The position numbers were made by a program, and so were the translations under genes. Source: Candidatus Saccharimonadales bacterium (GTDB taxonomy: Bacteria > Patescibacteriota > Saccharimonadia > Saccharimonadales > UBA7683). Taken from it: a DNA stretch of 57,289 nucleotides. Position 1 is the first letter of the stretch. Every line of letters starts with the position of its first letter. The notes beneath the pieces were generated by a model. That model saw nothing but the letters and a program-made list of their open reading frames with translations, did no database searches and was not told the DNA's origin. Below, piece after piece: positions 1 to 57,289 of this stretch. The stretch covers positions 1 through 57,289 of the forward strand of contig JAXMAA010000004.1 of the NCBI GenBank assembly GCA_046350615.1, in the 5' to 3' direction.

Positions 1-442
1 TGAATACGCCCTTAGATACTGCATATTCATCAAAGTGTAGAATTTCATCTAGGATAGGGAAGCCCTCCTGGAGCACTCTCCCTCCAATTGCACTAACATC
101 AGGATGTTTAGCGTGTGAATCAAGGTGATTCCTGGCAAAGCTTTTGGGTATTTGAACATCGTCGTCAATGAATATCACAAGCTCTGTAGATACATGCTCA
201 AGTGCAAAGTTTTTGGCTGCCGTAACCGATGCTGGGCTAGCCCTGTAATAAGTGAGGCGTGGATCTTTCAGTAGTTTTTTAAGATCGGTCTGAAACTTTT
301 TAGAGTGCTCGGGAGATTGGTCCACAACCATAATTTCAATAGTTGCGCCAATCTGCCCCAGGCAGTCGCGGATTGAATTAAGCAAAACATCTTCACGGTT
401 GAAAGTGGGGATTACAATAGTGAGTTCAGGAACTGAGGACAT
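1..442 (-). CDS. GT2-family glycosyltransferase, 3' end outside the window (partial)
   Basis: Manual translation from ATG at 442: MSSVPELTIVIPTFNREDVLLNSIRDCL...IEIMVVDQSP, a GT-A N-terminal motif. Not in the ORF track. Confidence 0.85.
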   Translation of the reverse strand, partial: MSSVPELTIVIPTFNREDVLLNSIRDCLGQIGATIEIMVVDQSPEHSKKFQTDLKKLLKDPRLTYYRASPASVTAAKNFALEHVSTELVIFIDDDVQIPKSFARNHLDSHAKHPDVSAIGGRVLQEGFPILDEILHFDEYAVSKGVF

Positions 443-446
443 GATA

Positions 447-1358
447 TTACTTTGCACCCTGCTGGTTAAATGATCTACGTTCTAGTGTAGCTTTAATTAG
501 AGAAACTAGTAAGCGGATAGAGATAATGAAGTACCCATGGAGTACTGAAAAGCGAGCTGCCTGCAAAAGATTAACCTTAATACGCCGTACTCTTAAATCA
601 TCACCGAGTTTGATGTAGTGAGCAATCGAGATGTCAAAACCGCTTGGTATGAGTTCACTTCGATACTTCTTCCAAGCAAGTCTACGTATGCTACTACTTT
701 GCTGGATCTGTTTTGACTGGTTTTGTAGTGATATGCCAGCAGAATTCTCTCGGTATATATAAAGAGGCTCATTTACATTCGCAAATGCGCCTTGCACGCT
801 TAATTTGAGCCACAGATTATAATCTTCAGCTGGCCACGCTAAGGGATCGTAGAGACCAACAGTGGTGGCGGCTTGTTTACTAAACATCACTGAGCCATGT
901 GCAAACGGTGATCTGATTAACAGCTCTTGCTTAAGCTCACGATTGCCAAGGAGTACATGATGGGTGTGAAGGACTGTACTTTCTTCGCCCATAACTTTCA
1001 TAGAGGACCCGATTAAAACAGTATCAGGATGCCTGGATAGAAAGTCTACCTGTGTTTGAAGTCGAATTGGCTCGGAGGCATCGTCTGAATCCTGCCGGGC
1101 AATAAAGGCACCTTTCGCCTCACGAATCCCCTTATTTAGGCTATAGACAAGTCCGTGATTTTTCTGATTTATGATGGTAATGCGTGGATCTTTGTAGGAT
1201 TCGATTATCTCTCTGCTCGTGTCAGTTGATCCATCATTAATAATAATGAACTCAAAGTCACGAAATGTCTGATTTAAGATACTTTCAATTGCCCGTCCAA
1301 CATAATGCATGTCATTATAGACGCTCATTACCACGGTGACCAGAGGGGTATTTGGCAT
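447..1358 (-). CDS. GT2-family glycosyltransferase
   Basis: VTVVMSVYN, FEFIIINDGSTD, ARQDSDD (DxD), AEDYNLW. Confidence 0.92.
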   Translation of the reverse strand: MPNTPLVTVVMSVYNDMHYVGRAIESILNQTFRDFEFIIINDGSTDTSREIIESYKDPRITIINQKNHGLVYSLNKGIREAKGAFIARQDSDDASEPIRLQTQVDFLSRHPDTVLIGSSMKVMGEESTVLHTHHVLLGNRELKQELLIRSPFAHGSVMFSKQAATTVGLYDPLAWPAEDYNLWLKLSVQGAFANVNEPLYIYRENSAGISLQNQSKQIQQSSSIRRLAWKKYRSELIPSGFDISIAHYIKLGDDLRVRRIKVNLLQAARFSVLHGYFIISIRLLVSLIKATLERRSFNQQGAK

Positions 1359-1361
1359 AGC

Positions 1362-2246
1362 CTAAAGCCGTGTCCACTTATTTGGAATAATATCAATCGC
1401 GTTATCGGCATCTCTGTCTTGAAACCAGTTTTTAGGCGCAACTACAATCTTGCTCTTATGATCAGAAAGCCAGGCGCCCCACCAGCTAAATGAGCTATTG
1501 GCCATTACAAAATGCTTGCAGTGACGCATTACGTTCATGTCATCTGAACCTTTTTTATTACCCGAAATAAATGTTGTAGGTAAGTCAAATGTAAGATTTT
1601 TTTCGCACCAAGAAATATCGTTAGAGAAAATAAACAGCTTAAGGTTTTTTGACTTGGTGGTTTTCTGTAAGTGCTTTACAGCTTTTTTATAATAGTCTAC
1701 ACCAAGCACTCCGTGGAACTTAGAGTAGTTTTCGTTAGTTACATAGTCACCTCGTCTGAAGTGAAGTGCCACTGCGTCGCAGTTCTCAATTTTCTTAATA
1801 TAATCGGCGTTCTTTTTAGACAGTGGATCAGTGGTGGTTATTTCCGCAAGTAGTTCTTTCCGCAAGTCCTTAAAATATTTTTCTGTTTGCCAAAAACCTA
1901 TGAGCACTGAGTTGTTAGGAATATCTTTAAAGCTGGCATGGAACCCTTGGCCTTCCTCATAGTGCATCCAGAGTTTCTTACTGAGACCTAACTTTCTGAG
2001 TAGTGCATCTTTTTTACTTACTCCTTGCCGAGGGTCAACAACATTAAACTTTGTGAGGTTTTTGACAGTAGTAGCCTTCAGGTTGTAGCAGTCGATTTCA
2101 AAATCTCTGGGCGAATCAGGGTGTGCCTCTTCAAACCAAGAGAGGTCAAGCACCAATTCCGTATTATGAATATTAGCTAACTTTCTACCAATAGCATATT
2201 GAAAAAGTTGATTACTATGTCCACCCATTATTCGAACTACGATCAT
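1362..2246 (-). CDS. alpha-1,2-fucosyltransferase (GT11)
   Basis: GGHSNQLFQYA, GFWQTEKYF, HFRRGDY and NSSFSWWGAWL are the GT11 signature motifs. Confidence 0.93.
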   Translation of the reverse strand: MIVVRIMGGHSNQLFQYAIGRKLANIHNTELVLDLSWFEEAHPDSPRDFEIDCYNLKATTVKNLTKFNVVDPRQGVSKKDALLRKLGLSKKLWMHYEEGQGFHASFKDIPNNSVLIGFWQTEKYFKDLRKELLAEITTTDPLSKKNADYIKKIENCDAVALHFRRGDYVTNENYSKFHGVLGVDYYKKAVKHLQKTTKSKNLKLFIFSNDISWCEKNLTFDLPTTFISGNKKGSDDMNVMRHCKHFVMANSSFSWWGAWLSDHKSKIVVAPKNWFQDRDADNAIDIIPNKWTRL

Positions 2247-2250
2247 ACTA

Positions 2251-3444
2251 CTACTTTCTTTTTTTGGTTAAATCTTGATAAAGCGAAAGATACGTATCGG
2301 TAAGTTTGTCCCAGGTGTATTTTTTCTTCCAGGTTTTATGACCCGTCTCTCCGAGCTCTACTCTGCGCGCAGGTTGATGGGCGAGTTTTGTGAGCTTCCA
2401 CAGCGCATCTTTGCTATCAACCGTAACTCTTCCATTTGGTCTAGCATGGCTTTTGACTACAATGCCCGCACCGGTCCACTGCGCAATTTCTGCGGAGTTG
2501 CCGGCTTCAGATGTCAAGAATGGTGTACCTGCAGCAGCAGCTTCAAATAACACTAGAGGGCTGCACTCTATATTAGAGAGGAACACAAAAATATCTGCTG
2601 CTTTCATGAAGTTTTTAACAGTTTCTCTATCAGTACCATCTAGCATCACGACACGTTTACCGGGGAATTTTCGGCTTTGGTTGATTTTCCAGGCCTCGTC
2701 GACAAACCAGTCAAAGCAGCCATCGTGTGGTTTAAGTGTGCCTGCGCTTACCAATGTTGCATGACTAACGGGAAGGCGCTTAAATAAACTCAGTAGCTCA
2801 CGATGACCTTTTTCACCGGTATAGTTTCCGGTAGTCATGAGTACAAGACCGCCAACACCGTACCTATTCTTTAACAGTTTCTTAGCCTCTTCGGATATAC
2901 GTTCGGTAAACTCGTTTTCGTCAGCCCCATTTGGTATCACCTTAATATTTTTTAGCTTATGCTCGCGCGCAAAATCGATATCGCGATAATGATCAGCAAG
3001 ATATACCGTGGCATCGTACTTTTTTAGAGTTTCCGGTAGTTTCGTGAAGTAGTCTTCATAATTGGGGTCATAGAGTGCAGAGTACCCACACGGGACAAAG
3101 ACCTTCTTGGCACTTACATCATCAATTACTTCAAAGAATGCATCCGCAGTCCATTGCTGCGCAGCATAGTTCATTACAACATCAAAGTCGCTATTCTTTA
3201 AAAAATCTTGATACTTCTTTTTTTCACCCCTAAGACCATTCACGGCATTGCCGGTAATCTTAAAATCAACTATCTTTACGCCATTATACTCAGTAAAGTC
3301 ACGATCCTTAATGTATGAAGTTGCAACTGTAACATCATGACCCTGTTGAACCATGCGTTCACTAAGATGTCTTACAACCTCCTGGGCACCGCCAATTGAC
3401 GGGTAGTAGAACTCAACTGTATGTAAAATCTTTAACTTCTTCAT
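2251..3444 (-). CDS. GT4-family glycosyltransferase
   Basis: GGAQEVV, IPNGAD, EKGH, ECSPLVLFEAAAAGTP (EX7E). Confidence 0.9.
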   Translation of the reverse strand: MKKLKILHTVEFYYPSIGGAQEVVRHLSERMVQQGHDVTVATSYIKDRDFTEYNGVKIVDFKITGNAVNGLRGEKKKYQDFLKNSDFDVVMNYAAQQWTADAFFEVIDDVSAKKVFVPCGYSALYDPNYEDYFTKLPETLKKYDATVYLADHYRDIDFAREHKLKNIKVIPNGADENEFTERISEEAKKLLKNRYGVGGLVLMTTGNYTGEKGHRELLSLFKRLPVSHATLVSAGTLKPHDGCFDWFVDEAWKINQSRKFPGKRVVMLDGTDRETVKNFMKAADIFVFLSNIECSPLVLFEAAAAGTPFLTSEAGNSAEIAQWTGAGIVVKSHARPNGRVTVDSKDALWKLTKLAHQPARRVELGETGHKTWKKKYTWDKLTDTYLSLYQDLTKKRK

Positions 3445-4416
3445 CTATATAATCCTCCGAATTGATAGTTTCAGACTTGTTGGCAAATATTGTAATAATA
3501 GTATCGCATGTTTGGGTTTTATAGGCACGAGGCCTTGTATTATTTCAATGCCCTGTCGGGTGCGTCCGCGCAGAAGAGAAAACTTGGCAAGCGTAAACTG
3601 GTGACTTACGTATACATCTTTAACAGATTCAGTATATTTACCGTATATATCGGTTGTTATGGTGCGATAGCCATGAGTAACCTCGTAAGCGCTCTTTCGT
3701 ACGAATGGCTCTCTCCAGCATTCTTCTTGAATTTTAGCGATAAATTTTTGTTGCACATCGTTTTTAGACTGAGACTCACTATTAGGGTTGTTGATTCGAT
3801 ACTGGTACAGAACATCAGGCATCAAGCCTACTTCATATTTTTTAGAGATTCGCCTCCACAGCTCATAATCCTCAGTGGGCCCATATTTAGTGGTATATTC
3901 TCCAACGGTAGCAATGGCATCTTTTCTGTACATTGCCGCGCCATGGGCAAACGGGTTAGTAAAGTAAAATGCTCTTCTTAGGTCATCGTTCTGAATTGGA
4001 AAAACTAGTGTAGTACCAATGGGTTCGGATGTTTTGAAGTCTATAAGTTCAAAGAAGGTACTGACTAAGCCTCTGCTATTATCCTGGTTAAGCCACTCAA
4101 CTTCTTTTTCAAATCTATTTGGTAAGGAAATATCATCCGCATCCATGCGTGCTATGTATTTACCTTTTGCCTTAGATATACCCTTGTTTAGGCTGGCAAT
4201 AAGACCAATATTTTTCTGATTAATCGATACAATACGCGGATCTTTATAAGAATCAATAATTTTTTTAGATGAATCTGTAGATCCATCATTAATAATAATG
4301 AACTCAAAATCACGAAACGTCTGATTTAAGATACTTTCGATAGCAGCTTTGAGAAAATCCTCACCATTATAAACGGACATAACTACGCTTATGAGTGGTG
4401 TCGACTTTGCCTTCAC
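3445..4416 (-). CDS. GT2-family glycosyltransferase (paralog of 447..1358)
   Basis: ISVVMSVYN, FEFIIINDGSTD, ARMDADD, TEDYELW. Confidence 0.92.
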   Translation of the reverse strand: MKAKSTPLISVVMSVYNGEDFLKAAIESILNQTFRDFEFIIINDGSTDSSKKIIDSYKDPRIVSINQKNIGLIASLNKGISKAKGKYIARMDADDISLPNRFEKEVEWLNQDNSRGLVSTFFELIDFKTSEPIGTTLVFPIQNDDLRRAFYFTNPFAHGAAMYRKDAIATVGEYTTKYGPTEDYELWRRISKKYEVGLMPDVLYQYRINNPNSESQSKNDVQQKFIAKIQEECWREPFVRKSAYEVTHGYRTITTDIYGKYTESVKDVYVSHQFTLAKFSLLRGRTRQGIEIIQGLVPIKPKHAILLLQYLPTSLKLSIRRII

Positions 4417-4419
4417 GTG

Positions 4420-5163
4420 CTAAGCCTTACATCTTGCAATAAGCCCAGGAAATGTTAGACCGGGAGAAGTGGTTGAATTTGACCCAGCATAAAATGAGAT
4501 TTCAACAGTCTTAAATCCACAATCTCGAATAAGACGCTCTAATGTTACGGGGGAGTAATAATAGTAGTGCTCTGGATGGACAACTTCGTTTCCAATAAGC
4601 GCTGCTAAAAATCCCACGCTTGTAAAGGCATTTGGTGTGGTAATAATAAGCTCAGCGTCATTAAGTTCGCATAGACTACGAAGATTCTTTAAGGCTTCAC
4701 CAGGGCTCATAAGGTGCTCAAGTATCTCACCAAATAATATTACGTCAAACCCCTTGTTGTATTGACCAATGTTTTTAATTGGCTCGCAGATATCAAGTGT
4801 CCAGTTTTTTTCGTCGCCTGTAACGGATCGATAGGTATCAATAGCTTCCTGGTCTATATCAGCGCCCCAGACTTCCTTGGCGCCTTTTTGTATGTCGATG
4901 TGGAGTAGCTCTCCGCTTTTTATTCTTTCGGCCGTGAATGGTGAATCCGCGAAACCAAAGTGCAGAACCTTTTTATTCTTACACTGCTTTAGTAAGAAAT
5001 CTTTTCGTATTGCCGGCTTTGCAATTTTGGCGGATGGTTTGTTATAGAAAACACCATCATCATAGTCGGGCCAGTTGCCTAGTGTGCTTGCTAGCTCGCC
5101 TAGATCTGCTATGTGTTTCTTTAATTGCTCCTGCACTTTTCTGGTGTGTTCGGTATTATCCAT
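4420..5163 (-). CDS. Class I SAM-dependent methyltransferase
   Basis: KVLHFGFAD, WGADID, FDVILFGEILEHL, LIITTPN. Confidence 0.8.
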   Translation of the reverse strand: MDNTEHTRKVQEQLKKHIADLGELASTLGNWPDYDDGVFYNKPSAKIAKPAIRKDFLLKQCKNKKVLHFGFADSPFTAERIKSGELLHIDIQKGAKEVWGADIDQEAIDTYRSVTGDEKNWTLDICEPIKNIGQYNKGFDVILFGEILEHLMSPGEALKNLRSLCELNDAELIITTPNAFTSVGFLAALIGNEVVHPEHYYYYSPVTLERLIRDCGFKTVEISFYAGSNSTTSPGLTFPGLIARCKA

Positions 5164-5168
5164 AATGG

Positions 5169-6461
5169 CTAAGAACCTCCTTTTTTAATCTTCCAGTCTA
5201 GAATTGGTGCGGCGTACCCCGAGCGTGGCACTTTCCAGAAAGGTGATGCACTAAGTCCACCGTTTATTCGATACTCAACAGAGGGGTTAGTCATATTCTC
5301 TGGCTCAAACGACCATCTACTTCCGTGTACACCGCCATACATAACAATCTTATAGTCACCCTCATTCAAGAAGTGCTTAGGGATTTTACATATAAGCGTG
5401 TGAGTTCCAACTTTCATTTTTTGAGGACGACTATCGGGGCTATCTGTAAATGCTGAAACAAACACAGTTGCATTGTTTTGGTTGTGCATACTAAATCCAA
5501 TAGTGTAGTTTTCAGATTCTTTCTTCACGCCCACAACGATATTAAGATAGTGGTCAGCATCATTTCTCACGTCTTTGGTGACGGTTTTGTTTTCGCTATC
5601 AGTGATAAAAATAGATCGAGGGACTATGTCATCGTCTGAAGTGTCGCCATTATTTTCCCAGGTGCTTCTTAGTTTTCGCTTAGATAAGTCTGGGAGCATC
5701 AAAGAGTTGTATCGATTAACCAGTTCTTCGGTTTTTCCAACAAAATCAACCTTACCGTTTTTCAGCAAGACACCTCTAGAGCAGAGCTGCTGCACAGCGC
5801 CCATGCTATGGCTAACAAAGAGAACTGTTCGGCCATCGTTCATAGTGTCAAGAATCTTATTTAATGACTTCTTTTGGAATGACGCATCACCTACGGCCAG
5901 TACTTCATCAAGAATAAGAATATCAGGTTCAAGGTGGGCGGCTACAGAAAAGGCGAGTCGAACGTACATACCTGAAGAGTAGAACTTAACAGGTGTGTCT
6001 ATAAATTTCTCAATCTCTGAAAATTCAACAATTTCGTCAAACTTTTTACGAATCTCACGCCGACTCATGCCGAGCATTGAGCCGTTGAAGTATATGTTTT
6101 CACGACCTGTAAGTTCTGGGTGAAAACCTGTTCCAACTTCAAGTAGACTTGCTGTTCTTCCGCGCAGGTCTGCTGTTCCCTTGGTTGGGGTTACGATACG
6201 GGATAGAATTTTCAGAAGGGTTGATTTTCCCGAGCCATTTCTACCGACAATACCAAAAACCTCACCTTTGTTTACGGTAAACGAGACATCATCAAGTGCC
6301 CAGAAGGTTTCTTGCTTGTCGCCGTGCTCTTCACTGATAGGGTGTTTAAGGAGGTTTGCAAAGCTATCCTTGATTGTATCAGATCGCTTGCCTGTTTTGT
6401 GCGTGATCTGATAGCTCTTTGATAGGCCACGAACTTCAATTACTGGATCATCCTGACTCAT
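5169..6461 (-). CDS. wzt: Wzt-type polysaccharide ABC transporter ATPase with C-terminal (Wzt_C-like) extension
   Basis: GRNGSGKST, FHPELTGRENI, YSSGMYVRLAF, LILDEVLAVGD and a ~170-aa beta-rich C-terminal domain. Confidence 0.92.
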   Translation of the reverse strand: MSQDDPVIEVRGLSKSYQITHKTGKRSDTIKDSFANLLKHPISEEHGDKQETFWALDDVSFTVNKGEVFGIVGRNGSGKSTLLKILSRIVTPTKGTADLRGRTASLLEVGTGFHPELTGRENIYFNGSMLGMSRREIRKKFDEIVEFSEIEKFIDTPVKFYSSGMYVRLAFSVAAHLEPDILILDEVLAVGDASFQKKSLNKILDTMNDGRTVLFVSHSMGAVQQLCSRGVLLKNGKVDFVGKTEELVNRYNSLMLPDLSKRKLRSTWENNGDTSDDDIVPRSIFITDSENKTVTKDVRNDADHYLNIVVGVKKESENYTIGFSMHNQNNATVFVSAFTDSPDSRPQKMKVGTHTLICKIPKHFLNEGDYKIVMYGGVHGSRWSFEPENMTNPSVEYRINGGLSASPFWKVPRSGYAAPILDWKIKKGGS

Positions 6462-7288
6462 AATACGTCCACAAAACCTTTCTCTGAGCGCTTAAAGTAT
6501 ACGAAAGAAAAAATTAGAATTACTATCCCCGAAAGAAAGGATATCAGGAATCCAGTCCACGGAACGGGTTCACCAAACATGGTCGCCCGAATAGTGCTCA
6601 CAGCGCCCGCCACCGGGTTTAAGTATGTAAAGATTTGCAGACTCTCCGGGATCCGTGAGACAGGGTAAATAACTGGAGTAGCAAAGAGCATGAGCTGTGT
6701 AATAAACGGTAGGGCAGAACGTACATCCCGATACTTAACATTCAGTGCAGCAAAGAATATGCCGATACCGAGTGCTCCAAGAACAACAAGCGCTAGGCAG
6801 GGTAGAATCATAAGAATTCCAAGTAGTTGTGGTGTTACCTTAAAGTAAATAAGAATTGGTACAAAAATTATTGAAGCAAAAAAGAAATCTACAACGCTGA
6901 GTGCAACTGCAGAGAGAGGCGGAATAAGGCGAGGAAAGTAGATTTTTGTGAGTACACCAGTGTTGCTAACGAGTGAATTGCCTACTGTACCGAGAGCGCT
7001 GGAAAAGCAGTTCCAGTAAGTTAGTCCTAGATACGCAAATACAGCATATGGGACAGCATCGGATTCAATGCCAGCTACTTTGTTGAAAAATAGTGTGAAC
7101 ACGCCGGTTGCGAGAAAAGGCTGCAATATTGCCCATCCGGCACCCAAGAAAGTCTGTTTATAGCGTACCTTAATATCTCTCCACGAGAAAAAGAAGAAGA
7201 GTTCTCTGTAAATCCACAGTTCACGTAAGCCAGTACGCCTCTTTTCGCTGTCGTTTCCAATATGGATGGCTCCAGTGACACTACGCAT
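6458..7288 (-). CDS. wzm: Wzm-type polysaccharide ABC transporter permease
   Basis: RDIKVRYKQTFLGAGW, TKIYFPR, TPVIYP; multiple TM segments; overlaps wzt. Confidence 0.92.
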   Translation of the reverse strand: MRSVTGAIHIGNDSEKRRTGLRELWIYRELFFFFSWRDIKVRYKQTFLGAGWAILQPFLATGVFTLFFNKVAGIESDAVPYAVFAYLGLTYWNCFSSALGTVGNSLVSNTGVLTKIYFPRLIPPLSAVALSVVDFFFASIIFVPILIYFKVTPQLLGILMILPCLALVVLGALGIGIFFAALNVKYRDVRSALPFITQLMLFATPVIYPVSRIPESLQIFTYLNPVAGAVSTIRATMFGEPVPWTGFLISFLSGIVILIFSFVYFKRSEKGFVDVL

Positions 7289-8348
7289 TTTGCTGCTCTC
7301 TATACCATGAAATTGTGCGCTCTAAACCTTCTTTAAGTTCTATTTCGTGCTTCCAGCCGAGCTTATTAAGCTTATCAACGCTAAGTAGCTTCTTCATTGT
7401 TCCATCTGGTTTGCTTGGATCAAATGCGAGTTCTCCGGTAAAGCCGATAATATCTTTAATCATGTGCGCAAGTTCACTAATTGTGACATCAGAACCAGTA
7501 CCAACATTTAGCTGTGTGGAGCGCACTTCTTTGCCCGAAGCAACATCACTGAAGTTAAGATTTTCCATAACGAACACGCAGGCAGCAGCCATGTCATCAA
7601 CGTGTAGGAACTCACGATATGGCTTTCCGCTTCCCCAGAGACTTAAGACTACACCATCACTGGTTCGACTAATGCCGTATTTACTAATTAAATCAAGAAT
7701 CTGTTCTTCTGATTCAAATACTACTTCAAGGTTTTTAGCAATTGCTTCAAAGTTATCTTCCTCTAGATATCGAGCAAGCAACGTTTTGCGGATCAAGGCA
7801 GGCATGACGTGGGATTTCTCTAAATCAAAGTTGTCATTATATCCGTATAGATTTGTTGGCATAACAGAAAGGTAGTTTGTGCCATACTGTAAATTGAAGC
7901 TTTCGATTAAGTTAATGCCAGCAATTTTAGCAAGAGCATAAGGCTCATTAGTGTATTCAAGAGGACCTGTTAAAAGACTATCTTCTGTAAGTGGCTGAGG
8001 GGCTTCTTTGGGGTAAATACAGCTACTGCCTAAGAACAGTAGTTTTGTAACTCCATTGTCGTAACTTGATTTAATAATGTTGTTTTGAATTGTTAGATTA
8101 TCAAGAATAAAGTCAGCACGGTATGTGTTATTAGCCATGATCCCGCCAACCCTGGCTGCAGCTAGAAATACGTAATTTGGTTTTTCGTCAGCAAAAAATT
8201 TGGCGGTAGCTGTTTGGTCACGCAAATCAAGTTCCTGTGACGTCTTTAAAATAAAATTCGTGTATCCTTGCTGTTTTAGTTTTCGAAGTATAGCATTTCC
8301 AACTAAACCTCCATGACCTGCAATATAAATTTTACCGTTTTTATCCAT
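7281..8348 (-). CDS. fcl: GDP-L-fucose synthase
   Basis: GHGGLVG, AARVGGIMAN, LGSSCIYPK, EPYALAK, PTNLYG, KPDGTMKKL. Confidence 0.95.
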   Translation of the reverse strand: MDKNGKIYIAGHGGLVGNAILRKLKQQGYTNFILKTSQELDLRDQTATAKFFADEKPNYVFLAAARVGGIMANNTYRADFILDNLTIQNNIIKSSYDNGVTKLLFLGSSCIYPKEAPQPLTEDSLLTGPLEYTNEPYALAKIAGINLIESFNLQYGTNYLSVMPTNLYGYNDNFDLEKSHVMPALIRKTLLARYLEEDNFEAIAKNLEVVFESEEQILDLISKYGISRTSDGVVLSLWGSGKPYREFLHVDDMAAACVFVMENLNFSDVASGKEVRSTQLNVGTGSDVTISELAHMIKDIIGFTGELAFDPSKPDGTMKKLLSVDKLNKLGWKHEIELKEGLERTISWYREQQNA

Positions 8349-8418
8349 TAACTCTCCTGTGCTTCAAATATTATAACAAGAAACTCTCAGATAGCTTACA
8401 TCTAGCCGTATCAAGGGT

Positions 8419-9873
8419 TTATTGTGCAATTACTGCATCTACCCTGTAGTAATCAGCCATATTCTCATTGATCCATAGTAACGGGTCACCTGTTGGTGCA
8501 GCAACTCCACCGATAGGTAGTGGTTTTATATATAGAGTTGAGTTATTTTTGGCGAGCTGGTCTTTTATATGAACCTCTTGTTGGTCAAAGACTGATGCGC
8601 GTTCTCTGATTTGTCTGGTTTGGGCAACTAGCTTCCCTTGAGTGCTATATACACCGATTGCCAGAACGATAGCGGCAGCAACAGCTGAGCAGTTTCTAAG
8701 GGCTTTAAGCATCTGTAAATTCAGTCTTTTTATGCCGTGAGCTGATACTAGCGCTAGAGCGACGCCAAGCAATACCAATGACAGTACAAGCGAAAGTTCA
8801 TATGGTAGGTATGCACGTTCGGGTGGATTTCCTCCTTGTCCAGTAAGAGACAAGAGTGTTATAAGGGACAGTGTTACTGCCGGTGATATACTAATTACAA
8901 ACAGTGTCGCTAAGATTTTTATCGGTCTGAGCGCGGCTCGCTTTACAGCTAGAAGATCAACTGATATGAATGCCAGACTAAGCACCAAAGAGACCAGTGT
9001 AATAAAAATGCCAAGCAGTATATATCTAGGTAGGGTGAGCGTGTGTGTTAGAAACTCAAATGACAAGTACAAGACACGTTTAAAGTCGAGATGGTTAACC
9101 TGTGCAATGCTTCTCCTGTACTGTGTTGCAGGAAGATAGAAATTGATAAAAAAACTTCCTACGAATCCAAGAAGTACAAACATGCACGGCTGTAATCTTT
9201 TAAGTTTTTCTCGTAGGCTATGGCCCTGCACCCAGAGCAGACTTGTGCCGGCTGCAGCTAGCACGAAATAAGCGCCGGTTATTGCTGCTAGCTCATTGAA
9301 TCCGCCTATGACTGCTGCTACTAATGCAAAAAGACCATAGCTGAATAATGAGGTTTTACTTCCGGACACTCTTACGAGCACTGCTGCTAAAACTATCGTT
9401 AAAACGAATGGTAGCCCATAGCTAATTAGCCCCGGCAACCAATAGTATGCTTGGTATCTGTTGATTGGCATAACCAGGCACCCAAAAGTTGTAAGCAGCG
9501 TCAAACAAATAGACGCGTATCGAGAGTCTATTTTGCCCCCAAGCTTATAGAATGCCCACTTGTAAAGCACGTAGGACCCGCTCGCGATAGTGCCTACATA
9601 TATAAAAGGAGTGAGAAATATAAATATACCTGGTGCATACTTGTAAAAAACGTAGATAGAGAAAGCGTTTGTAAAACGACCATTTAGAAGGGTGAAGAAG
9701 GTGTGGTGATAGTCTACGAAGTCCTTTCTAGTTAGTACAACAAGTGAGAAGTCGTCACCAGAAGGTCTTATCCCCAAGCTCGTAGAGAGCACGAGGACTA
9801 TAGGAGTGGCTAGTAGTGTGATTACTAACGTGATGAATATAAATTTTTTGGACAAGAGTTTTTTCTTTATCAT
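8419..9873 (-). CDS. Polytopic membrane protein, putative GT-C/GtrC-like glycosyl-transfer protein
   Basis: N-terminal RPSGDDF acidic motif, NGRF, many TM helices; sits next to GtrA and a polyprenol-type GT2. Confidence 0.55.
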   Translation of the reverse strand: MIKKKLLSKKFIFITLVITLLATPIVLVLSTSLGIRPSGDDFSLVVLTRKDFVDYHHTFFTLLNGRFTNAFSIYVFYKYAPGIFIFLTPFIYVGTIASGSYVLYKWAFYKLGGKIDSRYASICLTLLTTFGCLVMPINRYQAYYWLPGLISYGLPFVLTIVLAAVLVRVSGSKTSLFSYGLFALVAAVIGGFNELAAITGAYFVLAAAGTSLLWVQGHSLREKLKRLQPCMFVLLGFVGSFFINFYLPATQYRRSIAQVNHLDFKRVLYLSFEFLTHTLTLPRYILLGIFITLVSLVLSLAFISVDLLAVKRAALRPIKILATLFVISISPAVTLSLITLLSLTGQGGNPPERAYLPYELSLVLSLVLLGVALALVSAHGIKRLNLQMLKALRNCSAVAAAIVLAIGVYSTQGKLVAQTRQIRERASVFDQQEVHIKDQLAKNNSTLYIKPLPIGGVAAPTGDPLLWINENMADYYRVDAVIAQ

Positions 9874-9922
9874 GCCTACACTATACTATAGCTAAGATTA
9901 AAGAGAGGCTCCAAGGAACACT

Positions 9923-10654
9923 GTGAATATAGCTGAATATCACATAATGGAAAAAAGAGAAAAAGAGTATTGGTGGCATCTGGGTCGCCTTGATATTATT
10001 GATGCCCAACTTGAAAAAGTTAAAAAATCTATGAATGACAAAAAGCTAAAGATTTTAAATATTGGCTGTGGTACTGGTGGTACAGTCGCTACACTTGAAA
10101 AATTTGGCGAGGTTTACAATGTAGACACCGAGTCGCTTGCAATTAAGTTATTGAAGAAGAATGGCTTTAAGAATGGAAAGGTTGTACAGGGGAACGAATT
10201 GCCTTTCAAAGAGGGGTTCTTTGATGCCATTGTGGCTATGGATGTTTTGGAGCATATTGATGCCGAGAACGAAGCTCTTACCGAGTGGAATCGAGTGCTT
10301 GCAGCTGATGGGCAGCTATTGATAACTGTTCCAGCCTATGCATGGCTCTGGAGCTACCACGATATCGCACTCCATCATTTTAGAAGATACAATAAGTCTC
10401 AACTTAAAGTCGCGGTTGAAGGTGCTAGATTCCAAATTATTAAACGTTCATATATGATTACTTTTTCACTGCCACTTGTCGTACTTTTCCGGATACTCAG
10501 TAATTTCTCAAAAAAGAAAGGAGAGACATCTTATGTTGATCTACCTCAACCCGTTAATGGGCTATTCACTCTCCTGTTAAAAGTTGAAGCTAAATTTTTA
10601 AAATTTGCAGGTCTGCCATTTGGAACTTCAGTCTTCGTGCGTGCTAGGAAGTAA
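9923..10654 (+). CDS. Class I SAM-dependent methyltransferase
   Basis: YWWHLGR, ILNIGCGTGG, DVLEHI, LITVPAY, HHFRRY. Confidence 0.9.
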   Translation: MNIAEYHIMEKREKEYWWHLGRLDIIDAQLEKVKKSMNDKKLKILNIGCGTGGTVATLEKFGEVYNVDTESLAIKLLKKNGFKNGKVVQGNELPFKEGFFDAIVAMDVLEHIDAENEALTEWNRVLAADGQLLITVPAYAWLWSYHDIALHHFRRYNKSQLKVAVEGARFQIIKRSYMITFSLPLVVLFRILSNFSKKKGETSYVDLPQPVNGLFTLLLKVEAKFLKFAGLPFGTSVFVRARK

Positions 10655-10657
10655 TTT

Positions 10658-11122
10658 ATGCGGATTAGAAACACGTTCATAAGATTCTTGTTAGTCGGGG
10701 TATGTAATACTCTCATTGATACCGGTCTTTTTAATCTAATGATTATTTTGAATTTCCCCCTTATAGCTGCAGGTGTAACAGCTACAACAACGGCTATGGT
10801 GGTGAGCTATATGCTCAATGGCCTAGCCGTGTTTGAAGATAAAAACATTAAAAATACACGTAAAATATTAAAATTTGCAGTTATTACTGCCACAGGTGTT
10901 TATGTGATTCAGTACTCTATTATGTATGGTATACAACATGCACTTGGAGATGAAATTAGCTCAATTTTGTATCGGACACCGATCATTCACGACCTCTCCG
11001 CTAATATCCGAAATGGGATTGAAATAAATGTAGCAAAGGCCATGGGATTTACAGTAGGGATTGCTTGGAATTATCTACTCTATAGAAAATTTGTCTTCAC
11101 AGAAAGAGAAGGGAATGAATAA
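10658..11122 (+). CDS. GtrA-family flippase-like protein
   Basis: RFLLVGVCNTLID...WNYLLYRKFVF. Confidence 0.85.
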   Translation: MRIRNTFIRFLLVGVCNTLIDTGLFNLMIILNFPLIAAGVTATTTAMVVSYMLNGLAVFEDKNIKNTRKILKFAVITATGVYVIQYSIMYGIQHALGDEISSILYRTPIIHDLSANIRNGIEINVAKAMGFTVGIAWNYLLYRKFVFTEREGNE

Positions 11123-11876
11123 TACTACTATAATCGAGCTCAGTATAGTAATTGGTGCGCTCAATGAAGAGGACCGCGTAGGTAAAACATTGGGCAAGTT
11201 GGCTGCTTTTTTAAAATCTAATCATATGCTTCATTCGACTGAGGTTGTGGTTGTTACTGCAGAAGCTCATGATGCTACACATAGTATTGTTTCAAAGGCA
11301 ATAAAGCAATTTAAACACTCCCAACACATCAAACCTGGTATAAAAGTTGGCAAGGGTAGGGATGTAGCATATGGAATGCTCAGTGCGAAGGGAAAGATTT
11401 GTTTATTTATGGATGCTGATATTGCCACGCCGCTCAACTACATTCTTTTATTGCTTCCTATAATGAAGTACTATCCTAACGATTTAGTGATTGGTAGCAG
11501 AGACTTGAAGTCCATACATACGGGCGTACGGATGGCTGTCTCGCTAATGGGGAACGCGGCTTTTAAAATTGGTACAGGATTGTATATTCACGACACACAG
11601 TGTGGCTTCAAGGCTATGAGTAGGAAGAATGCACGTAAACTTTTTGGTGCCTTAACAATCACAGGATGGGGTTTTGATATGGAACTCATAGCAATTGCCA
11701 GAGCTAATAATATACAGATACGCGGCCTTTCCATCCCGGATTGGAAAGATGTTCCTAACGGTCAACTAGTTACGAAGAAGAGCTCATTTATTAAAACACT
11801 CATAGGAACATTGAGAGAACTAGCAGTGGTCACATATCGTTACAGAACTGGTAAGTATAAAGCACTCAGAAGCTAG
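11115..11876 (+). CDS. GT2, dolichyl/polyprenyl-phosphate glycosyltransferase-like
   Basis: LSIVIGALNEE, GKGRDV, FMDADIAT, DTQCGFKA, GWGFDMEL. Probable start is ATG 11115 (overlapping gtrA) rather than 11061. Confidence 0.85.
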   Translation: MNNTTIIELSIVIGALNEEDRVGKTLGKLAAFLKSNHMLHSTEVVVVTAEAHDATHSIVSKAIKQFKHSQHIKPGIKVGKGRDVAYGMLSAKGKICLFMDADIATPLNYILLLLPIMKYYPNDLVIGSRDLKSIHTGVRMAVSLMGNAAFKIGTGLYIHDTQCGFKAMSRKNARKLFGALTITGWGFDMELIAIARANNIQIRGLSIPDWKDVPNGQLVTKKSSFIKTLIGTLRELAVVTYRYRTGKYKALRS

Positions 11877-13879
11877 TACGAATTGACGTAAATCGAAAAG
11901 TTTGGATCATTCATCCAGACAAGCCCCTCGGCTAATAGTGAGAATCTTTCAACTTTTGGTCCAGTGGCATCAGGAGCTTTTGCCAAAAAGGTAAAGGTAC
12001 CTTCCTGCCCTGGATTAACAACTTCTTCCGTAAGTCCAACTGGTCGGTTGTCTTTAATCCATGAGCTTTGGTAGAGTGCTGTACCTCGATTGAAAGGAGC
12101 GGCTGTGCCTAGACGTACTGGGAATCCAGTAGATTTTCTCCACGGCATATTGCCAATGTTCTTAGCCTTTACGGTGAGTGTAAAGTTGGTGCCTCTTGAT
12201 ATGTTTGCCGTACCCGTACTGTGGTTGACCCATAAAGGCTGCCATGCATACGTTCCTCCGTCAAGGTATAGGGTTAGGCCGGCATCGTTAAACCACGATT
12301 GTCCTTCTGCAACAAGATTGATTCGTTCATAAAAAGTCCCTGTAGAGGGCATGCGTACATAAAACTGGAACCCCGCATTTTGTCCTGGTGCTACTGTAGT
12401 TTCGTTCATTGTGACAAGTCTTGTCTGGCTAATCCAGTTTTGTCCAACTTGGCTTTTTCTCTCAGGCTCCCAGGTACCAAGATATATTGGCGGACCACTT
12501 TGCTTAGACCAGGTTTTATTTCCAGTATTTTTCGCAATAACTGTAATGAGTTGACTTGTACCTGGCTCCATAAGTCCGGTCCCTGAGTTGTATACTACGT
12601 TTTGAATATTCCAGCTATAGCCATTTCCAACCTGAATAGTGGGGCTGAAGCCGGGCCAGTCCATCCACAGAGCGTTTTCAGCAACGAGATTGAATCCTTC
12701 CACGAAAGTGCCTAGTTGCTTTGGATTAAGCTGGAAAGTGAAGGTTCCAATAGCTCCCGGTGCTACACTGTTTTCCACAAGAGTGGAGGGTCTTGTGGAT
12801 GATGCCCAATTGTTGCTGGCCATAGTGCTTGTACGATCTGGTAACCAGGTGCCAATTCTGACAGGATGATTTCCGTGGTTATACCATGGAAATCTTCCGG
12901 TGTTCCGTGCCTTTAAAGTAACAGTCTCCGAGTCGTTTTGATTAATGATATTGTCGCCTCCTGCATAGGTAAAACTTTCAATTGACCATGAATATCCGCT
13001 GCCGTGAGTTGAACCAAACCAGTCGTTGTAGAGCTTCCAGAAGTTTCTGTTTCCGTACGCACCGCACGGTGCCGTGCCGTAGCCTGCATTGAGGGCTGCT
13101 TGATTGGGCTGGTATGGCGTGTAGTTATATAGGCCAGCAGTGGCTTGATTTTCAATATATACAACCGAACTGCCACAGGATGGATCTGGATTATACTGAA
13201 TTGTGTTGTTCCTGCCTGCAATATAGTTATAGCTACTGGGTGAGTTCGCATATAGCCGAAATTGCCGAGCTGCACTATACATCTGAGTATAAAAACCATA
13301 GTCGTTTGGGTTGCAATTTGCACTATAGTTTGGCCCGCTGTCTGGGCAGCCGTACCCCATGGCTGTTCTATACTGTGTTGACCATGGCCAATCGTCGATC
13401 ATCAATCGATCACTCTCCTTGTGAAGCATTACGAGCATGACTTTAGGGCTTACTCCAAACTGTTGAGAAACATTCCAGATAATTTGAGCTGCCGATATGC
13501 CTCCGGCCGGGATCGGGTTGCCGTGGAGGTTGTTGGCTTTAGTAGAGGGGTTCTCATAGTAGTCTTTAAGACAAACGAAAGGGGCGGGATACCCCTTGCT
13601 AGCACCATACTGAGCCCTTGTGCCACCCCCATATTCCGAAGGTTTTGAGCCAGCAGTGTCACACACCGGTACTTTGCCATTGAGAAAAGCTTGTATCTCA
13701 CCCACAGACATAGAGTTTTTATCGTAAAATAATGCATCGTCTATAATATTTCCTGCTCGCCAGTCTGCGGCTGTTACGGCGAAGGATTTTTGGGGGAGCG
13801 CATGAAATATAGCTATAGTGGCACAACACAAGAGTGCGATCCAAGCGAATTTTTTGTTGAGATCTATTAGTTTCCTCAT
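11873..13879 (-). CDS. Secreted protein: conserved N-terminal domain (putative cell-wall hydrolase) plus three Ig-like repeats
   Basis: Signal peptide; SAAQIIW...LHKES...AMGYGCPD...LYNYTPY domain; three ~120-aa repeats (KAxNxG..W...RLGT....W...R....E..V.PG..GTF.F). Confidence 0.7.
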   Translation of the reverse strand: MRKLIDLNKKFAWIALLCCATIAIFHALPQKSFAVTAADWRAGNIIDDALFYDKNSMSVGEIQAFLNGKVPVCDTAGSKPSEYGGGTRAQYGASKGYPAPFVCLKDYYENPSTKANNLHGNPIPAGGISAAQIIWNVSQQFGVSPKVMLVMLHKESDRLMIDDWPWSTQYRTAMGYGCPDSGPNYSANCNPNDYGFYTQMYSAARQFRLYANSPSSYNYIAGRNNTIQYNPDPSCGSSVVYIENQATAGLYNYTPYQPNQAALNAGYGTAPCGAYGNRNFWKLYNDWFGSTHGSGYSWSIESFTYAGGDNIINQNDSETVTLKARNTGRFPWYNHGNHPVRIGTWLPDRTSTMASNNWASSTRPSTLVENSVAPGAIGTFTFQLNPKQLGTFVEGFNLVAENALWMDWPGFSPTIQVGNGYSWNIQNVVYNSGTGLMEPGTSQLITVIAKNTGNKTWSKQSGPPIYLGTWEPERKSQVGQNWISQTRLVTMNETTVAPGQNAGFQFYVRMPSTGTFYERINLVAEGQSWFNDAGLTLYLDGGTYAWQPLWVNHSTGTANISRGTNFTLTVKAKNIGNMPWRKSTGFPVRLGTAAPFNRGTALYQSSWIKDNRPVGLTEEVVNPGQEGTFTFLAKAPDATGPKVERFSLLAEGLVWMNDPNFSIYVNSY

Positions 13880-13887
13880 TTCATATC

Positions 13888-14445
13888 CTATTCAAGCATT
13901 ATAGCTTGGCTCGCACTTGTTTTATTACCTTCGCAATAGAGAGTCAGGAGTAGGCTCCAATCTCCACGCTTATCAAACTCAACTCGCGGTACGGATACGG
14001 CACAAGACTGTTTTCCCGAGCTCTCACTGCTTACTATCTGCTTCACAACGGGCTTGCTATCGGTGCTCGTAAAGCTAAACACGCAAGTCCCCTGAGTATC
14101 CGAGCCTTGTATAGTTGCGGAAGCCTCAATAAAGGCGCCTTCTTGAGTTAGGGATGTGATCGTAACCGAAAGCAGGTTACTCTCAGGAATCTCATCAACA
14201 TTTGGGTTGTCGATGCCCGGAGACGGTTCTTGAGTTTTACCATCTTTAGCCTTTGTGGCGCTACTATCATTTTTTGCAATCTCCTCTGATTGAGCTTTCT
14301 GCGCGGTTTCCCGGTCAAATCGTTTTTGATAATGGAGCCCGGCAAAACTCACGCCGGCTATAAGTAAGAGAATGAGCGGTATTACAAAGTATCTCTTGCG
14401 CCTTCTCTGCTTTGAGGAGCCTAGTTTGAAATTATTTGATGCCAT
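13888..14445 (-). CDS. Membrane-anchored hypothetical protein
   Basis: Basic N-terminus, one TM helix, low-complexity linker and a C-terminal beta domain with two Cys. Confidence 0.7.
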   Translation of the reverse strand: MASNNFKLGSSKQRRRKRYFVIPLILLLIAGVSFAGLHYQKRFDRETAQKAQSEEIAKNDSSATKAKDGKTQEPSPGIDNPNVDEIPESNLLSVTITSLTQEGAFIEASATIQGSDTQGTCVFSFTSTDSKPVVKQIVSSESSGKQSCAVSVPRVEFDKRGDWSLLLTLYCEGNKTSASQAIMLE

Positions 14446-14526
14446 TTCTATTTTCTTTCATTAACAGTTATAATTTAACATGTACATAAGCAATTTACAA
14501 GAGGTGGAGAAGGGTGTAACAGAGGA

Positions 14527-15579
14527 GTGATTGTTGTAATTATTGCAGGAGGATCTGGTACGCGCCTGTGGCCGCTTTCAACGCCGGAGTATCCGAAACA
14601 TTTGCTGAATATTGTTGGCGAGAAGTCATTGCTTCAGAATACCTTTGAAAGAGCTAAGCGGGTTACCTCTGTAGATAGAATCTATATTTCTACCGAAGCA
14701 AGTCACTCGGAGCACGTTATCGCGCAGTTACCAGAACTTACCAAAGAGCAAGTAATTATTGAACCAGCTCGCCGAGATACGATGCCATGTATTTTAAACG
14801 CCTTGCAGTTCATTAGCACAAGGCACGACCACAAAGAGCCAATTGCATCTATTCACGCCGATCATCACGTTCGTGATGTTGAAGGGTTTGTTCATGGGCT
14901 CAAGAAAGCAGGCGAAGTATCGTCAGAACACGGACGTATAACACTACTTGGTATGGAGCCAACACGACCAGATGTTAAATATGGCTACATTCATAAAGGC
15001 CGCATCTTTGATGATGAAGAACTCGTATACGATATAGCTAACTTTAAAGAGAAGCCTCAGTACGAGATAGCGCAAGAATATTTTGAAAGTGGTGAGTACT
15101 TTTGGAACATGGGTTATTTTGTAGCTCCGTTTGAAGTGTTTGAAAAGAAGATCCGCGTTCATAGTGAGGAGAGTTGGGCAAAGCAACTCGATAGACTTCA
15201 GGCTGCAGAGTCACCAGAAGACAGAGATGCCATATACCTTGATTTTGAAAAAGAAGCCATCGATACTGCGCTTATGGAGAAAGTCCCGGATCTGTTGGTA
15301 ATGCCCGGGGCATTCGACTGGATGGATGTTGGTTCATTTGACGATGTGCATCGTGTGAGTGTGCAAAACCTTGACGGCAACGGCATTAAGGGTGAGAACA
15401 TACATATTGTGGATAGCCAGCAGGTGTACGTACGAAATGATGACGCCGCAAAACCCCTTGCTGTTATAGGCATGGATAACGTTACGGTGGTTAATACCGA
15501 ACATGGCATACTGGTCATGCGAACCGATCAGGCACAAAAGGTGAAAGAGATCGCAAGCAAGCTAAAGGATGAGGCATGA
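14527..15579 (+). CDS. manC: Mannose-1-phosphate guanylyltransferase
   Basis: IAGGSGTRLWPLS, PKHLL, EPARRDT, HADH, YGYI, FKEKP, WMDVGSF. Confidence 0.93.
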   Translation: MIVVIIAGGSGTRLWPLSTPEYPKHLLNIVGEKSLLQNTFERAKRVTSVDRIYISTEASHSEHVIAQLPELTKEQVIIEPARRDTMPCILNALQFISTRHDHKEPIASIHADHHVRDVEGFVHGLKKAGEVSSEHGRITLLGMEPTRPDVKYGYIHKGRIFDDEELVYDIANFKEKPQYEIAQEYFESGEYFWNMGYFVAPFEVFEKKIRVHSEESWAKQLDRLQAAESPEDRDAIYLDFEKEAIDTALMEKVPDLLVMPGAFDWMDVGSFDDVHRVSVQNLDGNGIKGENIHIVDSQQVYVRNDDAAKPLAVIGMDNVTVVNTEHGILVMRTDQAQKVKEIASKLKDEA

Positions 15580-16334
15580 CTAAAAAACTGATAGCTTTTG
15601 ATCTTGATGACACGCTTGCTATTACGAAATCGCCTATAAGTGATGTGATGAGCGGGCTACTTACAAGACTGCTCGAGAGGTACGAAGTCTGCATTATCTC
15701 GGGAGGTGCATTTGAACAGTTTAAAAAACAGGTTGTGAATCAACTTGAAGCGAACCACCTTCTGCTGAGAAAGCTGCATCTCATGCCAACATGCGGAACT
15801 CGTTACTATCGGTACAACGAGATTGAGGAGAAGTGGCAGCTCCAGTATGCAGAAGATCTGAGCGAAGAACAAAAACAATTGGCCATTCAAGTACTTGAAG
15901 AGGAGGCTAGAAAACTCAACTTGTGGTGTGATGCTCCTGCTGGCGAAATCGTTGAGGATCGTGGGAGCCAGATCACGCTTTCTGCGCTTGGTCAAGATGC
16001 TCAACCTGAAGCTAAATATAAATGGGCCAAAGATAACGCACATCAAAGGCCGATTTTGCGAGACAACGTGGCTCGTCGCCTACCAGAGCTTGAAGTCAGA
16101 ATTGGTGGCACCACCTCAACAGACATAACCTTGCCGGGCGTCGATAAGGCGTATGGCATGAAGAAGCTTATTGACGAAATGGATATCTCTAAAGACGAAA
16201 TTTTATTTGTTGGCGACAAGCTTGAAGAAGGCGGCAACGACTATCCCGTAAAAGCAATTGGTATTGACTACATCGCAGTTGAAGGGTGGGAAGATACCAC
16301 CCTTATCATCGAAACCCTTGTGAAGGCTGCTTAA
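15576..16334 (+). CDS. HAD-IIB phosphomannomutase (eukaryote-type PMM-like)
   Basis: FDLDDTL, IISGG, EDRGSQIT, GGTTSTDIT, FVGDKLEEGGNDY; translationally coupled to manC. Confidence 0.85.
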   Translation: MTKKLIAFDLDDTLAITKSPISDVMSGLLTRLLERYEVCIISGGAFEQFKKQVVNQLEANHLLLRKLHLMPTCGTRYYRYNEIEEKWQLQYAEDLSEEQKQLAIQVLEEEARKLNLWCDAPAGEIVEDRGSQITLSALGQDAQPEAKYKWAKDNAHQRPILRDNVARRLPELEVRIGGTTSTDITLPGVDKAYGMKKLIDEMDISKDEILFVGDKLEEGGNDYPVKAIGIDYIAVEGWEDTTLIIETLVKAA

Positions 16335-16346
16335 ATAATGAGCTCA

Positions 16347-16385
16347 TTGACAAAGTGCATGCATGCATGCTAATATGCATGCATG
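16347..16385 (+). promoter_or_regulatory. Leaderless promoter of the TA operon, overlaid by an (ATGC)n palindromic operator candidate
   Basis: TTGACA 16347-52, TG-c-TAATAT 16368-76, ATG 16383; TGCATGCATGCATGC and ATGCATGCATG flank the -10. Confidence 0.7.
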
Positions 16386-16658
16386 AAGGTAAAACAGTAT
16401 ACTATTCGGAATATTCCTGAGCCGGTTGATCGGTACTTAAGGAAGTGTGCCAAGCAGCGTGGTCAAAGTCTGAACCAAGTAGTTATCGAGGAACTCTCCC
16501 AGCGGGCTGGTGTTGGTGAAAAAAGCTTGCTTGAATCGCTCGATTGGTTTATTGGCAGCGGCATAGATGATGGAACAATCGAAGCGTTAGAAGAAGACGA
16601 TAGAGCACAAAAAGAGTTAACGAGAAAACAGTGGCAAGAAGATGATTCTCGACACTAA
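16383..16658 (+). CDS. Ribbon-helix-helix antitoxin (FitA/VapB-like)
   Basis: QYTIRNIPEPVDRYLRKCAKQRGQSLNQVVIEEL; overlaps the PIN gene. Confidence 0.85.
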   Translation: MKVKQYTIRNIPEPVDRYLRKCAKQRGQSLNQVVIEELSQRAGVGEKSLLESLDWFIGSGIDDGTIEALEEDDRAQKELTRKQWQEDDSRH

Positions 16659-17040
16659 TGCGTACACTGCCCTGCTAAAAGATAAATACGGTGTCGTCAG
16701 CGTGGTTCAGACTGCACGGGATATCGTCCTGCCGATACCGGTCGTTGCGGAACTGCGGTTTGGGTTTGTGCGCGGCTCGCAGCAAATCCGTAACGAGCAG
16801 AAGCTGCAGCTCTTTCTACTACAAAGTAATACTCGGACTATAAATATTAGCGAGACCACAACGCATATATATGCTGAGCTCGCCGCCCTGTGTAGGAGTA
16901 AAGGCAGAGTGCTCTCAAACAACGACGTCTGGATTGCTGCACTCGCCATAGAACATGATCGACCGTTGGTAACTTACGACAAAGATTTCATTACCCTTGC
17001 AGATCGACTCGGCGGCAATTTATTGCTACTGAAAGATTGA
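16642..17040 (+). CDS. vapC: PIN-domain toxin (VapC/FitB-like)
   Basis: ILDTN, VVAELRFG, NNDVWIAALA, LVTYDKDF acidic tetrad. Confidence 0.92.
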   Translation: MILDTNAYTALLKDKYGVVSVVQTARDIVLPIPVVAELRFGFVRGSQQIRNEQKLQLFLLQSNTRTINISETTTHIYAELAALCRSKGRVLSNNDVWIAALAIEHDRPLVTYDKDFITLADRLGGNLLLLKD

Positions 17041-17171
17041 TCGCATCGTAGAGTCGTGAGGTAAGAGACTGAAGATCGGAGACTGGGGACTCTTTGGATT
17101 ATGGATCCCTGATCGGGGTCGAGGACAAGCTTTAGATTATTGATTATAGAAGTGCAGCCAAGCTGTACTCT

Positions 17172-18323
17172 CTAGTCTTCAGTCCTGCTCTGTGAGACGG
17201 CCGTGGTGATTTTACTCGCAAACACATCTTCTGCAAATCGCTCGGCGGTTTTAGCAATACCTGCTTTATCGTAGGGGTTTGCGTTAAACGAAGAGAGTCG
17301 AGCCGTAAGTGCGGCGACTGTTTGTTTTTCAAAAAATACGCCGGTTTTGCCTTCTGCCACGTAGTCGAGGGCGCCACCGGATCTGTAGGCGATGACAGGG
17401 AGGCCGGCGGCCATGGCTTCGACGGGCGCTATCCCAAAGTCTTCCTCGCCCGGAAATAAAAATGCTGAGGCAGAGTGAGCGAGGGCAACGAGCTCGTTGT
17501 CGGAAACACGGCCGACAAATTGTATGGTTGGACCAGCAATTTTTTTGAGCTTCTCGGTTTCTGGCCCACCACCTGCAATAATGAGCGACAAACCTAGCTT
17601 ATTGCATGCGGCAATAGCGAGGTCAAAGCGCTTGTAGGGGACATGTCTACCCCAGGTAATGAAGGTTGGGGTCTGGTTGCCATAGCCGTCTTTTATCTTT
17701 TGTCTTTTTGTATCTGTAAACATAGCGGTGTTTACCGGTGGGTGTATAACAACACTATCGCGATGGTAATATTTTTTGATGTCACTTTGAATATGCGACG
17801 AGTTCGCAATAAAATAATCGACACTTTGTGCGGCCTTGTAATCACGTTTTTGAAGTGGCTTCAGAAGCAGTTTTAGCCCGATTCTTGCCAGCCACTGTGG
17901 TTTGAAGCCAGGATTTTTCAGGTATTCATCGTACTTTCTCCAGTAAAAATGTGTTGGCGAGTGGCAGTAGCAGATATGAATAGGCTTCTTTGTTGGTCGT
18001 TGGTCGTTGGTCGTTGGTTGTGAGAGCACGAACTTGGCCTCGCCGTTGCCAGAGCTGCTAATGACTAAATCGAACCCACTCAGCTTAAGCTTTTTAAACC
18101 ACCGCTGGCGCAGAACTGGCAAAAATTTGCGTAGTTTTGAAAACGGCCAGCGCTGCAAATAACCCGTAACAACCTTGTTATCTAATCGTTCTCGCCATTC
18201 ATCTGAGCAGTAGGAGGTGAAAATAGGCGCATCTGGGTACATCTTGTGGAGCTGCTCTACAACTAGTTCGGCCCCGCCACCGTACAGCCAATCGTGCACA
18301 ATAGCAACTTTTGGTTTTTTCAC
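17172..18323 (-). CDS. GT4-family glycosyltransferase (mannosyltransferase-like)
   Basis: [38 protein letters not shown]. True start is likely GTG 18323 (GTGA overlap with the upstream gene), not 18386. Confidence 0.9.
17993..18020 (+). repeat. Heptamer tandem repeat (TTGGTCG)3 TTGGTTG inside the GT4 CDS
   Basis: Read directly from the sequence; encodes [10 protein letters not shown] on the minus strand. Confidence 0.9.
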
Positions 18324-19727
18324 CGAGTTCCTCTGCCGCTGAGCACGGTAAAGATGGTGCGTACGAGTATTTGTATATCCATCCAAATGCTCCAGTTTTG
18401 CACGTAATACATATCGAGCTTACGGCGTTCCTCAAAGCTGATATCATCCCTACCAGAGATCTGAGCCAAGCTATGAGACCTGATTTTACACTTAAAATAA
18501 GACTCTTAAACTCGTAGTTCTCAAGCTCATACGGTACAAGAGCTCGTGGTCCAACGAGGCTAATATCTCCTCGAACAACATTAATGAGCTGAGGTATCTC
18601 ATCGAGTTTAGTCCTTCGTAAGAAACGACCAATTCGTGTCACTCGTGGGTCATCTTCAAGGTGATCTGCGTTTTCACGGTACGCTTTAATGAGCTCTTGG
18701 TTTGCCCATTTTAGTAAAGGCTTCCTCGGGGGTGAGGCCAATATAGGCGCTCTTTAGCGTGCGGAACTTGTAGATGTAAATAGCTTTGTTAAATCTTGAA
18801 AGACGTCGTTGCTTAAAAAATATCGGGTTCTGCAGATCGGTAATCTTCATAACTATCATGATAAAAAGCGTTATTGGCAGCGTGGCGAGCACAATGAGCA
18901 GCCCGCCGATAATATCTATGGTTCGCTTTAAGACACGACCATACCCAACCAAGGGCGTGGTATGTACATTGATAATTGGGAATGCGCCGAGCAGTTCAAC
19001 CGAGTGCTTTGAGGTAAAGAGCGCTGAGTGCGAAGGAATAAATTGGTAATCAAGATTGATGTCAATCGTCGTGTTGTAGGCTTTTACGACATCAGCACTA
19101 TCGGTTTGAATTATCGCATGCGGGTTTGTGGCCGCAATTGCTTGTTGCAGTGAACGATACTGAAGGTTAAGGCCTCTTTCATACACACTCGTTTTGTTTG
19201 CAACAATGCCCACGATATCGAGGCCCGATGAGTTGTTGTACAGATACTTACTCATATAGTACGTTGTTTCACTACTTCCAACTAGTACGAAAAGCGTAAC
19301 ACCATAGCCGTGTCTGTACATAGAGAGCCTTAACCACCGAAGCATTGTTCGTCCCGTCCAGAGGGTTGTGAAGCTGATGAGAATAGCGTATAGGGGTATG
19401 AGTTTAGCGGGAAAGAGGACATCTTTAGAGAAAAGTCGCTAATAAACACGAGCACGCCGAAAATACTACCAACGAGCAGCTTTAATGTTTCTTTTGGCCT
19501 ATGCTCGTATGCGCTTGGTGTACAAACCGAGCATATAGAATATACCAATCCAAAGGCAGCAGCATAGTGATAAGTAGAATATACGAGCGAGCATTTACAC
19601 TGTTTGTGAGTGGCCGTGGATCGAGTGATACGCGTAGGATATATGCATAACTGAATGAAATCACCAGGGACAGAGCATCGCCTATTATGAGTAGAGCGCG
19701 ATATATAAATGAAAAATTCTGCTTCAT
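18320..19727 (-). pseudogene. WcaJ/WbaP-type polyprenyl-phosphate sugar transferase, multiply frameshifted
   Basis: Pieces in different frames: MKQNFSFIYR, LKRTIDIIGG...YKFRT, DPRVTRIGRFLRRTKLDEIPQL...SLVGPR, then [22 protein letters not shown]...GTR* (TGA 18320-22). Confidence 0.8.
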
Positions 19728-19773
19728 GATGAAAATACATTGTTATTGTAACACTTTGGTATCTTGGTCATAA

Positions 19774-21091
19774 TTGATGGTAGTGAAAAAAGAAGAAGCA
19801 CTACGAAATAAATGGTACACCAGGCTCTTGTTTGCGACTGTGCTCGCTGTGCTTTTACTGGCGCCTTTCCAGGGAATGATCACCATGTGGCCAACGAGTT
19901 TGGTGGGGCATCAGTTTCTTTGGCAAATTGTTAAAGAGCTGATATTGATACTTCCGTTCGTAGTTGTGATATATCTCATTGCCACCCGCAAAGATATTAG
20001 ATATGCGATTCTGCGTGAGAAGATCTTTATACTAATGATGGTCTATGCAGTGCTGCATGTCGTCCTATTTTTAGTTAACTACAAAGACACAGAGGCAGGA
20101 CTGGCTGGCCTCCTTGAATTTGAGATTTATGCTGTTTTTCCTACTATTTTTTGTCGTCGGGTATATATACAGAGCCAAGATAACATCGAAAGTAATTAAA
20201 TGTGTCACAGCAGTTGCTGTAATCGTTTCGTTATTTGGTGTACTTCAAATGACTTTGCTGAACCCAGAGCTACTCTCGCATGTTGGGTATAACGGGAACC
20301 CGATCCCGGCTCGTTTCAGCATCGATGATGACCTTGGTTCGATACGCATCGCTTCTACTACAAGAGGACCCAATAGCTTGGGTGCGTATCTAGTCGTTAC
20401 TATCATACTGGTGATGGCATACATTTATGCGCGGGGGGTGAAGTACGGAAGGGTGATGCAGGCTAGCGTAGTGTTATTGATTCTTGCTCTCTTGCTTATG
20501 ATAATAGCACTTTATGGCTCGCATTCCAGGAGTGCATTTATTGGAACAATAATAGCCTCTTGTGCTTGGATATATCTAACTATTAGTAGCCGTTCTCGGA
20601 CGTTATTTATTGCAGCCCTGGCCATTGTTGCACTACTGGAGTGGCGCGGGTATATATGTCGCTAGGAATACATACTTTTTTAGCAGTAATCCTCCACGAC
20701 ATAAAAGGAAGTGTGGTGACCTTACCTCTAACCAAGGACATATCAAAGCCCTTCGGAAGGCGTGAGTGATGTTGAGAAAGAGAAATTCTTGGGTTGTGGT
20801 CCTGGATGCGCAGGATGATCTTTTAGGAGTGATAGGAGGTGCTCATATTGCAGAAAACTACTATATACAAATAGCACAGGAAGTAGGGATGATGGGCGTA
20901 GTGCTGTTTGTGGCCATAGTCTCATTGGTTGCAGTAAGGCTGTATGCGCTATGAGGGCTGTATCCTGCAGCGCTTGCCCTGGTAGCATCTCTTTAGGGGT
21001 TTCAGTTGCGAGCCTGTTTCTTCACTCATGGGCTGACGACGCACTTGCCTACACATGGTGGGGCATAGCAGGCCTTCATTGGTTCGAATAG
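19774..21091 (+). pseudogene. O-antigen ligase/polymerase-like membrane protein, multiply frameshifted
   Basis: Fragments: RIASTTRGPNSLGAY, HSRSAFIG, LGCGPG, IAENYYIQIAQEVGMMG, LFLHSWADDALAYTWWG...* (TAG 21089-91). Confidence 0.7.
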
Positions 21092-22094
21092 CCCCTTTTG
21101 GGTTTTGCGACTGCCACCGCCAAGCATCCTCGCACATCTGTTTCAAATTCTTTTGAGCTCAACCAAGCTCTTGGAAAGCGAGCGTCGGATCGGAGTAACA
21201 GGTTGCAACGTCACCTTTCGCGGCGAGGAGCGACCTCATAGGGTATTGTGACACCCGAGGCTTGCTCAAAAGCATCAACAATCTCAAGCACAGAGTAGCC
21301 TTTTCCTGTGCCAAGATTGTAGATGTCCACCTCCCTAGATTGCGGTGTGTATGCGAAAGTGCAGCAAGGTGACCTTTTGCCAGATCAACTACATGGATAT
21401 AGTCTCGAACTCCAGTGCCGTCGGGCGTATCATAATCGTTACCGTATATATTTAAAACGTTGCGGCGCCCAACAGCAACTTGCGAAACGTACGGAACAAG
21501 ATTATTTGGAGGTCCATTGGGGTCCTCGCCTATTAGCCCGCTTTCGTGAGCACCTATGGGGTTGAAATAGCGAAGTAAGGTAACTTGTAAGTATTGATTT
21601 GCTTTAGCGCAGTCGGTAAGAATTTGCTCGCACATAACCTTAGTCTGGCCGTAAGGATTGGTGATACCAGTCCCGGTGCGACTGTTTTCGTTTAAAGGAG
21701 CCTCCTCGGGCAGTCCATACACCGTTGCTGAAGAGCTGAATATAATTTTTCGCACAGAAAACTCTTCCGCATTGTACGACGTCTAGCCCAGAGAGGTTAT
21801 TCTTGTAATAGATCAGGTAATTTGACCGACTCATTCACTCGCCTTTAGTGCGGAAAAATGGATCACAGCTTCGAACTTATGCTCATGAAACACATCTCGC
21901 AGATCCTCAAGATTAGCAGTATCAAGCTTGATAAAAATAGGCGGAGTGCTCGGTGATTTTCAATGCGTTCTAGAACTGCTTCGGAGTTGGTCACCAAGTT
22001 GTCTACGATAACCACCTCGTGACCCTTATTAAGTAGCTCAACAACTGTATGTGAGCCAATGTAGCCTGCACCCCCTGTAAATCAAAATCTTCAC
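21076..22094 (-). pseudogene. galE: UDP-glucose 4-epimerase, multiply frameshifted
   Basis: GTG 22094: [20 protein letters not shown]; [54 protein letters not shown] in shifting frames. Confidence 0.88.
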
Positions 22095-22110
22095 CAGTGA
22101 ATCCTTTCTC

Positions 22111-22980
22111 TTAAATATTCCTGAATTCACCGCCTAGCTCGTTATGACTCAACCCAAGGTCGACGATTGTTTTCAAGTATCCCAGTCTGTCACCGGTATC
22201 GTAATATCCGAAATTCTTTACGCTGAGTCCATACAGTGATGCCCCTTCATCAATGAGCATCTGCATCGCTGGTTGAATTTGTAGTTCGGCTCCTTTCGAG
22301 AGCTTCTTGGCACAGGCACGAATTTTTTCAAATATATCTGGTGTGAGGACATACCCACCAATACTTGCAAGATCTCCCGGGGCATCCCGCTTGCCTGGCT
22401 TTTCAATAATGCGTGACACTTCCACAAGGTCATCTGAAAGCGGTTTACCCCCAACAATACCGTAGCGATCGTATTCAGAATCTTCCACGACTTTTTTACA
22501 GGCTAAAATACACCCAGGAGTTTTATAGTACTGGCTTAACAACTGCTCGGTTCGGTTTGGACTCCCTACCATAAAGTCATCGGCAAACAGATACACAAAC
22601 GGCTCATCGCCAATAATATGTTCAGCATTGAGAACAGGCGTTGCTGCACCGTAAGGACCTTTTTGTCGTACGTAGATAAAATTAGCCAAGGTTGCTATCT
22701 TCTCTAGCTCTTCAAGAACATTTTGCTTATTCCCAGATAGTAAGTTCTCCTTCAGATCGCCACTAACGATATCAAAGTGATCTTCAATCGTTCGTTTGTG
22801 GTAGCCGGTGACAATAATAATATCTTCAATTCCGGCGGTTACGAGTTCTTCAACAACGTATTGAATTACTGGCTTATCAATCAATGGGAGCATTTCTTTG
22901 GGCATTGCCTTTGTTTGTGGCAAGAACCGTGTGCCGAAGCCGGCTGCTGCGATAACTGCTTTGCGAACCTGTTTCTTCAT
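22111..22980 (-). CDS. galU: UTP--glucose-1-phosphate uridylyltransferase
   Basis: AAGFGTRFLPQTKAMPKEMLP, YVRQK, VEK-like IIEKP, YDTGD. Start probably ATG 22980; the extreme C-terminus may be shifted. Confidence 0.93.
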   Translation of the reverse strand: MKKQVRKAVIAAAGFGTRFLPQTKAMPKEMLPLIDKPVIQYVVEELVTAGIEDIIIVTGYHKRTIEDHFDIVSGDLKENLLSGNKQNVLEELEKIATLANFIYVRQKGPYGAATPVLNAEHIIGDEPFVYLFADDFMVGSPNRTEQLLSQYYKTPGCILACKKVVEDSEYDRYGIVGGKPLSDDLVEVSRIIEKPGKRDAPGDLASIGGYVLTPDIFEKIRACAKKLSKGAELQIQPAMQMLIDEGASLYGLSVKNFGYYDTGDRLGYLKTIVDLGLSHNELGGEFRNI

Positions 22981-23011
22981 ACACACTAGTATACGCTATA
23001 CTGTTAATGCT

Positions 23012-23455
23012 ATGCGTAAAACAAAAAGCAAACAACTTGGTCGGCAGATTATTGAATACATGGTTGCTGGCGGCGCTTTTTTCTGGAGTGGTTACTCGGC
23101 ATTTGCGGTTTTTGATGCCGTTTTTCACTTGCCATTATTTGTTGCAAAACAGCTAGCAAATTTGATTGGTCTTGCCATTAACTACCTACTTGAAGATCAG
23201 TGGGTATTTAAGAAGGGTAAGAGTAGGCGGCAATATGATAAGCGGCGTGGGTATCGATATGTTGCTATAACGTTTATTAATTTCGCTATAGATTACGGAA
23301 TCGTCCTCGGCCTTAAAGAGCTTGGCATTACGCCGTATCTTGGGCAGTTCGCGAGCGCAGGATTTTTCACAATTTGGAATTTTCTTTGGTATAAATATTG
23401 GGTATTTGCTCATCATCCCTCAAAAAAGAAGAGTAAAAGGAGGATTCGAGCATGA
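23012..23455 (+). CDS. GtrA-family protein
   Basis: EYMVAGGAFF...INYLLEDQWVF...IWNFLWYKYWVF. Start likely ATG 23012, because 22898 would overlap galU. Confidence 0.85.
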   Translation: MRKTKSKQLGRQIIEYMVAGGAFFWSGYSAFAVFDAVFHLPLFVAKQLANLIGLAINYLLEDQWVFKKGKSRRQYDKRRGYRYVAITFINFAIDYGIVLGLKELGITPYLGQFASAGFFTIWNFLWYKYWVFAHHPSKKKSKRRIRA

Positions 23456-23892
23456 GCAGTATACGACCAACAAAAAAACAGCGTGAACTTCTAACTTTTA
23501 TTGAACAATTTATTGCGGAACAGGGTTACGGGCCGAGTTATCGTGAGATTATGAAAGGCTGTAATTATACATCGGTAGCTACGGTAGCTGTGCATATTAA
23601 TAATCTTATTTCTCGTGGCCATCTTAAAAAGCGTGATAACAGTGCGCGCTCGCTTGAAGTGGTAAAGGCCGAAGGCATCCCAGCTGCATCGCCTCAAATC
23701 AAAGTAACTGCAGCCAATGAAAAGTGGCTCGTTGATCTTATTGAGCACAAATTTCAAGCTGTTGAAACTGCGAAGAGAATAGAGCAAAAGGATTTAGACC
23801 AGCTTTACGTTATAACAGGTGCGCTCTCAGTACTCGGCTTTGACGGTGCAGCAGTAGCTTTCAAAACTCGACTCAAAGAGTTGGAAAAATAG
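23452..23892 (+). CDS. LexA-like winged-helix protein lacking the S24 peptidase domain
   Basis: TKKQRELLTFI...GYGPSYREIMKGCNYTSVATVAVHINNLISRGHLKK...ARSL. The C-terminal ~75 aa are helical with no Ala-Gly, Ser or Lys protease motifs. Confidence 0.8.
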   Translation: MSSIRPTKKQRELLTFIEQFIAEQGYGPSYREIMKGCNYTSVATVAVHINNLISRGHLKKRDNSARSLEVVKAEGIPAASPQIKVTAANEKWLVDLIEHKFQAVETAKRIEQKDLDQLYVITGALSVLGFDGAAVAFKTRLKELEK

Positions 23893-23897
23893 CGTGC

Positions 23898-23924
23898 GTC
23901 ATTCCTGCGAAGGCAGGAACCCAG
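23898..23924. repeat. REP/RPE-like palindrome GTCATTCCTGC-GAAG-GCAGGAACCCAG
   Basis: 7-bp stem with GAAG loop; resembles the GTCATTCCCGCGAAGGCGGGAATCCA class of miniature repeats. Confidence 0.6.
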
Positions 23925-24065
23925 TCCAGATCCCAGACCACAAGCACCAAATAACAAATAAATCCAAAATTCAAATATCGAAATGCCTCAAACTGGTTTA
24001 CTGAGGTGAAGAAACAAGGTAGAATAGCGTTTGTATCCAAAGCGGAAGTACCTTACATAAAATAT

Positions 24066-24140
24066 TCCGGCGTAGCTCAGCGGTAGAGCGGATGGCTGTT
24101 AACCATTAGGTCGCTGGTTCGAATCCAGCCGCCGGAGCCA
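24066..24140 (+). tRNA. tRNA-Asn(GTT) with encoded CCA
   Basis: Acceptor TCCGGCG/CGCCGGA, D arm AGCTCAGCGGTAGAGC, anticodon arm GATGG-CT GTT AA-CCATT, T loop GGTTCGAATCC, 3' GCCA. Confidence 0.97.
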
Positions 24141-24159
24141 AAAATTTTGCAACAGAGTT

Positions 24160-24193
24160 AGACCTGGTTCCTAGACCAGGTCTTTCTTTTTTT
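24160..24193 (+). terminator. Intrinsic terminator after tRNA-Asn
   Basis: AGACCTGGT/ACCAGGTCT stem followed by TTTCTTTTTTT. Confidence 0.85.
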
Positions 24194-24397
24194 GTAAAGC
24201 ACCCCTGATCTGTTAAATAGTTCGAACCTAATCGCTCAATTTGCCAAATAACAAACAAATGTTGGAACCACAGAAAATGACTGATTTTAAGCCGTTAACA
24301 CCTAAGAAATAGTTCCAAAACTGACCTGTTTTCCTATGAGGACTGAGCGGCCTGAAAATTGATATATTCCCATGACCTAACCAGGAGACACCAATAT

Positions 24398-24426
24398 TTG
24401 ACACAGCATGACACTTATGTTAATAT
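24398..24426 (+). promoter_or_regulatory. sigma70-type promoter of the ABC-F operon
   Basis: TTGACA 24398-403, 17-nt spacer, TG-t-TAATAT 24418-26. Confidence 0.8.
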
Positions 24427-24459
24427 CAGTGTAGTAATCAATCAAGGAGAAACAATAAG

Positions 24460-24486
24460 ATGATAAGAATCGCGCGAGCAAAGTAG
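24460..24486 (+). CDS. Putative leader peptide MIRIARAK
   Basis: SD AAGGAG 24444-49; ATG ATA AGA ATC GCG CGA GCA AAG TAG; lies between the promoter and the attenuator hairpin. Confidence 0.7.
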   Translation: MIRIARAK

Positions 24487-24541
24487 TCGCACAAGCGTCT
24501 TTTTTCGTATGATTCTTTCCTATTAGTTTAACTTCCTGTAA

Positions 24542-24593
24542 AAAAAGCCGAGCACTTGCGTGACTACTCACCTAAATGCTCGGCTTTTTGTTT
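24542..24593 (+). terminator. Attenuator-type hairpin in the ABC-F leader
   Basis: AAAAAGCCGAGCA (24542-54) pairs with TGCTCGGCTTTTT (24577-89), followed by GTTT and the ABC-F SD. Confidence 0.8.
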
Positions 24594-24603
24594 GGAGAAG
24601 ACT

Positions 24604-26094
24604 ATGTTAAACCTGTATAAAATTACAAAATCATATAAAGATAACCTTGTTCTCAAGGATGTTACTTTATCGGCTGGTCCAGGTGAGGTAATTGCCCTCA
24701 TTGGTGCAAACGGTGTCGGCAAGACAACTCTACTAAAAATACTACTCGGTGAGGTGGCTCCTGACGATGGGCAGATAACTAACCACCATGATGTTGTTGG
24801 CTATGTCCCTCAAGAGCTGGACAATCTTAATAAAACAATCGAAAAGAGCTTTGGCTCCATTGAGTCATGGCGAATTGACTATGCCCTTAATTTGGTTGAT
24901 CTGGGTACTGTCCCTAAGGATCGTCCTCTCAGTAATCTGAGTGGTGGTCAGAAAACTCGTGTGGCTATTGCCCAGGTTCTTGCTCAAGACCCCGAACCCA
25001 CAGTCCTATTATTAGATGAGCCTACAAATAACTTGGATGTAGAGGGTTTAGAATGGCTCGAGAGTTTCATCAAACGTTTCAAAGGTGCGGTTTTGTTTGT
25101 GAGTCATGACAGACAATTCATCAACACTGTCGCCACAAAGATTATCGAGCTTAAAGCCGGTGTAACAAAGCAGTACGGCGGTAACTACGAGTTCTATAAA
25201 CAGCAGAAAGATATCGAGTACCAGGCAGCACTTGAGAAATATGAGAAGCAGCAAGATGAGAAGAAGCGTCTCAAGAAAGCCATGGTCGCTCAGAAGGAGG
25301 CTACTAAACATGTCCACGAGCACATCAAGCGACCGGATAACGATAAGTATCAACGGGACTTTTTTAGAAATAGGGTTTCAGTAAAACTAGGTCAGAAAGC
25401 AAAAAATCTTGAGACTAGGCTAGACAAACTTGAAGATATCGAAAGACCTGATTTCGATAAGAACTACGAGTTTAGTTTAAAAGGAGCTCCTCATTCCAGT
25501 AAGTTATTAGTGCTGGTTAAGGAAGTTTCGAAGTCGTACGATAAGCACGTCGTTTTATCAGATATAAACTTTGAGATTAGAGGCAACATACATATCCACG
25601 TCAAGGGCTTAAATGGCTCGGGTAAATCGACACTACTGCACATTCTCGCCAAACAGCTTGCGCCTAGTAATGGCACGATCACTTATGGAGATAATGTTAC
25701 TGTAGGCTATTTTTCTCAGGATACAGAAGGCTTGAATTACAAAATCTCAGCCCTGGATAATTTGAGTATAACTGAAGCAAAGCAGGAGGTAATTTACCGT
25801 CAGGCTCGTAGTCTTGGAATCGCTGCCGAAGATCTCTTGAAGATGCCAGGTGAACTATCTCGTGGCCAACAGTCCAAGCTGGGCTTTGCTAAGTTGCTTT
25901 TAGCCAACCATGATCTAATTATTCTCGATGAGCCAACAAACCACCTTGATATTGCCACTAAAGAGCAGCTTGAAAAAGCTTTGCGAAACTACGAGGGAGC
26001 CGTGTTGGTTGCTTCGCACGATGTATACTTCTTAAAGCAGCTGAAAATAAATCAAACCCTAGAACTTAAAAATGGAAGGATCGTAGAATCATGA
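24604..26094 (+). CDS. ABC-F ATPase with long interdomain linker (antibiotic-resistance type, Msr/Vga/Sal-like)
   Basis: Two ABC cassettes (GANGVGKT/LSGGQ/LLDEPTN and GLNGSGKS/LSRGQ/ILDEPTNHLD), no TM segments, linker ending KAKNLETRLDKL. Start ATG 24604 after GGAG. Confidence 0.88.
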   Translation: MLNLYKITKSYKDNLVLKDVTLSAGPGEVIALIGANGVGKTTLLKILLGEVAPDDGQITNHHDVVGYVPQELDNLNKTIEKSFGSIESWRIDYALNLVDLGTVPKDRPLSNLSGGQKTRVAIAQVLAQDPEPTVLLLDEPTNNLDVEGLEWLESFIKRFKGAVLFVSHDRQFINTVATKIIELKAGVTKQYGGNYEFYKQQKDIEYQAALEKYEKQQDEKKRLKKAMVAQKEATKHVHEHIKRPDNDKYQRDFFRNRVSVKLGQKAKNLETRLDKLEDIERPDFDKNYEFSLKGAPHSSKLLVLVKEVSKSYDKHVVLSDINFEIRGNIHIHVKGLNGSGKSTLLHILAKQLAPSNGTITYGDNVTVGYFSQDTEGLNYKISALDNLSITEAKQEVIYRQARSLGIAAEDLLKMPGELSRGQQSKLGFAKLLLANHDLIILDEPTNHLDIATKEQLEKALRNYEGAVLVASHDVYFLKQLKINQTLELKNGRIVES

Positions 26095-27029
26095 AGCACT
26101 ACATAGTCAGTCTTGAAGAGGCAAAACAGTTCTTGAGCAGCCATTTTAACTCGAAGGTTACTCACGTCGAACTATTAAACGGGGGCGATTGGTCGGCGGC
26201 CTATGCGTATGTACTTGAGGGCGAAGAGTACGTCATTAGATTTGCTGCAAATCGTGAAGACTTTGCTAAAGATCAAGCTATCAGCAAATATGCTTCAAAA
26301 AAGCTCCATGTCCCAGAAGTTACTGAAGTAGGAGAAGCCTTAAGGGGTTATTACGCTGTATCAAAGCGGCATCATGGTATTTTTCTTGATGAAATCGATG
26401 GTGATCAGATGGGTAAAACACTACCCAGTCTCTTAAAGACTCTTGATGAAATCAGAGAAGTTAACTTAACAGGCACTACGGGCTATGGCTGGTGGGAGGC
26501 AAAGGGGGTGGGGAACTGCGCAACCTGGCAAGATTTTCTCATGAGCGGATTCGATGATAAGCCAGACGAGAGAACGCATGGCTGGCGTAAGAAATTGGAA
26601 TCTTCGTCAACAGGTACGGATCCATTTGATAGAATCCGCCGAACATTCGAAGCTCTTGCAGTAGATATGCCCGACGAAAGACACCTCATACACAACGACC
26701 TTTTATACCGAAATGTGTTGGTTGAAGATAATAAAATCTCTGTAGTTATTGATTGGGGTAACTCAATGTATGGCGACTTTCTCTACGACATCTCATTACT
26801 TATTTACTACTGGTCGTGGTTCCCAGAGTGGGAAGATATCGACATTAAACAGGTGATTCTCGATCATTATGCGAGCGTTGGCCTTGAGGTTCCAAATATA
26901 GAGAAGCGTCTACTTTGCTACCAAATCCATATTGGTTTAGACGGTATAAAGTACAGCGCATTCACTGGGAATCATGATCATCTAGAACAAAAGACTGAGC
27001 AGACCCTCAGACTTTTGGATTATCTTTGA
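26091..27029 (+). CDS. APH-family phosphotransferase, hygromycin B kinase (APH(4))-like
   Basis: HNDLLYRNVL (Brenner motif), IDWG; ATGA-coupled to the ABC-F; co-linear with recalled Hph motifs. Confidence 0.8.
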   Translation: MKHYIVSLEEAKQFLSSHFNSKVTHVELLNGGDWSAAYAYVLEGEEYVIRFAANREDFAKDQAISKYASKKLHVPEVTEVGEALRGYYAVSKRHHGIFLDEIDGDQMGKTLPSLLKTLDEIREVNLTGTTGYGWWEAKGVGNCATWQDFLMSGFDDKPDERTHGWRKKLESSSTGTDPFDRIRRTFEALAVDMPDERHLIHNDLLYRNVLVEDNKISVVIDWGNSMYGDFLYDISLLIYYWSWFPEWEDIDIKQVILDHYASVGLEVPNIEKRLLCYQIHIGLDGIKYSAFTGNHDHLEQKTEQTLRLLDYL

Positions 27030-27340
27030 AACAAGAGCTGAGATTCTCTAATCTGTAGCTTAGTCTCAATTCCTGCAGCAAAGGCCGTCCTATCATTCTC
27101 TGTGCCTCTACTAAGTATGTAACGAGCGTACTCTATGAGTGGTTCGTCCAACTTCTGCTGAATCTTGTAATGCCCTAGCAAAGTTTGGGTTGTGTGGTAA
27201 TGTTTCTCGATCTTCGCCTGAAGCTTATCGGTTATTCGGATATCTTTGTAGTTCTGCTCAATAAACTCTTGCAGAAGTACACAGAGGTTGTCTTCGTTGA
27301 TGTATTTCTCGGGGCAGTTCGGGTCTTTTCGTCTGGTGCA
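27020..27340 (-). pseudogene. C-terminal remnant of a large serine recombinase (copy 1), cut by the IS3 left end
   Basis: 107 open codons without a start: CTRRKDPNCPEKYINEDNLCVLLQEFIEQN...LIEYARYILSRGTE...LQIRESQLLFQR*; paralog of the 29079..29720 C-terminus. Confidence 0.8.
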
Positions 27341-27447
27341 GTGTCAGGCTCCCAATATACTAAACACACACCAGAACTAAACTAGCTAGTAAAAGAGGTG
27401 AACATTAAGCTAACATGTGGTAGACCATACCACAAGGAGTATTACAT

Positions 27448-27698
27448 ATGGCTAAACCAATAGACCCACAGCTAAAACAAGAAATAATGAATGCCGTTAA
27501 ATCCACATGACCCAGCAAGAAGCCAGCCGACTGTATGGCGTGACGCTCCTGAAGACTATTAGCAACTGGTGCCGCCAGGATGTGGTTGGTGGTGAGAAGA
27601 ACTACATCATCCAGATTAACCAGCTCAAACGGGAGCTGGACAACGCCTACCGAGTCATTGGTAAGCTCTCAGCCCGTGCTGATCGCCCAAAAGGCTAG
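27448..27698 (+). pseudogene. IS3 OrfA (HTH), frameshifted
   Basis: SD AAGGAG; MAKPIDPQLKQEIMNAVKS, then a frame change into MTQQEASRLYGV...KTISNW...QLKRELDNAYRVIGKL. Confidence 0.75.
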
Positions 27699-27736
27699 CC
27701 GCTCTGGAGGAGGTCGAGCCAGGACTCAAGCGGCAA

Positions 27737-28579
27737 ATGGCTAGAGCAGTAGGCATTGGCCGCACCAGCTTGTATATTCGTCCAACCATCCAATCCAGCA
27801 AAGACAACCAGCTAGTTCGAGAGCTTAAAGCCGCTCACGAAAGGCACCCACTGTACGGAGTACGTCGTCTTGCGCTGCATCTGGGTTGGAGTCAGAACAA
27901 GACTAGGCGGATCCGTCGGTTAAGCGGCGTCACCGCCGCCAAGCCTCACAAGAAGTATCGCAGTTGTGCTGGCAAGCCAGAGATTAACGCCCCAGCTAAC
28001 CATTTGCATACCTACGCCCTGTTCAAAAACAACAGTCGGCCTCAAGATGGCATGGATTACAGTGCAATGACCCAAGAAGCCAATGCTTGGTCGCAGGACT
28101 TTACCTACCTACGGATTCGTTCAGGTATGTTTTATCTAGCCTTAGTCATGGATCTTACAACTCGTGAGATATTGAGCTGGAAGCTCGGTACAAACCACAG
28201 CAGTAGTTTGACTCACGTTGCTCTAATTCAGGCTCTCAGAAACAACTCAAGCCCCAGTATCCTACATAGCGACCGTGGTAGTGAATATCTCAGCGAGCGT
28301 CACCAAAGCACCTGCGACAGGTTTGAAATAGCTCTCAGTGCTAGCAAACCAGGTAGCCCATGGCAAAACGGCTTCATGGAGCGTTGCGTTAAAAGTATTA
28401 AGGAAGAACTGGGTCCACTGAGCCAATACCATGACATTGACGAATTGTATGTTGGGGTTGCCAACGCTACCGCGTATTACAACAACGAACGCATCCATAC
28501 AAGCCTAAAAACCACACCAGCAGCTTACGCTGCTGGCCTAAAGCGTCTAGACAAAGTGTTCGTTAAAAAGGGAGCTTGA
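27737..28579 (+). CDS. IS3 OrfB DDE transposase
   Basis: YGVRRL, WSQDFTY, YLALVMD, LHSDRGSEY, SKPGSPWQNGFMER, YYNNERIHTSL. Confidence 0.93.
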   Translation: MARAVGIGRTSLYIRPTIQSSKDNQLVRELKAAHERHPLYGVRRLALHLGWSQNKTRRIRRLSGVTAAKPHKKYRSCAGKPEINAPANHLHTYALFKNNSRPQDGMDYSAMTQEANAWSQDFTYLRIRSGMFYLALVMDLTTREILSWKLGTNHSSSLTHVALIQALRNNSSPSILHSDRGSEYLSERHQSTCDRFEIALSASKPGSPWQNGFMERCVKSIKEELGPLSQYHDIDELYVGVANATAYYNNERIHTSLKTTPAAYAAGLKRLDKVFVKKGA

Positions 28580-28583
28580 CATA

Positions 28584-29084
28584 TTGCCCGTGAGCAAAGA
28601 CGAGGAATCCGCTATTAAGTTCGTAAAAGATTACCGCGGTTTACTAGAGGCTAGTGTAGAGAACTCGCAACAATATTCGTTTAAAGCATATTTAGTTCCA
28701 AAGATTGGCAACCATCGTACATCATCGGATCTTGCTATAGAGTTTGTCAAATACGATCCTAGCAGCCCTGAGGAGATGGAGAAGTACGATAAAGCAATAG
28801 TCGCCATCAAAGAGAAGCATATTCCTGTAGCGAATCAAGATCATATGAAGCCAAGCATGGTACTAGAAAAGCTGAAGGCAGCTGGGTATGAAAAGAACAT
28901 GAGTTGGCATACAGCTATGTGGAATAAGTATAAAGTACGACCATCTGGTGATGCTGCGAACAAAGAGACATGCAAAACCGAGTACTGCATATATGATAAG
29001 CCTCATCAGGATTACTTATATTCTGATGCCTGGGTGAGTATGCTTCTAGAAAAGGAACTACCTAAACGCCCTAAGTCTTCATAA
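28584..29084 (+). pseudogene. 5'-truncated fragment resembling the C-terminal half of DUF3644-family proteins
   Basis: Begins 2 nt after the IS right end with no SD; YLVPKIGNHRTSSDLAIEFVKYD...HTAMWNKYKVRP...YCIYDKPHQDYLYSDAWV. Confidence 0.5.
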
Positions 29085-29720
29085 GAACTCGAGAGTAGAT
29101 TCTTTTATTTGCAGATTTGTGGTTATCCCATCTGCAAAAGCCGTCATCTCGCTTTCAGTACCTTTCGTTAAGATATATCTAGAGTATTCGATGAGAGGTA
29201 TGTCTAGCTCACGTTCAACTTTGTAGTGATTGAAAAGAGTGCTAGTAACGTTGTGGTGTTTCTCGGCTTTCGCCATCAGTTTGTCACTGAATCGCATTTT
29301 TTCATGATTAGCCTCAATGAACTCAAGTAACTTTTCGCAGAGTGTTGGCTCGTTGATGTATTTCTCGGGACAATTCGGATCTTTCCGTCTGGTGCAGTTG
29401 TAATAGATGAATCGCTTAACCTCACCACTTTTCAATGTCTTATATTTGTCTTGCGCTGTTATGTCGGCTCCACACCTCCCGCATTTGAGTAGACCACGGA
29501 AGGCGAAGGTCTTTGATCCCCATATACCTTTGTACGCTCCTTTGCTCAGTTGGACTTGGTCGTAAAGTTCTTTGGATATCAGTGGCTTGTGTGCTCCTTT
29601 ATACCATGGAGCATCAGGAGCTTCCGGGTATTGGAATTTACCGTAGTAAAATGGAGTACTTAATATTACGAGTACCTGACTTAGACTCACCTGAGCTCCA
29701 GAGCGGTTGGTGAATCCTTG
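29079..29720 (-). pseudogene. Large serine recombinase remnant (copy 2): recombinase-domain end plus zinc ribbon, catalytic domain absent
   Basis: GFTNRSGAQVSLSQV..IL.TPFYYG, GAHKPLISKELYDQVQ, FRGLLKCGRCG, YYNC; in-frame TAG at 29721-23 upstream. Confidence 0.82.
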
Positions 29721-29818
29721 CTAGAGTTGGTAATATTATTCTCTTAGACGTGCGAGCCTCGGCTAATTCTAAGAATTCGCATGTTATAATTCAATTAATT
29801 TAAAAAGTGTGAGGGTAT

Positions 29819-30613
29819 ATGGATAATCAACAGAATGAAAACGGTACACCAGTAGCAGTAGATAAAGCTACAAGCTCAAAGAAGAAACTGCTCATAACTG
29901 GAGCTATACTGGCTGTTTTAATCTTGGCTGGGGGTTTTGTGGCGTACGCAGTAATGAAGAATAGTGAACCAACCAGTACCAAAGACAGCACGGCGACAAC
30001 TAGTTCAGAAGCACAGGAAGAAGAATCTGATGATGACTCTGAGGCAACCACTGCGTCAGGATTATCTGTTGCCGTCAATGATACTTGCGGGCTAACTGAG
30101 CAGGTTACCCAGGGTCCTTACTATATCACTGGCACCAACAAACTAAGTGGCAATAACCTGAACTACGATAATTTATCAGGTACTAAGGTCAAAATCGAAG
30201 GGTATGTATACGCCGGTGCAAGCGGTTCAAAACCAATTGCTAATGCCAAGATAGAAGTCTGGCAAGCTGACGATGCTGGGGATTATCATCCGGCTAGCAA
30301 TGGTGCTGCTAGCAGCTATAGTGCGAGCCAGCTGAGTCTACGTGGCTATGTCACTACAGATAGCAATGGCTATTATTACTACTACACAATCTATCCGGGT
30401 CAATACACTGGCCGCACGCGCCATATTCACACCAATACTACTGCTAGCGGGTACACGGGTGTTATCACGCAGATTATTGTTCCAAGTAAAGATGGCGATG
30501 AAACAACCATTGCAACAGATGGTATTGCCCAGAGTTTACCGAAGTGTAATCAAGTAACCTTCACTGACGTTGACGGCGTGCCCACCGCTGCCTATAACTA
30601 TCGATTACAGTAA
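29819..30613 (+). CDS. Membrane-anchored intradiol ring-cleavage dioxygenase-like protein
   Basis: TM anchor, acidic linker, QGPYY, IEVWQADDAGDY, LRG...TD..G, IYPGQYTGRTRHIH. Confidence 0.85.
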   Translation: MDNQQNENGTPVAVDKATSSKKKLLITGAILAVLILAGGFVAYAVMKNSEPTSTKDSTATTSSEAQEEESDDDSEATTASGLSVAVNDTCGLTEQVTQGPYYITGTNKLSGNNLNYDNLSGTKVKIEGYVYAGASGSKPIANAKIEVWQADDAGDYHPASNGAASSYSASQLSLRGYVTTDSNGYYYYYTIYPGQYTGRTRHIHTNTTASGYTGVITQIIVPSKDGDETTIATDGIAQSLPKCNQVTFTDVDGVPTAAYNYRLQ

Positions 30614-30622
30614 ACTTACAGC

Positions 30623-31907
30623 ATGTCAAAAGCCGATATAACTCCAGCCGGTATAATGGCACTCGTTGCGGTTTGCCTAGTGGTTGTGGTTGGATTGATA
30701 TTTAGTTTTGGGCCAAATCCTCTAGGCGAACACAGTATCGAGGCCTCTGGGAGGAATAGTCTTGGGCAACTGGCAAACGGTTCGACTCAGGGAGATAGCA
30801 ATACCATCGGCTTTGATAAAAAGGTGACGAGTGTGGCAGCTGGCTTTGATCATGCATTAGCGCTCACAGAGGATGGCGAAGTCTATGGCCGGGGGGATAA
30901 TAATTATGGACAGGTGGGTACAGGTAGCCATAAGGGTGCTGTCACCAGCCCACAAAAGATATCTGGATTACCCAAAATTACTGCCATTAGCGTTGATTTC
31001 GGCACAGTATTGCACTTGATGAATCTGGCACTATGTGGGTCTGGGGCAATAATATCGCTTACCAGCTTGGCACGGGTGATCGCGATGACCGAAGCGCTCT
31101 CCAGTAAAAGTTAGTTTACCTGATAAGGTCGTGGGATCGGTTGCCGCTTATCATCGTTTCTCGCTCGCTACACTGGTTGACGGGCTTGCTTACGGTTGGG
31201 GTGAGTTGCAAGAATGACACCAAGCGTAGTTTTAATGGAGCTCATGCAATTAATTGGCGAATCAGCCACTGGCATTAGTTATTACGTCGACGTGAATGCC
31301 GGACCCGAGTTCAAGCCAAACGCAGGAACTTTTGTGAATTTCAAGGTTTTGTAGCTGTTAGCTCATTAACTCCAACCGAGATAACAGAACTCAAAGGTAG
31401 CACACAAATCGTGGCAGGTTTTGGGCACGTACTTGCGCTTCAGTCAGACGGCACTGTCAAATCAAAGGGCTGCAACGCCTATGGCCAACTTGGCTACCCA
31501 ACCTCAGACATCATTCCGGCCGAAACTATTCCAGGGCTCCAAAACATTATCCAAGTAGCTACCAGCACCAGACACTCACTGGCACTCGACGAATCAGGCA
31601 AGGTTTGGGCATGGGGGCGTGATAATGCTGGCCAACTCGGCAAAAATATCGAGAATCTCTCGGGTGTGTTCGAGCCAGAGGTTGTTTCAGGGCTACCTAC
31701 AATAACTCAGGTAGCAGCTGGCCGCGACTTCTCACTGGCACTCGACAAATCAGGCCGCATCTGGAGCTGGGGAACTAATCAGTACAGCCAAGTACCTGGT
31801 GTTGAGGCAAAGACCTACAACGAGAAACCTACCAATCATCGCTGCAAGACATCACAAGCATAACAGCTGGTGGAGCATTTATAATTACACGAGAGGCTAA
31901 TCAATGA
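30623..31907 (+). pseudogene. RCC1-repeat (beta-propeller) surface protein, frameshifted
   Basis: Repeats such as VAAGFDHALALTEDGEVYGRGDNNYGQVG, VAAGRDFSLALDKSGRIWSWGTNQYSQ in several frames; N-terminal TM. Confidence 0.8.
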
Positions 31908-33544
31908 GAACCAAAACCAAATCATTTATAACTCGAAACCTACTGATACTATCCGCAGTGAGTTTATTCACCGATATCGCAACCGAGATGCTCTACCCAA
32001 TTATGCCGCTGTACCTTAGTGATATTGGTTACGGAATTGTCCTGATCGGGTTCATCGAAGGCTTAGCCCAAGTTTTTACTGGAGTCCTGAAACTGCTCAG
32101 CGGCGTATACTCTGACAAAATTGGTAAACGCAAAGGTCTCGTTAATGCTGGCTATGGGATGTCCGCCGTTTCTAAGCCATTACGGCTGTCTTCCCAACCT
32201 ACTGGGCTATATTTGGTTTTCGTCTGCTTGATCGGTTCGGCAAAGGTGTTAGAAACGCTCCTAGAGATGCATTGCTTGCCGATATATCAACGCCAGTTAA
32301 CCGTGCTCGCGTGCAGGTTTGGCTTTCATCGCTCGCTTGATACCGTTGGAGCAACACTTGGTCCACTGATCACACTTGCGATACTTTACTCTTGGACGGA
32401 TAACATCAGTTTGATAATTGCCCTAACTGCCATCCCTGGAGCCTGCGCCGTCATAGCCAGTTGGTTTATACGTGAGCGCAAGCTGAAAAAAACCAAGCTA
32501 CCAACCGCCGAAAAGGGTGGTGTCCGGAGCCTATTACAAAGACTTCGGCATTTTTATCAAAATTCTAGCCCTAGTTACAAAAAGGTGCTCGTGATTATTC
32601 TGAGTCTTGCGCTCATCAAAAGCGTTGACATCTACCTTCTGCTTCGTGCTCGAGAACTCGGTCTGAGCAATATGTTTATCATCAGTGCCTATATTTTATA
32701 CAACTTCGTTGGTGTTCTGGTTGTCTACCAGATGGGTACGCTGAGCGACAAATATGGCTTTGGCAAAGTGTTTGGTGGCGCTACATTATTTTTGTCACTG
32801 AGCTATATGCTACTTTCGCAAAACGAGTTGCCACTGGTGCTAATATTTGCCGCATTTGCCGCATATGCCGTATTCCAAAGTGCCTTTGAGGGCTTAGCAA
32901 GTTCATGGATATCACTTCATACTAAGCAGGCCGACCAAGCAACAGGAATTGGTCTCATGTTAGGGCTGCAGGCTGTAGCTAGTTTCGTCAGTGTTATGGC
33001 AGTTGGCGGGCTGTGGGTACTGTTTGGTGCCAAGGTCGTGTTTGCGGTAGTCGCACTGTTTGCACTGATGTTTGGGATCTACTTATTCTTCACTAGTACT
33101 CGTGACTATGTGAGCAAGGTTGACCACGGTCGCACACCATATGCTCCCAACATTGCTCAGTTAGTCGCCAAGAACACAAACTTCCGTACCACTGTCTGGA
33201 CAGGCGCAAATCTCCAAGTAACCCTAATGACCATTCCGCCAGGCGATGATATCGGGCTGGAGGCTCACAAAAGCATCGACCAGCTACTCTACATCATAGA
33301 GGGCAAAGCCAAGGTTCAGATGGGGGATAGAGAGGACACACTAGACTTTGAACAGAATGTTAAAGAAGGCTTTAGCGTTATGGTGCCAGCCAACACCTTC
33401 CACAACATAATCAACAACAGCAAGAGCATCCCACTAAAACTCTTCTCGGTTTATGCAGCCCCTGAGCATGATTACGGAACCATACACAAAACCGCTTCAG
33501 AAGCTGATGTTGCCGAACTTACAGAATTCCTGGAAGACGATTGA
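31904..33544 (+). CDS. MFS transporter apparently fused to a C-terminal cupin
   Basis: VSLFTDIATEM, GVYSDKIGKRK, GFHRSLD; from GTG 33110: DHG..PY..NI...NTNFRTTVWTG.NLQVTLM.IPPG.DIGLE.H (cupin). Confidence 0.78.
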   Translation: MRTKTKSFITRNLLILSAVSLFTDIATEMLYPIMPLYLSDIGYGIVLIGFIEGLAQVFTGVLKLLSGVYSDKIGKRKGLVNAGYGMSAVSKPLRLSSQPTGLYLVFVCLIGSAKVLETLLEMHCLPIYQRQLTVLACRFGFHRSLDTVGATLGPLITLAILYSWTDNISLIIALTAIPGACAVIASWFIRERKLKKTKLPTAEKGGVRSLLQRLRHFYQNSSPSYKKVLVIILSLALIKSVDIYLLLRARELGLSNMFIISAYILYNFVGVLVVYQMGTLSDKYGFGKVFGGATLFLSLSYMLLSQNELPLVLIFAAFAAYAVFQSAFEGLASSWISLHTKQADQATGIGLMLGLQAVASFVSVMAVGGLWVLFGAKVVFAVVALFALMFGIYLFFTSTRDYVSKVDHGRTPYAPNIAQLVAKNTNFRTTVWTGANLQVTLMTIPPGDDIGLEAHKSIDQLLYIIEGKAKVQMGDREDTLDFEQNVKEGFSVMVPANTFHNIINNSKSIPLKLFSVYAAPEHDYGTIHKTASEADVAELTEFLEDD

Positions 33545-33691
33545 TTGAGCTAAAGAAGTATGAGCTGTGGGTCTGGCGCCCCTGTATGTAGAAAATTAAT
33601 TAATATGCCTAGTCCGCGTAATTTACAAATAAATATCTTGTACAAACCTAGATAAGTGGCTACAATCATAAGCAAATTGAGGAGGGGTTTG

Positions 33692-34653
33692 ATGGGTATA
33701 TTTAGTAGTCTTATTAAGTTTAGGGTTACTGCAGTTTTAGCTGCTTTTAGTAGTTGCTGTGGCTTTTGCGCCGACTGTTTTGGCTGCTCCGCCGGCTGAA
33801 ACCATTCTGACTGAAAATCAGTTTCATGGTGGCGGTGTAGGACAAGGTTGGAACAGCGATGATGATGTGTGGGAGTACACGCTTCCATTTAGTTTCACGT
33901 TTTTTGACCAAGAATATACTACAACCAAAATACTTTATTAACAACACTGTAAACTCGCCACTTTCCTATTGGGATTTCGACACTATTTGGCAAACCCATA
34001 GCAACACACCGCCAACCTTTGGGGGGAGCACAGATACCGATGGTATCTCGACAGAAGTTGAGAATGCTGCTCCAAATAGCGGCGACGCCAATAATGATGG
34101 TACACCAGACGCCGAGCAGAGCAATGTGGCAAGCTACGTGAACCCAATAACTGGCAACTATACAGTTCTAGCGGTGGATGACAGCTGCGAGATTCAGTCA
34201 GTTCAAAGCAAAGCCGAGACTGAGGTCGGCAACGACAGTGGCTACCAGTACCCAGCCGGTTTAATGCAGTTTACGATTGCTTGCGGTACACCCGGCTTTG
34301 AAGCAATAATAACCCAATACTACTACGGCACCGGAGGTAACTACGCTCTACGAAAATACACACCAACAGCAGGATACTTCGGCCTGAGTAGCGCAAGCAT
34401 CTCTGACCAAACTATTGCTGGACAAGCCGTAAAAGTAGCAAGTTACCAGGTTACCGATGGATCCACTCTTGACACCGATGGTAACGAGGACGGGTCTATA
34501 ACCGACCCAGCCGGCTTGGCAGTGCGGCAACAAACTCAGGACGCCGCAGATCTGGCTGGTACTGGTCAGTCGATGCCTCTGTACATGATACTAGTTGGTC
34601 TACTATTAGGTGCTGTACCCGCTATTCTGGTTATTGAGGGTAGGAGGCTGTAA
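33692..34653 (+). pseudogene. Surface protein with choice-of-anchor-U-like domain and LAxTG-type C-terminal anchor, frameshifted near the 5' end
   Basis: SD GAGGAGG and ATG 33692; signal peptide split across frames; GDANNDGTPD, YPAGLMQFTI.C, LRKY, ITDPAGLA, LAGTG plus hydrophobic tail and RR. Confidence 0.6.
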
Positions 34654-34771
34654 GGAAGACCTAGAGAACAAACTTGCATTCCTCGCAGCTCAAATGCCCA
34701 TAAATCTTTTCATCAGCTCACATCACTACTTTGAAAGAAGCCATGGTCGCCATAGCAAGTCACCAAAACCG

Positions 34772-35581
34772 CTAATAGATGTATCGGAATGTAGTGGCCG
34801 GAACAGTTCGAGAACTGATAATAAATAGACCACGGTAGTTCATTTCACTAACGGTTACACTACCATCGGCATTGACGCCCTCTACATATACGACATGATT
34901 ACCTTGTTGACCGATCGCTCCAGCTTTTGGAGTTGATCCAGTGGCGAATCCTTGCGCGGCAGCGTTACTCACCCAGGTGCTAGCGTTGCCGAGCCTATTT
35001 GGTAGATCTGGTCGCCGATTTTTGGCGTACCAAGTGCAATAGCCAGGTATATATGTGTTTCCTGCTGAGCTGTTGCGAGCAACAACTCCAGGCGCAGGAG
35101 GGCTGACTACTGCTGTTGCAACAGGTGCAGCCTCAGGCAAAGGGCGTTCGGCGAGCTGCTCTTCAGGTTCCGTAATAGTTATGGTTTCACCGGAAGCTAA
35201 TAATATCTGGGTTGGCAATGTGTGGATTTTTATCGAATATTCGTTTCCAGGTGGTGTTATATGCTGACCGTAGTGTGCGAACAGCCAATGTGCTTGGCTA
35301 TGGCTCGATAGCTCAAGCCAGTTCGAAACAGCGTAGCTATCTCGATTCGATTAGTTTGTGTAAGCTGGTGGTAGGACATCGCAGTCTCCTTGTGATTAGT
35401 TATTGGTAGGACAACAACTAGTTTACAGGTGTACGGACGATGTCCTTATTGGTTATGGTGCGATTCCAGTTGGATTGGAAGAGTCATCAGTTGACAGTGC
35501 ATGTGCCGCATTGCTTTGTAGAGCTGTTGCCGCGATAAATGTGCACAAAAATAATATCACCTTAAAAACGGCGTTACGCAT
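34772..35581 (-). pseudogene. Secreted LysM-like/CHAP-domain protein, frameshifted
   Basis: SD AGGAGG and ATG 35581 signal peptide (MRNAVFKVILFLC); C-terminus GYCTWYAKNRR...LGNASTW...HVVYVEGV...VSEMNY. Confidence 0.75.
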
Positions 35582-35961
35582 ATGTAGTATTCCTCCTAGA
35601 TTGTTCTTCTATTCATAATAATGTGAGCAGGGGGCTATATCCTCGCAAAGAGACAGCAATCCTACCGATGATGCACGTTTACCTCACATGTAAATGGCAC
35701 AAGACTTTATATTACACCACCTGCAATATGAAGCAACCGCTACACTACCTGTGGTGTGCCATATGTAGCGTCCAACAGATGGAAATAAACACTAGCATTA
35801 TGATGTGAATATAACAACGAATGCCAAACGTGCGCCGTATTTCTGAAGGCCAGTATCACTTCAATCGGCTTCAATATGTATCTTCTCAGTACATCTCTAG
35901 AGAGCTTTGCCACAAGGATGACTCACATCTTGAGGCTGCTTTCAATGATTGATTAGCAGGT

Positions 35962-35992
35962 CACAGCTAATTTTCAGGTTCAGCGATATACT
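35962..35992 (+). promoter_or_regulatory. Candidate OmpR-type direct repeat plus -10 upstream of the response regulator
   Basis: CACAG-N6-TTCAG (11-bp period) 9 nt before TATACT. Confidence 0.45.
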
Positions 35993-36000
35993 AGAGAAGT

Positions 36001-36681
36001 ATGAGGATATTAATTATTGAGGACGAACACAAAATTGCCAATTCTGTAAAGAAGGGTCTAGAGATGCAAAGCTATGCGGTTGATGTGGCATACGACGGCG
36101 AGGGAGGGCTTGCAATGGCACTGACTGAACCGTATGATGCGATAATACTTGACCGCATGTTGCCCGGCATTGATGGATTTGATATTTTGCGACAAGTTCG
36201 CGAAAAAAATATCCACACTCCCATATTATTTCTTACGGCAAAAGATAAAATCTTAGATAAGGCTGCTGGCTTAAACGCCGGAGCTGACGATTATTTAGTG
36301 AAACCGTTTGCATTTGTTGAGCTTGTCGCTCGGGTCCGTGCCTTGCTTCGCCGTCCGCACGCCGCAAAATCTACCACACTTATTTACGAGGATCTTAAAC
36401 TTGATCCGCACACTGCGTCGGTTGTTCGCGAAGGGGTTGCAATTGATCTCAGCCAAAAGGAATTTGCACTACTTGAATACTTGATGAATAATCCCGAACG
36501 TCCGTTGAGCAAAGATACCCTCATTGAACACGTCTGGAATTACGACGCCGACATCCTACCAAACACAGTTGAGGTTTACATTGGCTATCTTCGGAATAAA
36601 ATTGACAAGCCGTTTAAAAAAAGTCTACAGTTGATTCATACCAAGCGTGGTTTCGGTTATATATTTGGAGTAAAAAAGTGA
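36001..36681 (+). CDS. OmpR/PhoB-family response regulator
   Basis: IIEDE, IILDRMLP (phospho-Asp), LTAK, DDYLVKPF, winged helix ...HTKRGFGY. Confidence 0.95.
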   Translation: MRILIIEDEHKIANSVKKGLEMQSYAVDVAYDGEGGLAMALTEPYDAIILDRMLPGIDGFDILRQVREKNIHTPILFLTAKDKILDKAAGLNAGADDYLVKPFAFVELVARVRALLRRPHAAKSTTLIYEDLKLDPHTASVVREGVAIDLSQKEFALLEYLMNNPERPLSKDTLIEHVWNYDADILPNTVEVYIGYLRNKIDKPFKKSLQLIHTKRGFGYIFGVKK

Positions 36682-36756
36682 CACACGCTTTAGCCATATT
36701 GCGGCCGGCTATTCTGAACTTGCTTCGGGATGATAAAAAGGTAAGGTTGTATAATA

Positions 36757-37764
36757 ATGTTCCATAAAACTTCACTTAGGTTGACTGTTCTGTACCTGGC
36801 TATACTAATGGCAATGAGCCTCCTCTTTAGTGTAGCGCTGTATAATTTTGCAACGCGTGAATTTGACCGAGGGTCACAGCGGCAGGAAGAAATTGTCAAT
36901 CGACTGCCACCACCCGGTTTGATCTACCCTAACTTCCAGCGACGCCTCTTAGAATCGCGCGAGACGGTAGTCCGCGAAGCAAAAGAGCGTATTTTGGGCC
37001 AGCTCATTATTACAAATATTGTGGTGTTCATTCTTGGGGGTGGGTTGAGCTATTTGCTTGCCAGAAAAACGCTCGAGCCGATAGAGGAGGCGCATAAAGC
37101 GTTAGAACAATTTACAGCCGATGCCAGCCACGAGCTCAGAACGCCAATTGCCGCCATGAAATCAGAAATTGAAGTTGCCCTGCTGCAGCCAAAACTTAAG
37201 ACTGGCGAAGCCAAAGGGCTGCTTCATTCTAACCTAGAAGAACTTGATCGATTAACGTTGTTAACTGATGGGCTACTGTCAATTGCGCGTCACGAAGAAA
37301 AACCACTGGAAGTTAAAAACCAAGAGCTGCTTCTGCCTATAACTGCGGCCGTCAGCCAACTCGGTAACGTGGCCAAAGAAAAAGAGATTACTATAGATCT
37401 TGATGTAGATAGCCAAATAAAAGCTAGTTTTGACAGGCATAGTCTGCAAGAAGTTATGATAATTTTACTGGATAATGCTATAAAATATAGTCCAAACGGC
37501 TCAAAGGTAGAACTAAGGGCGCGTACTAAAAAAGATGCAGTCATCATTAGTGTATTAGATTACGGAATCGGCATAAAAGCCGAAGATCTCGAGCACGTCT
37601 TCAAACGATTTTATCGCGCCGATAGCTCCCGAGCCCAAACCACCAAAGGCCATGGCCTCGGTCTTTCCATAGCAAAGCAGCTCATAGAACGCCAAAACGG
37701 CACCATTCATATAACGAGCAAGCCCAACGAACCCACTGCTGCTGTAATCAGCGTGCCAGTCTAG
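36757..37764 (+). CDS. Sensor histidine kinase
   Basis: Two TMs, ADASHELRTP (H box), LDNAIKYS, DYGIGI, FKRFYR, GHGLGLSIAK. Confidence 0.95.
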   Translation: MFHKTSLRLTVLYLAILMAMSLLFSVALYNFATREFDRGSQRQEEIVNRLPPPGLIYPNFQRRLLESRETVVREAKERILGQLIITNIVVFILGGGLSYLLARKTLEPIEEAHKALEQFTADASHELRTPIAAMKSEIEVALLQPKLKTGEAKGLLHSNLEELDRLTLLTDGLLSIARHEEKPLEVKNQELLLPITAAVSQLGNVAKEKEITIDLDVDSQIKASFDRHSLQEVMIILLDNAIKYSPNGSKVELRARTKKDAVIISVLDYGIGIKAEDLEHVFKRFYRADSSRAQTTKGHGLGLSIAKQLIERQNGTIHITSKPNEPTAAVISVPV

Positions 37765-37844
37765 ATTTGTTCAAGTGAAGTTACCGTAGGCTCTTGTTTG
37801 GTGTGACATATGCAGGTGACCAGATTGTAAGCTATACTTAAGAT

Positions 37845-38171
37845 ATGAGTATTCAAGATGAGCACAAAGATGACGCAGTAAACGTAGCACCGCACATTCA
37901 CGAAGTGGTTTTTGAAGACGACAAACTTCGTGTTCTCAAAGTTACTGTTGAACCACAAGCCAAAGCTGAGATGCACTGGCACCCGCGAAATATTAATTAC
38001 ATTACTAAGTCAGGCAAACTTCGCTTTAATAAACCAGATGGTACGAGTATCGATGTAGATCTTGCAGAAGGCCAGGTTACATCAGCGGATACCAGCTCTC
38101 ATGCGGTTGAAAACGTTGGCGACACAACTGTTGAAACAATCCAAGTTGAGCTCAAAGGAGGATCACAGTGA
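37845..38171 (+). CDS. Cupin-domain protein
   Basis: VVFEDDKLRVLKVTVEPQAKAEMHWHP...HAVENVG. Confidence 0.85.
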   Translation: MSIQDEHKDDAVNVAPHIHEVVFEDDKLRVLKVTVEPQAKAEMHWHPRNINYITKSGKLRFNKPDGTSIDVDLAEGQVTSADTSSHAVENVGDTTVETIQVELKGGSQ

Positions 38172-38542
38172 TGGCTGCGTTTGAAACCTGGAAAGATCCA
38201 GCAACCGGAGTAGAGTTTAGCTTTAGTCACTCAGATGAGAGCTTTACTACTGGTGTAATGTATCTACCACCACACTCGGAGTTACCAAAGCATAATAGGC
38301 CTAAAGCTTTTGAAAATCTCAAGCAAATTGCTGGTAAGTGTCAGATGACAGTATTTGAACTTCAGGGTGAAGGCTCATTCGATAAAGTTCTGAGTCCTGG
38401 TGACGAACTACGAATGGAAAAAGGTCAGTTTCACATTCACGCTAACCCATTTAATGAGAAGTCTTTTACACTTTTCAAAGCAGAGGGTGACATTACCGAA
38501 GTCATGAAAGTATTACGAGATAACTTCGAAAGAATTGGCTAG
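38171..38542 (+). CDS. Cupin-domain protein
   Basis: LPKHNRP...E...GQFHIHANPF. Confidence 0.7.
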   Translation: MAAFETWKDPATGVEFSFSHSDESFTTGVMYLPPHSELPKHNRPKAFENLKQIAGKCQMTVFELQGEGSFDKVLSPGDELRMEKGQFHIHANPFNEKSFTLFKAEGDITEVMKVLRDNFERIG

Positions 38543-38545
38543 TCA

Positions 38546-39214
38546 ATGAAGCTTATCCTAGCCTCTCAAGGTTTCACCACTCCAGAAATCGCCCAAGCCA
38601 CAGCACGTCTAGCAGGTAAATCTCTCGACGAGCTCAATGTTGCCATTATCAACGAAGCTTACGTTGCAATTGCGGGTGGTCGAGATGAAAGCTGGCTCAT
38701 AAATGAACTCGGTTTGCTGGGGGGCTATGTCAAAGGCAATATCTTCTTTGTGAACCTCCGAGCTTACGATATCAACGAGATTAAAGATCGGTTAAGTTCA
38801 GCAGATGTAATCTACATTGTAGGTGGTGCTCAACTAGTATTGCCAAAACTGTTCAAAGAAACTGGTTTTGATACACTCCTGGCTGAGTTGGCTGAAACTA
38901 AAGTCATTCTTGGCACTTCGGCTGGTGCTAATGTACTGGGTGCACATATCCAAAATCGAGAATATTGGGCAGATCAATATGGCGATGCAGAGACGTATTT
39001 AGCCGAACCCTCACTTGGCTTAGTTGATTTCAACATTCTACCGCACTACGAAAGAGAAGATCATCCTCGTAGAAATAAAACAATCTTAACGCCATTGCTC
39101 AAAGATAACCCCTTCCCACTCTACGGAGTAACTGATACACAGGCTGTTATATACAACAACGGCAAACTCGAGTTTTTAGGGGGAAACGCAGTGAAGTTCG
39201 GTGGTCGCATTTAA
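38546..39214 (+). CDS. Peptidase S51 (PepE/cyanophycinase-like)
   Basis: LILASQG, YIVGG, GTSAGA nucleophile motif, ILPHY. Confidence 0.85.
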   Translation: MKLILASQGFTTPEIAQATARLAGKSLDELNVAIINEAYVAIAGGRDESWLINELGLLGGYVKGNIFFVNLRAYDINEIKDRLSSADVIYIVGGAQLVLPKLFKETGFDTLLAELAETKVILGTSAGANVLGAHIQNREYWADQYGDAETYLAEPSLGLVDFNILPHYEREDHPRRNKTILTPLLKDNPFPLYGVTDTQAVIYNNGKLEFLGGNAVKFGGRI

Positions 39215-39240
39215 GCTAGGTGCTACCCTGAGAAGTCTCT

Positions 39241-39272
39241 TTCAGTTTTGATTCAGGTTTGGTTTTTATACT
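39241..39272 (+). promoter_or_regulatory. Candidate OmpR-type direct repeat plus -10 upstream of the ABC permease
   Basis: TTCAG-N6-TTCAG (11-bp period) 10 nt before TATACT. Confidence 0.45.
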
Positions 39273-39315
39273 CCTTTTAGTTCTAAAAATTAGGAATGAA
39301 AGGAACTAAGAAAAA

Positions 39316-40713
39316 ATGAACGTTGTTTCAAGGGGAATCAGGAATGCGTTTCGGAACTTTGTACGGACGTTTTCGATTGTAGTTATTTTAGGCATCAGCG
39401 TAGGGCTCTCACTTTCTATGCTTGTTGCAAGGCGAGCGGTTGATGAAAAAATAACGAGTGTAAAAAGTAGCATTGGCAACACGATCAGTGTTTCGCCAGC
39501 GGGGAGTCGAGGCTTCGAGGGCGGTGGTGAGGCATTGACAACGCAGCAGATGAAAGAAGTTTCTGCGGTAGAACACGTCACGAATGTTTCACGAACACTG
39601 AGCGATCGACTAACAGCCGACAACACCAATTTGGAATCTTCAATTGAACCCGGAAGTCTTGGTAATCGTGCTCAAGGTAACTCGGGTATTGGTTTCAGAG
39701 CACTAGCGAGGGGTGGTGTGCCAACTATGGGTGGCGCTTCAGATGATACTAATGCAAGTTCGTCAGATTTTATACGAACCTTCAGGCCACCAGTCACCAT
39801 CACTGGAACTAATGATGCAACTACGGCCTCAGTGTACGGTGGCGATAGCATCACATTTACCAGTGGTGAAGCATTTGATGCAACGAAAGATGAAAATAAA
39901 GCAGTGCTCGGTAAGGCAATCGCTGAAAAAAACAAACTTTCTGTTGGCTCAACTTTTATGGCTTACGGCGAGACCATTGCAGTTACGGGCATCTACGATA
40001 CCGGTAATACTTTTGCTAATAATGGCGTGATAGTTTCTTTGAGCGCCTTACAGCGCTTGTCTAAGCAGAGTGGCGCAGTCACATCGGCAACGGCAACGGT
40101 TGATTCGGTTGATAACATTGATGCTGCAGTCAGTACCATCGAGACGAAACTGGGGGATGCGGCGGATGTTGTGAGTAACCAGGAATCTGCTAAAAATGCT
40201 GTGGAGCCACTAGAGAGTGTAAAAAACATTTCTACCTATAGTGTATTTGCCGCTGTCGGTACCGGTGCGATTATTATTCTACTCACTATGATGATGATCG
40301 TGCGCGAACGGCGACGTGAAATTGGTGTCATGAAGGCAATTGGCTCAACTAATGGTAAAACTATGTTGCAGTTTATGAGTGAGGCAATAACTTTGACACT
40401 CTTAGGACTCATTATTGGACTGATAATCAGCGTGTTCGTCGCACAGCCGATTACAAAAGTATTGGTCAATAATTCAAGCAGTAGCACCAGCTCGCGGCAG
40501 GTCGGCCTAGGCCAAGCTTTTCCTGGTGGCGGGGCGAGAATGCGCGGCGTTCCAGGTGCGCTCCGTGGTGTGCAAGACGTCAAGAGCTCGGTGGGCGCAG
40601 ATGTACTTGTCTATGGCTTGGGCGTCGCCTTTTTGATAGCAATAATTGGCAGCGCCTTGCCCGCTTATCTAATTTCGAAGGTGAGCCCAGCTGAAGCAAT
40701 GAGGGCAGAATAG
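39316..40713 (+). CDS. MacB/FtsX-family ABC permease
   Basis: RNAFRN..RT, periplasmic MacB-like core, ERRREIGVMKAIG, SPAEAMRAE. Confidence 0.9.
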   Translation: MNVVSRGIRNAFRNFVRTFSIVVILGISVGLSLSMLVARRAVDEKITSVKSSIGNTISVSPAGSRGFEGGGEALTTQQMKEVSAVEHVTNVSRTLSDRLTADNTNLESSIEPGSLGNRAQGNSGIGFRALARGGVPTMGGASDDTNASSSDFIRTFRPPVTITGTNDATTASVYGGDSITFTSGEAFDATKDENKAVLGKAIAEKNKLSVGSTFMAYGETIAVTGIYDTGNTFANNGVIVSLSALQRLSKQSGAVTSATATVDSVDNIDAAVSTIETKLGDAADVVSNQESAKNAVEPLESVKNISTYSVFAAVGTGAIIILLTMMMIVRERRREIGVMKAIGSTNGKTMLQFMSEAITLTLLGLIIGLIISVFVAQPITKVLVNNSSSSTSSRQVGLGQAFPGGGARMRGVPGALRGVQDVKSSVGADVLVYGLGVAFLIAIIGSALPAYLISKVSPAEAMRAE

Positions 40714-40726
40714 AAAGGAGCAACTT

Positions 40727-41407
40727 ATGTTAGAAGTAAAGAATCTCAAGAAGATATTTAAGGCAGGTAGCGGTGAAGTGGCGGCGGTTAACAGTGTGAG
40801 CTTTCGTGTGCCGGATGGTCAGTTTGCCTCGATTGTTGGTAAAAGTGGTTCAGGAAAGTCAACATTGCTCAGCTTGCTGGGTGCACTCGATAAGCCAACG
40901 AGCGGCAGTATCCAAGTGGGGAAGAGCGATATTACCAAGCTCCGTGATAGAAAACTCACTACTTACCGTTCAGAGAAGATAGGCTTTGTGTTTCAAAACT
41001 ACAACCTTGTACCAAATCTTACTGCTATTGAAAACGTTATGTTGCCAATGGAATTTGCTGGGGTTTCAAAAACCGAACGTGTGGTGCGTGCTCGAAAATT
41101 ACTAACCGAAGTAGGTCTAGATGAAGAGCAGTTTTCTCGTCGTCCAGGCAAGCTCAGTGGTGGTCAACAGCAGCGCGTGGCAATCGCTCGGGCATTGGCC
41201 AATAAACCACAGCTTATACTGGCCGATGAACCAACGGGAAACCTCGATAGTGCTACCGGAAAAATGATCTTTGATCTATTGCACAGCTTAGCGCGTAGTG
41301 AAAACACCACTATTGTGGTTGTAACGCATGATCTCGATATTGCTGGGAAAACCGATCGAACTTTCACCCTCGCCGACGGCTCACTAACTGAAAGCAAACG
41401 GCGCTAG
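40727..41407 (+). CDS. MacB/LolD-type ABC ATPase
   Basis: GKSGSGKST, GFVFQ.YNL, LSGGQQQRVAIARAL, ADEPTGNLD, VTHD. Confidence 0.95.
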   Translation: MLEVKNLKKIFKAGSGEVAAVNSVSFRVPDGQFASIVGKSGSGKSTLLSLLGALDKPTSGSIQVGKSDITKLRDRKLTTYRSEKIGFVFQNYNLVPNLTAIENVMLPMEFAGVSKTERVVRARKLLTEVGLDEEQFSRRPGKLSGGQQQRVAIARALANKPQLILADEPTGNLDSATGKMIFDLLHSLARSENTTIVVVTHDLDIAGKTDRTFTLADGSLTESKRR

Positions 41408-41444
41408 CATATGGCCACAACTAAATAAATATCGGTTCACTTAG

Positions 41445-41747
41445 TTATCTCGAACTCTTTTTTAAGATCCATTTTTGTGATGCACTTAATGCCTTGTCTT
41501 CACGGTGAACGCAGCCAATCCAGCAACAAGGACGGCGCTTGCCTTCAAGTAACTCCTCACAAGTTCGTTTAATACGGCGCACTCTAGTCTCGACTGACTT
41601 TGCATTTTCAACCCAGCAAATGAATTCGTTACGAGCGAGTGGCGTAATGTCTTCCCATAAAACCAAAGCTTTTTTATTCTCATGTAGAGATCGTTCTAAA
41701 TCACGTGGAAGTATGTGTATTGTGCCTCCAGAAATATTTTGTTTCAT
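41445..41747 (-). CDS. YdeI/OmpD-associated family protein
   Basis: LPRDL..L...W..ITPLARNEFICWVENAK..ETR.RRI......GKRRPCCW. Confidence 0.82.
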   Translation of the reverse strand: MKQNISGGTIHILPRDLERSLHENKKALVLWEDITPLARNEFICWVENAKSVETRVRRIKRTCEELLEGKRRPCCWIGCVHREDKALSASQKWILKKSSR

Positions 41748-41886
41748 AGTTCCATAATACTATAGATCCACACCGATATTTTTGAAAAATATTTCACATA
41801 AATAATGAAAGTTATTTTATAGAAGTAATTCGCATAAGTAGCGTACCATGTAACCATAAGTATAAAGAGATAGAGGAGAGGGTTTT

Positions 41887-43131
41887 GTGGCTATGGGCTC
41901 GGAGTTAATGCATAAAAATAAAGGTGTTGTATATAGTTTCGTGGCTGCAGTATTAATCATTCCACTGATTGCCTCAGCGATAGTAGTGCGCGCGCAGTGT
42001 AAAGATGGTTGGTTCTCAAGGTTGGTGGGGGTAAATAATTCATGTGGTGACATAAGCCGTAGTGCACAGCAGCGCGGACAGATTTCATTTACTGATGCAA
42101 ACGGGAAGCGAATTAACCTTGATCTAAGTGAGTTAGCCGAGTTTGTTGACGCTCAGAAAGACAAGGGTTTTTCAGATTTTCAATTTAATATGGGTGGCAA
42201 CAACATGACAGTTTCGGCTGGTGGTGAGCAGAAAACTCTCAATTTAACTGAGTTTGTTAATAATGTTCTTGAAAATGCTACAACTGACCCAGCCGGCGAT
42301 CAGCAGGTACTCTCGATTAAGGATAAAAAACTTACAATTTATGGTGGCAACACCATTGATCTGGCAGCGTTCTTGAGTTTGGCTGATTATAACTCGGGCG
42401 ACGGGGTGGTGGTGACAGGAGGTTCGCGGATCATATCCTCTGTACTTGGTACAAGTATTGCGACTGACGAGGTAGAAGATGAGGCGCTTACTGTAGATAA
42501 GCTAGCTGAGAACTCTGTTACGAGTACCAAAATTGAAGATGGAACCATCACTTTTGCTGACCTGAACGACAATGAATGTCAAGGTGGTCAGGTCATTAAA
42601 TACAGCGGCACTAATTGGACCTGTGGCACCGGTATTTCGGTAGGTGATATAAAGAGTGGCATGCAGACGGCTGATCACGGTGGCTGGGTGAAACTCGATG
42701 GCCGTGCGTTAACAGACCTAACTGAAGACCAGCAGGTTGCCGCTGAAGCACTTGGCTTGGTCGCAAATCTACCTGATGCAGCGAATGCTTTCTTGGTGCA
42801 AAATGGTACTATAGTCGGCTCACTCTCGAGTACGAACCAAAAGACATTAGCTCAAAACCAATTGCCGAACGTTACACTTAACGGCACAACTAGTTCTGCC
42901 GGTTCTCAAACTCTCACTTACGACCGAGGTACTGGTAGCTGGGCTCATGCTTATGATGTATCTGGTGCTAATCAACAATTTTACGGTGGTGATCAACAGG
43001 GTACTCTGAACATTCCCAACCATACACACAGCTTCACCACATCTTCCATCAATGGCGGTGTTTCGCAACAACAACTTGATGTAACGCCAAGATCGTTGAG
43101 TGTGACGATGTTCATATACCTGGGACTATAA
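41887..43131 (+). CDS. Membrane-anchored surface protein with tail-collar-like C-terminal module
   Basis: N-terminal TM; short beta repeats; VGDIKSGMQTADHGGWVKLDGR...PNHTHSF...PRSLSVTMFIYLG. Confidence 0.6.
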   Translation: MAMGSELMHKNKGVVYSFVAAVLIIPLIASAIVVRAQCKDGWFSRLVGVNNSCGDISRSAQQRGQISFTDANGKRINLDLSELAEFVDAQKDKGFSDFQFNMGGNNMTVSAGGEQKTLNLTEFVNNVLENATTDPAGDQQVLSIKDKKLTIYGGNTIDLAAFLSLADYNSGDGVVVTGGSRIISSVLGTSIATDEVEDEALTVDKLAENSVTSTKIEDGTITFADLNDNECQGGQVIKYSGTNWTCGTGISVGDIKSGMQTADHGGWVKLDGRALTDLTEDQQVAAEALGLVANLPDAANAFLVQNGTIVGSLSSTNQKTLAQNQLPNVTLNGTTSSAGSQTLTYDRGTGSWAHAYDVSGANQQFYGGDQQGTLNIPNHTHSFTTSSINGGVSQQQLDVTPRSLSVTMFIYLGL

Positions 43132-43133
43132 CA

Positions 43134-43535
43134 ATGGCAAAGAAGATAATTGTTGATGTGCCTCAAAAAGAAGTGAACGTAATACAGGCTAAAGTGTTGA
43201 ACCGTAAATTAGTGCTGATCTGCATTGGGGCGCTACTTGCCGTTACTGTTCTTGCTTTTGCCGTATCAAGTATCACAACACGCAGCAAGAGCAAATCTAG
43301 CAAAGCGGATAAGGTAATTATTCAGACAAGGAAGATACTCCTTTTATCAGATGACGCAGAGCCAACAGTTATTGAGGTTAGCGACGTGCACAAACTGAAG
43401 AATGCCAACCCAACCTTCTATCAAGATGTACAACAAGGAGATTATTTATTGATGTACCCTGAAAAGGCCGTAATTTATCGCCAGGAAACAAATCAAATCA
43501 TTAATGTCGCACCAATCACTGGCTCCAAAGAGTAG
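43134..43535 (+). CDS. Membrane-anchored hypothetical protein
   Basis: One TM; EPTVIEV.D..KLK..NPTFY....GDYLLMY..KAVIYR...N.IINV; coupled to the previous gene. Confidence 0.7.
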   Translation: MAKKIIVDVPQKEVNVIQAKVLNRKLVLICIGALLAVTVLAFAVSSITTRSKSKSSKADKVIIQTRKILLLSDDAEPTVIEVSDVHKLKNANPTFYQDVQQGDYLLMYPEKAVIYRQETNQIINVAPITGSKE

Positions 43536-43721
43536 CGATTCTCTGCAGAGCAGCCGATTTTGTAGGCATCTCTATAGTGGGCAAAATAGCACTATGACTG
43601 TATTGTGCAAGGTGTAGCTTTCTGGTGTCAAAAAAGCGTGACCTGTTACATTAATCAAGATTTTTGATATAAAATTACGTAATTCTTTGATAATCTTCAT
43701 TCACATTGCTACTATCATCTT

Positions 43722-43898
43722 ATGGCACGTCAAGAAAACGATCAAACAAGTCGCAGGAAGCTCGGTGTGGTGGGTGCAAAAACATTTTCCGTAAGTATTC
43801 CCATTGAGATTATTCGCCAGCTAAAACTTAAAAAAGGGCAAGAACTAATTGTCAGACGTGTTGGTGAAACAATAGTTATCGAAAGAAAGGAGCAGTAG
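43722..43898 (+). CDS. AbrB/MazE/SpoVT-type DNA-binding protein (58 aa, below the ORF-track cutoff)
   Basis: MARQENDQTSRRKLGVVGAKTFSVSIPIEIIRQLKLKKGQELIVRRVGETIVIERKEQ*; ends 1 nt before glmS and contains its SD. Confidence 0.85.
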   Translation: MARQENDQTSRRKLGVVGAKTFSVSIPIEIIRQLKLKKGQELIVRRVGETIVIERKEQ

Positions 43899-43899
43899 C

Positions 43900-45708
43900 A
43901 TGTGTGGCATTATGGGGTATATCGGTGATCGTTCAGCACGCAACATTATCCATAACGGCTTACAGCGGCTTGAATATCGTGGTTATGACTCTGCAGGAAT
44001 TGCAGTTCTAGGTAAAAAAGTTGAGATTGTAAAAGCACTTGGAGATACGAGCAATCTTCAGTTAGAAACAATGAGTGAATCAGCAACGCTCGGCATAGGC
44101 CATACTCGCTGGGCCACACACGGGATGCCTTCAGAGCGCAATGCACATCCGCATGCTGTTGGTTCGGTGGTACTTGTTCATAATGGTATCATTGAAAACT
44201 ATGAAGACCTTAAAGCTTTAATAGACACAACCAAACTTAAGAGCCAAACCGATAGTGAGGTTCTAGCAGCTTTAATAGACGCGTATTTTACTGGTAAGAA
44301 AACGCTGCTTGAGGCCACAAAACAAGCTTTGGCAGAAGTGAGGGGGACTTTTGGTATTGCGGTTTTTTCACCAAAAGAACCTGGTCGCATTATTACTGCT
44401 CGTCGAGGCAGCCCGTTGGTAATTGGGGTTGGCGAGGACCAGCACTATATTGCCAGTGATCCGGTCGCAATTATTGATCATACAGATAAGGTAGTGTATC
44501 TGGAAGACGACCAAATTGCCGTTATTAGCGCAGTAGATATTGAGTTATACGACCTAAAGTTAAGCAGCCAGAATTTAACTGTTGAAACACTTGAGAATAC
44601 AGCCCAGAAGCTTGATAAAAACGGCTTTAATAGCTTCTTTCAAAAAGAGATCTTTGAGCAACCAGATTCGCTCAGAAGTGTTATGTTGGGTCGAGTAAGT
44701 GACGATGCTTTGGTTAAGCTCGGTGGGCCATTACTCAGCACGGAAGACGTTAAGAGTATCAAGAACATTCTTATTATCGGTTGCGGAACAGCGTACTATG
44801 CTGCCTACTATGCCAAGTATGAACTTGAGGAGATGCTGGACATTCCGGTTCAGGTTGAACATGCGAGTGAGTTCAGGTATCGATATGGTGCGTACGACGC
44901 AAAAACAACGCTGGCAATTTTTATGAGTCAGTCAGGAGAAACCGCTGATACGATCGCTTCACTGAGAGAGGCCAAACGCAGGGGAATTAAATCCATGGGG
45001 ATAGTTAATAGCGTGGGCTCTACGCTTGCTCGTGAGGTAACGCACGGCGGTATATATCTTCATGCAGGAGTGGAATCTTCAGTTGCAAGTACAAAGGCGT
45101 ATAGCTCAATGGTTGTCGCGCTCCTAATGTTTGGCGGACAAGTATCATATATGCTGGGTCGTGATGCACGTATTACGCAAAAGGTTGCTAGTGAGTTGCG
45201 TGCCCTACCACAAGAGATTGAACGCACACTTGATCTTTGGCCGGCAATTGAAAAAGTTGCTCAAAAAATTACTCGGCTGCAAGATTGGTTCTTTTTGGGA
45301 CGTGGTTCACTTTACCCAGTTGCACTTGAAGGGGCACTGAAGATTACCGAAGTCGCTTATGTTCATGCGCAGGCATTTCCAGCTGGTGAGATGAAGCACG
45401 GTCCCATAGCACTCATAAATCAAAAGCACCTCTGCATTTTACTTTTACCTGAAGACGAGCTTTTGTACAAAAAAAGTGTCTCAACGCTTGAGGAGATAAA
45501 ATCACGTAGCGGTAAAGTGCTAACGATTTCAACTCGTCCGAAGGAGCAGCTGAGTGACTTTCATATAGAGATCTCACATCTTGGGTCGCATGTTGATGGT
45601 CTTCTTTATGCCGTTTGCGTGCAATTATTGACCCTCGGAGTTGCAACAAAAAAGAACGTTAATATTGATCGTCCGAAAAATCTCGCCAAATCGGTGACCG
45701 TTGAGTAG
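43900..45708 (+). CDS. glmS: Glutamine--fructose-6-phosphate aminotransferase
   Basis: MCGIMG, LEYRGYDSAG, GHTRWATHG, HNGIIEN, SQSGETADT, EMKHGPIAL, RPKNLAKSVTVE. Confidence 0.98.
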   Translation: MCGIMGYIGDRSARNIIHNGLQRLEYRGYDSAGIAVLGKKVEIVKALGDTSNLQLETMSESATLGIGHTRWATHGMPSERNAHPHAVGSVVLVHNGIIENYEDLKALIDTTKLKSQTDSEVLAALIDAYFTGKKTLLEATKQALAEVRGTFGIAVFSPKEPGRIITARRGSPLVIGVGEDQHYIASDPVAIIDHTDKVVYLEDDQIAVISAVDIELYDLKLSSQNLTVETLENTAQKLDKNGFNSFFQKEIFEQPDSLRSVMLGRVSDDALVKLGGPLLSTEDVKSIKNILIIGCGTAYYAAYYAKYELEEMLDIPVQVEHASEFRYRYGAYDAKTTLAIFMSQSGETADTIASLREAKRRGIKSMGIVNSVGSTLAREVTHGGIYLHAGVESSVASTKAYSSMVVALLMFGGQVSYMLGRDARITQKVASELRALPQEIERTLDLWPAIEKVAQKITRLQDWFFLGRGSLYPVALEGALKITEVAYVHAQAFPAGEMKHGPIALINQKHLCILLLPEDELLYKKSVSTLEEIKSRSGKVLTISTRPKEQLSDFHIEISHLGSHVDGLLYAVCVQLLTLGVATKKNVNIDRPKNLAKSVTVE

Positions 45709-45715
45709 CTCAATG

Positions 45716-46387
45716 TTACGTTTCACTCAGTATGTATCCTAGACCATAGGCAGTTTTAATGAAGTTGGTGGAAAATGGGCGATCGATCTTATTTCGCAAA
45801 TGCATGATATGAACATCGACGGTCCCATCCCAGCTTTCGCGTTCCATCTCCCATACGTGGTCGATAATCATAGCTCGTGAAACAGTTCGTCCACGATTTC
45901 TAGCAAGGTAAAGCAAAATATCGAATTCCTTCCGGCGAAGAGGCACGATGATGTCATTCTTCTGCACCTGTCGTTGTCTGCTGTCTATCTTCAGGTCACC
46001 AATTTGGATGATATCATCCATGTACATAAATGGTTGGCGGCGCAGTAACGCCTGTACTCGAGCAGTAAGCTCTGCTGGATGAAAAGGTTGTGGGATGCAA
46101 ACATCTGCGCCGCTATTCAAAGTTTGGGCAATGAGCTGTACGGTTCTCTTCGGCAGGAGCACTAGTATTGGTGTTTTAATATTATTTTTGCGGATGAGCT
46201 TGCAGGCTGCAAGGTTGTTGGTATCAGTTAATTCCAGCCCCAAGATGATAAGGCTGTACTGTGCGAGAAGAGACTGGCTGATGGTATCCACAGCGCTTTT
46301 TGTGAAGTCAATAACATATTCTCGGCCCAGTAAGGTGCGAATATGCTTGATGACAGCATGATTGTTTTCAGCAAAAAGTATTTTCAT
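45716..46387 (-). CDS. Orphan OmpR-family regulator with degenerate receiver
   Basis: FAENN replaces the acidic pair, LIILGLEL has Gly at the phospho-Asp position; winged helix intact (KEFDIL..L, TVDVHI..LR.KI, KTAYGLGY). Confidence 0.85.
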   Translation of the reverse strand: MKILFAENNHAVIKHIRTLLGREYVIDFTKSAVDTISQSLLAQYSLIILGLELTDTNNLAACKLIRKNNIKTPILVLLPKRTVQLIAQTLNSGADVCIPQPFHPAELTARVQALLRRQPFMYMDDIIQIGDLKIDSRQRQVQKNDIIVPLRRKEFDILLYLARNRGRTVSRAMIIDHVWEMERESWDGTVDVHIMHLRNKIDRPFSTNFIKTAYGLGYILSET

Positions 46388-46419
46388 TTTTTCCCTGTTA
46401 TTTCTACGTAATAGTACTT

Positions 46420-46450
46420 CAGAAAAGTTAAAAAGTTCTTAACTTTTCTG
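46420..46450. repeat. Perfect 12-bp inverted repeat with 7-nt spacer, candidate operator
   Basis: CAGAAAAGTTAA-aaagttc-TTAACTTTTCTG between divergent genes. Confidence 0.75.
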
Positions 46451-46561
46451 TATCATAATAAACAATCTTGTGCGATTTGGCGCCATTCGGGTGCAGAGTA
46501 ACTACCAATGGCTACCTATAAGGTAGTGTAAAATAACGTTTTTTGTGACATACTACAAGCT

Positions 46562-47008
46562 ATGGAAACAAAGCTTAAGCGTCTCAAGGTACTTGTTGTT
46601 CGTCACCATGGTAATAATGGAACGCAGCAGCCGGTACGGTCTGACACATTTCACAAAATATCGGTGAAAATATCAAATAAACTTGGAAGCGCATTTGCAT
46701 TTTATATTGCAGTTCTGGCAATTCTTGTGTGGATTGTCTCGGGACCAGTTTTTGGATTCTCAAATACCTGGCAACTCGTCATCAATACGGGTACCACTAT
46801 AGTCACCTTTTTGATGGTCTTTGTTATTCAAAATACGCAAAATCGTGATGGGCGCGCTATGCAGCTTAAACTAGACGAGCTTATCAAAGCAAGTCGAAAC
46901 GCCCGTTCAGAGTTTGTCGATATTGAGGACCTAACTGATGCCGAACTTGATGAACTCCAAGGTCAATTCCGCAAGATACACGAGAATATAGAGTTAAAAA
47001 AGAAGTAA
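46562..47008 (+). CDS. Low-affinity iron permease family protein
   Basis: GPVFGFSNTWQLVINTGTTIVTFLMVFVIQNTQNRD..A.QLKLDELI. Confidence 0.92.
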   Translation: METKLKRLKVLVVRHHGNNGTQQPVRSDTFHKISVKISNKLGSAFAFYIAVLAILVWIVSGPVFGFSNTWQLVINTGTTIVTFLMVFVIQNTQNRDGRAMQLKLDELIKASRNARSEFVDIEDLTDAELDELQGQFRKIHENIELKKK

Positions 47009-47016
47009 CACTTGAT

Positions 47017-47358
47017 TTATTCAGCGGTTTGAGCGCGGTACTTATCAACAGCTTCTTTGTAGAACGGTTGGAAATCTGTGTCAATGCAGTCAATTTGTTT
47101 CTCTCGCACTGCTGCATTTTTATCGCCAAGCTCTTTGGCTCGCTCTTTGGTTGCGTCTTTGTTTGCACAGTAACGATCTCGCGCTGATGTGTATACGCGC
47201 CGATCAAAAGTGTCTGTGCTGGTGATAACAAAAATACTGACTAGAAATAAGAGATTCAAGAGAATAGAGGTAACCGCCACACTTCGTGCGATATCACCCT
47301 TCATGATTTTACGAGCTTTTTGTGTTAATGCCATTGGGTTCTTCTTTTTTGTAGCCAT
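47017..47358 (-). CDS. Single-TM hypothetical protein with a Cys pair
   Basis: ORF 47017..47364; the second ATG (47358) fits leaderless geometry with TG-g-TAAAGT. Confidence 0.65.
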   Translation of the reverse strand: MATKKKNPMALTQKARKIMKGDIARSVAVTSILLNLLFLVSIFVITSTDTFDRRVYTSARDRYCANKDATKERAKELGDKNAAVREKQIDCIDTDFQPFYKEAVDKYRAQTAE

Positions 47359-47419
47359 GCTCATACTTTACCATAAGCATATTCATTTCGACAAATACTA
47401 TTTCTAGTGCACAAAGTGC

Positions 47420-47448
47420 TTGCGTATACACTATACCAAGCGTACAAT
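47420..47448 (+). promoter_or_regulatory. sigma70 promoter of the riboswitch transcript
   Basis: TTGCGT 47420-25, 17-nt spacer, TACAAT 47443-48. Confidence 0.75.
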
Positions 47449-47466
47449 AAATACTGTTAACAATCT

Positions 47467-47566
47467 GACCTTGGTTTGAAGTGGAAGTTTGGTGAAATTC
47501 CAACGCTGTGCCGCAACGGTTAAAGTCCGATACGCTTAGAACTTGAGAGGTCTCCCGAGCAGGAGA
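47467..47566 (+). ncRNA. Cobalamin riboswitch, compact class-II type
   Basis: GACCT/AGGTC and GGTTTGAAGTG/CGCTTAGAACT stems, GGAA, TTGG-TGAAATT-CCAA T-loop, GCTGTGCCGCAACGG, AAGTCCGATAC, P13 TCTCC-CGAGCA-GGAGA. Confidence 0.8.
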
Positions 47567-47603
47567 AAACAAAAAGTCAAAAAATAAGGGTTTGTCTTTT
47601 TAT

Positions 47604-47642
47604 AACTCCTGCACGGTATAACACCAACAGCAGGAGTTTTTT
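47604..47642 (+). terminator. Riboswitch expression-platform hairpin (terminator that also sequesters the SD)
   Basis: AACTCCTGC (47604-12) pairs with GCAGGAGTT (47630-38), followed by T-tract; AGGAG lies 7 nt before GTG 47644. Confidence 0.78.
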
Positions 47643-47643
47643 A

Positions 47644-49145
47644 GTGGAGAGGGTACTAACAACAGACCGGGTGGGTGCGGATGATTTTAGACTCCCGCAA
47701 AATGAAGCCGCAATATTTGCTGAAATTGCCGAAAACCTTGAATTGGCAGAGCCGATCATTGGGGCAGATGATTTGGTTGATCGTGTACAAATAGAGCAGC
47801 AGGCTCGTGAGTTAATAGAGAACCACGCACAAATCGAAACCTCATATAAATCTCATAAAACCTACCTTGATGACGCTCGCACATTATTATTTGAGGCGCT
47901 TACCGCTTCTGGGCACCTTTCAGTTATAGAAACAACCGGCAGTCTTGATGAAATTCATCAAACCATGCTCTCAGTGCTCCTGAATGCGTATAGTGATAGA
48001 CTACCGGCACACGAACAGCGTCGCCGTTTTATGGAAATTTGCGAGGAACTTACTATACAAGCCGTGGAACTAAGAATTGCCACAGGAGAATTGCCGGGTA
48101 CACTTGAGGTAGCGACGATCTCTGACTTTATTACCGAAGGGGCGATGAGCGAGAAGTCGGCCGAGCTCATAGGGTACCGGCCCTCGAACAAAAAGGGCAT
48201 GGTGCGCAGTAGTCAGTTGCGGGATAATGGCGATGGTACGTTTACTCGCATCTCACAGCAAGCCAGTCGGAGCAATAGTGATCCGGTCCGATCGAGTGAA
48301 TTTCTTATAGGTGCCGGGATGAGCCTACGCCCCGCCGAACATGCCGACACGTCGGTGCTTGGCACGCAGCTTATTCATGAAATGAGCGAAGGAGTTGTGG
48401 GCCTACTCAAACGGCTCGATCGGCATCATGGCGCAGGAATACGATATGGCGAACAGGCTCATGCCGAGCAAAGCGAGTACGAAGATTTGCAGCTGGAATC
48501 TGCGGAGCGTGAGCGTGTCGCACAGTGCTACGTTGAGCAATTGGCTGGTTTTACTAAACGCCTCGATAGTTTGAGAGATGGGGGCGTCGTTACTGCAAAA
48601 GAATATCAGACACAGTTTAAACAGGAGGTCGCCAATATTTTAAGAGCAATTTGTGTGATGGACCCTTCATATGCTGTAGGGTGTTTTGGTAAAAAGGCCG
48701 CAGCTGGCTTTATGAGAGCCAGTGACTTAACTGCCGCAGGAGATTAGCCTAAGCTTCCGCAGTTCTCGATTCTAATCGTGTTTTGGAAGAATCGGTTTCA
48801 TTCTGTGGTATGAGCATTTCAGCTGAAGAGGCGCAAAAAATGGGCGTAGAAGTTGACCCAATAACCAAGCTACTGAAGTTCGGTAAAGAGAATTGGCAGT
48901 GGTCTAGGGGGGTTTGTCGAGTTGAGGCCTGCCCGACTCGTCCAGGCAGAACTGATGTTGGGCCTTGCAGTGTGTGTCGAGGGTGTCAGCATGAATTTGA
49001 CCATGGTCGAAATCCGTCAAATACGTACAAGCGGATGCGTAAGTTGGGTAAAAAGGTGGCCAAAAAGCCACGACATTCTTTCAATGGCTGGCTGGGCCCA
49101 ACAAAGGAAAAGCGGCCGGTAAGAAGATTAGTAGTGCAAAAGTAA
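47644..49145 (+). CDS. Orphan protein, probably one ~500-aa gene split by a frameshift near 48745-48770; Cys-rich C-terminus
   Basis: ORF 47644..48747 ends AAGD*; another frame opens at ~48753 (AVLDSNRVLEESVSFCG...) with CRVEAC and CSVCRGC; no SD for a separate 48783 start. Confidence 0.6.
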
Positions 49146-49167
49146 CGAAGCGTGAGAAAATAGCTGC

Positions 49168-49773
49168 ATGAAGATAGGAATTTTTGCCGGTACGTTTGAC
49201 CCCATTCATAACGGACATATTGCATTTGCGGTCAAAGCAGTTTCGGAGTCTGACCTTGAAAGAGTGGTAATTGTGGCTGAGAAAAGCCCATACCGCAAAA
49301 AGCCGCTTGCCAGCTGGGATCATCGCCAAGCTATGATTGAACGCGCAACCGAAAATATACCAGAGGTCGACCACGATTATGAATTTTCAAATCAGCTTGC
49401 GCATCAACATACGATGGAGGATATGCTTTCCGTTGCGCGAAAGCATTATGGCAGTGAAAACGAGTTTTGGTTTCTGGTTGGTTCAGATGTTTTTGAGCAC
49501 ATGAAGCGGTGGCAGTCTATTACTGAGCAACATGAGTACGGTGGTTTTGTAGTCGCGCTGAGAGACGACCACAGTAAGGAGTGGCTCGATGAAAAAATAG
49601 TAGAGCTTCGGGCAAGTGGCTTCTCGCCAGTAATTCGCTTAATTGAAAATCATCATCCACACATTAGCTCAAAAAAGATTCGCGATATAATCTCTGGTCA
49701 GCTAGTTCCAGATGATTTACCAGACGCAGTCTATCAGTACAGCGTAGAGCATCAGCTGTATACTGGCGCATAA
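49168..49773 (+). CDS. nadD: Nicotinate-nucleotide adenylyltransferase-like
   Basis: IGIFAGTFDPIHNGH (HxGH), FLVGSD, ISSKKIR. Confidence 0.82.
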   Translation: MKIGIFAGTFDPIHNGHIAFAVKAVSESDLERVVIVAEKSPYRKKPLASWDHRQAMIERATENIPEVDHDYEFSNQLAHQHTMEDMLSVARKHYGSENEFWFLVGSDVFEHMKRWQSITEQHEYGGFVVALRDDHSKEWLDEKIVELRASGFSPVIRLIENHHPHISSKKIRDIISGQLVPDDLPDAVYQYSVEHQLYTGA

Positions 49774-49807
49774 CTCGGTACTTATATGCTTATGTTATAC
49801 TACCTCT

Positions 49808-51160
49808 GTGATAGCAACACAAACATATTCACTCCTCGTGATCGGAGGGTTCTTAATGGCGGGCTACTTGATTGTCCGCTTGCCATTAATCAGTCGTGCG
49901 TATCTGCCTGGATCTTTGGTGGCTGGCTTTTTATTGTTGCTGGTTGGGCCGCAGATTGGCAGTCATTTTCGGATTGGCAACTCAACTCGGCGTTTTATGA
50001 ATTTTGGAGACAACTTCAAAACAACTCATTAATGTAGTGTTTGCTTGTCTATTTTTAGCTCGTCCGCTCTTCCCGTTCAAAAAATGTGGAAGTTAGCTGG
50101 ACCACAAGTGGCATTTGGGCAAATGTTGGCGTGGGGCCAATATGCGTTAGGTGGTTTAGTAACCATGCTGATATTAATTCCATTCTTTAAAACGCGCGAC
50201 ATCACCGCTGCACTCATTGAAGTCAGCTTTGAAGGCGGTCACGGTACGGTTTCGGGCTTATCACCGGTGTTTAATAATCTTGGTTTTCATGATGGTCAAG
50301 AAATCGCACTTGGACTGGCGACGCTGAGCTTAGTCACAGCGTTGGTGAGTGGTGTATTGTTGGTGAACTGGGGTCGTCGCCGCGGGCATATAAAGGCCGT
50401 TTATAAAGCAAATCTGCGTGAGCGCATTTATCACCGCCGTATTATTCACGAGCTTAACAAACGGGGGATTAAGCTTCGTGAACACTTAACGCCAAAATGG
50501 ATCGTGAGCCATATAATTTTAATTGGTTTGAGCGTGTTTTTCGGCTGGCTTATTTATCAAGGTTTGCTCCAGATTGAAATTCATACGTGGGGTAGGCATG
50601 ATGTAACAGCACTGCGCTATGTACCGTTCTTCCCGTTCTGTATGTTTGGCGGCATGATAACCCAGATTATTTGGTCAAAACTTGGTCTTCAGACCTCTCG
50701 CCCATTGGTTGAGCTGCTGAGCAGTATTGCACTCAGTGTTTTGATTGCTACGGCGGTTGCGACAATGTCGCTCAATACAATAGGTAATAATATTGGCATC
50801 TTCTTGGTGCTGGCCGCGACCGGCATTCTCTGGATTTTATTTGGATTTCTGGTATTGGCACGGCACATGTTCAAAAAGAACTGGTTCCCAAATGCCATTG
50901 TTAATGCGGCGCAGAGTATGGGCATGACCGCCACCGGCTTACTGTTTCTTCACATGGTTGACCCAAATGATAAAACTAACGCTGCCGAAAGCTTCGGGTT
51001 TAAGCAGCTGATGTTTGAACCCTTTGTCGGCGGTGGTATCATCACCGCCCTTTCCATGCCCGCTATTATCGCCATTGGTTTACCAATGTTCACCGCCATC
51101 GCTGCCGGCATCTGCGCCTTCTGGATGATCACCGGCATCCTCTACTTCGGTAGAAAATAA
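49808..51160 (+). pseudogene. GltS-like sodium:glutamate symporter, interrupted near 50000-50050
   Basis: YLPGSLVAG.LLLLVGPQ, EVSFEGGHGT, QSMGMTATGL.FL.MVDP; N-terminal part is in a separate ORF. Confidence 0.8.
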
Positions 51161-51175
51161 GATAGAATAAAAGTG

Positions 51176-51823
51176 ATGCAAGCGATAATTTATTCACACG
51201 GATTTGGTGTTCAAAAGGACGACAGGGGATTATTCACTGATATCGCCGAAGCCCTACCTAGTTTTGAGCACGTACAGTTTGATTATAATCAGATAAATAT
51301 TAAAGAGAACACGCTCACCGCTGCAACGCTCAGTCAACAGGCGGGCCTATTAAGCGAACAGATAAGGCTGGCTCGCACAAAATATGAAACCGTTGATCTC
51401 ATTTGCCATTCTCAGGGCTGCTTAGCGGCAGCACTTGCCAACCCAAGAGGTGTGCGCAGTATCATCTTTCTTGCTCCGCCCGACAATACCGATATTGACC
51501 AATTTGCGGACCTGTTTCGTAATCGACCGAACAGCACTATCAATTTTAAGGCTATCTCAAAAGTAACAAGAAGAGATGGAAGTACTACGATCATCCCAGC
51601 ACAGTACTGGTCAAGCCTGGGTAGTATTGATGCAATGGAATGCTATCAGGCACTCGCTCAAATGAGTAAACTCACGATTATTACGGCCGCAAATGACGAA
51701 ATTTTAGGCGAAACCCATTTCAACATCGTACCCTCAAAAGCAATAACACTTCCAGCCAATCACGACTTTACCGAAAACGCGCGAGCTGCAGTGATCGGGA
51801 TGGTGCAAGCAATCTTGCAATAA
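51176..51823 (+). CDS. alpha/beta hydrolase
   Basis: SHGFG, LICHSQG (GxSxG-like), LAPP, NHDF. Confidence 0.78.
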   Translation: MQAIIYSHGFGVQKDDRGLFTDIAEALPSFEHVQFDYNQINIKENTLTAATLSQQAGLLSEQIRLARTKYETVDLICHSQGCLAAALANPRGVRSIIFLAPPDNTDIDQFADLFRNRPNSTINFKAISKVTRRDGSTTIIPAQYWSSLGSIDAMECYQALAQMSKLTIITAANDEILGETHFNIVPSKAITLPANHDFTENARAAVIGMVQAILQ

Positions 51824-51871
51824 TGACAGTATTATTGCTGAAGGATGAAACTTCAGCAGGGTAGCGGTTGT

Positions 51872-52579
51872 TTATTGTTTTTTCGCTTGAATAATCAAGA
51901 ATTGTGGTACATGTGCGTTTCTGGAACGAGACTTACTGTTTTTTGCAAGCTGTGGTTCGTTAACATGAGTAATCACGCAACCGAGTGATATAAGGTTATT
52001 CAGGTAGGTTGAGATCGGTCTCATAAAAAGGCGACCGTAACGTTGCTCTGTGGGGTTGGGGTTAAAGTATTCTCTTATTTCTACATGCCCAAGCTTTTGC
52101 CAGTCCACCTCAGAGCCCGGGAATGCCGGGTGCAGAATAGATATGATGATGTCACCGCCTTTTTTGAGGGCCCGTACACAGTTTTTTAAGGATGCAAAGT
52201 AGTCGGGAATATCCATCAAGACATTAATAACAAGAATTTTATCAAAGTTCTCAGCGAAATCTAGATTGGCAAGATCATGCTGAAAGTAAGTGATGCCCAA
52301 ACTTTCTTCTCGCTCTTTCCTAGCACAATACTCAAAGAGGCTTGCCGCGGGTTCTACGCCAGTTACAATTCCTCCTGCACGCGCCAACTTTCGCGATAAG
52401 TAGCCGTTGCCACAACCGGCATCTAGAATATTCAGCCCTTTCGTAGCTCCCAACATTTGAAATATAACGGGGTCAATAAGTTCTTGTCGAGCGAAGTCTC
52501 CATCCTCGCCAAACCGTTTAAGATCTTCCTCGCTAAACTCGGACCAGCTGTCAATCACTGCTTTATTTGATATGTTCAT
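51872..52579 (-). CDS. Class I SAM-dependent methyltransferase
   Basis: ILDAGCGNGYLSRKLA, TGVE, LKKGG..IISILHP. Confidence 0.9.
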   Translation of the reverse strand: MNISNKAVIDSWSEFSEEDLKRFGEDGDFARQELIDPVIFQMLGATKGLNILDAGCGNGYLSRKLARAGGIVTGVEPAASLFEYCARKEREESLGITYFQHDLANLDFAENFDKILVINVLMDIPDYFASLKNCVRALKKGGDIIISILHPAFPGSEVDWQKLGHVEIREYFNPNPTEQRYGRLFMRPISTYLNNLISLGCVITHVNEPQLAKNSKSRSRNAHVPQFLIIQAKKQ

Positions 52580-52600
52580 ACTCTTAGGATAGCAAATATA

Positions 52601-54292
52601 TTAAGCAGGTTCTTCTGCATAGTGGGTTTCGAGGTATTGTAAGTGCTTTTCTCGGAATTTGTTGAACTCGGATTTTTTGAAGCCGGTTCGTTTGATGAAT
52701 GTACTAATTTTTTCGGAGCCAATGAAGTGCGGCATCATGACGTAGGCGGCGCCTTCGGCGTAAAGATGTGCTGCATGATAGGCGTCTTCAGCCGATGCTA
52801 CGAATACTGCGCCTGGGTTATGTTGCTTCAGCCAGTGGGCTAAAAATTCGTTGGCAGCAAAATCACTGATGGTCGAAACTACCAGTTTGGTTTTATCAAG
52901 CTGTAGCTCTTCAATCAGCTCGGCATCGGTAGCATCACCGTATAGAAAGTTCACATGCTGTTTTTCAATCAGCTCGATGGCCTCGGGGTCGTAATCGACA
53001 ACTACAAACCGCTTCTTCATGTTGGTGAAGGTGCGCATAAATTCAGCACCGCCTTTTCGGTAGCCAAACAGCACAACGCTGTAGGTTTGCATAGTGCTCT
53101 TTTGCTCAAGCTGAGTAACTTTTCGCTCAAACAATTTCAGATGTTTTTCAAACAGTGTATACAAGCTATCGGAGTATTTGATCAGGTAGGTTGAGGCAGC
53201 GAAGGTAATCAGTGCGGTAAGGCCAATCACGGCCTGCACTTGCTCACTCACATACTGATGATGGGCGGCTGCTACCACAAATACTAATGAGAATTCACTA
53301 ATTTGGCCAAGTGCAACCGCCGCTTTGAAGCTGGCACGCTTAGTATAGCCTTGTATGCCGAGTGTCGCGAGAATGATAAAAGGTTTTAATATAATCACTA
53401 CCAGTGAAAACGCCAGCGCTGCGGGAAGCGCCTCTGTAATCTGGGTTGGCGCCAGGCTGTGGCCGAGTGTAATAAGAAAAACCACAATAAAGAAGTCACG
53501 CATTGGTCGTAGGCGCGAGGCAACCTCGTGGCTGAGCGAAAGCCCGGCCATGCTCATGCCGGCAAGTAGTGCACCGACTTCAAACGAAAAACCAATTTTG
53601 GCAAACAATACGGATATTCCGAGGGCCCAGCCAATTGAAAGCACCAGCAGAAGTTCTTTCGAAGATTCCAGGAATTTAGCCAATCGTGGCAGAAGATACT
53701 TACTTATAATGTAGAGTAGCAACACAAAGAATATGCCACGACCAAAGAGCAGGCTAACCTCAAGCGGCGTGCTGCCGACTGAACGTGCTGAGAGAGTAAT
53801 TTTACCAGCGGTGGCCACGAGATCTTGCAAAATTAACACACCAATGGCAATTTGAGCGAACAAGCGCATGAGTTCCTTTTTCTGTTGCAGCAGGGTAACG
53901 ATAATAATCGTGCTGCTCATGCTGAGACACAAACCAATAATGAGCGATTCCAGCCGGCCAAAGTCGAGTTGCCGAGCCACAAACGCTCCGGCAATGGTTA
54001 TGACACTCATTTGCACAAAGGTGGTGATGAATACCACCTTGCTGAGCCGGCTAATGATCTTCAGACTCAGTTCCAACCCAACTATAAACAGCAGAAGTGC
54101 CACGCCAAAAGTGCTTAAAAAGCTAAACCCGTGGTCGTCTTTGATGATATTAAAAACAGCCGGGCCGGCCAGGATGCCGGTGATAATATGGCCAATAATA
54201 AGTGGTTGGCGTAGTAAACGCATCAGAACAGCCAAACCTGCGCCGAGTGCTATCACAAGACTTAGTTGTATAAAGAGTGCGTCACCATCCAT
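52601..54292 (-). CDS. CPA2/Kef-type cation:proton antiporter with TrkA-N domain
   Basis: ~13 TMs, SSTIII, LILQDL, LGQISEFS, C-terminal GYRKGG...VVDYDPE..GDATD. Confidence 0.9.
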   Translation of the reverse strand: MDGDALFIQLSLVIALGAGLAVLMRLLRQPLIIGHIITGILAGPAVFNIIKDDHGFSFLSTFGVALLLFIVGLELSLKIISRLSKVVFITTFVQMSVITIAGAFVARQLDFGRLESLIIGLCLSMSSTIIIVTLLQQKKELMRLFAQIAIGVLILQDLVATAGKITLSARSVGSTPLEVSLLFGRGIFFVLLLYIISKYLLPRLAKFLESSKELLLVLSIGWALGISVLFAKIGFSFEVGALLAGMSMAGLSLSHEVASRLRPMRDFFIVVFLITLGHSLAPTQITEALPAALAFSLVVIILKPFIILATLGIQGYTKRASFKAAVALGQISEFSLVFVVAAAHHQYVSEQVQAVIGLTALITFAASTYLIKYSDSLYTLFEKHLKLFERKVTQLEQKSTMQTYSVVLFGYRKGGAEFMRTFTNMKKRFVVVDYDPEAIELIEKQHVNFLYGDATDAELIEELQLDKTKLVVSTISDFAANEFLAHWLKQHNPGAVFVASAEDAYHAAHLYAEGAAYVMMPHFIGSEKISTFIKRTGFKKSEFNKFREKHLQYLETHYAEEPA

Positions 54293-54329
54293 GTTTGTTT
54301 CCTTTAACTGCTAATCTTTGTATAAGTTG

Positions 54330-55002
54330 CTACTCAGCAGCAGGTACGGTGCCACCCGCTTTTGTAATGGCCTCAGTAAGAACTTTTACGTAGGCATCAG
54401 TGGTGCTGGCTGGATTTTCAATCTTCTCACCATTCAAGATAAGCGTAGGAGTACCGCTGGCGTTGAAGCCAGATTTCGCGCTCGCTACATCTCGATTAAT
54501 ACGGTTTGCGGTTTCTTCACTCGCATAGTCGGTTTTAAACTGTTCCATATTAAGCCCAAGCTCCTCAGCATAACCTTCAAAAAGTGCTTGCTGATTGGTT
54601 GCCACATTGCCCCAGGAGTCCTGTGTTTCATATAAGCGGTCGTGCATTTCCCAGAACTTTCCTTGTTTAGCGGCGGCTTCAGCTGCACGGGCGGCTGCAA
54701 AAGCGTTTGAGCGAAGTGAAGTGAGCGGCAGGTTTCTGAAAAACAAAGGTTACTTGATCTTTCAATTGCTCAACAGCTGCTTTAATTGGTGCATACGCAG
54801 CACCACATGCTGGGCATTGGTAATCGCCGTATTCAATCAAAACTACTTTTTCGTTCGGAGCCTTTATAACGTGGTCTTCCTTCTGAATTTTAGTAGCGTC
54901 ACCACTAAAAGTACTTTGCTGGTTCTTTTCTTTGCCAGTAAAGACAAATGCGGCAATAAGACCCACAACTACTATTGTTAGAACAACCCAAAATCTATTC
55001 AT
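54330..55002 (-). pseudogene. DsbA-family thiol-disulfide oxidoreductase with a single frameshift
   Basis: SD GAGGAG and ATG 55002; EYGDYQCPAC (CxxC); frame change in a T-run near 54740 into FRNLPLT..., GTPTL (cis-Pro). Confidence 0.88.
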
Positions 55003-55085
55003 ATTACTCCTCGTATCTTGTAGTACATTTAGTATAGCATTTTCGACTGTTTGCAAAAAAAGTTTAAGCAGATACAATCATTCTT

Positions 55086-55991
55086 ATGAGAACTGTTCTC
55101 TGGGTGGTGTTGGGGATAGATATGGCGGCGCTGCTATACTTTTTTGCACTCGATCTTCGGCGCTACTACGCCTCGCCATTTGAATTGCGTCAGAGCAATA
55201 GCAAAATACAAAAGCTCGTAAATAAAAACTACCAGGGCATTGCGACACTTCGCGTGTTTGATCAAGCCGTGCTGATAGCCGTCACAGCCGGACTGCTGGT
55301 GTATCTCGAGCAATCGTTAGCTGGCCTGCTGTATGCACTCGCTGGAATCGCTGTGCTCTACTTTGTCTCAAAACTCTCAATTCTCTCAAAGATCGCTGCT
55401 TCTCTTTTTGAACTCCACTACGAGTTTGTATGTAAGCTAGCCACACAGCTCCAGTTTATTCTGAAGTATGTTGCGTTTCCACTACTAAGCGAACGGAAGC
55501 TGCAATCTCGAGAAGAATTCATTGATACTGTGAGAACATTGCCAAGCACGGTGCTCGTACCCGCAGAACGACAGCGTGTAGAGTTGCTGCTTACTGCAAG
55601 CGAGAAGACCGTGAAAGATATCATGACGCCAAAACGGCGCGTAACCATGGTTGAGCCTTCATCAACTTTGGGTCCGATTGTGCTCAGTGATCTGCAAAAA
55701 AGCGGCCACGGCTACTTTCCGGTCGCTACTAAAAAAGGTGAACCAGAAGGCCTCCTTGATTTAAGTGATCTTTCCGATATCCAACAGGCCAAGCAACGCT
55801 CAACGGTGCGCGAAGTAATGTCTTCACAAATCTCGTGGGTCGAGGAAACCACCTCGCTATACGAGCTCGCCGAAGCCTTTTTGAGCGAGAAGCAGTATCT
55901 GCTCTTCGTACGCAACAGCGATACTAACTTCAGCGGTATCGTAACAATCGCCGACTTCATGAAGCACCTTATTGGTGTCGTTAAAGATTAG
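55086..55991 (+). CDS. CNNM/CBS-domain membrane protein
   Basis: N-terminal TMs, TVKDIMTP, GHGYFPV, GIVTIADFMKHLIG. Confidence 0.78.
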   Translation: MRTVLWVVLGIDMAALLYFFALDLRRYYASPFELRQSNSKIQKLVNKNYQGIATLRVFDQAVLIAVTAGLLVYLEQSLAGLLYALAGIAVLYFVSKLSILSKIAASLFELHYEFVCKLATQLQFILKYVAFPLLSERKLQSREEFIDTVRTLPSTVLVPAERQRVELLLTASEKTVKDIMTPKRRVTMVEPSSTLGPIVLSDLQKSGHGYFPVATKKGEPEGLLDLSDLSDIQQAKQRSTVREVMSSQISWVEETTSLYELAEAFLSEKQYLLFVRNSDTNFSGIVTIADFMKHLIGVVKD

Positions 55992-56065
55992 CCCCTGCCA
56001 GTTGCACGGTCGTGTAGTTGGTGCACGAAACTTATTAAACACAACTGCTAGTTCGGGCATAGCGT

Positions 56066-56632
56066 CTACTTCAATAAGAAGGTGCTTTTTCTTCTATAGA
56101 CATCAAGTACTTCAACAGTATCAGTTTCATATTCTTCCAGTCGCTTTCTCAGACTTTCTGGATTATCATCCTTGCGGCCACGATCCGGAGATCCGGCTAA
56201 TCGTCTAAATGCCTCTTCATGAGTAATGTTGAATTTAACCACCGCCATGGTAGGATGCCCGGCTGCATCTGTTGCAGTGAGTACATCTTGCTCTTCACCA
56301 AGTTTTCTTCCGACCGCGCTAAGCAGAAGTGGTTTGCCAGCAAGTTCGGGCGCGCTCAGACGAGGAACTACTATCTGCTGATAGGTGGCAGAGTCTATCA
56401 GCTCACCTCGTTGCATTGCGGCTGCGACTTCCTCGGGTAAATCATCTGCTCTTAAAATCTCTCCACCCCCAAGTACGTGGGCATCAAGTTCTGGGGCTAA
56501 TGATCTTAAATTAGCATCTTTTCCGGCAAATTGAGGACCAAAGGCATTGATGGTACCCGTGCCTAGCCACTCACCAATCTCATTAATTAATAATGTCTGT
56601 TCATCGGTTGGTTGTACGAGAATTTCTGTCAT
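56066..56632 (-). CDS. Adenylate/NMP kinase-like protein (C-terminus probably frameshifted)
   Basis: GPQFAGK P-loop, GELI, GRKDDNPESLRKRLEEY. Confidence 0.78.
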   Translation of the reverse strand: MTEILVQPTDEQTLLINEIGEWLGTGTINAFGPQFAGKDANLRSLAPELDAHVLGGGEILRADDLPEEVAAAMQRGELIDSATYQQIVVPRLSAPELAGKPLLLSAVGRKLGEEQDVLTATDAAGHPTMAVVKFNITHEEAFRRLAGSPDRGRKDDNPESLRKRLEEYETDTVEVLDVYRRKSTFLLK

Positions 56633-56732
56633 GTAAATAGTTATAGAGGGTTAGCACAAAAATGCAAGCATAAGCAAAGGAGGCGTGGGTTGTCTGCTAG
56701 AAATTATGATTACATCTGTTATAATAACTACG

Positions 56733-56780
56733 ATGACATATCTGGTACAGAATAATATGAATTCTTGGGCAGGCGCATAA
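56733..56780 (+). CDS. Putative leaderless Asn-rich leader peptide MTYLVQNNMNSWAGA
   Basis: TG-t-TATAAT 56717-25, ATG 56733, codons AAT AAT ATG AAT, TAA 56778-80; overlaps the leader stems. Confidence 0.6.
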   Translation: MTYLVQNNMNSWAGA

Positions 56781-56850
56781 AACGCTTGGCTTTAGCGCGC
56801 CTTCTGCCCTAGCCTACAAGCTCTACCAGATAAACTATAAGGAAACAATC

Positions 56851-57289
56851 ATGCAACGAACGCTCAGTAGCGAAGTAAAAAAACACATCGGGGAAGAAGT
56901 TACCATTAAAGGCTGGCTCCACAAAAAACGTCTCATGGGTGGGCTGACCTTTATTAACGTACGCGATCGACAGGGTTTGGTTCAGGTGTTGGTAGAAGAT
57001 AAAGACGAAGTTGAAAAGCTCCGCGGGCTGCAAATCGGGACAGTTCTTGCCGTAACCGGCACAGTCTTTGAGGATGAGCGTGCTCCAGGTGGTGCAGAGT
57101 TGCACGAACCAGTGCTTGATATCATCTCACCCGTCACCGACGAGCCGATTATAGAAATAGACAAGCCTCTTGGCCACAAGCCAGAAAATCTCGACACACT
57201 TTTTGATAACCGACCAATCGGCCTCCGTAACTTACAGGAAACCGCGATCTTTAAAATACAAGCCAAGGTACTTGAATCGGCACGACAGT
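56851..57289 (+). CDS. aspS: Archaeal-type (probably non-discriminating) aspartyl-tRNA synthetase, partial
   Basis: SD AAGGA; VTIKGWLHKKR..GGLTFINVRDR.G.VQV OB-fold, DNRPIGLR...IFKIQ; runs off the window end. Confidence 0.85.
   Translation, partial: MQRTLSSEVKKHIGEEVTIKGWLHKKRLMGGLTFINVRDRQGLVQVLVEDKDEVEKLRGLQIGTVLAVTGTVFEDERAPGGAELHEPVLDIISPVTDEPIIEIDKPLGHKPENLDTLFDNRPIGLRNLQETAIFKIQAKVLESARQ

What the first reader, a model, noticed from the sequence alone, without database searches (positions are those of the whole stretch)
24398..24606. Ribosome-sensing attenuator: leader MIRIARAK with mutually exclusive terminator and antiterminator
Seen: promoter, SD, an 8-codon uORF ending R-A-K, and a 13-bp terminator just before the ABC-F SD. 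An alternative helix pairs 24475-80 (CGAGCA) with 24577-82 and 24482-95 with 24555-68 (13/14 pairs, one G-U), which would disrupt the terminator. Known: ARE ABC-F genes are controlled by such leaders, and R/K-x-R/K is the macrolide arrest motif (MsrAL-type leaders end RLK). Inference: a stall at RAK would cover the antiterminator arm and switch OFF, whereas a stall at the start codon would free it and switch ON. The inducing drug class is therefore testable and may be lincosamide/pleuromutilin-type rather than macrolide.
Basis: partly seen in the sequence, partly recalled or inferred. Interest (0 to 1): 0.8.

Follow-up and report, generated by a model that had tools for sequence, protein, structure and literature searches.

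The report
Ribosome-stall leader switch before ABC-F gene
The roughly 160-base leader in front of this ribosome-protection (ABC-F) gene of a tiny-genome Saccharibacteria bacterium is a conserved RNA switch, of a kind known from Gram-positive bacteria, that most likely turns the gene on when a ribosome is blocked at the very start of an 8-codon mini-gene.

Summary

An anti-antiterminator hairpin (24462-24519) pairs the uORF body with 24510-19 and encloses the antiterminator arm.

I collected about 50 homologous leaders from Saccharibacteria genomes. All three helices show compensatory changes; in the antiterminator core, 9 of 9 pairs change on both sides. Every well-scoring leader but one (G629) has an SD-led uORF of 6-8 codons.

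The RAK motif is not conserved; most uORFs read MI[D/V]xIN[S/R]. Footprint modelling gives this picture:
- No ribosome, or a ribosome at the uORF end: the antiterminator is blocked.
- A ribosome at codons 1-3: the antiterminator forms.

So the logic matches the vmlR and cplR leaders. The switch must be kinetic, because the terminator wins at equilibrium.

The same leader also precedes hygromycin-kinase-like, AadA-like, MFS, P-loop kinase and alpha/beta-hydrolase genes. It is therefore more likely a general early-stall sensor than a lincosamide-specific one.

No experimental data exist, and the public RNA-seq contigs were inconclusive. I class it as a new member of a known kind, undescribed for these bacteria in the literature I could search.

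The parts
24398..24426 (+). Sigma-70-type promoter: -35 TTGACA (24398-403), 17-nt spacer, extended -10 TGtTAATAT (24418-26). The start site predicted from promoter geometry is about 24432-34.
   Evidence: Consensus scan, 10 of 12 matches plus TG. TTGACA and TTATGnTAATAT are conserved at the same place in more than 30 homologous loci. One RNA-run contig begins at 24429, with no coverage upstream (weak).
24444..24449 (+). Shine-Dalgarno AAGGAG of the uORF, 10 nt before the ATG.
   Evidence: Sequence. An (A)GGAG lies 9-11 nt before the uORF start in most homologous leaders.
24460..24486 (+). uORF ATG ATA AGA ATC GCG CGA GCA AAG TAG, encoding MIRIARAK. Codons 2-5 form the 5' strand of the anti-antiterminator. 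Codons 6-8 and the stop lie inside the antiterminator arm.
   Evidence: A uORF of 6-8 codons sits at the same position in all 37 leaders collected first. The peptide varies: MIDLINS, MIVTINR, MTDQINS, MIRIKL, MAGRIRVK and others.
24462..24519 (+). Anti-antiterminator (AAT, P1) hairpin. Outer stem: 24462-63 and 24465-72 with 24510-19. Inner pairs: 24474-78:24504-08, 24480-82:24501-03, 24485-86:24499-500. Apical pairs: 24488-90:24495-97. It sequesters the antiterminator arm.
   Evidence: MFE folds. RNAalifold consensus. Pair counts: 91-94% paired, 5 pairs with compensatory changes.
24475..24505 (+). 5' arm of the antiterminator. The core 24482-95 is AGTAGTCGCACAAG. A clade-specific extension, CGAGCA 24475-80, pairs with the terminator 3' arm. 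The U-run 24499-505 can pair with the A-run 24540-46.
   Evidence: Core covariation was measured on two alignments.
24555..24568 (+). 3' arm of the antiterminator core (CTTGCGTGACTACT). The same bases form the inner 5' half of the terminator hairpin.
   Evidence: On alignment A6, 86.5% of cells are paired and 9 of 9 pairs change on both sides; slid controls give 14-60%.
24540..24593 (+). Intrinsic terminator: A-run, GCCGAGCA 24547-54, inner stem-loop, TGCTCGGC 24577-84, then U5-G-U3.
   Evidence: MFE fold. The base stem is 97% paired across the family, with 4 compensatory pairs, for example CCGAGC/GCTCGG changing to CTGAGC/GCTCAG and to CCGGGC/GCCCGG.
24594..26094 (+). SD GGAG (24594-97) and the ABC-F gene (ATG 24604; 496 aa), the regulated gene.
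   Evidence: NF000355 ribosomal-protection-like ABC-F, 436 bits against a cut-off of 380. The nearest solved resistance ABC-F proteins are VmlR2, VgaA-LC, Sal and VmlR.
26091..27029 (+). Second gene of the operon, overlapping the ABC-F stop by ATGA. It encodes an APH-family kinase related to hygromycin-B 4-O-kinase.
   Evidence: NF000107 2.3e-33, far below its cut-off. PDB 3w0m 3.7e-33.

Best explanation
This is a leader-peptide transcription attenuator with three competing RNA structures.

How it is built: transcription starts about 27 nt before an SD-led 8-codon uORF. The uORF body (24462-72) pairs with 24510-19 to form an anti-antiterminator hairpin. That hairpin encloses and partly pairs the antiterminator arm (24475-95).

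OFF state: with no ribosome, the hairpin forms. With a ribosome that has run to the end of the uORF, the arm is covered by its footprint. Either way the arm is unavailable, the long terminator hairpin (24540-89) forms, and transcription stops before the ABC-F gene.

ON state: a ribosome arrested with the start codon or codons 2-3 in its P site melts the 5' strand of the hairpin but leaves the arm free. The arm then pairs with the inner 5' half of the terminator as that half emerges. In this clade it also pairs with the terminator 3' arm and the A-run. Terminator folding is delayed long enough for RNA polymerase to read through into the ABC-F and kinase genes.

What is shown: the sequence elements, their conservation, and covariation of all three helices.

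What is inferred: that the uORF is translated, that the switch is kinetic, and which stall position induces.

The likely inducers are agents that trap ribosomes at or just after initiation. Candidates are pleuromutilins, lincosamides, streptogramin A, tetracyclines, and possibly translocation blockers.
For: Sequence features.

Family conservation:
- 37 homologous leaders, all with an SD and a 6-8-codon uORF at the same place.
- 51 leaders were aligned by a covariance model that knows only P1 and the terminator.

Covariation:
- On the MAFFT alignment: P1 91-94% paired, antiterminator core 85.7% with 7 of 9 pairs compensatory, terminator 97%. Slid controls gave 33-44%, and 0 of 500 shuffles reached the observed values.
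- On the model-built alignment: antiterminator core 86.5% paired, 9 of 9 pairs compensatory, slid controls 14-60%.

Footprint scan, on the transcript truncated before the terminator 3' arm:
- Median expected antiterminator bp over 34 leaders: 0.6 with no ribosome; 15.8, 14.0 and 13.6 with the P site at codons 1, 2 and 3; 3.8 at the last codon.
- For the window: 5.6 with no ribosome; 15.8, 14.9, 14.0 at codons 1-3; 0.3 at the last codon.
- The result is stable for footprint edges +15 to +19.

Other support:
- Leaders with non-ABC-F cargo show the same rise at early codons and fall at the last; three of the four hydrolase leaders already form the antiterminator without a ribosome.
- The regulated gene passes the NCBIfam model for ribosomal-protection ABC-F.
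- The same anti-antiterminator/antiterminator/terminator logic is shown experimentally for vmlR (PMC9226507) and cplR (PMC10201436).
Against: - There is no experimental evidence for this leader.
- In full-length equilibrium folding, the terminator wins at every stall position. The only exception is one footprint setting (edge +15, start codon), so the model depends on unmeasured kinetics.
- In the truncated window transcript, the antiterminator is already slightly favoured even without a ribosome. OFF therefore relies on the hairpin forming first.
- In most clades the antiterminator pairs mainly with the apical half of the terminator, so exclusivity with the base stem is only partial.
- Coupling of transcription and translation in Saccharibacteria is unproven.
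- Public RNA-run contigs show higher leader than ORF depth in several runs. This is confounded by shared unitigs and by DNA carry-over.
Confidence: 0.75

Rival explanations
1. Macrolide-type nascent-peptide arrest at the R-A-K (+x+) motif is the inducing event, as in ErmDL- or MsrAL-type leaders.
For: The uORF is 8 codons long and ends in R-A-K. +x+ motifs also occur in two sister clades: MAGRIRVK and MIRIKL. The downstream partner is an APH-family kinase, an arrangement reminiscent of msr-mph pairs (my own knowledge). In the MIRIKL clade, an arrest with Ile4 in the P site would still leave about 9-10 antiterminator bp.
Against: RAK is absent from most of the family, which reads MI[D/V]xIN[S/R]. 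In the window, an arrest with Ala7 or Lys8 in the P site covers 24466-24498, which is the whole antiterminator arm; the expected antiterminator bp drop to 0.3-1.6. The kinase resembles hygromycin-B kinase, not the Mph enzymes. The nearest solved resistance ABC-F proteins are pleuromutilin/lincosamide/streptogramin-A types.
Confidence: 0.07
2. The leader is a general sensor of translation capacity rather than a drug sensor. Slow early elongation from any cause would switch it on, as proposed for the whiB7 uORF. One such cause would be a shortage of charged tRNA-Ile at the ATA and ATC codons.
For: Codon 2 is Ile in most leaders (ATA, or ATT in one), and an ATC codon is nearly invariant. The model needs only an early stall, whatever its cause. 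The cargo is heterogeneous.
Against: There are only one or two Ile codons and no codon run. The ATC codon is also constrained by RNA pairing within P1. Every identified cargo gene is of a resistance-like type: ABC-F, APH, ANT, MFS, hydrolase or kinase.
Confidence: 0.1
3. The uORF is not translated, and the helices form a ligand-, protein- or tRNA-controlled switch, or simply a constitutive leaky terminator.
For: There is no direct evidence of translation. One family member (G629) lacks a clean ATG uORF. No Rfam family matches, so no class can be assigned on that basis.
Against: SD, start and in-frame stop are kept at the same place in about 50 leaders, while the coding sequence varies. The 5' strand of P1 always lies inside the ORF. 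No conserved ligand-pocket-like unpaired core is evident, and the conserved positions are explained by the three helices.
Confidence: 0.04

Closest known systems
Bacillus subtilis vmlR leader (Takada et al. 2022, PMC9226507)
   Same: An SD-led short uORF lies inside an anti-antiterminator hairpin, with an alternative antiterminator and an intrinsic terminator in front of a resistance ABC-F gene. Induction comes from ribosomes arrested at or just after initiation by lincomycin or retapamulin, and the uORF begins M-I.
   Different: There is no sequence or Rfam homology. The uORF has 8 codons (6-8 in the family) rather than 3. The antiterminator arm starts inside the last codons and pairs with the apical half of the terminator. 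No SD-sequestering hairpin for the main gene is seen. A NusG-dependent pause is unknown here; only a hairpin plus U6 at 24483-24505 hints at one. The host is a Saccharibacteria bacterium.
Clostridioides difficile cplR leader and the related vmlR2, lsaA and lmo0919 leaders (Obana et al. 2023, PMC10201436)
   Same: Short conserved uORFs (MRI, MK[L/Q], MAGN) sit upstream of pleuromutilin/lincosamide/streptogramin-A-type ABC-F genes. A 5' hairpin holds the uORF, a terminator lies before the main ORF, and uORF translation is needed for induction.
   Different: In cplR the terminator also hides the main SD, giving translational attenuation. Here the ABC-F SD lies 5 nt after the U-tract, outside the hairpin. 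The sequences are unrelated.
E. coli toiL uORF of topAI-yjhQ (PMC12121999)
   Same: An 8-codon uORF senses several classes of ribosome inhibitor through stalls at different codons. Tetracycline and retapamulin stall at the start codon, with a footprint edge at +16 to +18.
   Different: toiL acts by unmasking an SD and through Rho, not through an intrinsic terminator. Stalls anywhere in toiL induce it, whereas here late stalls are predicted to be non-inducing.
Macrolide leaders with +x+ or termination arrest (ErmDL, MsrAL, MsrDL; PMC10314930)
   Same: A short leader peptide precedes a resistance gene, and this clade carries an R-x-K motif.
   Different: The motif is not conserved in the family. 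The geometry makes a late arrest repressive rather than inducing.

Membership tests
uORF-dependent transcription attenuators of resistance (ARE) ABC-F genes (vmlR/cplR/vga(A)/lmo0919 kind) | A short uORF with its own ribosome-binding site in the 5' leader | tested here: met
   AAGGAG lies 10 nt before ATG 24460, and the uORF has 8 codons. It is conserved as a 6-8-codon ORF in 37 of 37 leaders.
uORF-dependent transcription attenuators of resistance (ARE) ABC-F genes (vmlR/cplR/vga(A)/lmo0919 kind) | An intrinsic terminator between the uORF and the main ORF | tested here: met
   A 13-bp base stem plus inner stem is followed by U5GU3. The base stem is 97% paired with compensatory changes. Function was not tested.
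uORF-dependent transcription attenuators of resistance (ARE) ABC-F genes (vmlR/cplR/vga(A)/lmo0919 kind) | An antiterminator that overlaps the terminator | tested here: met
   24482-95 pairs with 24555-68, and 24475-80 with 24577-82. For the core, 9 of 9 pairs change on both sides on an alignment that was not fitted to this helix.
uORF-dependent transcription attenuators of resistance (ARE) ABC-F genes (vmlR/cplR/vga(A)/lmo0919 kind) | An anti-antiterminator that contains the uORF, so that a stalled ribosome releases the antiterminator | tested here: met
   P1 pairs 24462-72 with 24510-19, and it covaries. The footprint scan shows release only for early stalls. This is a model, not an experiment.
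uORF-dependent transcription attenuators of resistance (ARE) ABC-F genes (vmlR/cplR/vga(A)/lmo0919 kind) | Antibiotic-dependent readthrough that needs uORF translation | not testable with these tools
   Only contig-level RNA data are available, and they are inconclusive.
Any curated RNA family (Rfam 15) | A match at the family's gathering score | tested here: not met
   Only sub-threshold chance matches fall in 24400-24650. The one true hit in the searched region is tRNA-Asn at 24066-24137.
Macrolide +x+ arrest leaders (ErmDL/MsrAL type) | A conserved R/K-x-R/K arrest motif, placed so that the arrested ribosome frees the inducing structure | tested here: not met
   The motif is present only in the MIRIARAK, MAGRIRVK and MIRIKL clades. 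In the window the arrested ribosome would cover the antiterminator arm.
Resistance-type (ARE) ABC-F ribosomal protection proteins (the regulated gene) | Two ABC domains joined by an extended linker, no membrane domain, and a score above the curated model cut-off | tested here: met
   NF000355 scores 436.4 bits against a cut-off of 380. The named Sal, Vga, Msr and Lsa models all fall below their cut-offs. Linker residues 181-287 span 82 profile positions of PF12848, which implies an insertion of about 25 residues. Resistance itself was not tested.

The most novel reading that the evidence does not exclude
The leader is not a one-gene attenuator. It looks like a portable, class-specific module of Saccharibacteria that senses ribosome stalls, and it exists in SD-led and apparently leaderless forms. 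It has been placed in front of at least six kinds of resistance-like genes: ABC-F, hygromycin-kinase-like APH, AadA/ANT(9)-like nucleotidyltransferase, P-loop kinase, Tet-like MFS pump and alpha/beta hydrolase. It travels with them between families in wastewater communities. It would then define a translation-stress regulon in ultra-small episymbionts, and it would imply working transcription-translation coupling in the Candidate Phyla Radiation.
Probability: 0.55. Interest if true: 0.7.

Novelty: new member of a known kind. Interest (0 to 1): 0.55.

Why it matters
Leader-peptide attenuators of ribosome-protection genes have been worked out mainly in Firmicutes and Actinobacteria. I found no description of one for Saccharibacteria or other Candidate Phyla Radiation bacteria.

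If the switch works as modelled, three things follow:
- These ultra-small episymbionts couple transcription to translation.
- They mount drug-inducible resistance.
- They share one RNA sensor among several resistance-like genes that move between lineages in wastewater.

The family has about 50 natural variants with different uORF peptides and helix sequences. That makes it a ready-made test set for asking which stall positions and which drugs a short uORF can sense.

Tried and rejected
1. The related-loci scan of genome contigs, run with a protein alignment, picked generic ABC-F motifs. It returned mostly unrelated phyla; only L010 was useful. I used the genome search plus fetch from genomes instead.

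I brought the sequences in through DNA alignment output files.

3. Rfam gave no family for the leader.

4. Full-length equilibrium folding was tried as a test of the switch. The terminator dominates at every stall position. The single exception (window, start codon, footprint edge +15) vanished at edges +17 and +19, so I do not rely on it.

5. Public RNA runs were examined.
- Only assembler contigs are available.
- Leader unitigs are 1.2-7 times deeper than ORF unitigs in 8 of 12 runs.
- The leader unitig is shared by several cassette variants, and some libraries contain DNA, so this is not evidence of attenuation.
- One run (X27) has no coverage upstream of 24429 and an adapter junction there. 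I note it but give it no weight.

6. A first model-built alignment (A5) picked up reverse-strand terminator matches. I redid it at a stricter threshold as A6.

7. I considered and rejected three readings: RAK as the sensing motif; the small hairpin plus U6 (24483-24505) as a first terminator, because its 5-bp stem is imperfect and it is clade-specific; and SD sequestration of the ABC-F start, because that SD lies outside the hairpin.
Full report
**1. What is in the sequence**

- Promoter: TTGACA (24398-403), a 17-nt spacer, TAATAT (24421-26), and TG at 24418-19. The consensus scan scores it 10 of 12.
- uORF: AAGGAG at 24444-49, then ATG ATA AGA ATC GCG CGA GCA AAG TAG at 24460-86, encoding MIRIARAK.
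- Terminator: A7 (24540-46), GCCGAGCA (24547-54), an inner stem-loop, TGCUCGGC (24577-84), then U5GU3.
- Main gene: GGAG at 24594-97 and the ABC-F ATG at 24604. My first translation from 24605 was out of frame; one search gives the 496-aa protein.

The alternative helix is exactly as stated. 24482-95 pairs with 24555-68 in 13 of 14 positions, with one G-U and one A-C. 24475-80 CGAGCA pairs perfectly with 24577-82. Its duplex energy is -30.2 kcal/mol against -13.9 +/- 3.1 for 2000 shuffles, none of which reached it.

A tRNA-Asn gene with its own terminator lies just upstream, at 24066-24140 and 24160-83.

**2.

The minimum-energy fold of the leader contains a long imperfect hairpin at 24462-24519. 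The uORF body (24462-63 and 24465-72) pairs with 24510-19. Inside that stem, the antiterminator arm is itself partly paired: 24474-78:24504-08, 24480-82:24501-03, 24485-86:24499-500 and 24488-90:24495-97.

This is an anti-antiterminator. It is the part that makes the outcome depend on where a ribosome sits.

**3. Host and regulated genes**

The window is contig 4 of a 1.0-Mb, 99%-complete genome. The named homologues of the protein come from Saccharibacteria or Patescibacteria.

The ABC-F passes the NCBIfam model for ribosomal-protection-like ABC-F (436 bits, cut-off 380). It falls below the cut-offs of the Sal, Vga, Msr and Lsa models. Its inter-domain linker is about 25 residues longer than the Pfam linker profile. 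Among solved structures the nearest full-length resistance proteins are VmlR2, VgaA-LC, a Sal-type protein and VmlR.

The next gene overlaps the ABC-F stop by ATGA (26091). It is an APH-family kinase related to hygromycin-B 4-O-kinase.

**4. Family evidence**

A protein search of 401 genomes of the same order found 39 with a homologue. I fetched the upstream regions and aligned them. The promoter, the SD, a uORF of 6-8 codons, the segment after the stop codon, the P1 3' strand and the CCGAGC...GCTCGG terminator all recur.

The uORF peptides are listed:
- MIRIARAK or MIRIARVK in the window clade
- MAGRIRVK
- MIRIKL
- in most leaders MIDLINS/R/C, MIVTINR, MIVIINR, MIDIINR/S, MTDQINS, MIDTINS, MIYQINS or MKMTINR
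- also MRLIKQ and MIDNTNL

RAK is therefore a feature of one clade.

On a plain MAFFT alignment of 34 distinct leaders, RNAalifold recovers P1 and the terminator base. Pair counts on that alignment:
- P1: 91-94% paired.
- Antiterminator core: 85.7% paired, with 7 of 9 pairs changed on both sides.
- Terminator base: 97% paired.
- Slid controls: 33-44%. None of 500 shuffles reached the observed values.

I then built a covariance model from P1 and the terminator only. It aligned 51 leaders. On that alignment, which is not fitted to the antiterminator, the antiterminator core is 86.5% paired and all 9 pairs change on both sides. Slid controls give 14-60%.

**5. How it most likely works**

I modelled a ribosome as an unpaired block running from 12 nt before the first P-site base to +15, +17 or +19 after it. 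The toiL study (PMC12121999) places the downstream footprint edge at +16 to +18. I then asked how many antiterminator pairs are expected in the transcript just before the terminator 3' arm appears.

Expected antiterminator base pairs:

| State | Median of 34 leaders | Window |
|---|---|---|
| No ribosome | 0.6 | 5.6 |
| P site at codon 1 | 15.8 | 15.8 |
| P site at codon 2 | 14.0 | 14.9 |
| P site at codon 3 | 13.6 | 14.0 |
| P site at codon 4 | not computed | 11.0 |
| P site at codon 5 | not computed | 5.2 |
| P site at penultimate codon | 6.5 | 1.6 |
| P site at last codon | 3.8 | 0.3 |

The pattern does not change with the footprint edge.

So an untranslated leader and a fully translated leader both give termination. 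Only an early arrest gives readthrough. This is the logic shown experimentally for vmlR (uORF MIN inside an anti-antiterminator, lincomycin or retapamulin arrest at initiation; PMC9226507) and for cplR (PMC10201436).

In the window clade, the extra CGAGCA:UGCUCG pairs are free only when the ribosome sits on the start codon.

**6. Limits of the model**

- With the whole terminator present and at equilibrium, the terminator wins at every stall position. The one exception (start codon, edge +15) disappears at +17 and +19. The switch must therefore be kinetic: the antiterminator forms first and only has to last while the polymerase crosses the U-tract.
- In the truncated window transcript the antiterminator is marginally favoured even without a ribosome. 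The OFF state therefore depends on the hairpin folding first.
- In most clades the antiterminator pairs chiefly with the apical half of the terminator, plus a few bases of the 5' base arm.
- None of this has been tested experimentally.

**7. Which drug?**

A +x+ arrest at RAK puts Ala7 in the P site and covers 24466-24495, so it should repress rather than induce.

The inducer cannot be narrowed to lincosamides or pleuromutilins, however. Scanning 401 genomes of the order with the covariance model gave 44 strong leader loci. The class-level scan added more, and the phylum-level sample had none outside the class.

Cargo of the 44 strong loci:
- 38 precede the ABC-F.
- G003 and G376 precede the APH(4)-like kinase directly. 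G629, from the class-level sample, does too; its kinase is 39% identical to the window's.
- G034 precedes an AadA/ANT(9)-like nucleotidyltransferase followed by a P-loop kinase; its uORF is MISINS.
- G239 contig 7 precedes an MFS pump with weak Tet(40)/TetA(P) similarity; its uORF is MASITNN.
- G010 contig 54 precedes an alpha/beta hydrolase. Weaker hits in G026 (two) and G190 do the same. Their uORFs read ML[LFV][FY]E.. and start about 9 nt after the -10, so they are probably leaderless.
- One locus (G140) has unknown cargo because the contig ends at the terminator.

From the class-level sample, G484 precedes a P-loop kinase; its uORF is MIDTTQ.

The footprint scan gives the same rise at early codons and fall at the last codon for these leaders, although three of the four hydrolase leaders form the antiterminator even without a ribosome. 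A sensor shared by such different genes is more likely to respond to any early ribosome arrest. The toiL paper reports that tetracycline and retapamulin both trap ribosomes on start codons.

**8. Mobility and habitat**

ABC-F copies 89-99% identical to the window's occur in other families and in another order (G253, G224, G177, G091, G517, G441). In G253 and G224 the homology starts just upstream of the -35. RNA-run contigs diverge at about 24379-24383. An rve-type integrase gene lies at 27737-28579. The DNA is found in many sludge and wastewater runs.

**9. Transcript data**

Only assembler contigs of RNA-type runs are available.
- Leader unitigs are deeper than ORF unitigs in X26, X25, X27, X37, X34 and X30, by 1.5 to 7 times. 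They are about equal in X28 and X36, and not assembled in X31, X32 and X33.
- The leader unitig is shared by several cassette variants, and some libraries carry DNA. I count this as inconclusive.
- In X27, coverage is absent upstream of 24429. An adapter junction sits there, close to the predicted start site.

**10. Comparison and novelty**

No Rfam family matches. Literature searches returned no paper that links Saccharibacteria or Patescibacteria with ABC-F proteins, uORFs or leader peptides. The ABCF survey (PMC6723617) and the CPR resistome paper (PMC8651080) do not mention the combination either.

Earlier agents of this scan reported the same leader family from three other Saccharibacteria genomes, with the same reading. 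I treated these as leads and re-derived the claims here.

The leader works like the vmlR and cplR leaders but is not homologous to them. It is a new member of a known kind, with a plausible wider role as a portable stall sensor.

Noticed in passing
window 24604-27029: The ABC-F and an APH-family kinase related to hygromycin-B 4-O-kinase form a two-gene operon with an ATGA stop/start overlap at 26091. The two proteins would act on different ribosomal targets.
   Followed up: partly
L139 (G034:C18:9162-9288), L140 (G629), L141 (G484), L149-L156: The same leader RNA family precedes non-ABC-F genes: APH(4)-like kinases, an AadA/ANT(9)-like nucleotidyltransferase with a P-loop kinase, a P-loop kinase alone, a Tet-like MFS pump, and alpha/beta hydrolases.
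   Followed up: partly
L152 (G010:C54), L153 and L154 (G026), L156 (G190): In the alpha/beta-hydrolase leaders, the uORF (MLLFENK, MLFYEIR, MLLYEIS, MLVYENH) starts about 9 nt after the -10 hexamer and has no SD. This suggests a leaderless uORF form of the switch.
   Followed up: no
window about 24379-24394 and 27737-28579; G253, G224, G177, G091, G517, G441: ABC-F copies 79-99% identical to the window's (89-99% except G441, 79%) sit in different families and another order. In G253 and G224, homology begins just upstream of the -35. An rve-type integrase gene lies downstream of the kinase. The cassette looks horizontally mobile in wastewater communities.
   Followed up: partly
window 24483-24505: A small imperfect hairpin (24485-24500) is followed by U6 (24500-05) inside the anti-antiterminator. 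It is present only in the window clade and its sister clade. It might be an RNA polymerase pause site comparable to the TTNTTT pause in vmlR, but it is too weak to be a terminator.
   Followed up: no
G527:C8:41867-43129, G003:C9, G059:C75, G629:C1: Several family members look decayed. The G527 ABC-F matches in two pieces. The G003 kinase stops at 148 aa. G059 has ATA in place of the uORF ATG and a broken ABC gene. G629 has no clean ATG uORF.
   Followed up: no
window 23452-23892: A 146-aa ORF matches only the LexA DNA-binding domain and has no peptidase domain.
   Followed up: no
window 24429 (RNA run X27): One wastewater RNA-seq run has no contig coverage upstream of 24429, and a sequencing-adapter junction sits exactly there. 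That is 3 nt after the -10 hexamer and may mark an RNA 5' end.
   Followed up: no
window 24066-24183: A tRNA-Asn (GTT) gene with its own 10-bp terminator lies directly upstream of the cassette. In G034 the leader also follows a tRNA gene.
   Followed up: no

What the first reader, a model, noticed from the sequence alone, without database searches (positions are those of the whole stretch)
24604..27029. ABC-F plus hygromycin-kinase-like operon: a candidate new two-gene resistance module in a CPR bacterium
Seen: an ARE-type ABC-F is ATGA-coupled to an APH whose segments (YVIRFA..REDFAKD, GYGWW...G.C.TWQDF, HLIHNDL..RNVL, IDWG..MYGD, RLLCYQIHIGLD) parallel the recalled APH(4)-Ia sequence. Known: msr-mph pairs combine ribosome protection with drug phosphorylation, but with Mph kinases. 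Inference: analogous logic aimed at a different ribosome inhibitor.
Basis: partly seen in the sequence, partly recalled or inferred. Interest (0 to 1): 0.7.

Follow-up and report, generated by a model that had tools for sequence, protein, structure and literature searches.

The report
Inducible ribosome-protection plus kinase operon
A tiny wastewater bacterium (Saccharibacteria) carries, on a mobile island next to a tRNA gene, a switch-controlled two-gene unit that most likely protects its ribosomes from an antibiotic and chemically inactivates a drug; the design is familiar, but both proteins belong to lineages that have not been described.

Summary
An ABC-F gene (24604-26094) overlaps by ATGA an APH-fold kinase gene (26091-27029). 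The kinase's only clear characterised relative is APH(4)-Ia (27% identity, E 6e-36).

The resistance reading is supported by context, not by function:
- The genome has a second, housekeeping-type ABC-F.
- This ABC-F clade occurs in 3.5% of 401 Saccharimonadia genomes, and the kinase in 1.7%.
- Near-identical copies lie in another family and on IMG/VR contigs beside a serine integrase.
- The block starts at the 3' end of tRNA-Asn.
- The ABC-F has the Lsa/Msr build: no arm insert, a linker about 25 aa longer than E. coli ABC-Fs, and no C-terminal extension.
- It belongs to a strongly supported Patescibacteria-only clade, outside Msr, OptrA, PoxtA and the four E. coli families.
- A nearly invariant leader precedes it: consensus promoter, 8-codon uORF MIRIARAK, antiterminator and terminator. 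The same design recurs, with changed sequence, across the clade.
- Clade relatives are 4-nt-coupled to other partners: another APH-fold kinase, P-loop kinases, or an MFS pump.

The drug is unknown. Hygromycin B binds the 30S subunit, outside the known reach of ABC-Fs, so the kinase substrate is open.

Verdict: a new variant of a known kind of operon (msr-mph, lsa-lnu). Interest is moderate to high.

The parts
24066..24140 (+). tRNA-Asn (GTT). Its 3' end is the left border of the conserved island block.
   Evidence: ARAGORN. Homology with the IMG/VR contigs and with L001/L005 begins at 24134-24135.
24134..27342 (.). Conserved mobile block: leader, ABC-F, APH and the 3' end of the serine integrase gene.
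   Evidence: The block is 81-99% identical in L001-L005, L008 and L029-L033. Homology with all of them ends at 27342.
24398..24426 (+). Sigma-70-type promoter, TTGACA-17-TAATAT, with TG before the -10 hexamer.
   Evidence: Best promoter-like site in the region, 10 of 12 matches. The site is invariant in six loci.
24460..24486 (+). Leader ORF MIRIARAK-stop, with its own SD (AAGGAG).
   Evidence: Sequence. It is conserved as MIRIARAK, MIRIARVK, MAGRIRVK or MAGNIRVK in paired loci.
24465..24517 (+). Helix 1. Its 5' arm is made of leader codons 2-8, and its top holds the antiterminator strand.
   Evidence: MFE and centroid folds, z = -3.8 against shuffles. The same arrangement is seen in 11 loci.
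24476..24499 (+). Antiterminator 5' strand. It pairs with 24551-24582 inside the terminator.
   Evidence: Duplex energy -25.6 kcal/mol. Equivalent complementarity with different sequence is found in at least 6 sequence classes, z from -1.9 to -5.9.
24542..24598 (+). Intrinsic terminator. The core stem pairs 24547-24554 with 24577-24584, followed by a U tract. The extended base of the hairpin sequesters the ABC-F SD (24594-24597).
   Evidence: Folds. The hairpin is invariant across six loci whose coding DNA is only 81-84% identical.
24604..26094 (+). ABC-F ATPase, 496 aa. It has two intact NBDs, no arm insert, a long inter-domain linker and no C-terminal extension.
   Evidence: Pfam and NCBIfam, motif spacing, tree, dN/dS 0.06-0.075.
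26091..27029 (+). APH-fold small-molecule kinase, 312 aa, a distant relative of APH(4)-Ia. The catalytic H-x-D...N and IDW...GD motifs are kept.
   Evidence: dN/dS 0.05-0.07.
27020..27342 (-). Remnant of the island's large serine recombinase: the last 107 codons. It is convergent with the APH gene and overlaps its 3' end.
   Evidence: 97% DNA identity to the 3' end of the intact 430-aa integrase of L002 (Resolvase + Recombinase + Zn-ribbon domains; phrog_95).
27507..28579 (+). IS3-family element (short orfA plus an rve-domain orfB) just beyond the break in the integrase gene.
   Evidence: Pfam rve and rve_3. A 51%-identical IS3 transposase lies beside the solo APH of L006.

Best explanation
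This is a drug-inducible, horizontally mobile antibiotic-resistance operon with two layers.

Without drug. Transcripts from the promoter at 24398-24426 end at the terminator in front of the ABC-F gene. Ribosomes run through the 8-codon leader. Helix 1 and the terminator form, and the extended terminator also hides the ABC-F Shine-Dalgarno.

With drug. A ribosome-targeting drug holds a ribosome on the first codons of the leader. This melts the base of helix 1. The strand 24476-24499 then pairs with 24551-24582, the terminator cannot form, and both genes are made from one mRNA. The second gene is translated by coupling at ATGA.

The two proteins. The ABC-F has an Lsa/Msr-like build with a long linker. 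It is inferred to bind the ribosomal E site and dislodge a drug from the peptidyl-transferase centre or tunnel entrance of the 50S subunit. The kinase is inferred to phosphorylate a hydroxyl of an antibiotic. I favour the view that both act on one drug family that binds the peptidyl-transferase centre (lincosamide, pleuromutilin, streptogramin A or nucleoside type) rather than on hygromycin B.

Shown here:
- gene identities and architecture;
- coupling of the two genes;
- conservation of the pair;
- accessory and mobile distribution;
- conservation and covariation of the leader;
- purifying selection on both genes.

Inferred:
- induction by drug;
- ribosome protection;
- drug phosphorylation;
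- the identity of the drug.
For: Accessory, not core.
- The own genome has a second ABC-F of housekeeping build.
- The clade is present in 14 of 401 class genomes and 3 of 400 other genomes of the phylum. The APH is present in 7 of 401.

Mobile.
- Copies 96-99% identical lie in another family (G176) and on IMG/VR contigs beside a serine integrase.
- The block starts at the 3' end of tRNA-Asn, and neighbours differ between loci.

ARE build.
- Walker A1 to H-loop1 spans 132 aa (Lsa(E) 131, E. coli 168-176).
- H-loop1 to Walker A2 spans 165 aa (E. coli 137-140, Lsa(E) 169, Msr 172-173).
- There is no C-terminal extension.
- NF000355 passes its cut-off.

Tree.
- The clade is monophyletic (100/99) and lies outside EttA, Uup, YbiT, YheS, Msr, OptrA, PoxtA and the own-genome paralogue.
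- Lsa(E) is a weak sister.

Leader.
- It is about 96% identical where coding DNA is 81-84% identical and dS is 0.8-1.9.
- uORF, helix 1 and a terminator next to the SD occur in 11 loci.
- Antiterminator complementarity is kept while the sequence changes.
- This is the published ARE-ABCF control scheme. The uORF starts (MI-, MAG-, MR-) resemble the published consensus for VmlR (MIN), LsaA (MAGN) and CplR (MRI) (bioRxiv 10.1101/2022.12.05.519065).

Partner swapping.
- Subclades of the same ABC-F clade are 4-nt-coupled to an MFS pump, another APH-fold kinase, or AAA_33 P-loop kinases.
- These partners make sense as drug-handling proteins.

Other support.
- dN/dS is 0.05-0.075 for both genes.
- The locus is found in many activated-sludge and wastewater runs. 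Metatranscriptome contigs span the gene junction.
- Known analogues were fetched here: msr(E)-mph(E), lsa(E)-lnu(B) and mef(A)/msr(D).
Against: - No phenotype, induction or enzymology was tested or could be tested.
- The kinase's only characterised relative phosphorylates hygromycin B, a 30S drug, so the same-drug idea has no direct support.
- The R-[A/V]-K end of the leader is invariant in the APH-paired subclade. It matches the macrolide +x+ arrest motif of MefAL and ErmDL (PMC10314930). A stall there would cover the proposed antiterminator strand, so the stall site and the inducer class are unresolved.
- The tree lacks Vga, Sal, VmlR, YdiF and the actinobacterial AAF groups. Its deep nodes are weak and join long branches.
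- The RNA depth step at the terminator also appears in DNA runs, so it reflects collapse of strains and gives no evidence for attenuation.
- One relative (G186) keeps the kinase while its ABC-F has lost about 106 residues, and L006 carries the kinase alone. The kinase can therefore stand on its own.
Confidence: 0.45

Rival explanations
1. The operon is inducible and mobile as above, but the two genes cover different drugs. The ABC-F protects the 50S subunit from one class. The kinase is a true hygromycin B or aminocyclitol kinase that acts on a 30S inhibitor. They share a transcript only because resistance cassettes are compact.
For: - APH(4)-Ia is the only characterised relative with a strong score. 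The other APH models score 29 bits or less.
- In L001, L002 and L016 the island also holds APH(2'')-like and APH(3')-like kinases just upstream.
- The kinase occurs alone in L006 and beside a crippled ABC-F in G186.
- Mixed-class clusters are common around lsa(E) (one search shows lsa(E)-lnu(B); the wider aadE-spw cluster is from my own knowledge).
Against: - The match is 27% identity and 116 bits against a cut-off of 725, so substrate cannot be transferred.
- Residues next to the catalytic Asp differ (D-F-G-S-N-N in APH(4)-Ia, D-L-L-Y-R-N here), and Trp235 of APH(4)-Ia aligns with Tyr.
- The 4-nt coupling under one drug-sensing leader is kept from 52% to 99% kinase identity.
- The partner gene tracks ABC-F subclades, which suggests functional linkage.
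Confidence: 0.3
2. This is not a resistance unit. The ABC-F is a translation factor or an antibiotic-sensing regulator, as LmrC is in lincomycin producers. The kinase phosphorylates a metabolite or a protein.
For: - ABC-Fs of ARE build can have regulatory roles (PMC12421871, listed).
- The APH fold also includes homoserine, choline and fructosamine kinases, and weak Pfam hits to these are seen.
- No function was tested.
Against: - The distribution is sporadic (1.7-3.5%) and copies recently transferred between families are seen.
- The unit lies on an island with a tRNA and an integrase.
- The partner set includes an MFS exporter.
- A housekeeping-type ABC-F already exists in the genome.
Confidence: 0.12
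3. This is an anti-phage defence or abortive-infection pair carried in a defence island.
For: - Neighbours in related loci include a helicase and methyltransferase pair and DUF4268. A PDC-S19 fragment lies at 28584-29084.
- The ABC-F gives PADLOC hits to mad3 and AriA.
Against: - The PADLOC hits cover only generic ABC ATPase stretches, matched twice, once per NBD.
- The kinase has no PADLOC hit.
- A ribosome-sensing leader and an ARE-type linker are not features of known defence ATPases.
Confidence: 0.03

Closest known systems
msr(E)-mph(E) and msr(A)-mph(C) macrolide resistance operons
   Same: The gene order is an ABC-F followed by an APH-fold kinase on one transcript, carried on mobile DNA (msr(E)-mph(E) was fetched). 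The ABC-F is armless, has a long linker and has no C-terminal extension.
   Different: - The ABC-F is about 30% identical to Msr and falls outside the Msr clade. It scores 283 bits against the Msr cut-off of 680.
- The kinase is not an Mph. Only the catalytic loop aligns (E 0.004), and no Mph model is hit.
- The genes overlap by 4 nt, whereas msr(E) and mph(E) are separated by about 55 nt.
Lsa-type ARE ABC-Fs and the lsa(E)-lnu(B) pair; attenuator-controlled vmlR, cplR, lmo0919 and lsa(A)
   Same: - The domain spacing is nearly the same as in Lsa(E): 132/165 against 131/169.
- Lsa(E) is a weak sister in the tree, 92/75.
- Control is by a short uORF plus a terminator that hides the SD.
- The uORF starts resemble MIN, MRI and MAGN.
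- An ABC-F followed by a drug-modifying enzyme is also seen for lsa(E)-lnu(B).
   Different: - It scores 239 bits against the Lsa cut-off of 750 and is about 29% identical.
- The uORF has 7-9 codons rather than 3-4, and its 3' half doubles as the antiterminator strand.
- The partner is a kinase, not a nucleotidyltransferase.
- The host is a Patescibacterium.
APH(4)-Ia / Hph, hygromycin B 4-O-kinase (PDB 3TYK, 3W0M)
   Same: It is the best characterised relative over nearly the full length. The catalytic Asp and Asn and the Mg-binding IDW...GD are conserved, and the C-terminal helical region aligns.
   Different: - Identity is 27%, and the score is 116 bits against a cut-off of 725.
- The residues flanking the catalytic Asp and several aromatic positions of helix 6 differ.
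- It is 29 aa shorter at the C-terminus.
- It is coupled to an ABC-F, which APH(4)-Ia never is; on plasmids APH(4)-Ia sits beside aac(3)-IVa.
Producer self-resistance pairs of an ABC-F with a drug phosphotransferase (Ard1/Ard2 for A201A; Hyg28/Hyg21 for hygromycin A). From my own knowledge, apart from the Ard1 spectrum in 10.1101/2022.12.05.519065.
   Same: The logic is the same: ribosome protection plus phosphorylation of one drug that binds the peptidyl-transferase centre.
   Different: Those are actinomycete biosynthetic-cluster genes. Their sequences were not compared here, and I could not check whether they are adjacent or coupled.

Membership tests
ARE-type ABC-F (functional class) | Two ABC nucleotide-binding domains on one chain, with no membrane domain and intact Walker A/B, signature and H-loop motifs. 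| tested here: met
   Pfam finds ABC_tran twice plus ABC_tran_Xtn. The motifs lie at residues 34/335, 112/418, 134/438 and 166/470. NF000355 scores 436 bits, above its cut-off of 380.
ARE-type ABC-F (functional class) | The inter-domain linker (ARD) is longer than in housekeeping ABC-Fs. | tested here: met
   H-loop1 to Walker A2 spans 165 aa. The comparison values are 137-140 in EttA, Uup, YbiT and YheS, 169 in Lsa(E) and 172-173 in Msr. OptrA (139) and PoxtA (148) show that the feature is not universal among AREs.
ARE-type ABC-F (functional class) | Expression is controlled by a short uORF and a transcription terminator or attenuator. | tested here: met
   The structure and its conservation are shown. 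Response to a drug is not testable here, and the RNA depth data are inconclusive.
ARE-type ABC-F (functional class) | Confers resistance to a 50S-targeting antibiotic. | not testable with these tools
   This needs MIC assays.
Named ARE families (Msr, Vga, Lsa, Sal, OptrA, CplR, producer type) | Score above the curated NCBIfam cut-off, or placement inside the clade. | tested here: not met
   Scores against cut-offs: Sal 317/725, Vga 308/725, Msr 283/680, producer type 283/800, CplR 282/780, Lsa 239/750, OptrA 210/1450. The protein lies outside Msr, OptrA and PoxtA in the tree. Vga, Sal and VmlR were not in the tree.
Housekeeping ABC-F families (EttA, Uup, YbiT, YheS) | Score above the cut-off, an arm insert in NBD1, a near-universal presence in the lineage. 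| tested here: not met
   EttA 280/599, Uup 275/900, PRK15064 330/762. NBD1 spans 132 aa against 168-176. The clade is present in 3.5% of class genomes and lies outside these families in the tree.
APH(4) hygromycin B kinases | APH fold with the catalytic H-x-D-x4-N loop and the Mg-binding D of IDW. | tested here: met
   HNDLLYRN and IDWGNSMYGD align with HADFGSNN and IDWSEAMFGD of APH(4)-Ia.
APH(4) hygromycin B kinases | Score above the NF000107 cut-off (family-level identity). | tested here: not met
   116 bits against 725, and 27% identity.
APH(4) hygromycin B kinases | Conserved hygromycin B contact residues, and hygromycin B phosphorylation. | not testable with these tools
   The structure paper (PMC3023493) is not held and no ligand contacts are available. 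The alignment shows changes next to the catalytic Asp and at W235 (to Y) and N231 (to L), but their role is recalled from memory only.
msr-mph type operon | The kinase belongs to the Mph family. | tested here: not met
   No Mph model is among the NCBIfam hits. BLASTP against Mph(E) aligns only 42 residues, E 0.004.
msr-mph type operon | A macrolide-sensing leader (+x+ arrest motif). | tested here: inconclusive
   The leader ends in R-A-K, and R-[A/V]-K is invariant in the paired subclade, as in MefAL MTASMRLR. A stall there would cover the antiterminator strand.

The most novel reading that the evidence does not exclude
Patescibacteria have their own lineage of attenuator-controlled ARE ABC-F proteins. 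It works as a modular platform: the ABC-F dislodges a drug from the ribosome, and a translationally coupled, interchangeable partner disposes of the released drug. The partner can be an APH(4)-like kinase, another APH-fold kinase, a P-loop kinase or an MFS pump. On this reading the APH(4)-like partner is not a hygromycin B kinase. It would be the first kinase of that lineage aimed at an antibiotic that binds the peptidyl-transferase centre, for example a lincosamide or a hygromycin A/A201A-type nucleoside made by the actinomycete hosts on which Saccharibacteria live.
Probability: 0.3. Interest if true: 0.8.

Novelty: new variant of a known kind. Interest (0 to 1): 0.6.

Why it matters
Operons that join ribosome protection with drug inactivation are a major clinical resistance design (msr-mph, lsa-lnu). 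This locus shows the same design built independently from an undescribed ABC-F clade and an undescribed kinase lineage. It sits in ultra-small epibiotic bacteria that are abundant in wastewater, on an integrase-borne island that has recently moved between Saccharibacteria families.

What it offers:
- a new ARE subfamily with a natural series of swapped partners and matching leader peptides, which is a ready-made system for asking how uORF sequence, ABC-F specificity and partner enzyme co-evolve;
- a candidate new antibiotic kinase specificity;
- evidence that CPR bacteria, which live attached to antibiotic-producing actinomycetes, keep inducible ribosome defences despite 1-Mb genomes.

The main text of the CPR resistome survey (PMC8651080) does not mention ABC-F or APH genes.

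Tried and rejected
- RNA evidence for attenuation. Metatranscriptome contigs show 2.5-3.5 times more depth on the leader than on the ORF. DNA runs show the same step. It therefore reflects collapse of several strains onto the invariant leader. Rejected as evidence.
- A thermodynamic antiterminator with a ribosome placed on codons 5-8. The terminator still wins. Only a ribosome on the first codons frees the complementary strand.
- Hygromycin B contact residues. The structure paper is not held, and the other papers gave no contact list.
- Reference sequences for Vga, Sal and VmlR. The accession guess failed, so these families are missing from the tree.
- An att core shared by the tRNA 3' end and the integrase-tail borders. 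No shared word of 7 nt or more was found.
- Plasmid and phage-record relatives. No plasmid holds a relative of the ABC-F above 35% identity or of the kinase above 38%.
- The anti-phage defence reading. PADLOC gives only generic ATPase matches.
- Pairing outside Patescibacteria. A 48%-identical APH on a 132-kb unnamed JGI metagenome contig, the 38-39% relatives, and the 68% copy in L006 all lack an adjacent ABC-F.
Full report
OBSERVATION. The ORF table and the sequence show an ABC-F gene and an APH-fold kinase gene on the + strand. They are joined by an ATGA overlap at 26091-26094. It has a GGAG Shine-Dalgarno at 24594-24597 and is the conserved start in relatives. The longer TTG ORF from 24556 would begin inside a terminator hairpin. 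Pfam finds two ABC_tran domains with the ABC_tran_Xtn linker in the first protein and the APH family in the second. NCBIfam places the first above the cut-off of NF000355 'ribosomal protection-like ABC-F' (436 against 380 bits). For the second, only APH(4)-Ia gives a strong hit, and that is far below the family cut-off (116 against 725 bits). PDB chains of Hph/APH(4)-Ia match at E about 4e-33, and BLASTP gives 27% identity over 301 residues. Near-identical loci come from Candidatus Saccharibacteria MAGs, and the window's genome is 1.0 Mb and 99% complete. The CPR assignment holds.

THE PAIR IS A CONSERVED UNIT. The same two genes with the same overlap occur in five Saccharibacteria MAGs (L001-L005; ABC-F 87-99%, APH 83-99%). 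They also occur in G069 (79/63%) and G003 (71/68%), in L051 (58/69%) and in L050 (59/52%). Matching contig lengths in the two homologue lists point to four more pairs that were not otherwise checked here (P0004/P0122, P0009/P0159, P0011/P0148, P0023/P0144). There are two exceptions. L006 has a 68% APH standing alone beside an IS3 element in a 1.9-Mb genome. G186 has an intact kinase, but its ABC-F has an in-frame loss of about 106 residues that include the second Walker A. Relatives of the kinase at 38-48% identity have no ABC-F next to them; these are an Actinomycetota MAG (L007), three Saccharimonadia genomes and an unnamed JGI metagenome contig. Both genes are under strong purifying selection, with dN/dS 0.05-0.075 at dS 0.8-1.9.

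ACCESSORY AND MOBILE. The genome holds a second ABC-F (555 aa, 25-29% identical). It has the arm insert and the domain spacing of housekeeping ABC-Fs and fails the NF000355 cut-off. In an even sample of 401 genomes of the class, the kinase (E at most 1e-60) is in 7, and the ABC-F clade (43% identity or more) is in 14. In 400 other genomes of the phylum, 3 have a 37-41% relative. A copy 96-99% identical lies in a different family (G176). A tRNA-Asn gene lies at 24066-24140. Homology with two IMG/VR contigs and with L001 and L005 starts at 24134-24135, the 3' end of that tRNA. Homology with all relatives ends at 27342. In the relatives an intact 425-430-aa large serine recombinase (phrog_95 integrase) converges on the kinase gene and overlaps its stop. 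Beyond it lie a terminase, DUF4268, an FtsK-like protein, or a helicase and methyltransferase pair, depending on the locus. In this window only the last 107 codons of that integrase remain (27020-27342). An IS3-family element follows (27507-28579). The island here is therefore probably immobilised. The block is present in many activated-sludge and wastewater runs from at least a dozen studies.

WHAT KIND OF ABC-F. No plasmid in PLSDB holds a relative above 35% identity. Msr(A/D/E), Lsa(E), OptrA and PoxtA are 27-32% identical. I built a maximum-likelihood tree from 24 clade members and these references: Msr(A), Msr(D), Msr(E), Lsa(E), OptrA, PoxtA, three unnamed plasmid ABC-Fs, E. coli EttA, Uup, YbiT and YheS, and the genome's own second ABC-F. 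The Patescibacteria sequences form one clade (100/99). They are separate from all housekeeping references and from Msr, OptrA and PoxtA. Lsa(E) is a weak, long-branch sister (92/75). Vga, Sal, VmlR, YdiF and the actinobacterial groups could not be fetched, so the deep placement is provisional. Domain spacing gives a test that does not depend on the tree:
- Walker A1 to H-loop1 spans 132 aa, against 131 in Lsa(E), 115-117 in Msr and 168-176 in the E. coli proteins. There is no arm insert.
- H-loop1 to Walker A2 spans 165 aa, against 137-140 in the E. coli proteins, 139-148 in OptrA and PoxtA, 169 in Lsa(E) and 172-173 in Msr.
- Only 23 residues follow the second H-loop.
This is the Lsa/Msr build, with the long linker that in solved complexes reaches the peptidyl-transferase centre (established knowledge; the structures are listed).

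THE LEADER. Between the tRNA terminator and the ABC-F lie these elements:
- a TTGACA-17-TAATAT promoter (24398-24426);
- an SD and an 8-codon ORF, MIRIARAK-stop (24460-24486);
- a hairpin whose 5' arm is made of leader codons 2-8 (24465-24517);
- a strong terminator (core 24547-24554 paired with 24577-24584, then a U tract) whose extended base pairs with the ABC-F SD.
The fold is more stable than all 200 shuffles (z = -3.8). This 210-nt stretch is about 96% identical across six loci whose coding DNA is 81-84% identical. A second pairing, 24476-24499 with 24551-24582 (-25.6 kcal/mol), excludes the terminator.

The same layout recurs upstream of clade members down to 43% identity. The leader peptides are:
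- MIRIARAK, MIRIARVK, MAGRIRVK and MAGNIRVK in APH-paired loci;
- MIDLINR in an MFS-paired locus;
- MRGIINS and MIVIINR in loci paired with P-loop kinases;
- MIDIINS, MIQLTNS and MAPKQLRQN elsewhere.
In 11 loci falling into at least six sequence classes, the segment just after the uORF stop is complementary to the 5' arm or loop of that locus's own terminator. Duplex energies are -17 to -21.5 kcal/mol, with z from -1.9 to -5.9 against shuffles. The sequences themselves differ between classes (GUAGUCGCACAAG, GAUGUCACGCUG, UAAUCACAUGAGC, AACCAGCUGC), which is covariation.

This is the published control scheme of ARE ABC-Fs. In the cplR leader, the case worked out in the paper read here, a 5' hairpin holds the uORF, the terminator hides the SD, and a drug-stalled ribosome relieves termination. 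That paper gives the uORF consensus as MIN for VmlR, MR[I/M] for CplR and MAGN for LsaA (bioRxiv 10.1101/2022.12.05.519065). The starts of the Patescibacteria leaders (MI-, MAG-, MR-) look like these. Constrained folds show that only a ribosome held on the first codons leaves the antiterminator strand free. A ribosome on codons 5-8 covers it. That favours inducers which trap ribosomes at or just after initiation (pleuromutilins, lincosamides, streptogramin A, nucleoside antibiotics).

Against this, the R-[A/V]-K end of the leader is invariant in the APH-paired subclade. It equals the macrolide +x+ arrest motif of MefAL (MTASMRLR) and ErmDL (PMC10314930). The inducer class is therefore open.

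I looked for direct RNA evidence. Wastewater metatranscriptome contigs cover both genes and span the junction, and leader contigs are 2.5-3.5 times deeper than ORF contigs. DNA runs show the same step. It comes from several strains sharing the invariant leader and says nothing about attenuation.

PARTNER SWAPPING. More distant members of the same ABC-F clade are also followed, with a 4-nt overlap, by a second gene:
- a 391-aa MFS transporter (two loci in G155);
- a 307-aa APH-fold kinase unrelated to the APH(4)-like one beyond the catalytic loop (G018);
- 156-157-aa AAA_33 P-loop kinases (G105, G304).
Partner type follows ABC-F subclades. In L001, L002 and L016 a 2.85-kb insert between window positions 24383 and 24394 adds an APH(2'')-like kinase, an APH(3')-like kinase and two small ORFs upstream of the leader. 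Kinases and an exporter are what one expects for drug handling. PADLOC finds nothing specific for the pair.

MECHANISM AND ITS LIMITS. The best-supported reading is an inducible operon in which the ABC-F frees ribosomes from a 50S-binding drug and the kinase inactivates a drug by phosphorylation. This is the logic of msr(E)-mph(E) and lsa(E)-lnu(B), whose annotated loci I fetched for comparison. The kinase keeps the catalytic Asp and Asn and the Mg-binding Asp, so it should be active. Its substrate cannot be read from 27% identity. The residues next to the catalytic Asp differ (D-F-G-S-N-N in APH(4)-Ia, D-L-L-Y-R-N here), and so do aromatic positions of helix 6. Hygromycin B binds the 30S decoding site, where no ABC-F is known to act (established knowledge). 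Two options follow. In the first, the kinase targets the same drug class as the ABC-F; I favour this because the coupling and the co-evolution with the leader are kept over long divergence. In the second, the operon covers two drugs; this is supported by the solo kinases and by the aminoglycoside-kinase-like neighbours. Phosphorylation of drugs that bind the peptidyl-transferase centre is known for hygromycin A, A201A, chloramphenicol, macrolides and lincosamides (my own knowledge, not checked here).

COMPARISON AND NOVELTY. The locus works like msr-mph and lsa-lnu operons and is regulated like vmlR, cplR and lsa(A). It is a member of none of the named ARE families or of the Mph or APH(4) families by their curated cut-offs. 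Full-text searches found no paper joining Saccharibacteria with ABC-F resistance proteins. The main text of the CPR resistome survey mentions neither ABC-F nor APH genes. Earlier notes of this scan describe the attenuator here and similar cassettes in other Saccharibacteria. They agree with what I found independently, but they are not independent evidence. I rate the finding a new variant of a known kind, with interest 0.6. The design is familiar. What raises the interest is the lineage, its modular partners with matching leaders, and its mobility in CPR bacteria.

Noticed in passing
L001/L002/L016, inserted between window positions 24383 and 24394: A 2.85-kb insert upstream of the leader carries an APH(2'')-like kinase (299 aa, 68 bits to APH(2'')-IIIa), an APH(3')-like kinase (318 aa) and two small ORFs with no family. 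In those genomes the locus therefore holds three kinases plus the ABC-F.
   Followed up: partly
window 28584-29084 (+): The 166-aa ORF is the C-terminal half of a PDC-S19 candidate phage-defence protein (PADLOC 178 bits, profile positions 174-330 of 353). A full-length 325-aa homologue lies in L013 at 1950-2927. Here the N-terminal half is missing, next to the IS3 element.
   Followed up: partly
window 27020-27342 (-) and 29079-29720 (-): Two diverged C-terminal pieces of large serine recombinases (about 70% DNA identity), each overlapping the 3' end of a plus-strand cargo gene. They are cut at different points of the zinc-ribbon region. No core of 7 nt or more is shared with the tRNA 3' end.
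   Followed up: partly
G186 (L015 4862-6178, minus strand): The ABC-F of this pair has an in-frame loss of about 106 residues (query residues 279-384) that removes the second Walker A. The leader (MAGNIRVK) and the kinase stay intact.
   Followed up: no
L006 6001-8352: A 68%-identical APH stands alone in a 1.9-Mb uncultured-bacterium chromosome. An IS3-family transposase lies downstream that is 51% identical to the one at window 27737-28579. IS3 elements may move the kinase on its own.
   Followed up: no
G000 contig C1 189436-190248 (-): A second APH-fold paralogue (32% identical to the window kinase) lies elsewhere in the same genome. The same paralogue is present in G015.
   Followed up: no
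window 23452-23892 (+): A 146-aa protein with a LexA DNA-binding domain but apparently no peptidase domain lies just upstream of tRNA-Asn. It is preceded by a GtrA-like membrane protein. Both are shared only with L004.
   Followed up: no
L020 2488-2961 and L023 306-776: The AAA_33 P-loop kinases coupled to ABC-Fs of the sister subclade give a weak NCBIfam hit (20 bits, cut-off 170) to Gar/GrdA gentamicin-resistance ATP-binding proteins. They give no hit to the chloramphenicol phosphotransferase family.
   Followed up: no

What the first reader, a model, noticed from the sequence alone, without database searches (positions are those of the whole stretch)
47420..47646. Compact class-II cobalamin riboswitch with a complete switching mechanism in a CPR genome
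Seen: promoter, a ~100-nt aptamer with the B12-box and T-loop elements, and P13 loop CGAGCA partly complementary to L5 TGTGCC. GCAGGAG (47559-65) can pair with CTCCTGC (47606-12), the 5' arm of a terminator whose 3' arm holds the SD of the next gene. Known: class-II switches act through an L5-L13 kissing loop. Inference: ligand locks L13, the terminator/anti-SD forms and the gene is OFF; without ligand the gene is ON. No B12 synthesis, transport or B12-dependent gene lies in the window, so the cell may use cobalamin as a cue for host contact or host state.
Basis: partly seen in the sequence, partly recalled or inferred. Interest (0 to 1): 0.9.

Follow-up and report, generated by a model that had tools for sequence, protein, structure and literature searches.

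The report
B12 riboswitch before orphan Saccharibacteria gene
This is a genuine vitamin-B12-sensing RNA switch of an already known class and mechanism; it is ordinary as an RNA, serves a cell whose only ribonucleotide reductase needs B12, and its real interest is the unknown protein it controls.

Summary
Rfam AdoCbl-II (RF01689) hits 47472-47544 at 38.2 bits (cut-off 36.5). It is the only cobalamin-type aptamer in the 1.0-Mb genome.

A model of aptamer plus P13, built from relatives, scores the window at 84 bits. It matches all 93 related loci, and P3, P4, P5, P6 and P13 all covary.

L13 plus the 3' arm of P13 (47555-65) can pair with the terminator's 5' arm (47606-16). The terminator's 3' arm carries the SD, 7 nt before GTG 47644. 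The two states are near iso-energetic. This is the KL-P13-antiterminator-terminator design shown experimentally for the P. megaterium metE switch.

The 'host cue' inference is not supported. The genome's only detected ribonucleotide reductase is B12-dependent NrdJ. Of 89 switch-bearing genomes in the class, 88 have NrdJ.

The controlled gene is an orphan with no known family or fold. It lies behind the switch in 67 of 92 loci. In this assembly it is split into two ORFs.

Verdict: a new member of a known kind.

The parts
47420..47448 (+). Putative sigma-70-type promoter: -35 TTGCGT (47420-25), 17-nt spacer, -10 TACAAT (47443-48)
   Evidence: Read from the sequence. TTGC-N17-TACAAT is conserved in three species of the genus while the spacer varies. 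The consensus scanner did not call it, because the -35 box matches at only 3 of 6 positions. The transcription start is not mapped.
47469..47549 (+). Class-II cobalamin aptamer. P1 is 47469-76 with 47540-49. P3 is 47479-83 with 47533-37. P4 is 47489-92 with 47500-03, with the L4 T-loop UGAAAUU at 47493-99. P5 is 47507-08 with 47514-15. P6 is 47517-19 with 47527-29.
   Evidence: RF01689 hits 47472-47544 at 38.2 bits against a cut-off of 36.5. Custom model R1 gives 84.3 bits. P3, P4, P5 and P6 all show changes on both sides across 93 loci.
47509..47513 (+). L5, UGCCG: the aptamer's half of the kissing loop
   Evidence: Five-nucleotide loop closed by U-A and G-C pairs. The closing U-A becomes A-U in 4 loci. 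L5 is invariant in about 79 of 93 loci. The variants UCGCG and UACCG occur with different L13 loops.
47551..47566 (+). P13 hairpin: stem UCUCC/GGAGA and loop L13 CGAGCA (47556-61). The kissing-loop pairs are 47509-47561, 47510-47560, 47511-47559, 47512-47557 and 47513-47556. A47558 is bulged.
   Evidence: All four modelled stem pairs covary. The loop is conserved in more than 60 loci. A random 6-mer reaches 5 pairs with UGCCG in 0.6% of trials. The hairpin alone is only -6.1 kcal/mol.
47571..47601 (+). Spacer hairpin between P13 and the terminator. It would cap the antiterminator helix.
   Evidence: Part of the minimum-free-energy fold in both constrained states. A similar hairpin is present in two species of the same genus. 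An equivalent structured region is described for the P. megaterium metE switch (PMC10327014).
47555..47616 (+). Antiterminator (ON state): 47555-65 (CCGAGCAGGAG, which is L13 plus the 3' arm of P13) pairs with 47606-16 (CUCCUGCACGG, the 5' arm of the terminator). This gives 10 pairs and one A-A mismatch.
   Evidence: Duplex energy is -17.8 to -18.2 kcal/mol, z = -5.2 against shuffles of the downstream region. The constrained ON state is -23.8 kcal/mol against -25.9 for OFF. In 38 of 78 related loci the best partner of L13 plus the 3' arm lies in the 5' arm of a hairpin followed by a U-run.
47604..47642 (+). Terminator and anti-SD hairpin (OFF state): 47604-12 pairs with 47630-38, an inner 3 bp closes the loop, and the U-run is 47637-42
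   Evidence: ViennaRNA gives -15.0 kcal/mol. The sequence is identical in the sister species, and a covarying version exists in a third species. The terminator scanner did not call it because the loop exceeds 8 nt. Termination has not been tested.
47632..47646 (+). Shine-Dalgarno AGGAG (47632-36), inside the terminator's 3' arm, and start codon GTG (47644-46)
   Evidence: Read from the sequence. There are 7 nt between the SD and the start codon. Relatives have the same layout: hairpin 3' arm, U-run, then ATG or GTG.
47644..48747 (+). Controlled gene, N-terminal 367 codons of an orphan protein family (full length 440-566 aa elsewhere)
   Evidence: No Pfam or NCBIfam family. There are 61 homologues, all unnamed, and 432 clusters at E<=1e-3 among 1.84 billion representatives. 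The AlphaFold model has pLDDT 88.9, with no Foldseek match at E<=1e-3 in PDB or BFVD.
48746..48752 (+). Lesion that splits the gene in this assembly: one base missing after 48746, and TAA at 48750-52 where relatives have GGT
   Evidence: Alignment with the intact 509-codon gene of the sister species. A contig of a related strain in a wastewater run carries the extra base and GGT. No run of the same strain was found, so a true mutation and an assembly error cannot be told apart.
48783..49145 (+). C-terminal Cys-rich (zinc-ribbon-like) part of the same gene, here a separate 120-codon ORF in another frame
   Evidence: It aligns to residues about 351-469 of the family profile and to the C-terminus of the intact sister gene. 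The invariant residues are CG (388-389), C430, C445 and C448.
49168..49773 (+). nadD-like nucleotidyltransferase, probably in the same transcription unit
   Evidence: PF01467 at E 2.4e-19, and TIGR00482 at 106 bits, just under its cut-off of 112. It directly follows the orphan gene in this family's close relatives.

Best explanation
The leader at 47420-47646 is a corrinoid-responsive OFF riboswitch of the class-II (AdoCbl-II, env8-type) cobalamin family. It couples to its gene through a kissing loop, the P13 hairpin, an antiterminator and a terminator.

Shown by sequence and comparison:
- a four-way-junction aptamer;
- a 5-nt loop L5 that is complementary, with one bulged A, to the loop of the next hairpin, P13;
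- L13 plus the 3' arm of P13 repeats the 3' arm of a downstream hairpin+U6. Either segment can therefore pair with that hairpin's 5' arm;
- the SD sits in the hairpin's 3' arm.

Inferred mechanism: bound corrinoid bridges L5 and L13 and locks the weak P13 hairpin. The terminator/anti-SD hairpin then forms, transcription stops just before the start codon, and any read-through mRNA has its SD masked. Without ligand, the emerging 5' arm of the terminator invades P13 and forms the stronger antiterminator. RNA polymerase reads through and the SD is free.

Inferred physiological sense: the cell cannot make B12, yet the only ribonucleotide reductase detected in the genome is B12-dependent NrdJ. The switch would therefore turn on a B12-starvation gene when the corrinoid runs low. 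That gene is an orphan protein, probably co-transcribed with a nadD-like gene. Its function is unknown, and in this assembly its frame is broken.
For: Family membership:
- RF01689 scores above its gathering score, and it is the only such hit in the genome.
- The custom model gives 84 bits in the window and matches all 93 related loci.
- Every helix, including P13, covaries.

Kissing loop:
- UGCCG pairs with CG(A)GCA in 5 Watson-Crick pairs. A random 6-mer reaches this in 0.6% of trials.
- Other lineages pair UCGCG with CG(C)CGAA and UACCG with CGG(AU)UA.
- An unpaired nucleotide in the kissing loop is a family trait (PMC5028336).

Switch:
- The antiterminator duplex is -17.8 kcal/mol (z -5.2) against -6.1 for P13 alone.
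- The OFF state is -25.9 and the ON state -23.8 kcal/mol.
- The same design is seen in 38 of 78 relatives, with sequences that change together.
- The identical logic was proven by compensatory mutations in the P. megaterium metE switch (PMC10327014).

B12 context:
- NrdJ is present. No B12-binding domain (PF02310), NrdD, DUF4430 or PduO-type adenosyltransferase was found in the genome.
- 88 of 89 switch-bearing genomes have NrdJ, against 85 of 312 others.
- 67 of 92 switches precede the orphan family, about 11 precede small membrane-anchored proteins (DUF4430 confirmed in 5 of the 6 scanned), and 1 precedes a class I reductase.
- 23 of 24 orphan genes found by protein similarity alone have the switch upstream.
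Against: - No ligand binding, termination or expression has been measured.
- The Rfam score clears its cut-off by only 1.7 bits. The Rfam alignment also deletes 7 model positions in J1/3, so the second T-loop is uncertain.
- L5 and L13 are almost invariant within the order. Kissing-loop covariation therefore rests on three sequence types, and some loops of the other group pair only 4 of 5 in their own register.
- The terminator has an unusually long loop, and the consensus scanner called neither it nor the promoter.
- The controlled gene is interrupted in this assembly, so the switch may govern a pseudogene here.
- Which corrinoid is sensed cannot be read from the sequence. Class-II members range from MeCbl-selective to AdoCbl-selective (PMC6158498).
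- The NrdJ association is not corrected for shared ancestry.
Confidence: 0.85

Rival explanations
1. One reading: the cell has no use for B12 and reads cobalamin as a signal of host contact or host state.
For: No B12 gene lies in the stretch of the window around the switch that was annotated here. The controlled gene has no recognisable B12-related family.
Against: The genome encodes NrdJ as the only ribonucleotide reductase detected. The switch is nearly confined to genomes with NrdJ. In sister lineages it controls B12-binding-domain proteins and a B12-independent reductase, which are classic B12 regulon members.
Confidence: 0.04
2. Control is purely translational. The downstream hairpin only masks the SD, as in env8-type class-II switches, and does not terminate transcription.
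For: The SD lies in the hairpin's 3' arm. The hairpin's loop is long for an intrinsic terminator, and the scanner did not call it. A metatranscriptome contig of a related strain runs from the aptamer through the hairpin into the ORF.
Against: A 9-bp GC-rich stem is followed directly by U6. Relatives have canonical short-loop hairpins plus U-runs at the same place. The two modes are not exclusive, and one read-through RNA contig does not exclude termination.
Confidence: 0.12
3. In this strain the switch is a relic. Its gene is a pseudogene, so the RNA is intact but no longer has a working target.
For: There is a 1-nt deletion and an in-frame TAA at 48746-52 relative to the intact sister gene and to a related strain's contig. 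The next membrane-protein gene is also frame-broken relative to the sister species.
Against: The leader is nearly identical to that of the sister species, and both ORF pieces remain open. All seven 1-nt differences over 4.5 kb are deletions in this assembly, which looks like assembly error. The nadD-like gene downstream is intact.
Confidence: 0.2
4. The Rfam hit is a chance match just above threshold, and the hairpins are an ordinary terminator of nothing in particular.
For: 38.2 bits against a cut-off of 36.5. Several non-canonical pairs are flagged in the Rfam alignment.
Against: There are 93 related loci with covarying helices and a conserved P13. The switch is upstream of 23 of 24 independently found homologues of the gene.
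Confidence: 0.01

Closest known systems
Class-II cobalamin riboswitches (Rfam RF01689 AdoCbl-II, formerly AdoCbl-variant; prototype env8HyCbl / env8Cbl-IIa)
   Same: Small four-way-junction aptamer without the large P6 extension. Conserved L4 T-loop (GUGAAAUUC). Conserved ACGGU-AAGUCCGA core. An L5-L13 kissing loop interrupted by unpaired nucleotide(s), which locks the P13 hairpin when the corrinoid binds.
   Different: In env8 the ribosome-binding site lies in L13/P13 itself and control is translational (PMC5028336). Here P13 carries no SD and acts instead as the competitor of a downstream terminator/anti-SD hairpin. The kissing loop here is 5 Watson-Crick pairs with one bulged A, rather than an A-G pair plus two bulged purines. 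J1/3 is short or differently placed.
Priestia megaterium metE corrinoid riboswitch expression platform (PMC10327014)
   Same: The kissing loop stabilises P13. [quoted passage not shown] A structured spacer between P13 and the terminator tops the antiterminator. The antiterminator is more stable than P13 alone.
   Different: The paper as read here does not state that switch's aptamer class, and its controlled gene (metE) has a known function. Here the aptamer is class II, the antiterminator also includes the L13 nucleotides themselves, and the terminator's 3' arm doubles as SD mask.
Class-I cobalamin riboswitch (Rfam RF00174)
   Same: Same clan, core and kissing-loop principle. A weak match covers 47444-47585.
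   Different: It scores 27.5 bits, under the gathering score of 31.5. The window's P6 is only 3 bp with a 7-nt loop, so no large P6 extension is present.

Membership tests
Rfam RF01689 AdoCbl-II (class-II cobalamin riboswitch) | Covariance-model score at or above the curated gathering score | tested here: met
   38.2 bits against 36.5, full-length match to model positions 1-81. The margin is small.
Rfam RF01689 AdoCbl-II (class-II cobalamin riboswitch) | Four-way junction of P3-P6, with helices supported by compensatory change | tested here: met
   On 93 loci, P3 has 4 of 4 pairs with changes on both sides, P4 has 3 of 4, P5 has 1 of 2 and P6 has 1 of 3. Cells are 82-100% paired, and 0 of 500 shuffles reach the observed score.
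Rfam RF01689 AdoCbl-II (class-II cobalamin riboswitch) | Conserved L4 T-loop and conserved core sequence around P6 and J6/3 | tested here: met
   The window reads GGUGAAAUUCC and ACGGUUAAAGUCCGA, matching the model consensus. These columns are invariant in the 36-sequence alignment.
Rfam RF01689 AdoCbl-II (class-II cobalamin riboswitch) | Second T-loop in J1/3 that contacts J6/3 (a ligand-selectivity determinant) | tested here: inconclusive
   The Rfam alignment deletes 7 model positions here. A candidate UUUGA lies at 47475-79, but it overlaps my P1 assignment (47473-76 with 47540-43), so the two readings compete. J1/3 has no clear consensus in the family (PMC6158498).
Rfam RF01689 AdoCbl-II (class-II cobalamin riboswitch) | No large P6 extension or peripheral domain (this separates class II from class I) | tested here: met
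   P6 is 3 bp with a 7-nt loop in the window. RF00174 scores below its cut-off. Many relatives do carry a short inserted hairpin in L6.
Rfam RF01689 AdoCbl-II (class-II cobalamin riboswitch) | L5-L13 kissing loop with at least one unpaired nucleotide, presented on a stem-loop | tested here: met
   UGCCG (47509-13) pairs with CG(A)GCA (47556-61) on a covarying 4-5 bp stem. The family trait is taken from PMC5028336. Only complementarity is shown, not formation of the loop.
Rfam RF01689 AdoCbl-II (class-II cobalamin riboswitch) | Binds a cobalamin or corrinoid | not testable with these tools
   This needs in-line probing, ITC or a reporter assay.
KL-P13-antiterminator-terminator platform (P. megaterium metE type, PMC10327014) | [quoted passage not shown] | tested here: met
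   47555-65 pairs with 47606-16: 10 pairs plus one mismatch, -17.8 kcal/mol, z -5.2.
KL-P13-antiterminator-terminator platform (P. megaterium metE type, PMC10327014) | The antiterminator is more stable than P13 alone, so P13 needs the kissing loop to persist | tested here: met
   -17.8 to -18.2 kcal/mol against -6.1 kcal/mol. These are computed energies only.
KL-P13-antiterminator-terminator platform (P. megaterium metE type, PMC10327014) | A functional intrinsic terminator (hairpin plus U-tract) downstream | tested here: inconclusive
   There is a 9-bp stem, -15 kcal/mol, followed by U6. But the loop is 13-17 nt and the scanner made no call. Relatives have canonical versions.

The most novel reading that the evidence does not exclude
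The switch marks a B12-starvation response peculiar to Saccharibacteria. Its main effector is the orphan protein of 440-566 aa with an invariant CG motif and a C-terminal zinc ribbon. It has a confidently predicted fold with no match in PDB or BFVD. The protein would perform a B12-related function not yet described. These cells depend on NrdJ alone, so the function could be a corrinoid-handling or scavenging step, or a B12-independent route to deoxynucleotides. The conserved coupling to a nadD-like nucleotidyltransferase might be part of it.
Probability: 0.5. Interest if true: 0.75.

Novelty: new member of a known kind. Interest (0 to 1): 0.3.

Why it matters
As an RNA this adds nothing new in kind. 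Both the aptamer class and the switching logic are already described and experimentally dissected.

It matters in two modest ways:
- It shows that reduced-genome Saccharibacteria that keep B12-dependent NrdJ as their only detected reductase also keep a B12 sensor. About a fifth of the sampled class has one. That fits real dependence on corrinoids obtained from outside the cell.
- The switch is a reliable flag for an uncharacterised protein family (432 clusters) with no recognisable fold. A conserved riboswitch in front of an unknown gene is one of the better pointers to a missing piece of vitamin metabolism.

Tried and rejected
- The consensus promoter/terminator scan called neither element. 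I kept both on comparative grounds.
- RF00174 scored below its cut-off.
- Foldseek of the pLDDT-88.9 model against PDB and BFVD gave no hit at E<=1e-3. A profile search against PDB sequences returned only a chance FliG fragment. Pfam and NCBIfam found nothing on the orphan or on ten distant members.
- The class-level genome search with the narrow orphan profile A1 found only 30 genomes, because the family is too diverged. No switch-versus-orphan table could be made that way. I replaced it with an iterative HMM on the first ORF behind each switch (67 of 92) and with the converse test (23 of 24).
- MAFFT and Infernal both place the P13 loop of the second lineage one column off. The formal pair count therefore shows those 13 sequences as unpaired in the kissing loop. 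A flexible-bulge score separates cognate from swapped L5/L13 pairs only weakly, 5 against 4-4.5.
- Laying public runs found related strains only, at most 37% of sampled words. The frameshift at 48746 could not be settled.
- Literature searches for Saccharibacteria or Patescibacteria together with cobalamin riboswitch found nothing.
- I considered an activating switch of the A. halodurans cobT type and rejected it. There P13 shares sequence with the terminator's 5' arm. Here P13 repeats the terminator's 3' arm, which gives repression.
Full report
**The observation.** GCAGGAG lies at 47559-65 and CTCCTGC at 47606-12. A second GCAGGAG lies at 47630-36, followed by six T. GTG at 47644 opens a 367-codon ORF.

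Rfam's covariance models give one riboswitch hit in the whole window: RF01689 (AdoCbl-II) at 47472-47544. It scores 38.2 bits against a gathering score of 36.5, over the full model. It is the only such hit in the 1.0-Mb, 99%-complete genome. The class-I model RF00174 reaches only 27.5 bits against a cut-off of 31.5.

**Is it more than a marginal hit?** Yes.
- Scanning 401 genomes of the same class found RF01689 matches at E<=1e-3 in 89 genomes. Of these, 39 were above the gathering score.
- I oriented all 92 related loci. They share the aptamer and also a following hairpin with the loop CGAGCA.
- A covariance model built from 36 compact examples covers P3, P4, P5, P6 and P13. It scores the window at 84.3 bits (47467-47567) and finds exactly one match in every one of the 93 sources.
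- On that alignment 92.4% of pair cells are standard pairs, against 74.9% after shuffling. Sliding the partners gives 36-52%. Every helix has pairs changed on both sides, and all four modelled P13 pairs covary.

**The kissing loop.** P5 is two pairs, U-A and G-C. The U-A becomes A-U in four loci. P5 closes a five-nucleotide loop, UGCCG (47509-13).

The P13 loop CGAGCA (47556-61) pairs with all five of these nucleotides if A47558 is bulged. The pairs are U47509-A47561, G47510-C47560, C47511-G47559, C47512-G47557 and G47513-C47556.

A random 6-mer reaches five pairs with UGCCG in 0.6% of trials. This L5/L13 pair occurs in about 65 loci. A second lineage has UCGCG with CG(C)CGAA and similar loops, and one locus has UACCG with CGG(AU)UA. 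This covariation is suggestive rather than strong. Some loops of the second lineage pair only 4 of 5, and swapped combinations score only slightly lower.

An interrupted kissing loop is a documented trait of the family. Polaski et al. report strictly conserved unpaired nucleotides in the L5-L13 helix of AdoCbl-variant switches, and at least one unpaired nucleotide in all cobalamin switches (PMC5028336).

**The switch.** P13 alone is weak, at -6.1 kcal/mol. The segment 47555-65 comprises L13 and the 3' arm of P13. It can pair with 47606-16, the 5' arm of the downstream hairpin, in 10 pairs with one A-A mismatch. The energy is -17.8 to -18.2 kcal/mol, z = -5.2 against shuffles.

That downstream hairpin pairs 47604-12 with 47630-38 (-15 kcal/mol) and is followed by U6. 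AGGAG at 47632-36, in its 3' arm, lies 7 nt before the GTG.

Constrained folds of 47545-47643 give -25.9 kcal/mol for P13 plus terminator, and -23.8 for the antiterminator. The platform is therefore close to bistable.

In 38 of 78 related loci the best partner of L13 plus the 3' arm again lies in the 5' arm of a hairpin followed by a U-run. The sequences change together. For example, CGAGCAAGAG goes with CCUUGCUC and CGAGCAGG goes with CCUGCUCG. In a third species of the genus the antiterminator is a perfect 11-bp helix.

This is the model proven by disruptive and compensatory mutations for the P. megaterium metE corrinoid switch. There the kissing loop stabilises P13. [quoted passage not shown] A structured spacer tops the antiterminator (PMC10327014). 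The window has such a spacer hairpin at 47571-47601.

The activating variant described in the same paper needs P13 to share sequence with the terminator's 5' arm. Here P13 repeats the 3' arm, so ligand should repress. Whether control is mainly by termination or by SD masking cannot be told from sequence. Both are encoded.

**Promoter.** TTGCGT-N17-TACAAT (47420-48) was not called by the scanner, because the -35 box matches at only 3 of 6 positions. But TTGC and GCGTACAATAA are conserved in three species of the genus while the spacer varies.

A metatranscriptome contig of a related strain covers 47470-47684. This is weak evidence that the leader is transcribed and can be read through.

Inventory of this genome:
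- The whole genome holds one ribonucleotide-reductase barrel, on contig C1.
- Its 924-residue product matches NF005122, vitamin-B12-dependent ribonucleotide reductase, at 1384 bits against a cut-off of 859. It matches TIGR02504 (NrdJ) at 604 bits against a cut-off of 400.
- There is no class III reductase and no B12-binding domain of the MetH/mutase type.
- There is no DUF4430 protein and no PduO-type adenosyltransferase.

By this inventory, de novo deoxynucleotide synthesis in this cell depends on adenosylcobalamin.

Association across the class: 86 of the 89 switch-bearing genomes have NrdJ at E<1e-160. Two have it at 1e-136, and one has only a fragment. Overall, 173 of 401 genomes are above the cut-off. 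Fisher's exact p is about 1e-34 to 1e-38, uncorrected for shared ancestry.

What the switch controls elsewhere in the class:
- the orphan family in 67 of 92 loci;
- small membrane-anchored proteins in about 11 loci; 5 of the 6 scanned carry DUF4430;
- a class I reductase with an ATP-cone in one locus.

DUF4430 is the domain at the C-terminus of transcobalamins (PMC4350170). These are the usual members of a B12 regulon. The switch therefore belongs to ordinary B12 economy.

**The controlled gene.**
- The 367-codon ORF has no Pfam or NCBIfam family.
- Its 61 database homologues are all unnamed and 437-566 residues long, apart from one 216-residue fragment.
- A profile search over 1.84 billion representatives finds 432 clusters.
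- An AlphaFold model of the 87%-identical full-length protein is confident (pLDDT 88.9, pTM 0.84). It has no Foldseek match at E<=1e-3 in PDB or BFVD.
- Invariant residues include a CG motif and three cysteines of a C-terminal zinc-ribbon-like tail.
- Of 24 homologous genes found by protein similarity alone, 23 have the switch within 400 nt upstream. The exception has only 78 nt of upstream sequence.
- In this subfamily a nadD-like gene follows directly.

Function remains unknown. The repression logic fits a B12-starvation role, either acquisition or handling of corrinoids or a B12-sparing activity, better than a role that needs B12.

**A peculiarity of this window.** The gene is split here. 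Relative to the intact 509-codon gene of the sister species, one base is missing after 48746. TAA replaces GGT at 48750-52. The Cys-rich tail therefore stands as a separate 120-codon ORF (48783-49145) in another frame.

A contig of a related strain in a wastewater run has the intact version. The next gene, a membrane protein, is also frame-broken here. All seven single-base differences over 4.5 kb are deletions in this assembly. That pattern suggests assembly error, but no run of the same strain was available to decide.

**Comparison and verdict.** This is a member of Rfam RF01689. The tested features were met, except that the J1/3 T-loop is inconclusive and ligand binding cannot be tested here. 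It works like the P. megaterium metE platform.

It differs from the env8 prototype in two ways. P13 holds no ribosome-binding site. The kissing loop is five Watson-Crick pairs with one bulged A. These are variations within a family already known to be diverse in its platforms (PMC10327014).

Earlier follow-ups in this scan reached the same reading on other Saccharibacteria genomes. I treated those as leads and re-derived the points here.

It is a new member of a known kind and of low interest as an RNA. The orphan protein behind it is the real lead.

Noticed in passing
window 48746-48752 and 48783-49145: The riboswitch-controlled gene is split into a 367-codon and a 120-codon ORF. One base is missing and a TAA is present, whereas the sister species and a related strain's contig have an intact frame. 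This is either a pseudogene or an assembly error.
   Followed up: partly
window 49786-51160: A 472-aa membrane protein of the sister species is broken into at least three frames here (ORFs 49786-50037, 49808-50032 and 50045-51160). Over 47400-51900 all seven 1-nt indels relative to the sister species are deletions in this assembly.
   Followed up: partly
L009, L011, L017, L019, L058, L067, L074, L080, L083, L095, L096 (first ORF behind the switch): In other lineages of the class the same riboswitch precedes small membrane-anchored proteins. Five of the six scanned carry DUF4430, the transcobalamin-type domain, so they are likely surface B12 binders; L083 gave no Pfam hit and five were not scanned. 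The window's genome has no DUF4430 protein.
   Followed up: partly
L097 (genome G205, second riboswitch): One genome has two switches. One precedes a class I ribonucleotide reductase with an ATP-cone, the classic B12-independent back-up of NrdJ.
   Followed up: partly
L006, L007, L010, L013, L014, L021, L022, L024, L051 (and L039 for a full-length copy): In a second family of the class (larger genomes, 1.0-1.7 Mb) the switch precedes long, very acidic, low-complexity proteins. One is 790 aa and has no Cys-rich tail. The orphan-family profile did not recognise them.
   Followed up: no
window 47457-47463 and the 5' ends of many related loci: The motif TTAACAA lies just upstream of, or at the start of, most aptamers in the order. 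In most loci it seems to be the 5' strand of an AU-rich P1. In the window it sits upstream of a different, GC-richer P1.
   Followed up: no
window 49168-49773; L035 2149-2748; L036 1545-2144; L125 9643-10245; L126 9486-10085: A nadD-like nucleotidyltransferase directly follows the orphan gene in this subfamily, overlapping it by 4 nt in the sister species. An NAD-synthesis enzyme may therefore sit under B12 control.
   Followed up: partly
window 47470-47684: A contig from a wastewater metatranscriptome run (a related strain, 8 differences) spans the aptamer, the terminator and the first 40 nt of the ORF.
   Followed up: no
window 24066-24137: A tRNA gene (Rfam tRNA, 73.5 bits).
   Followed up: no
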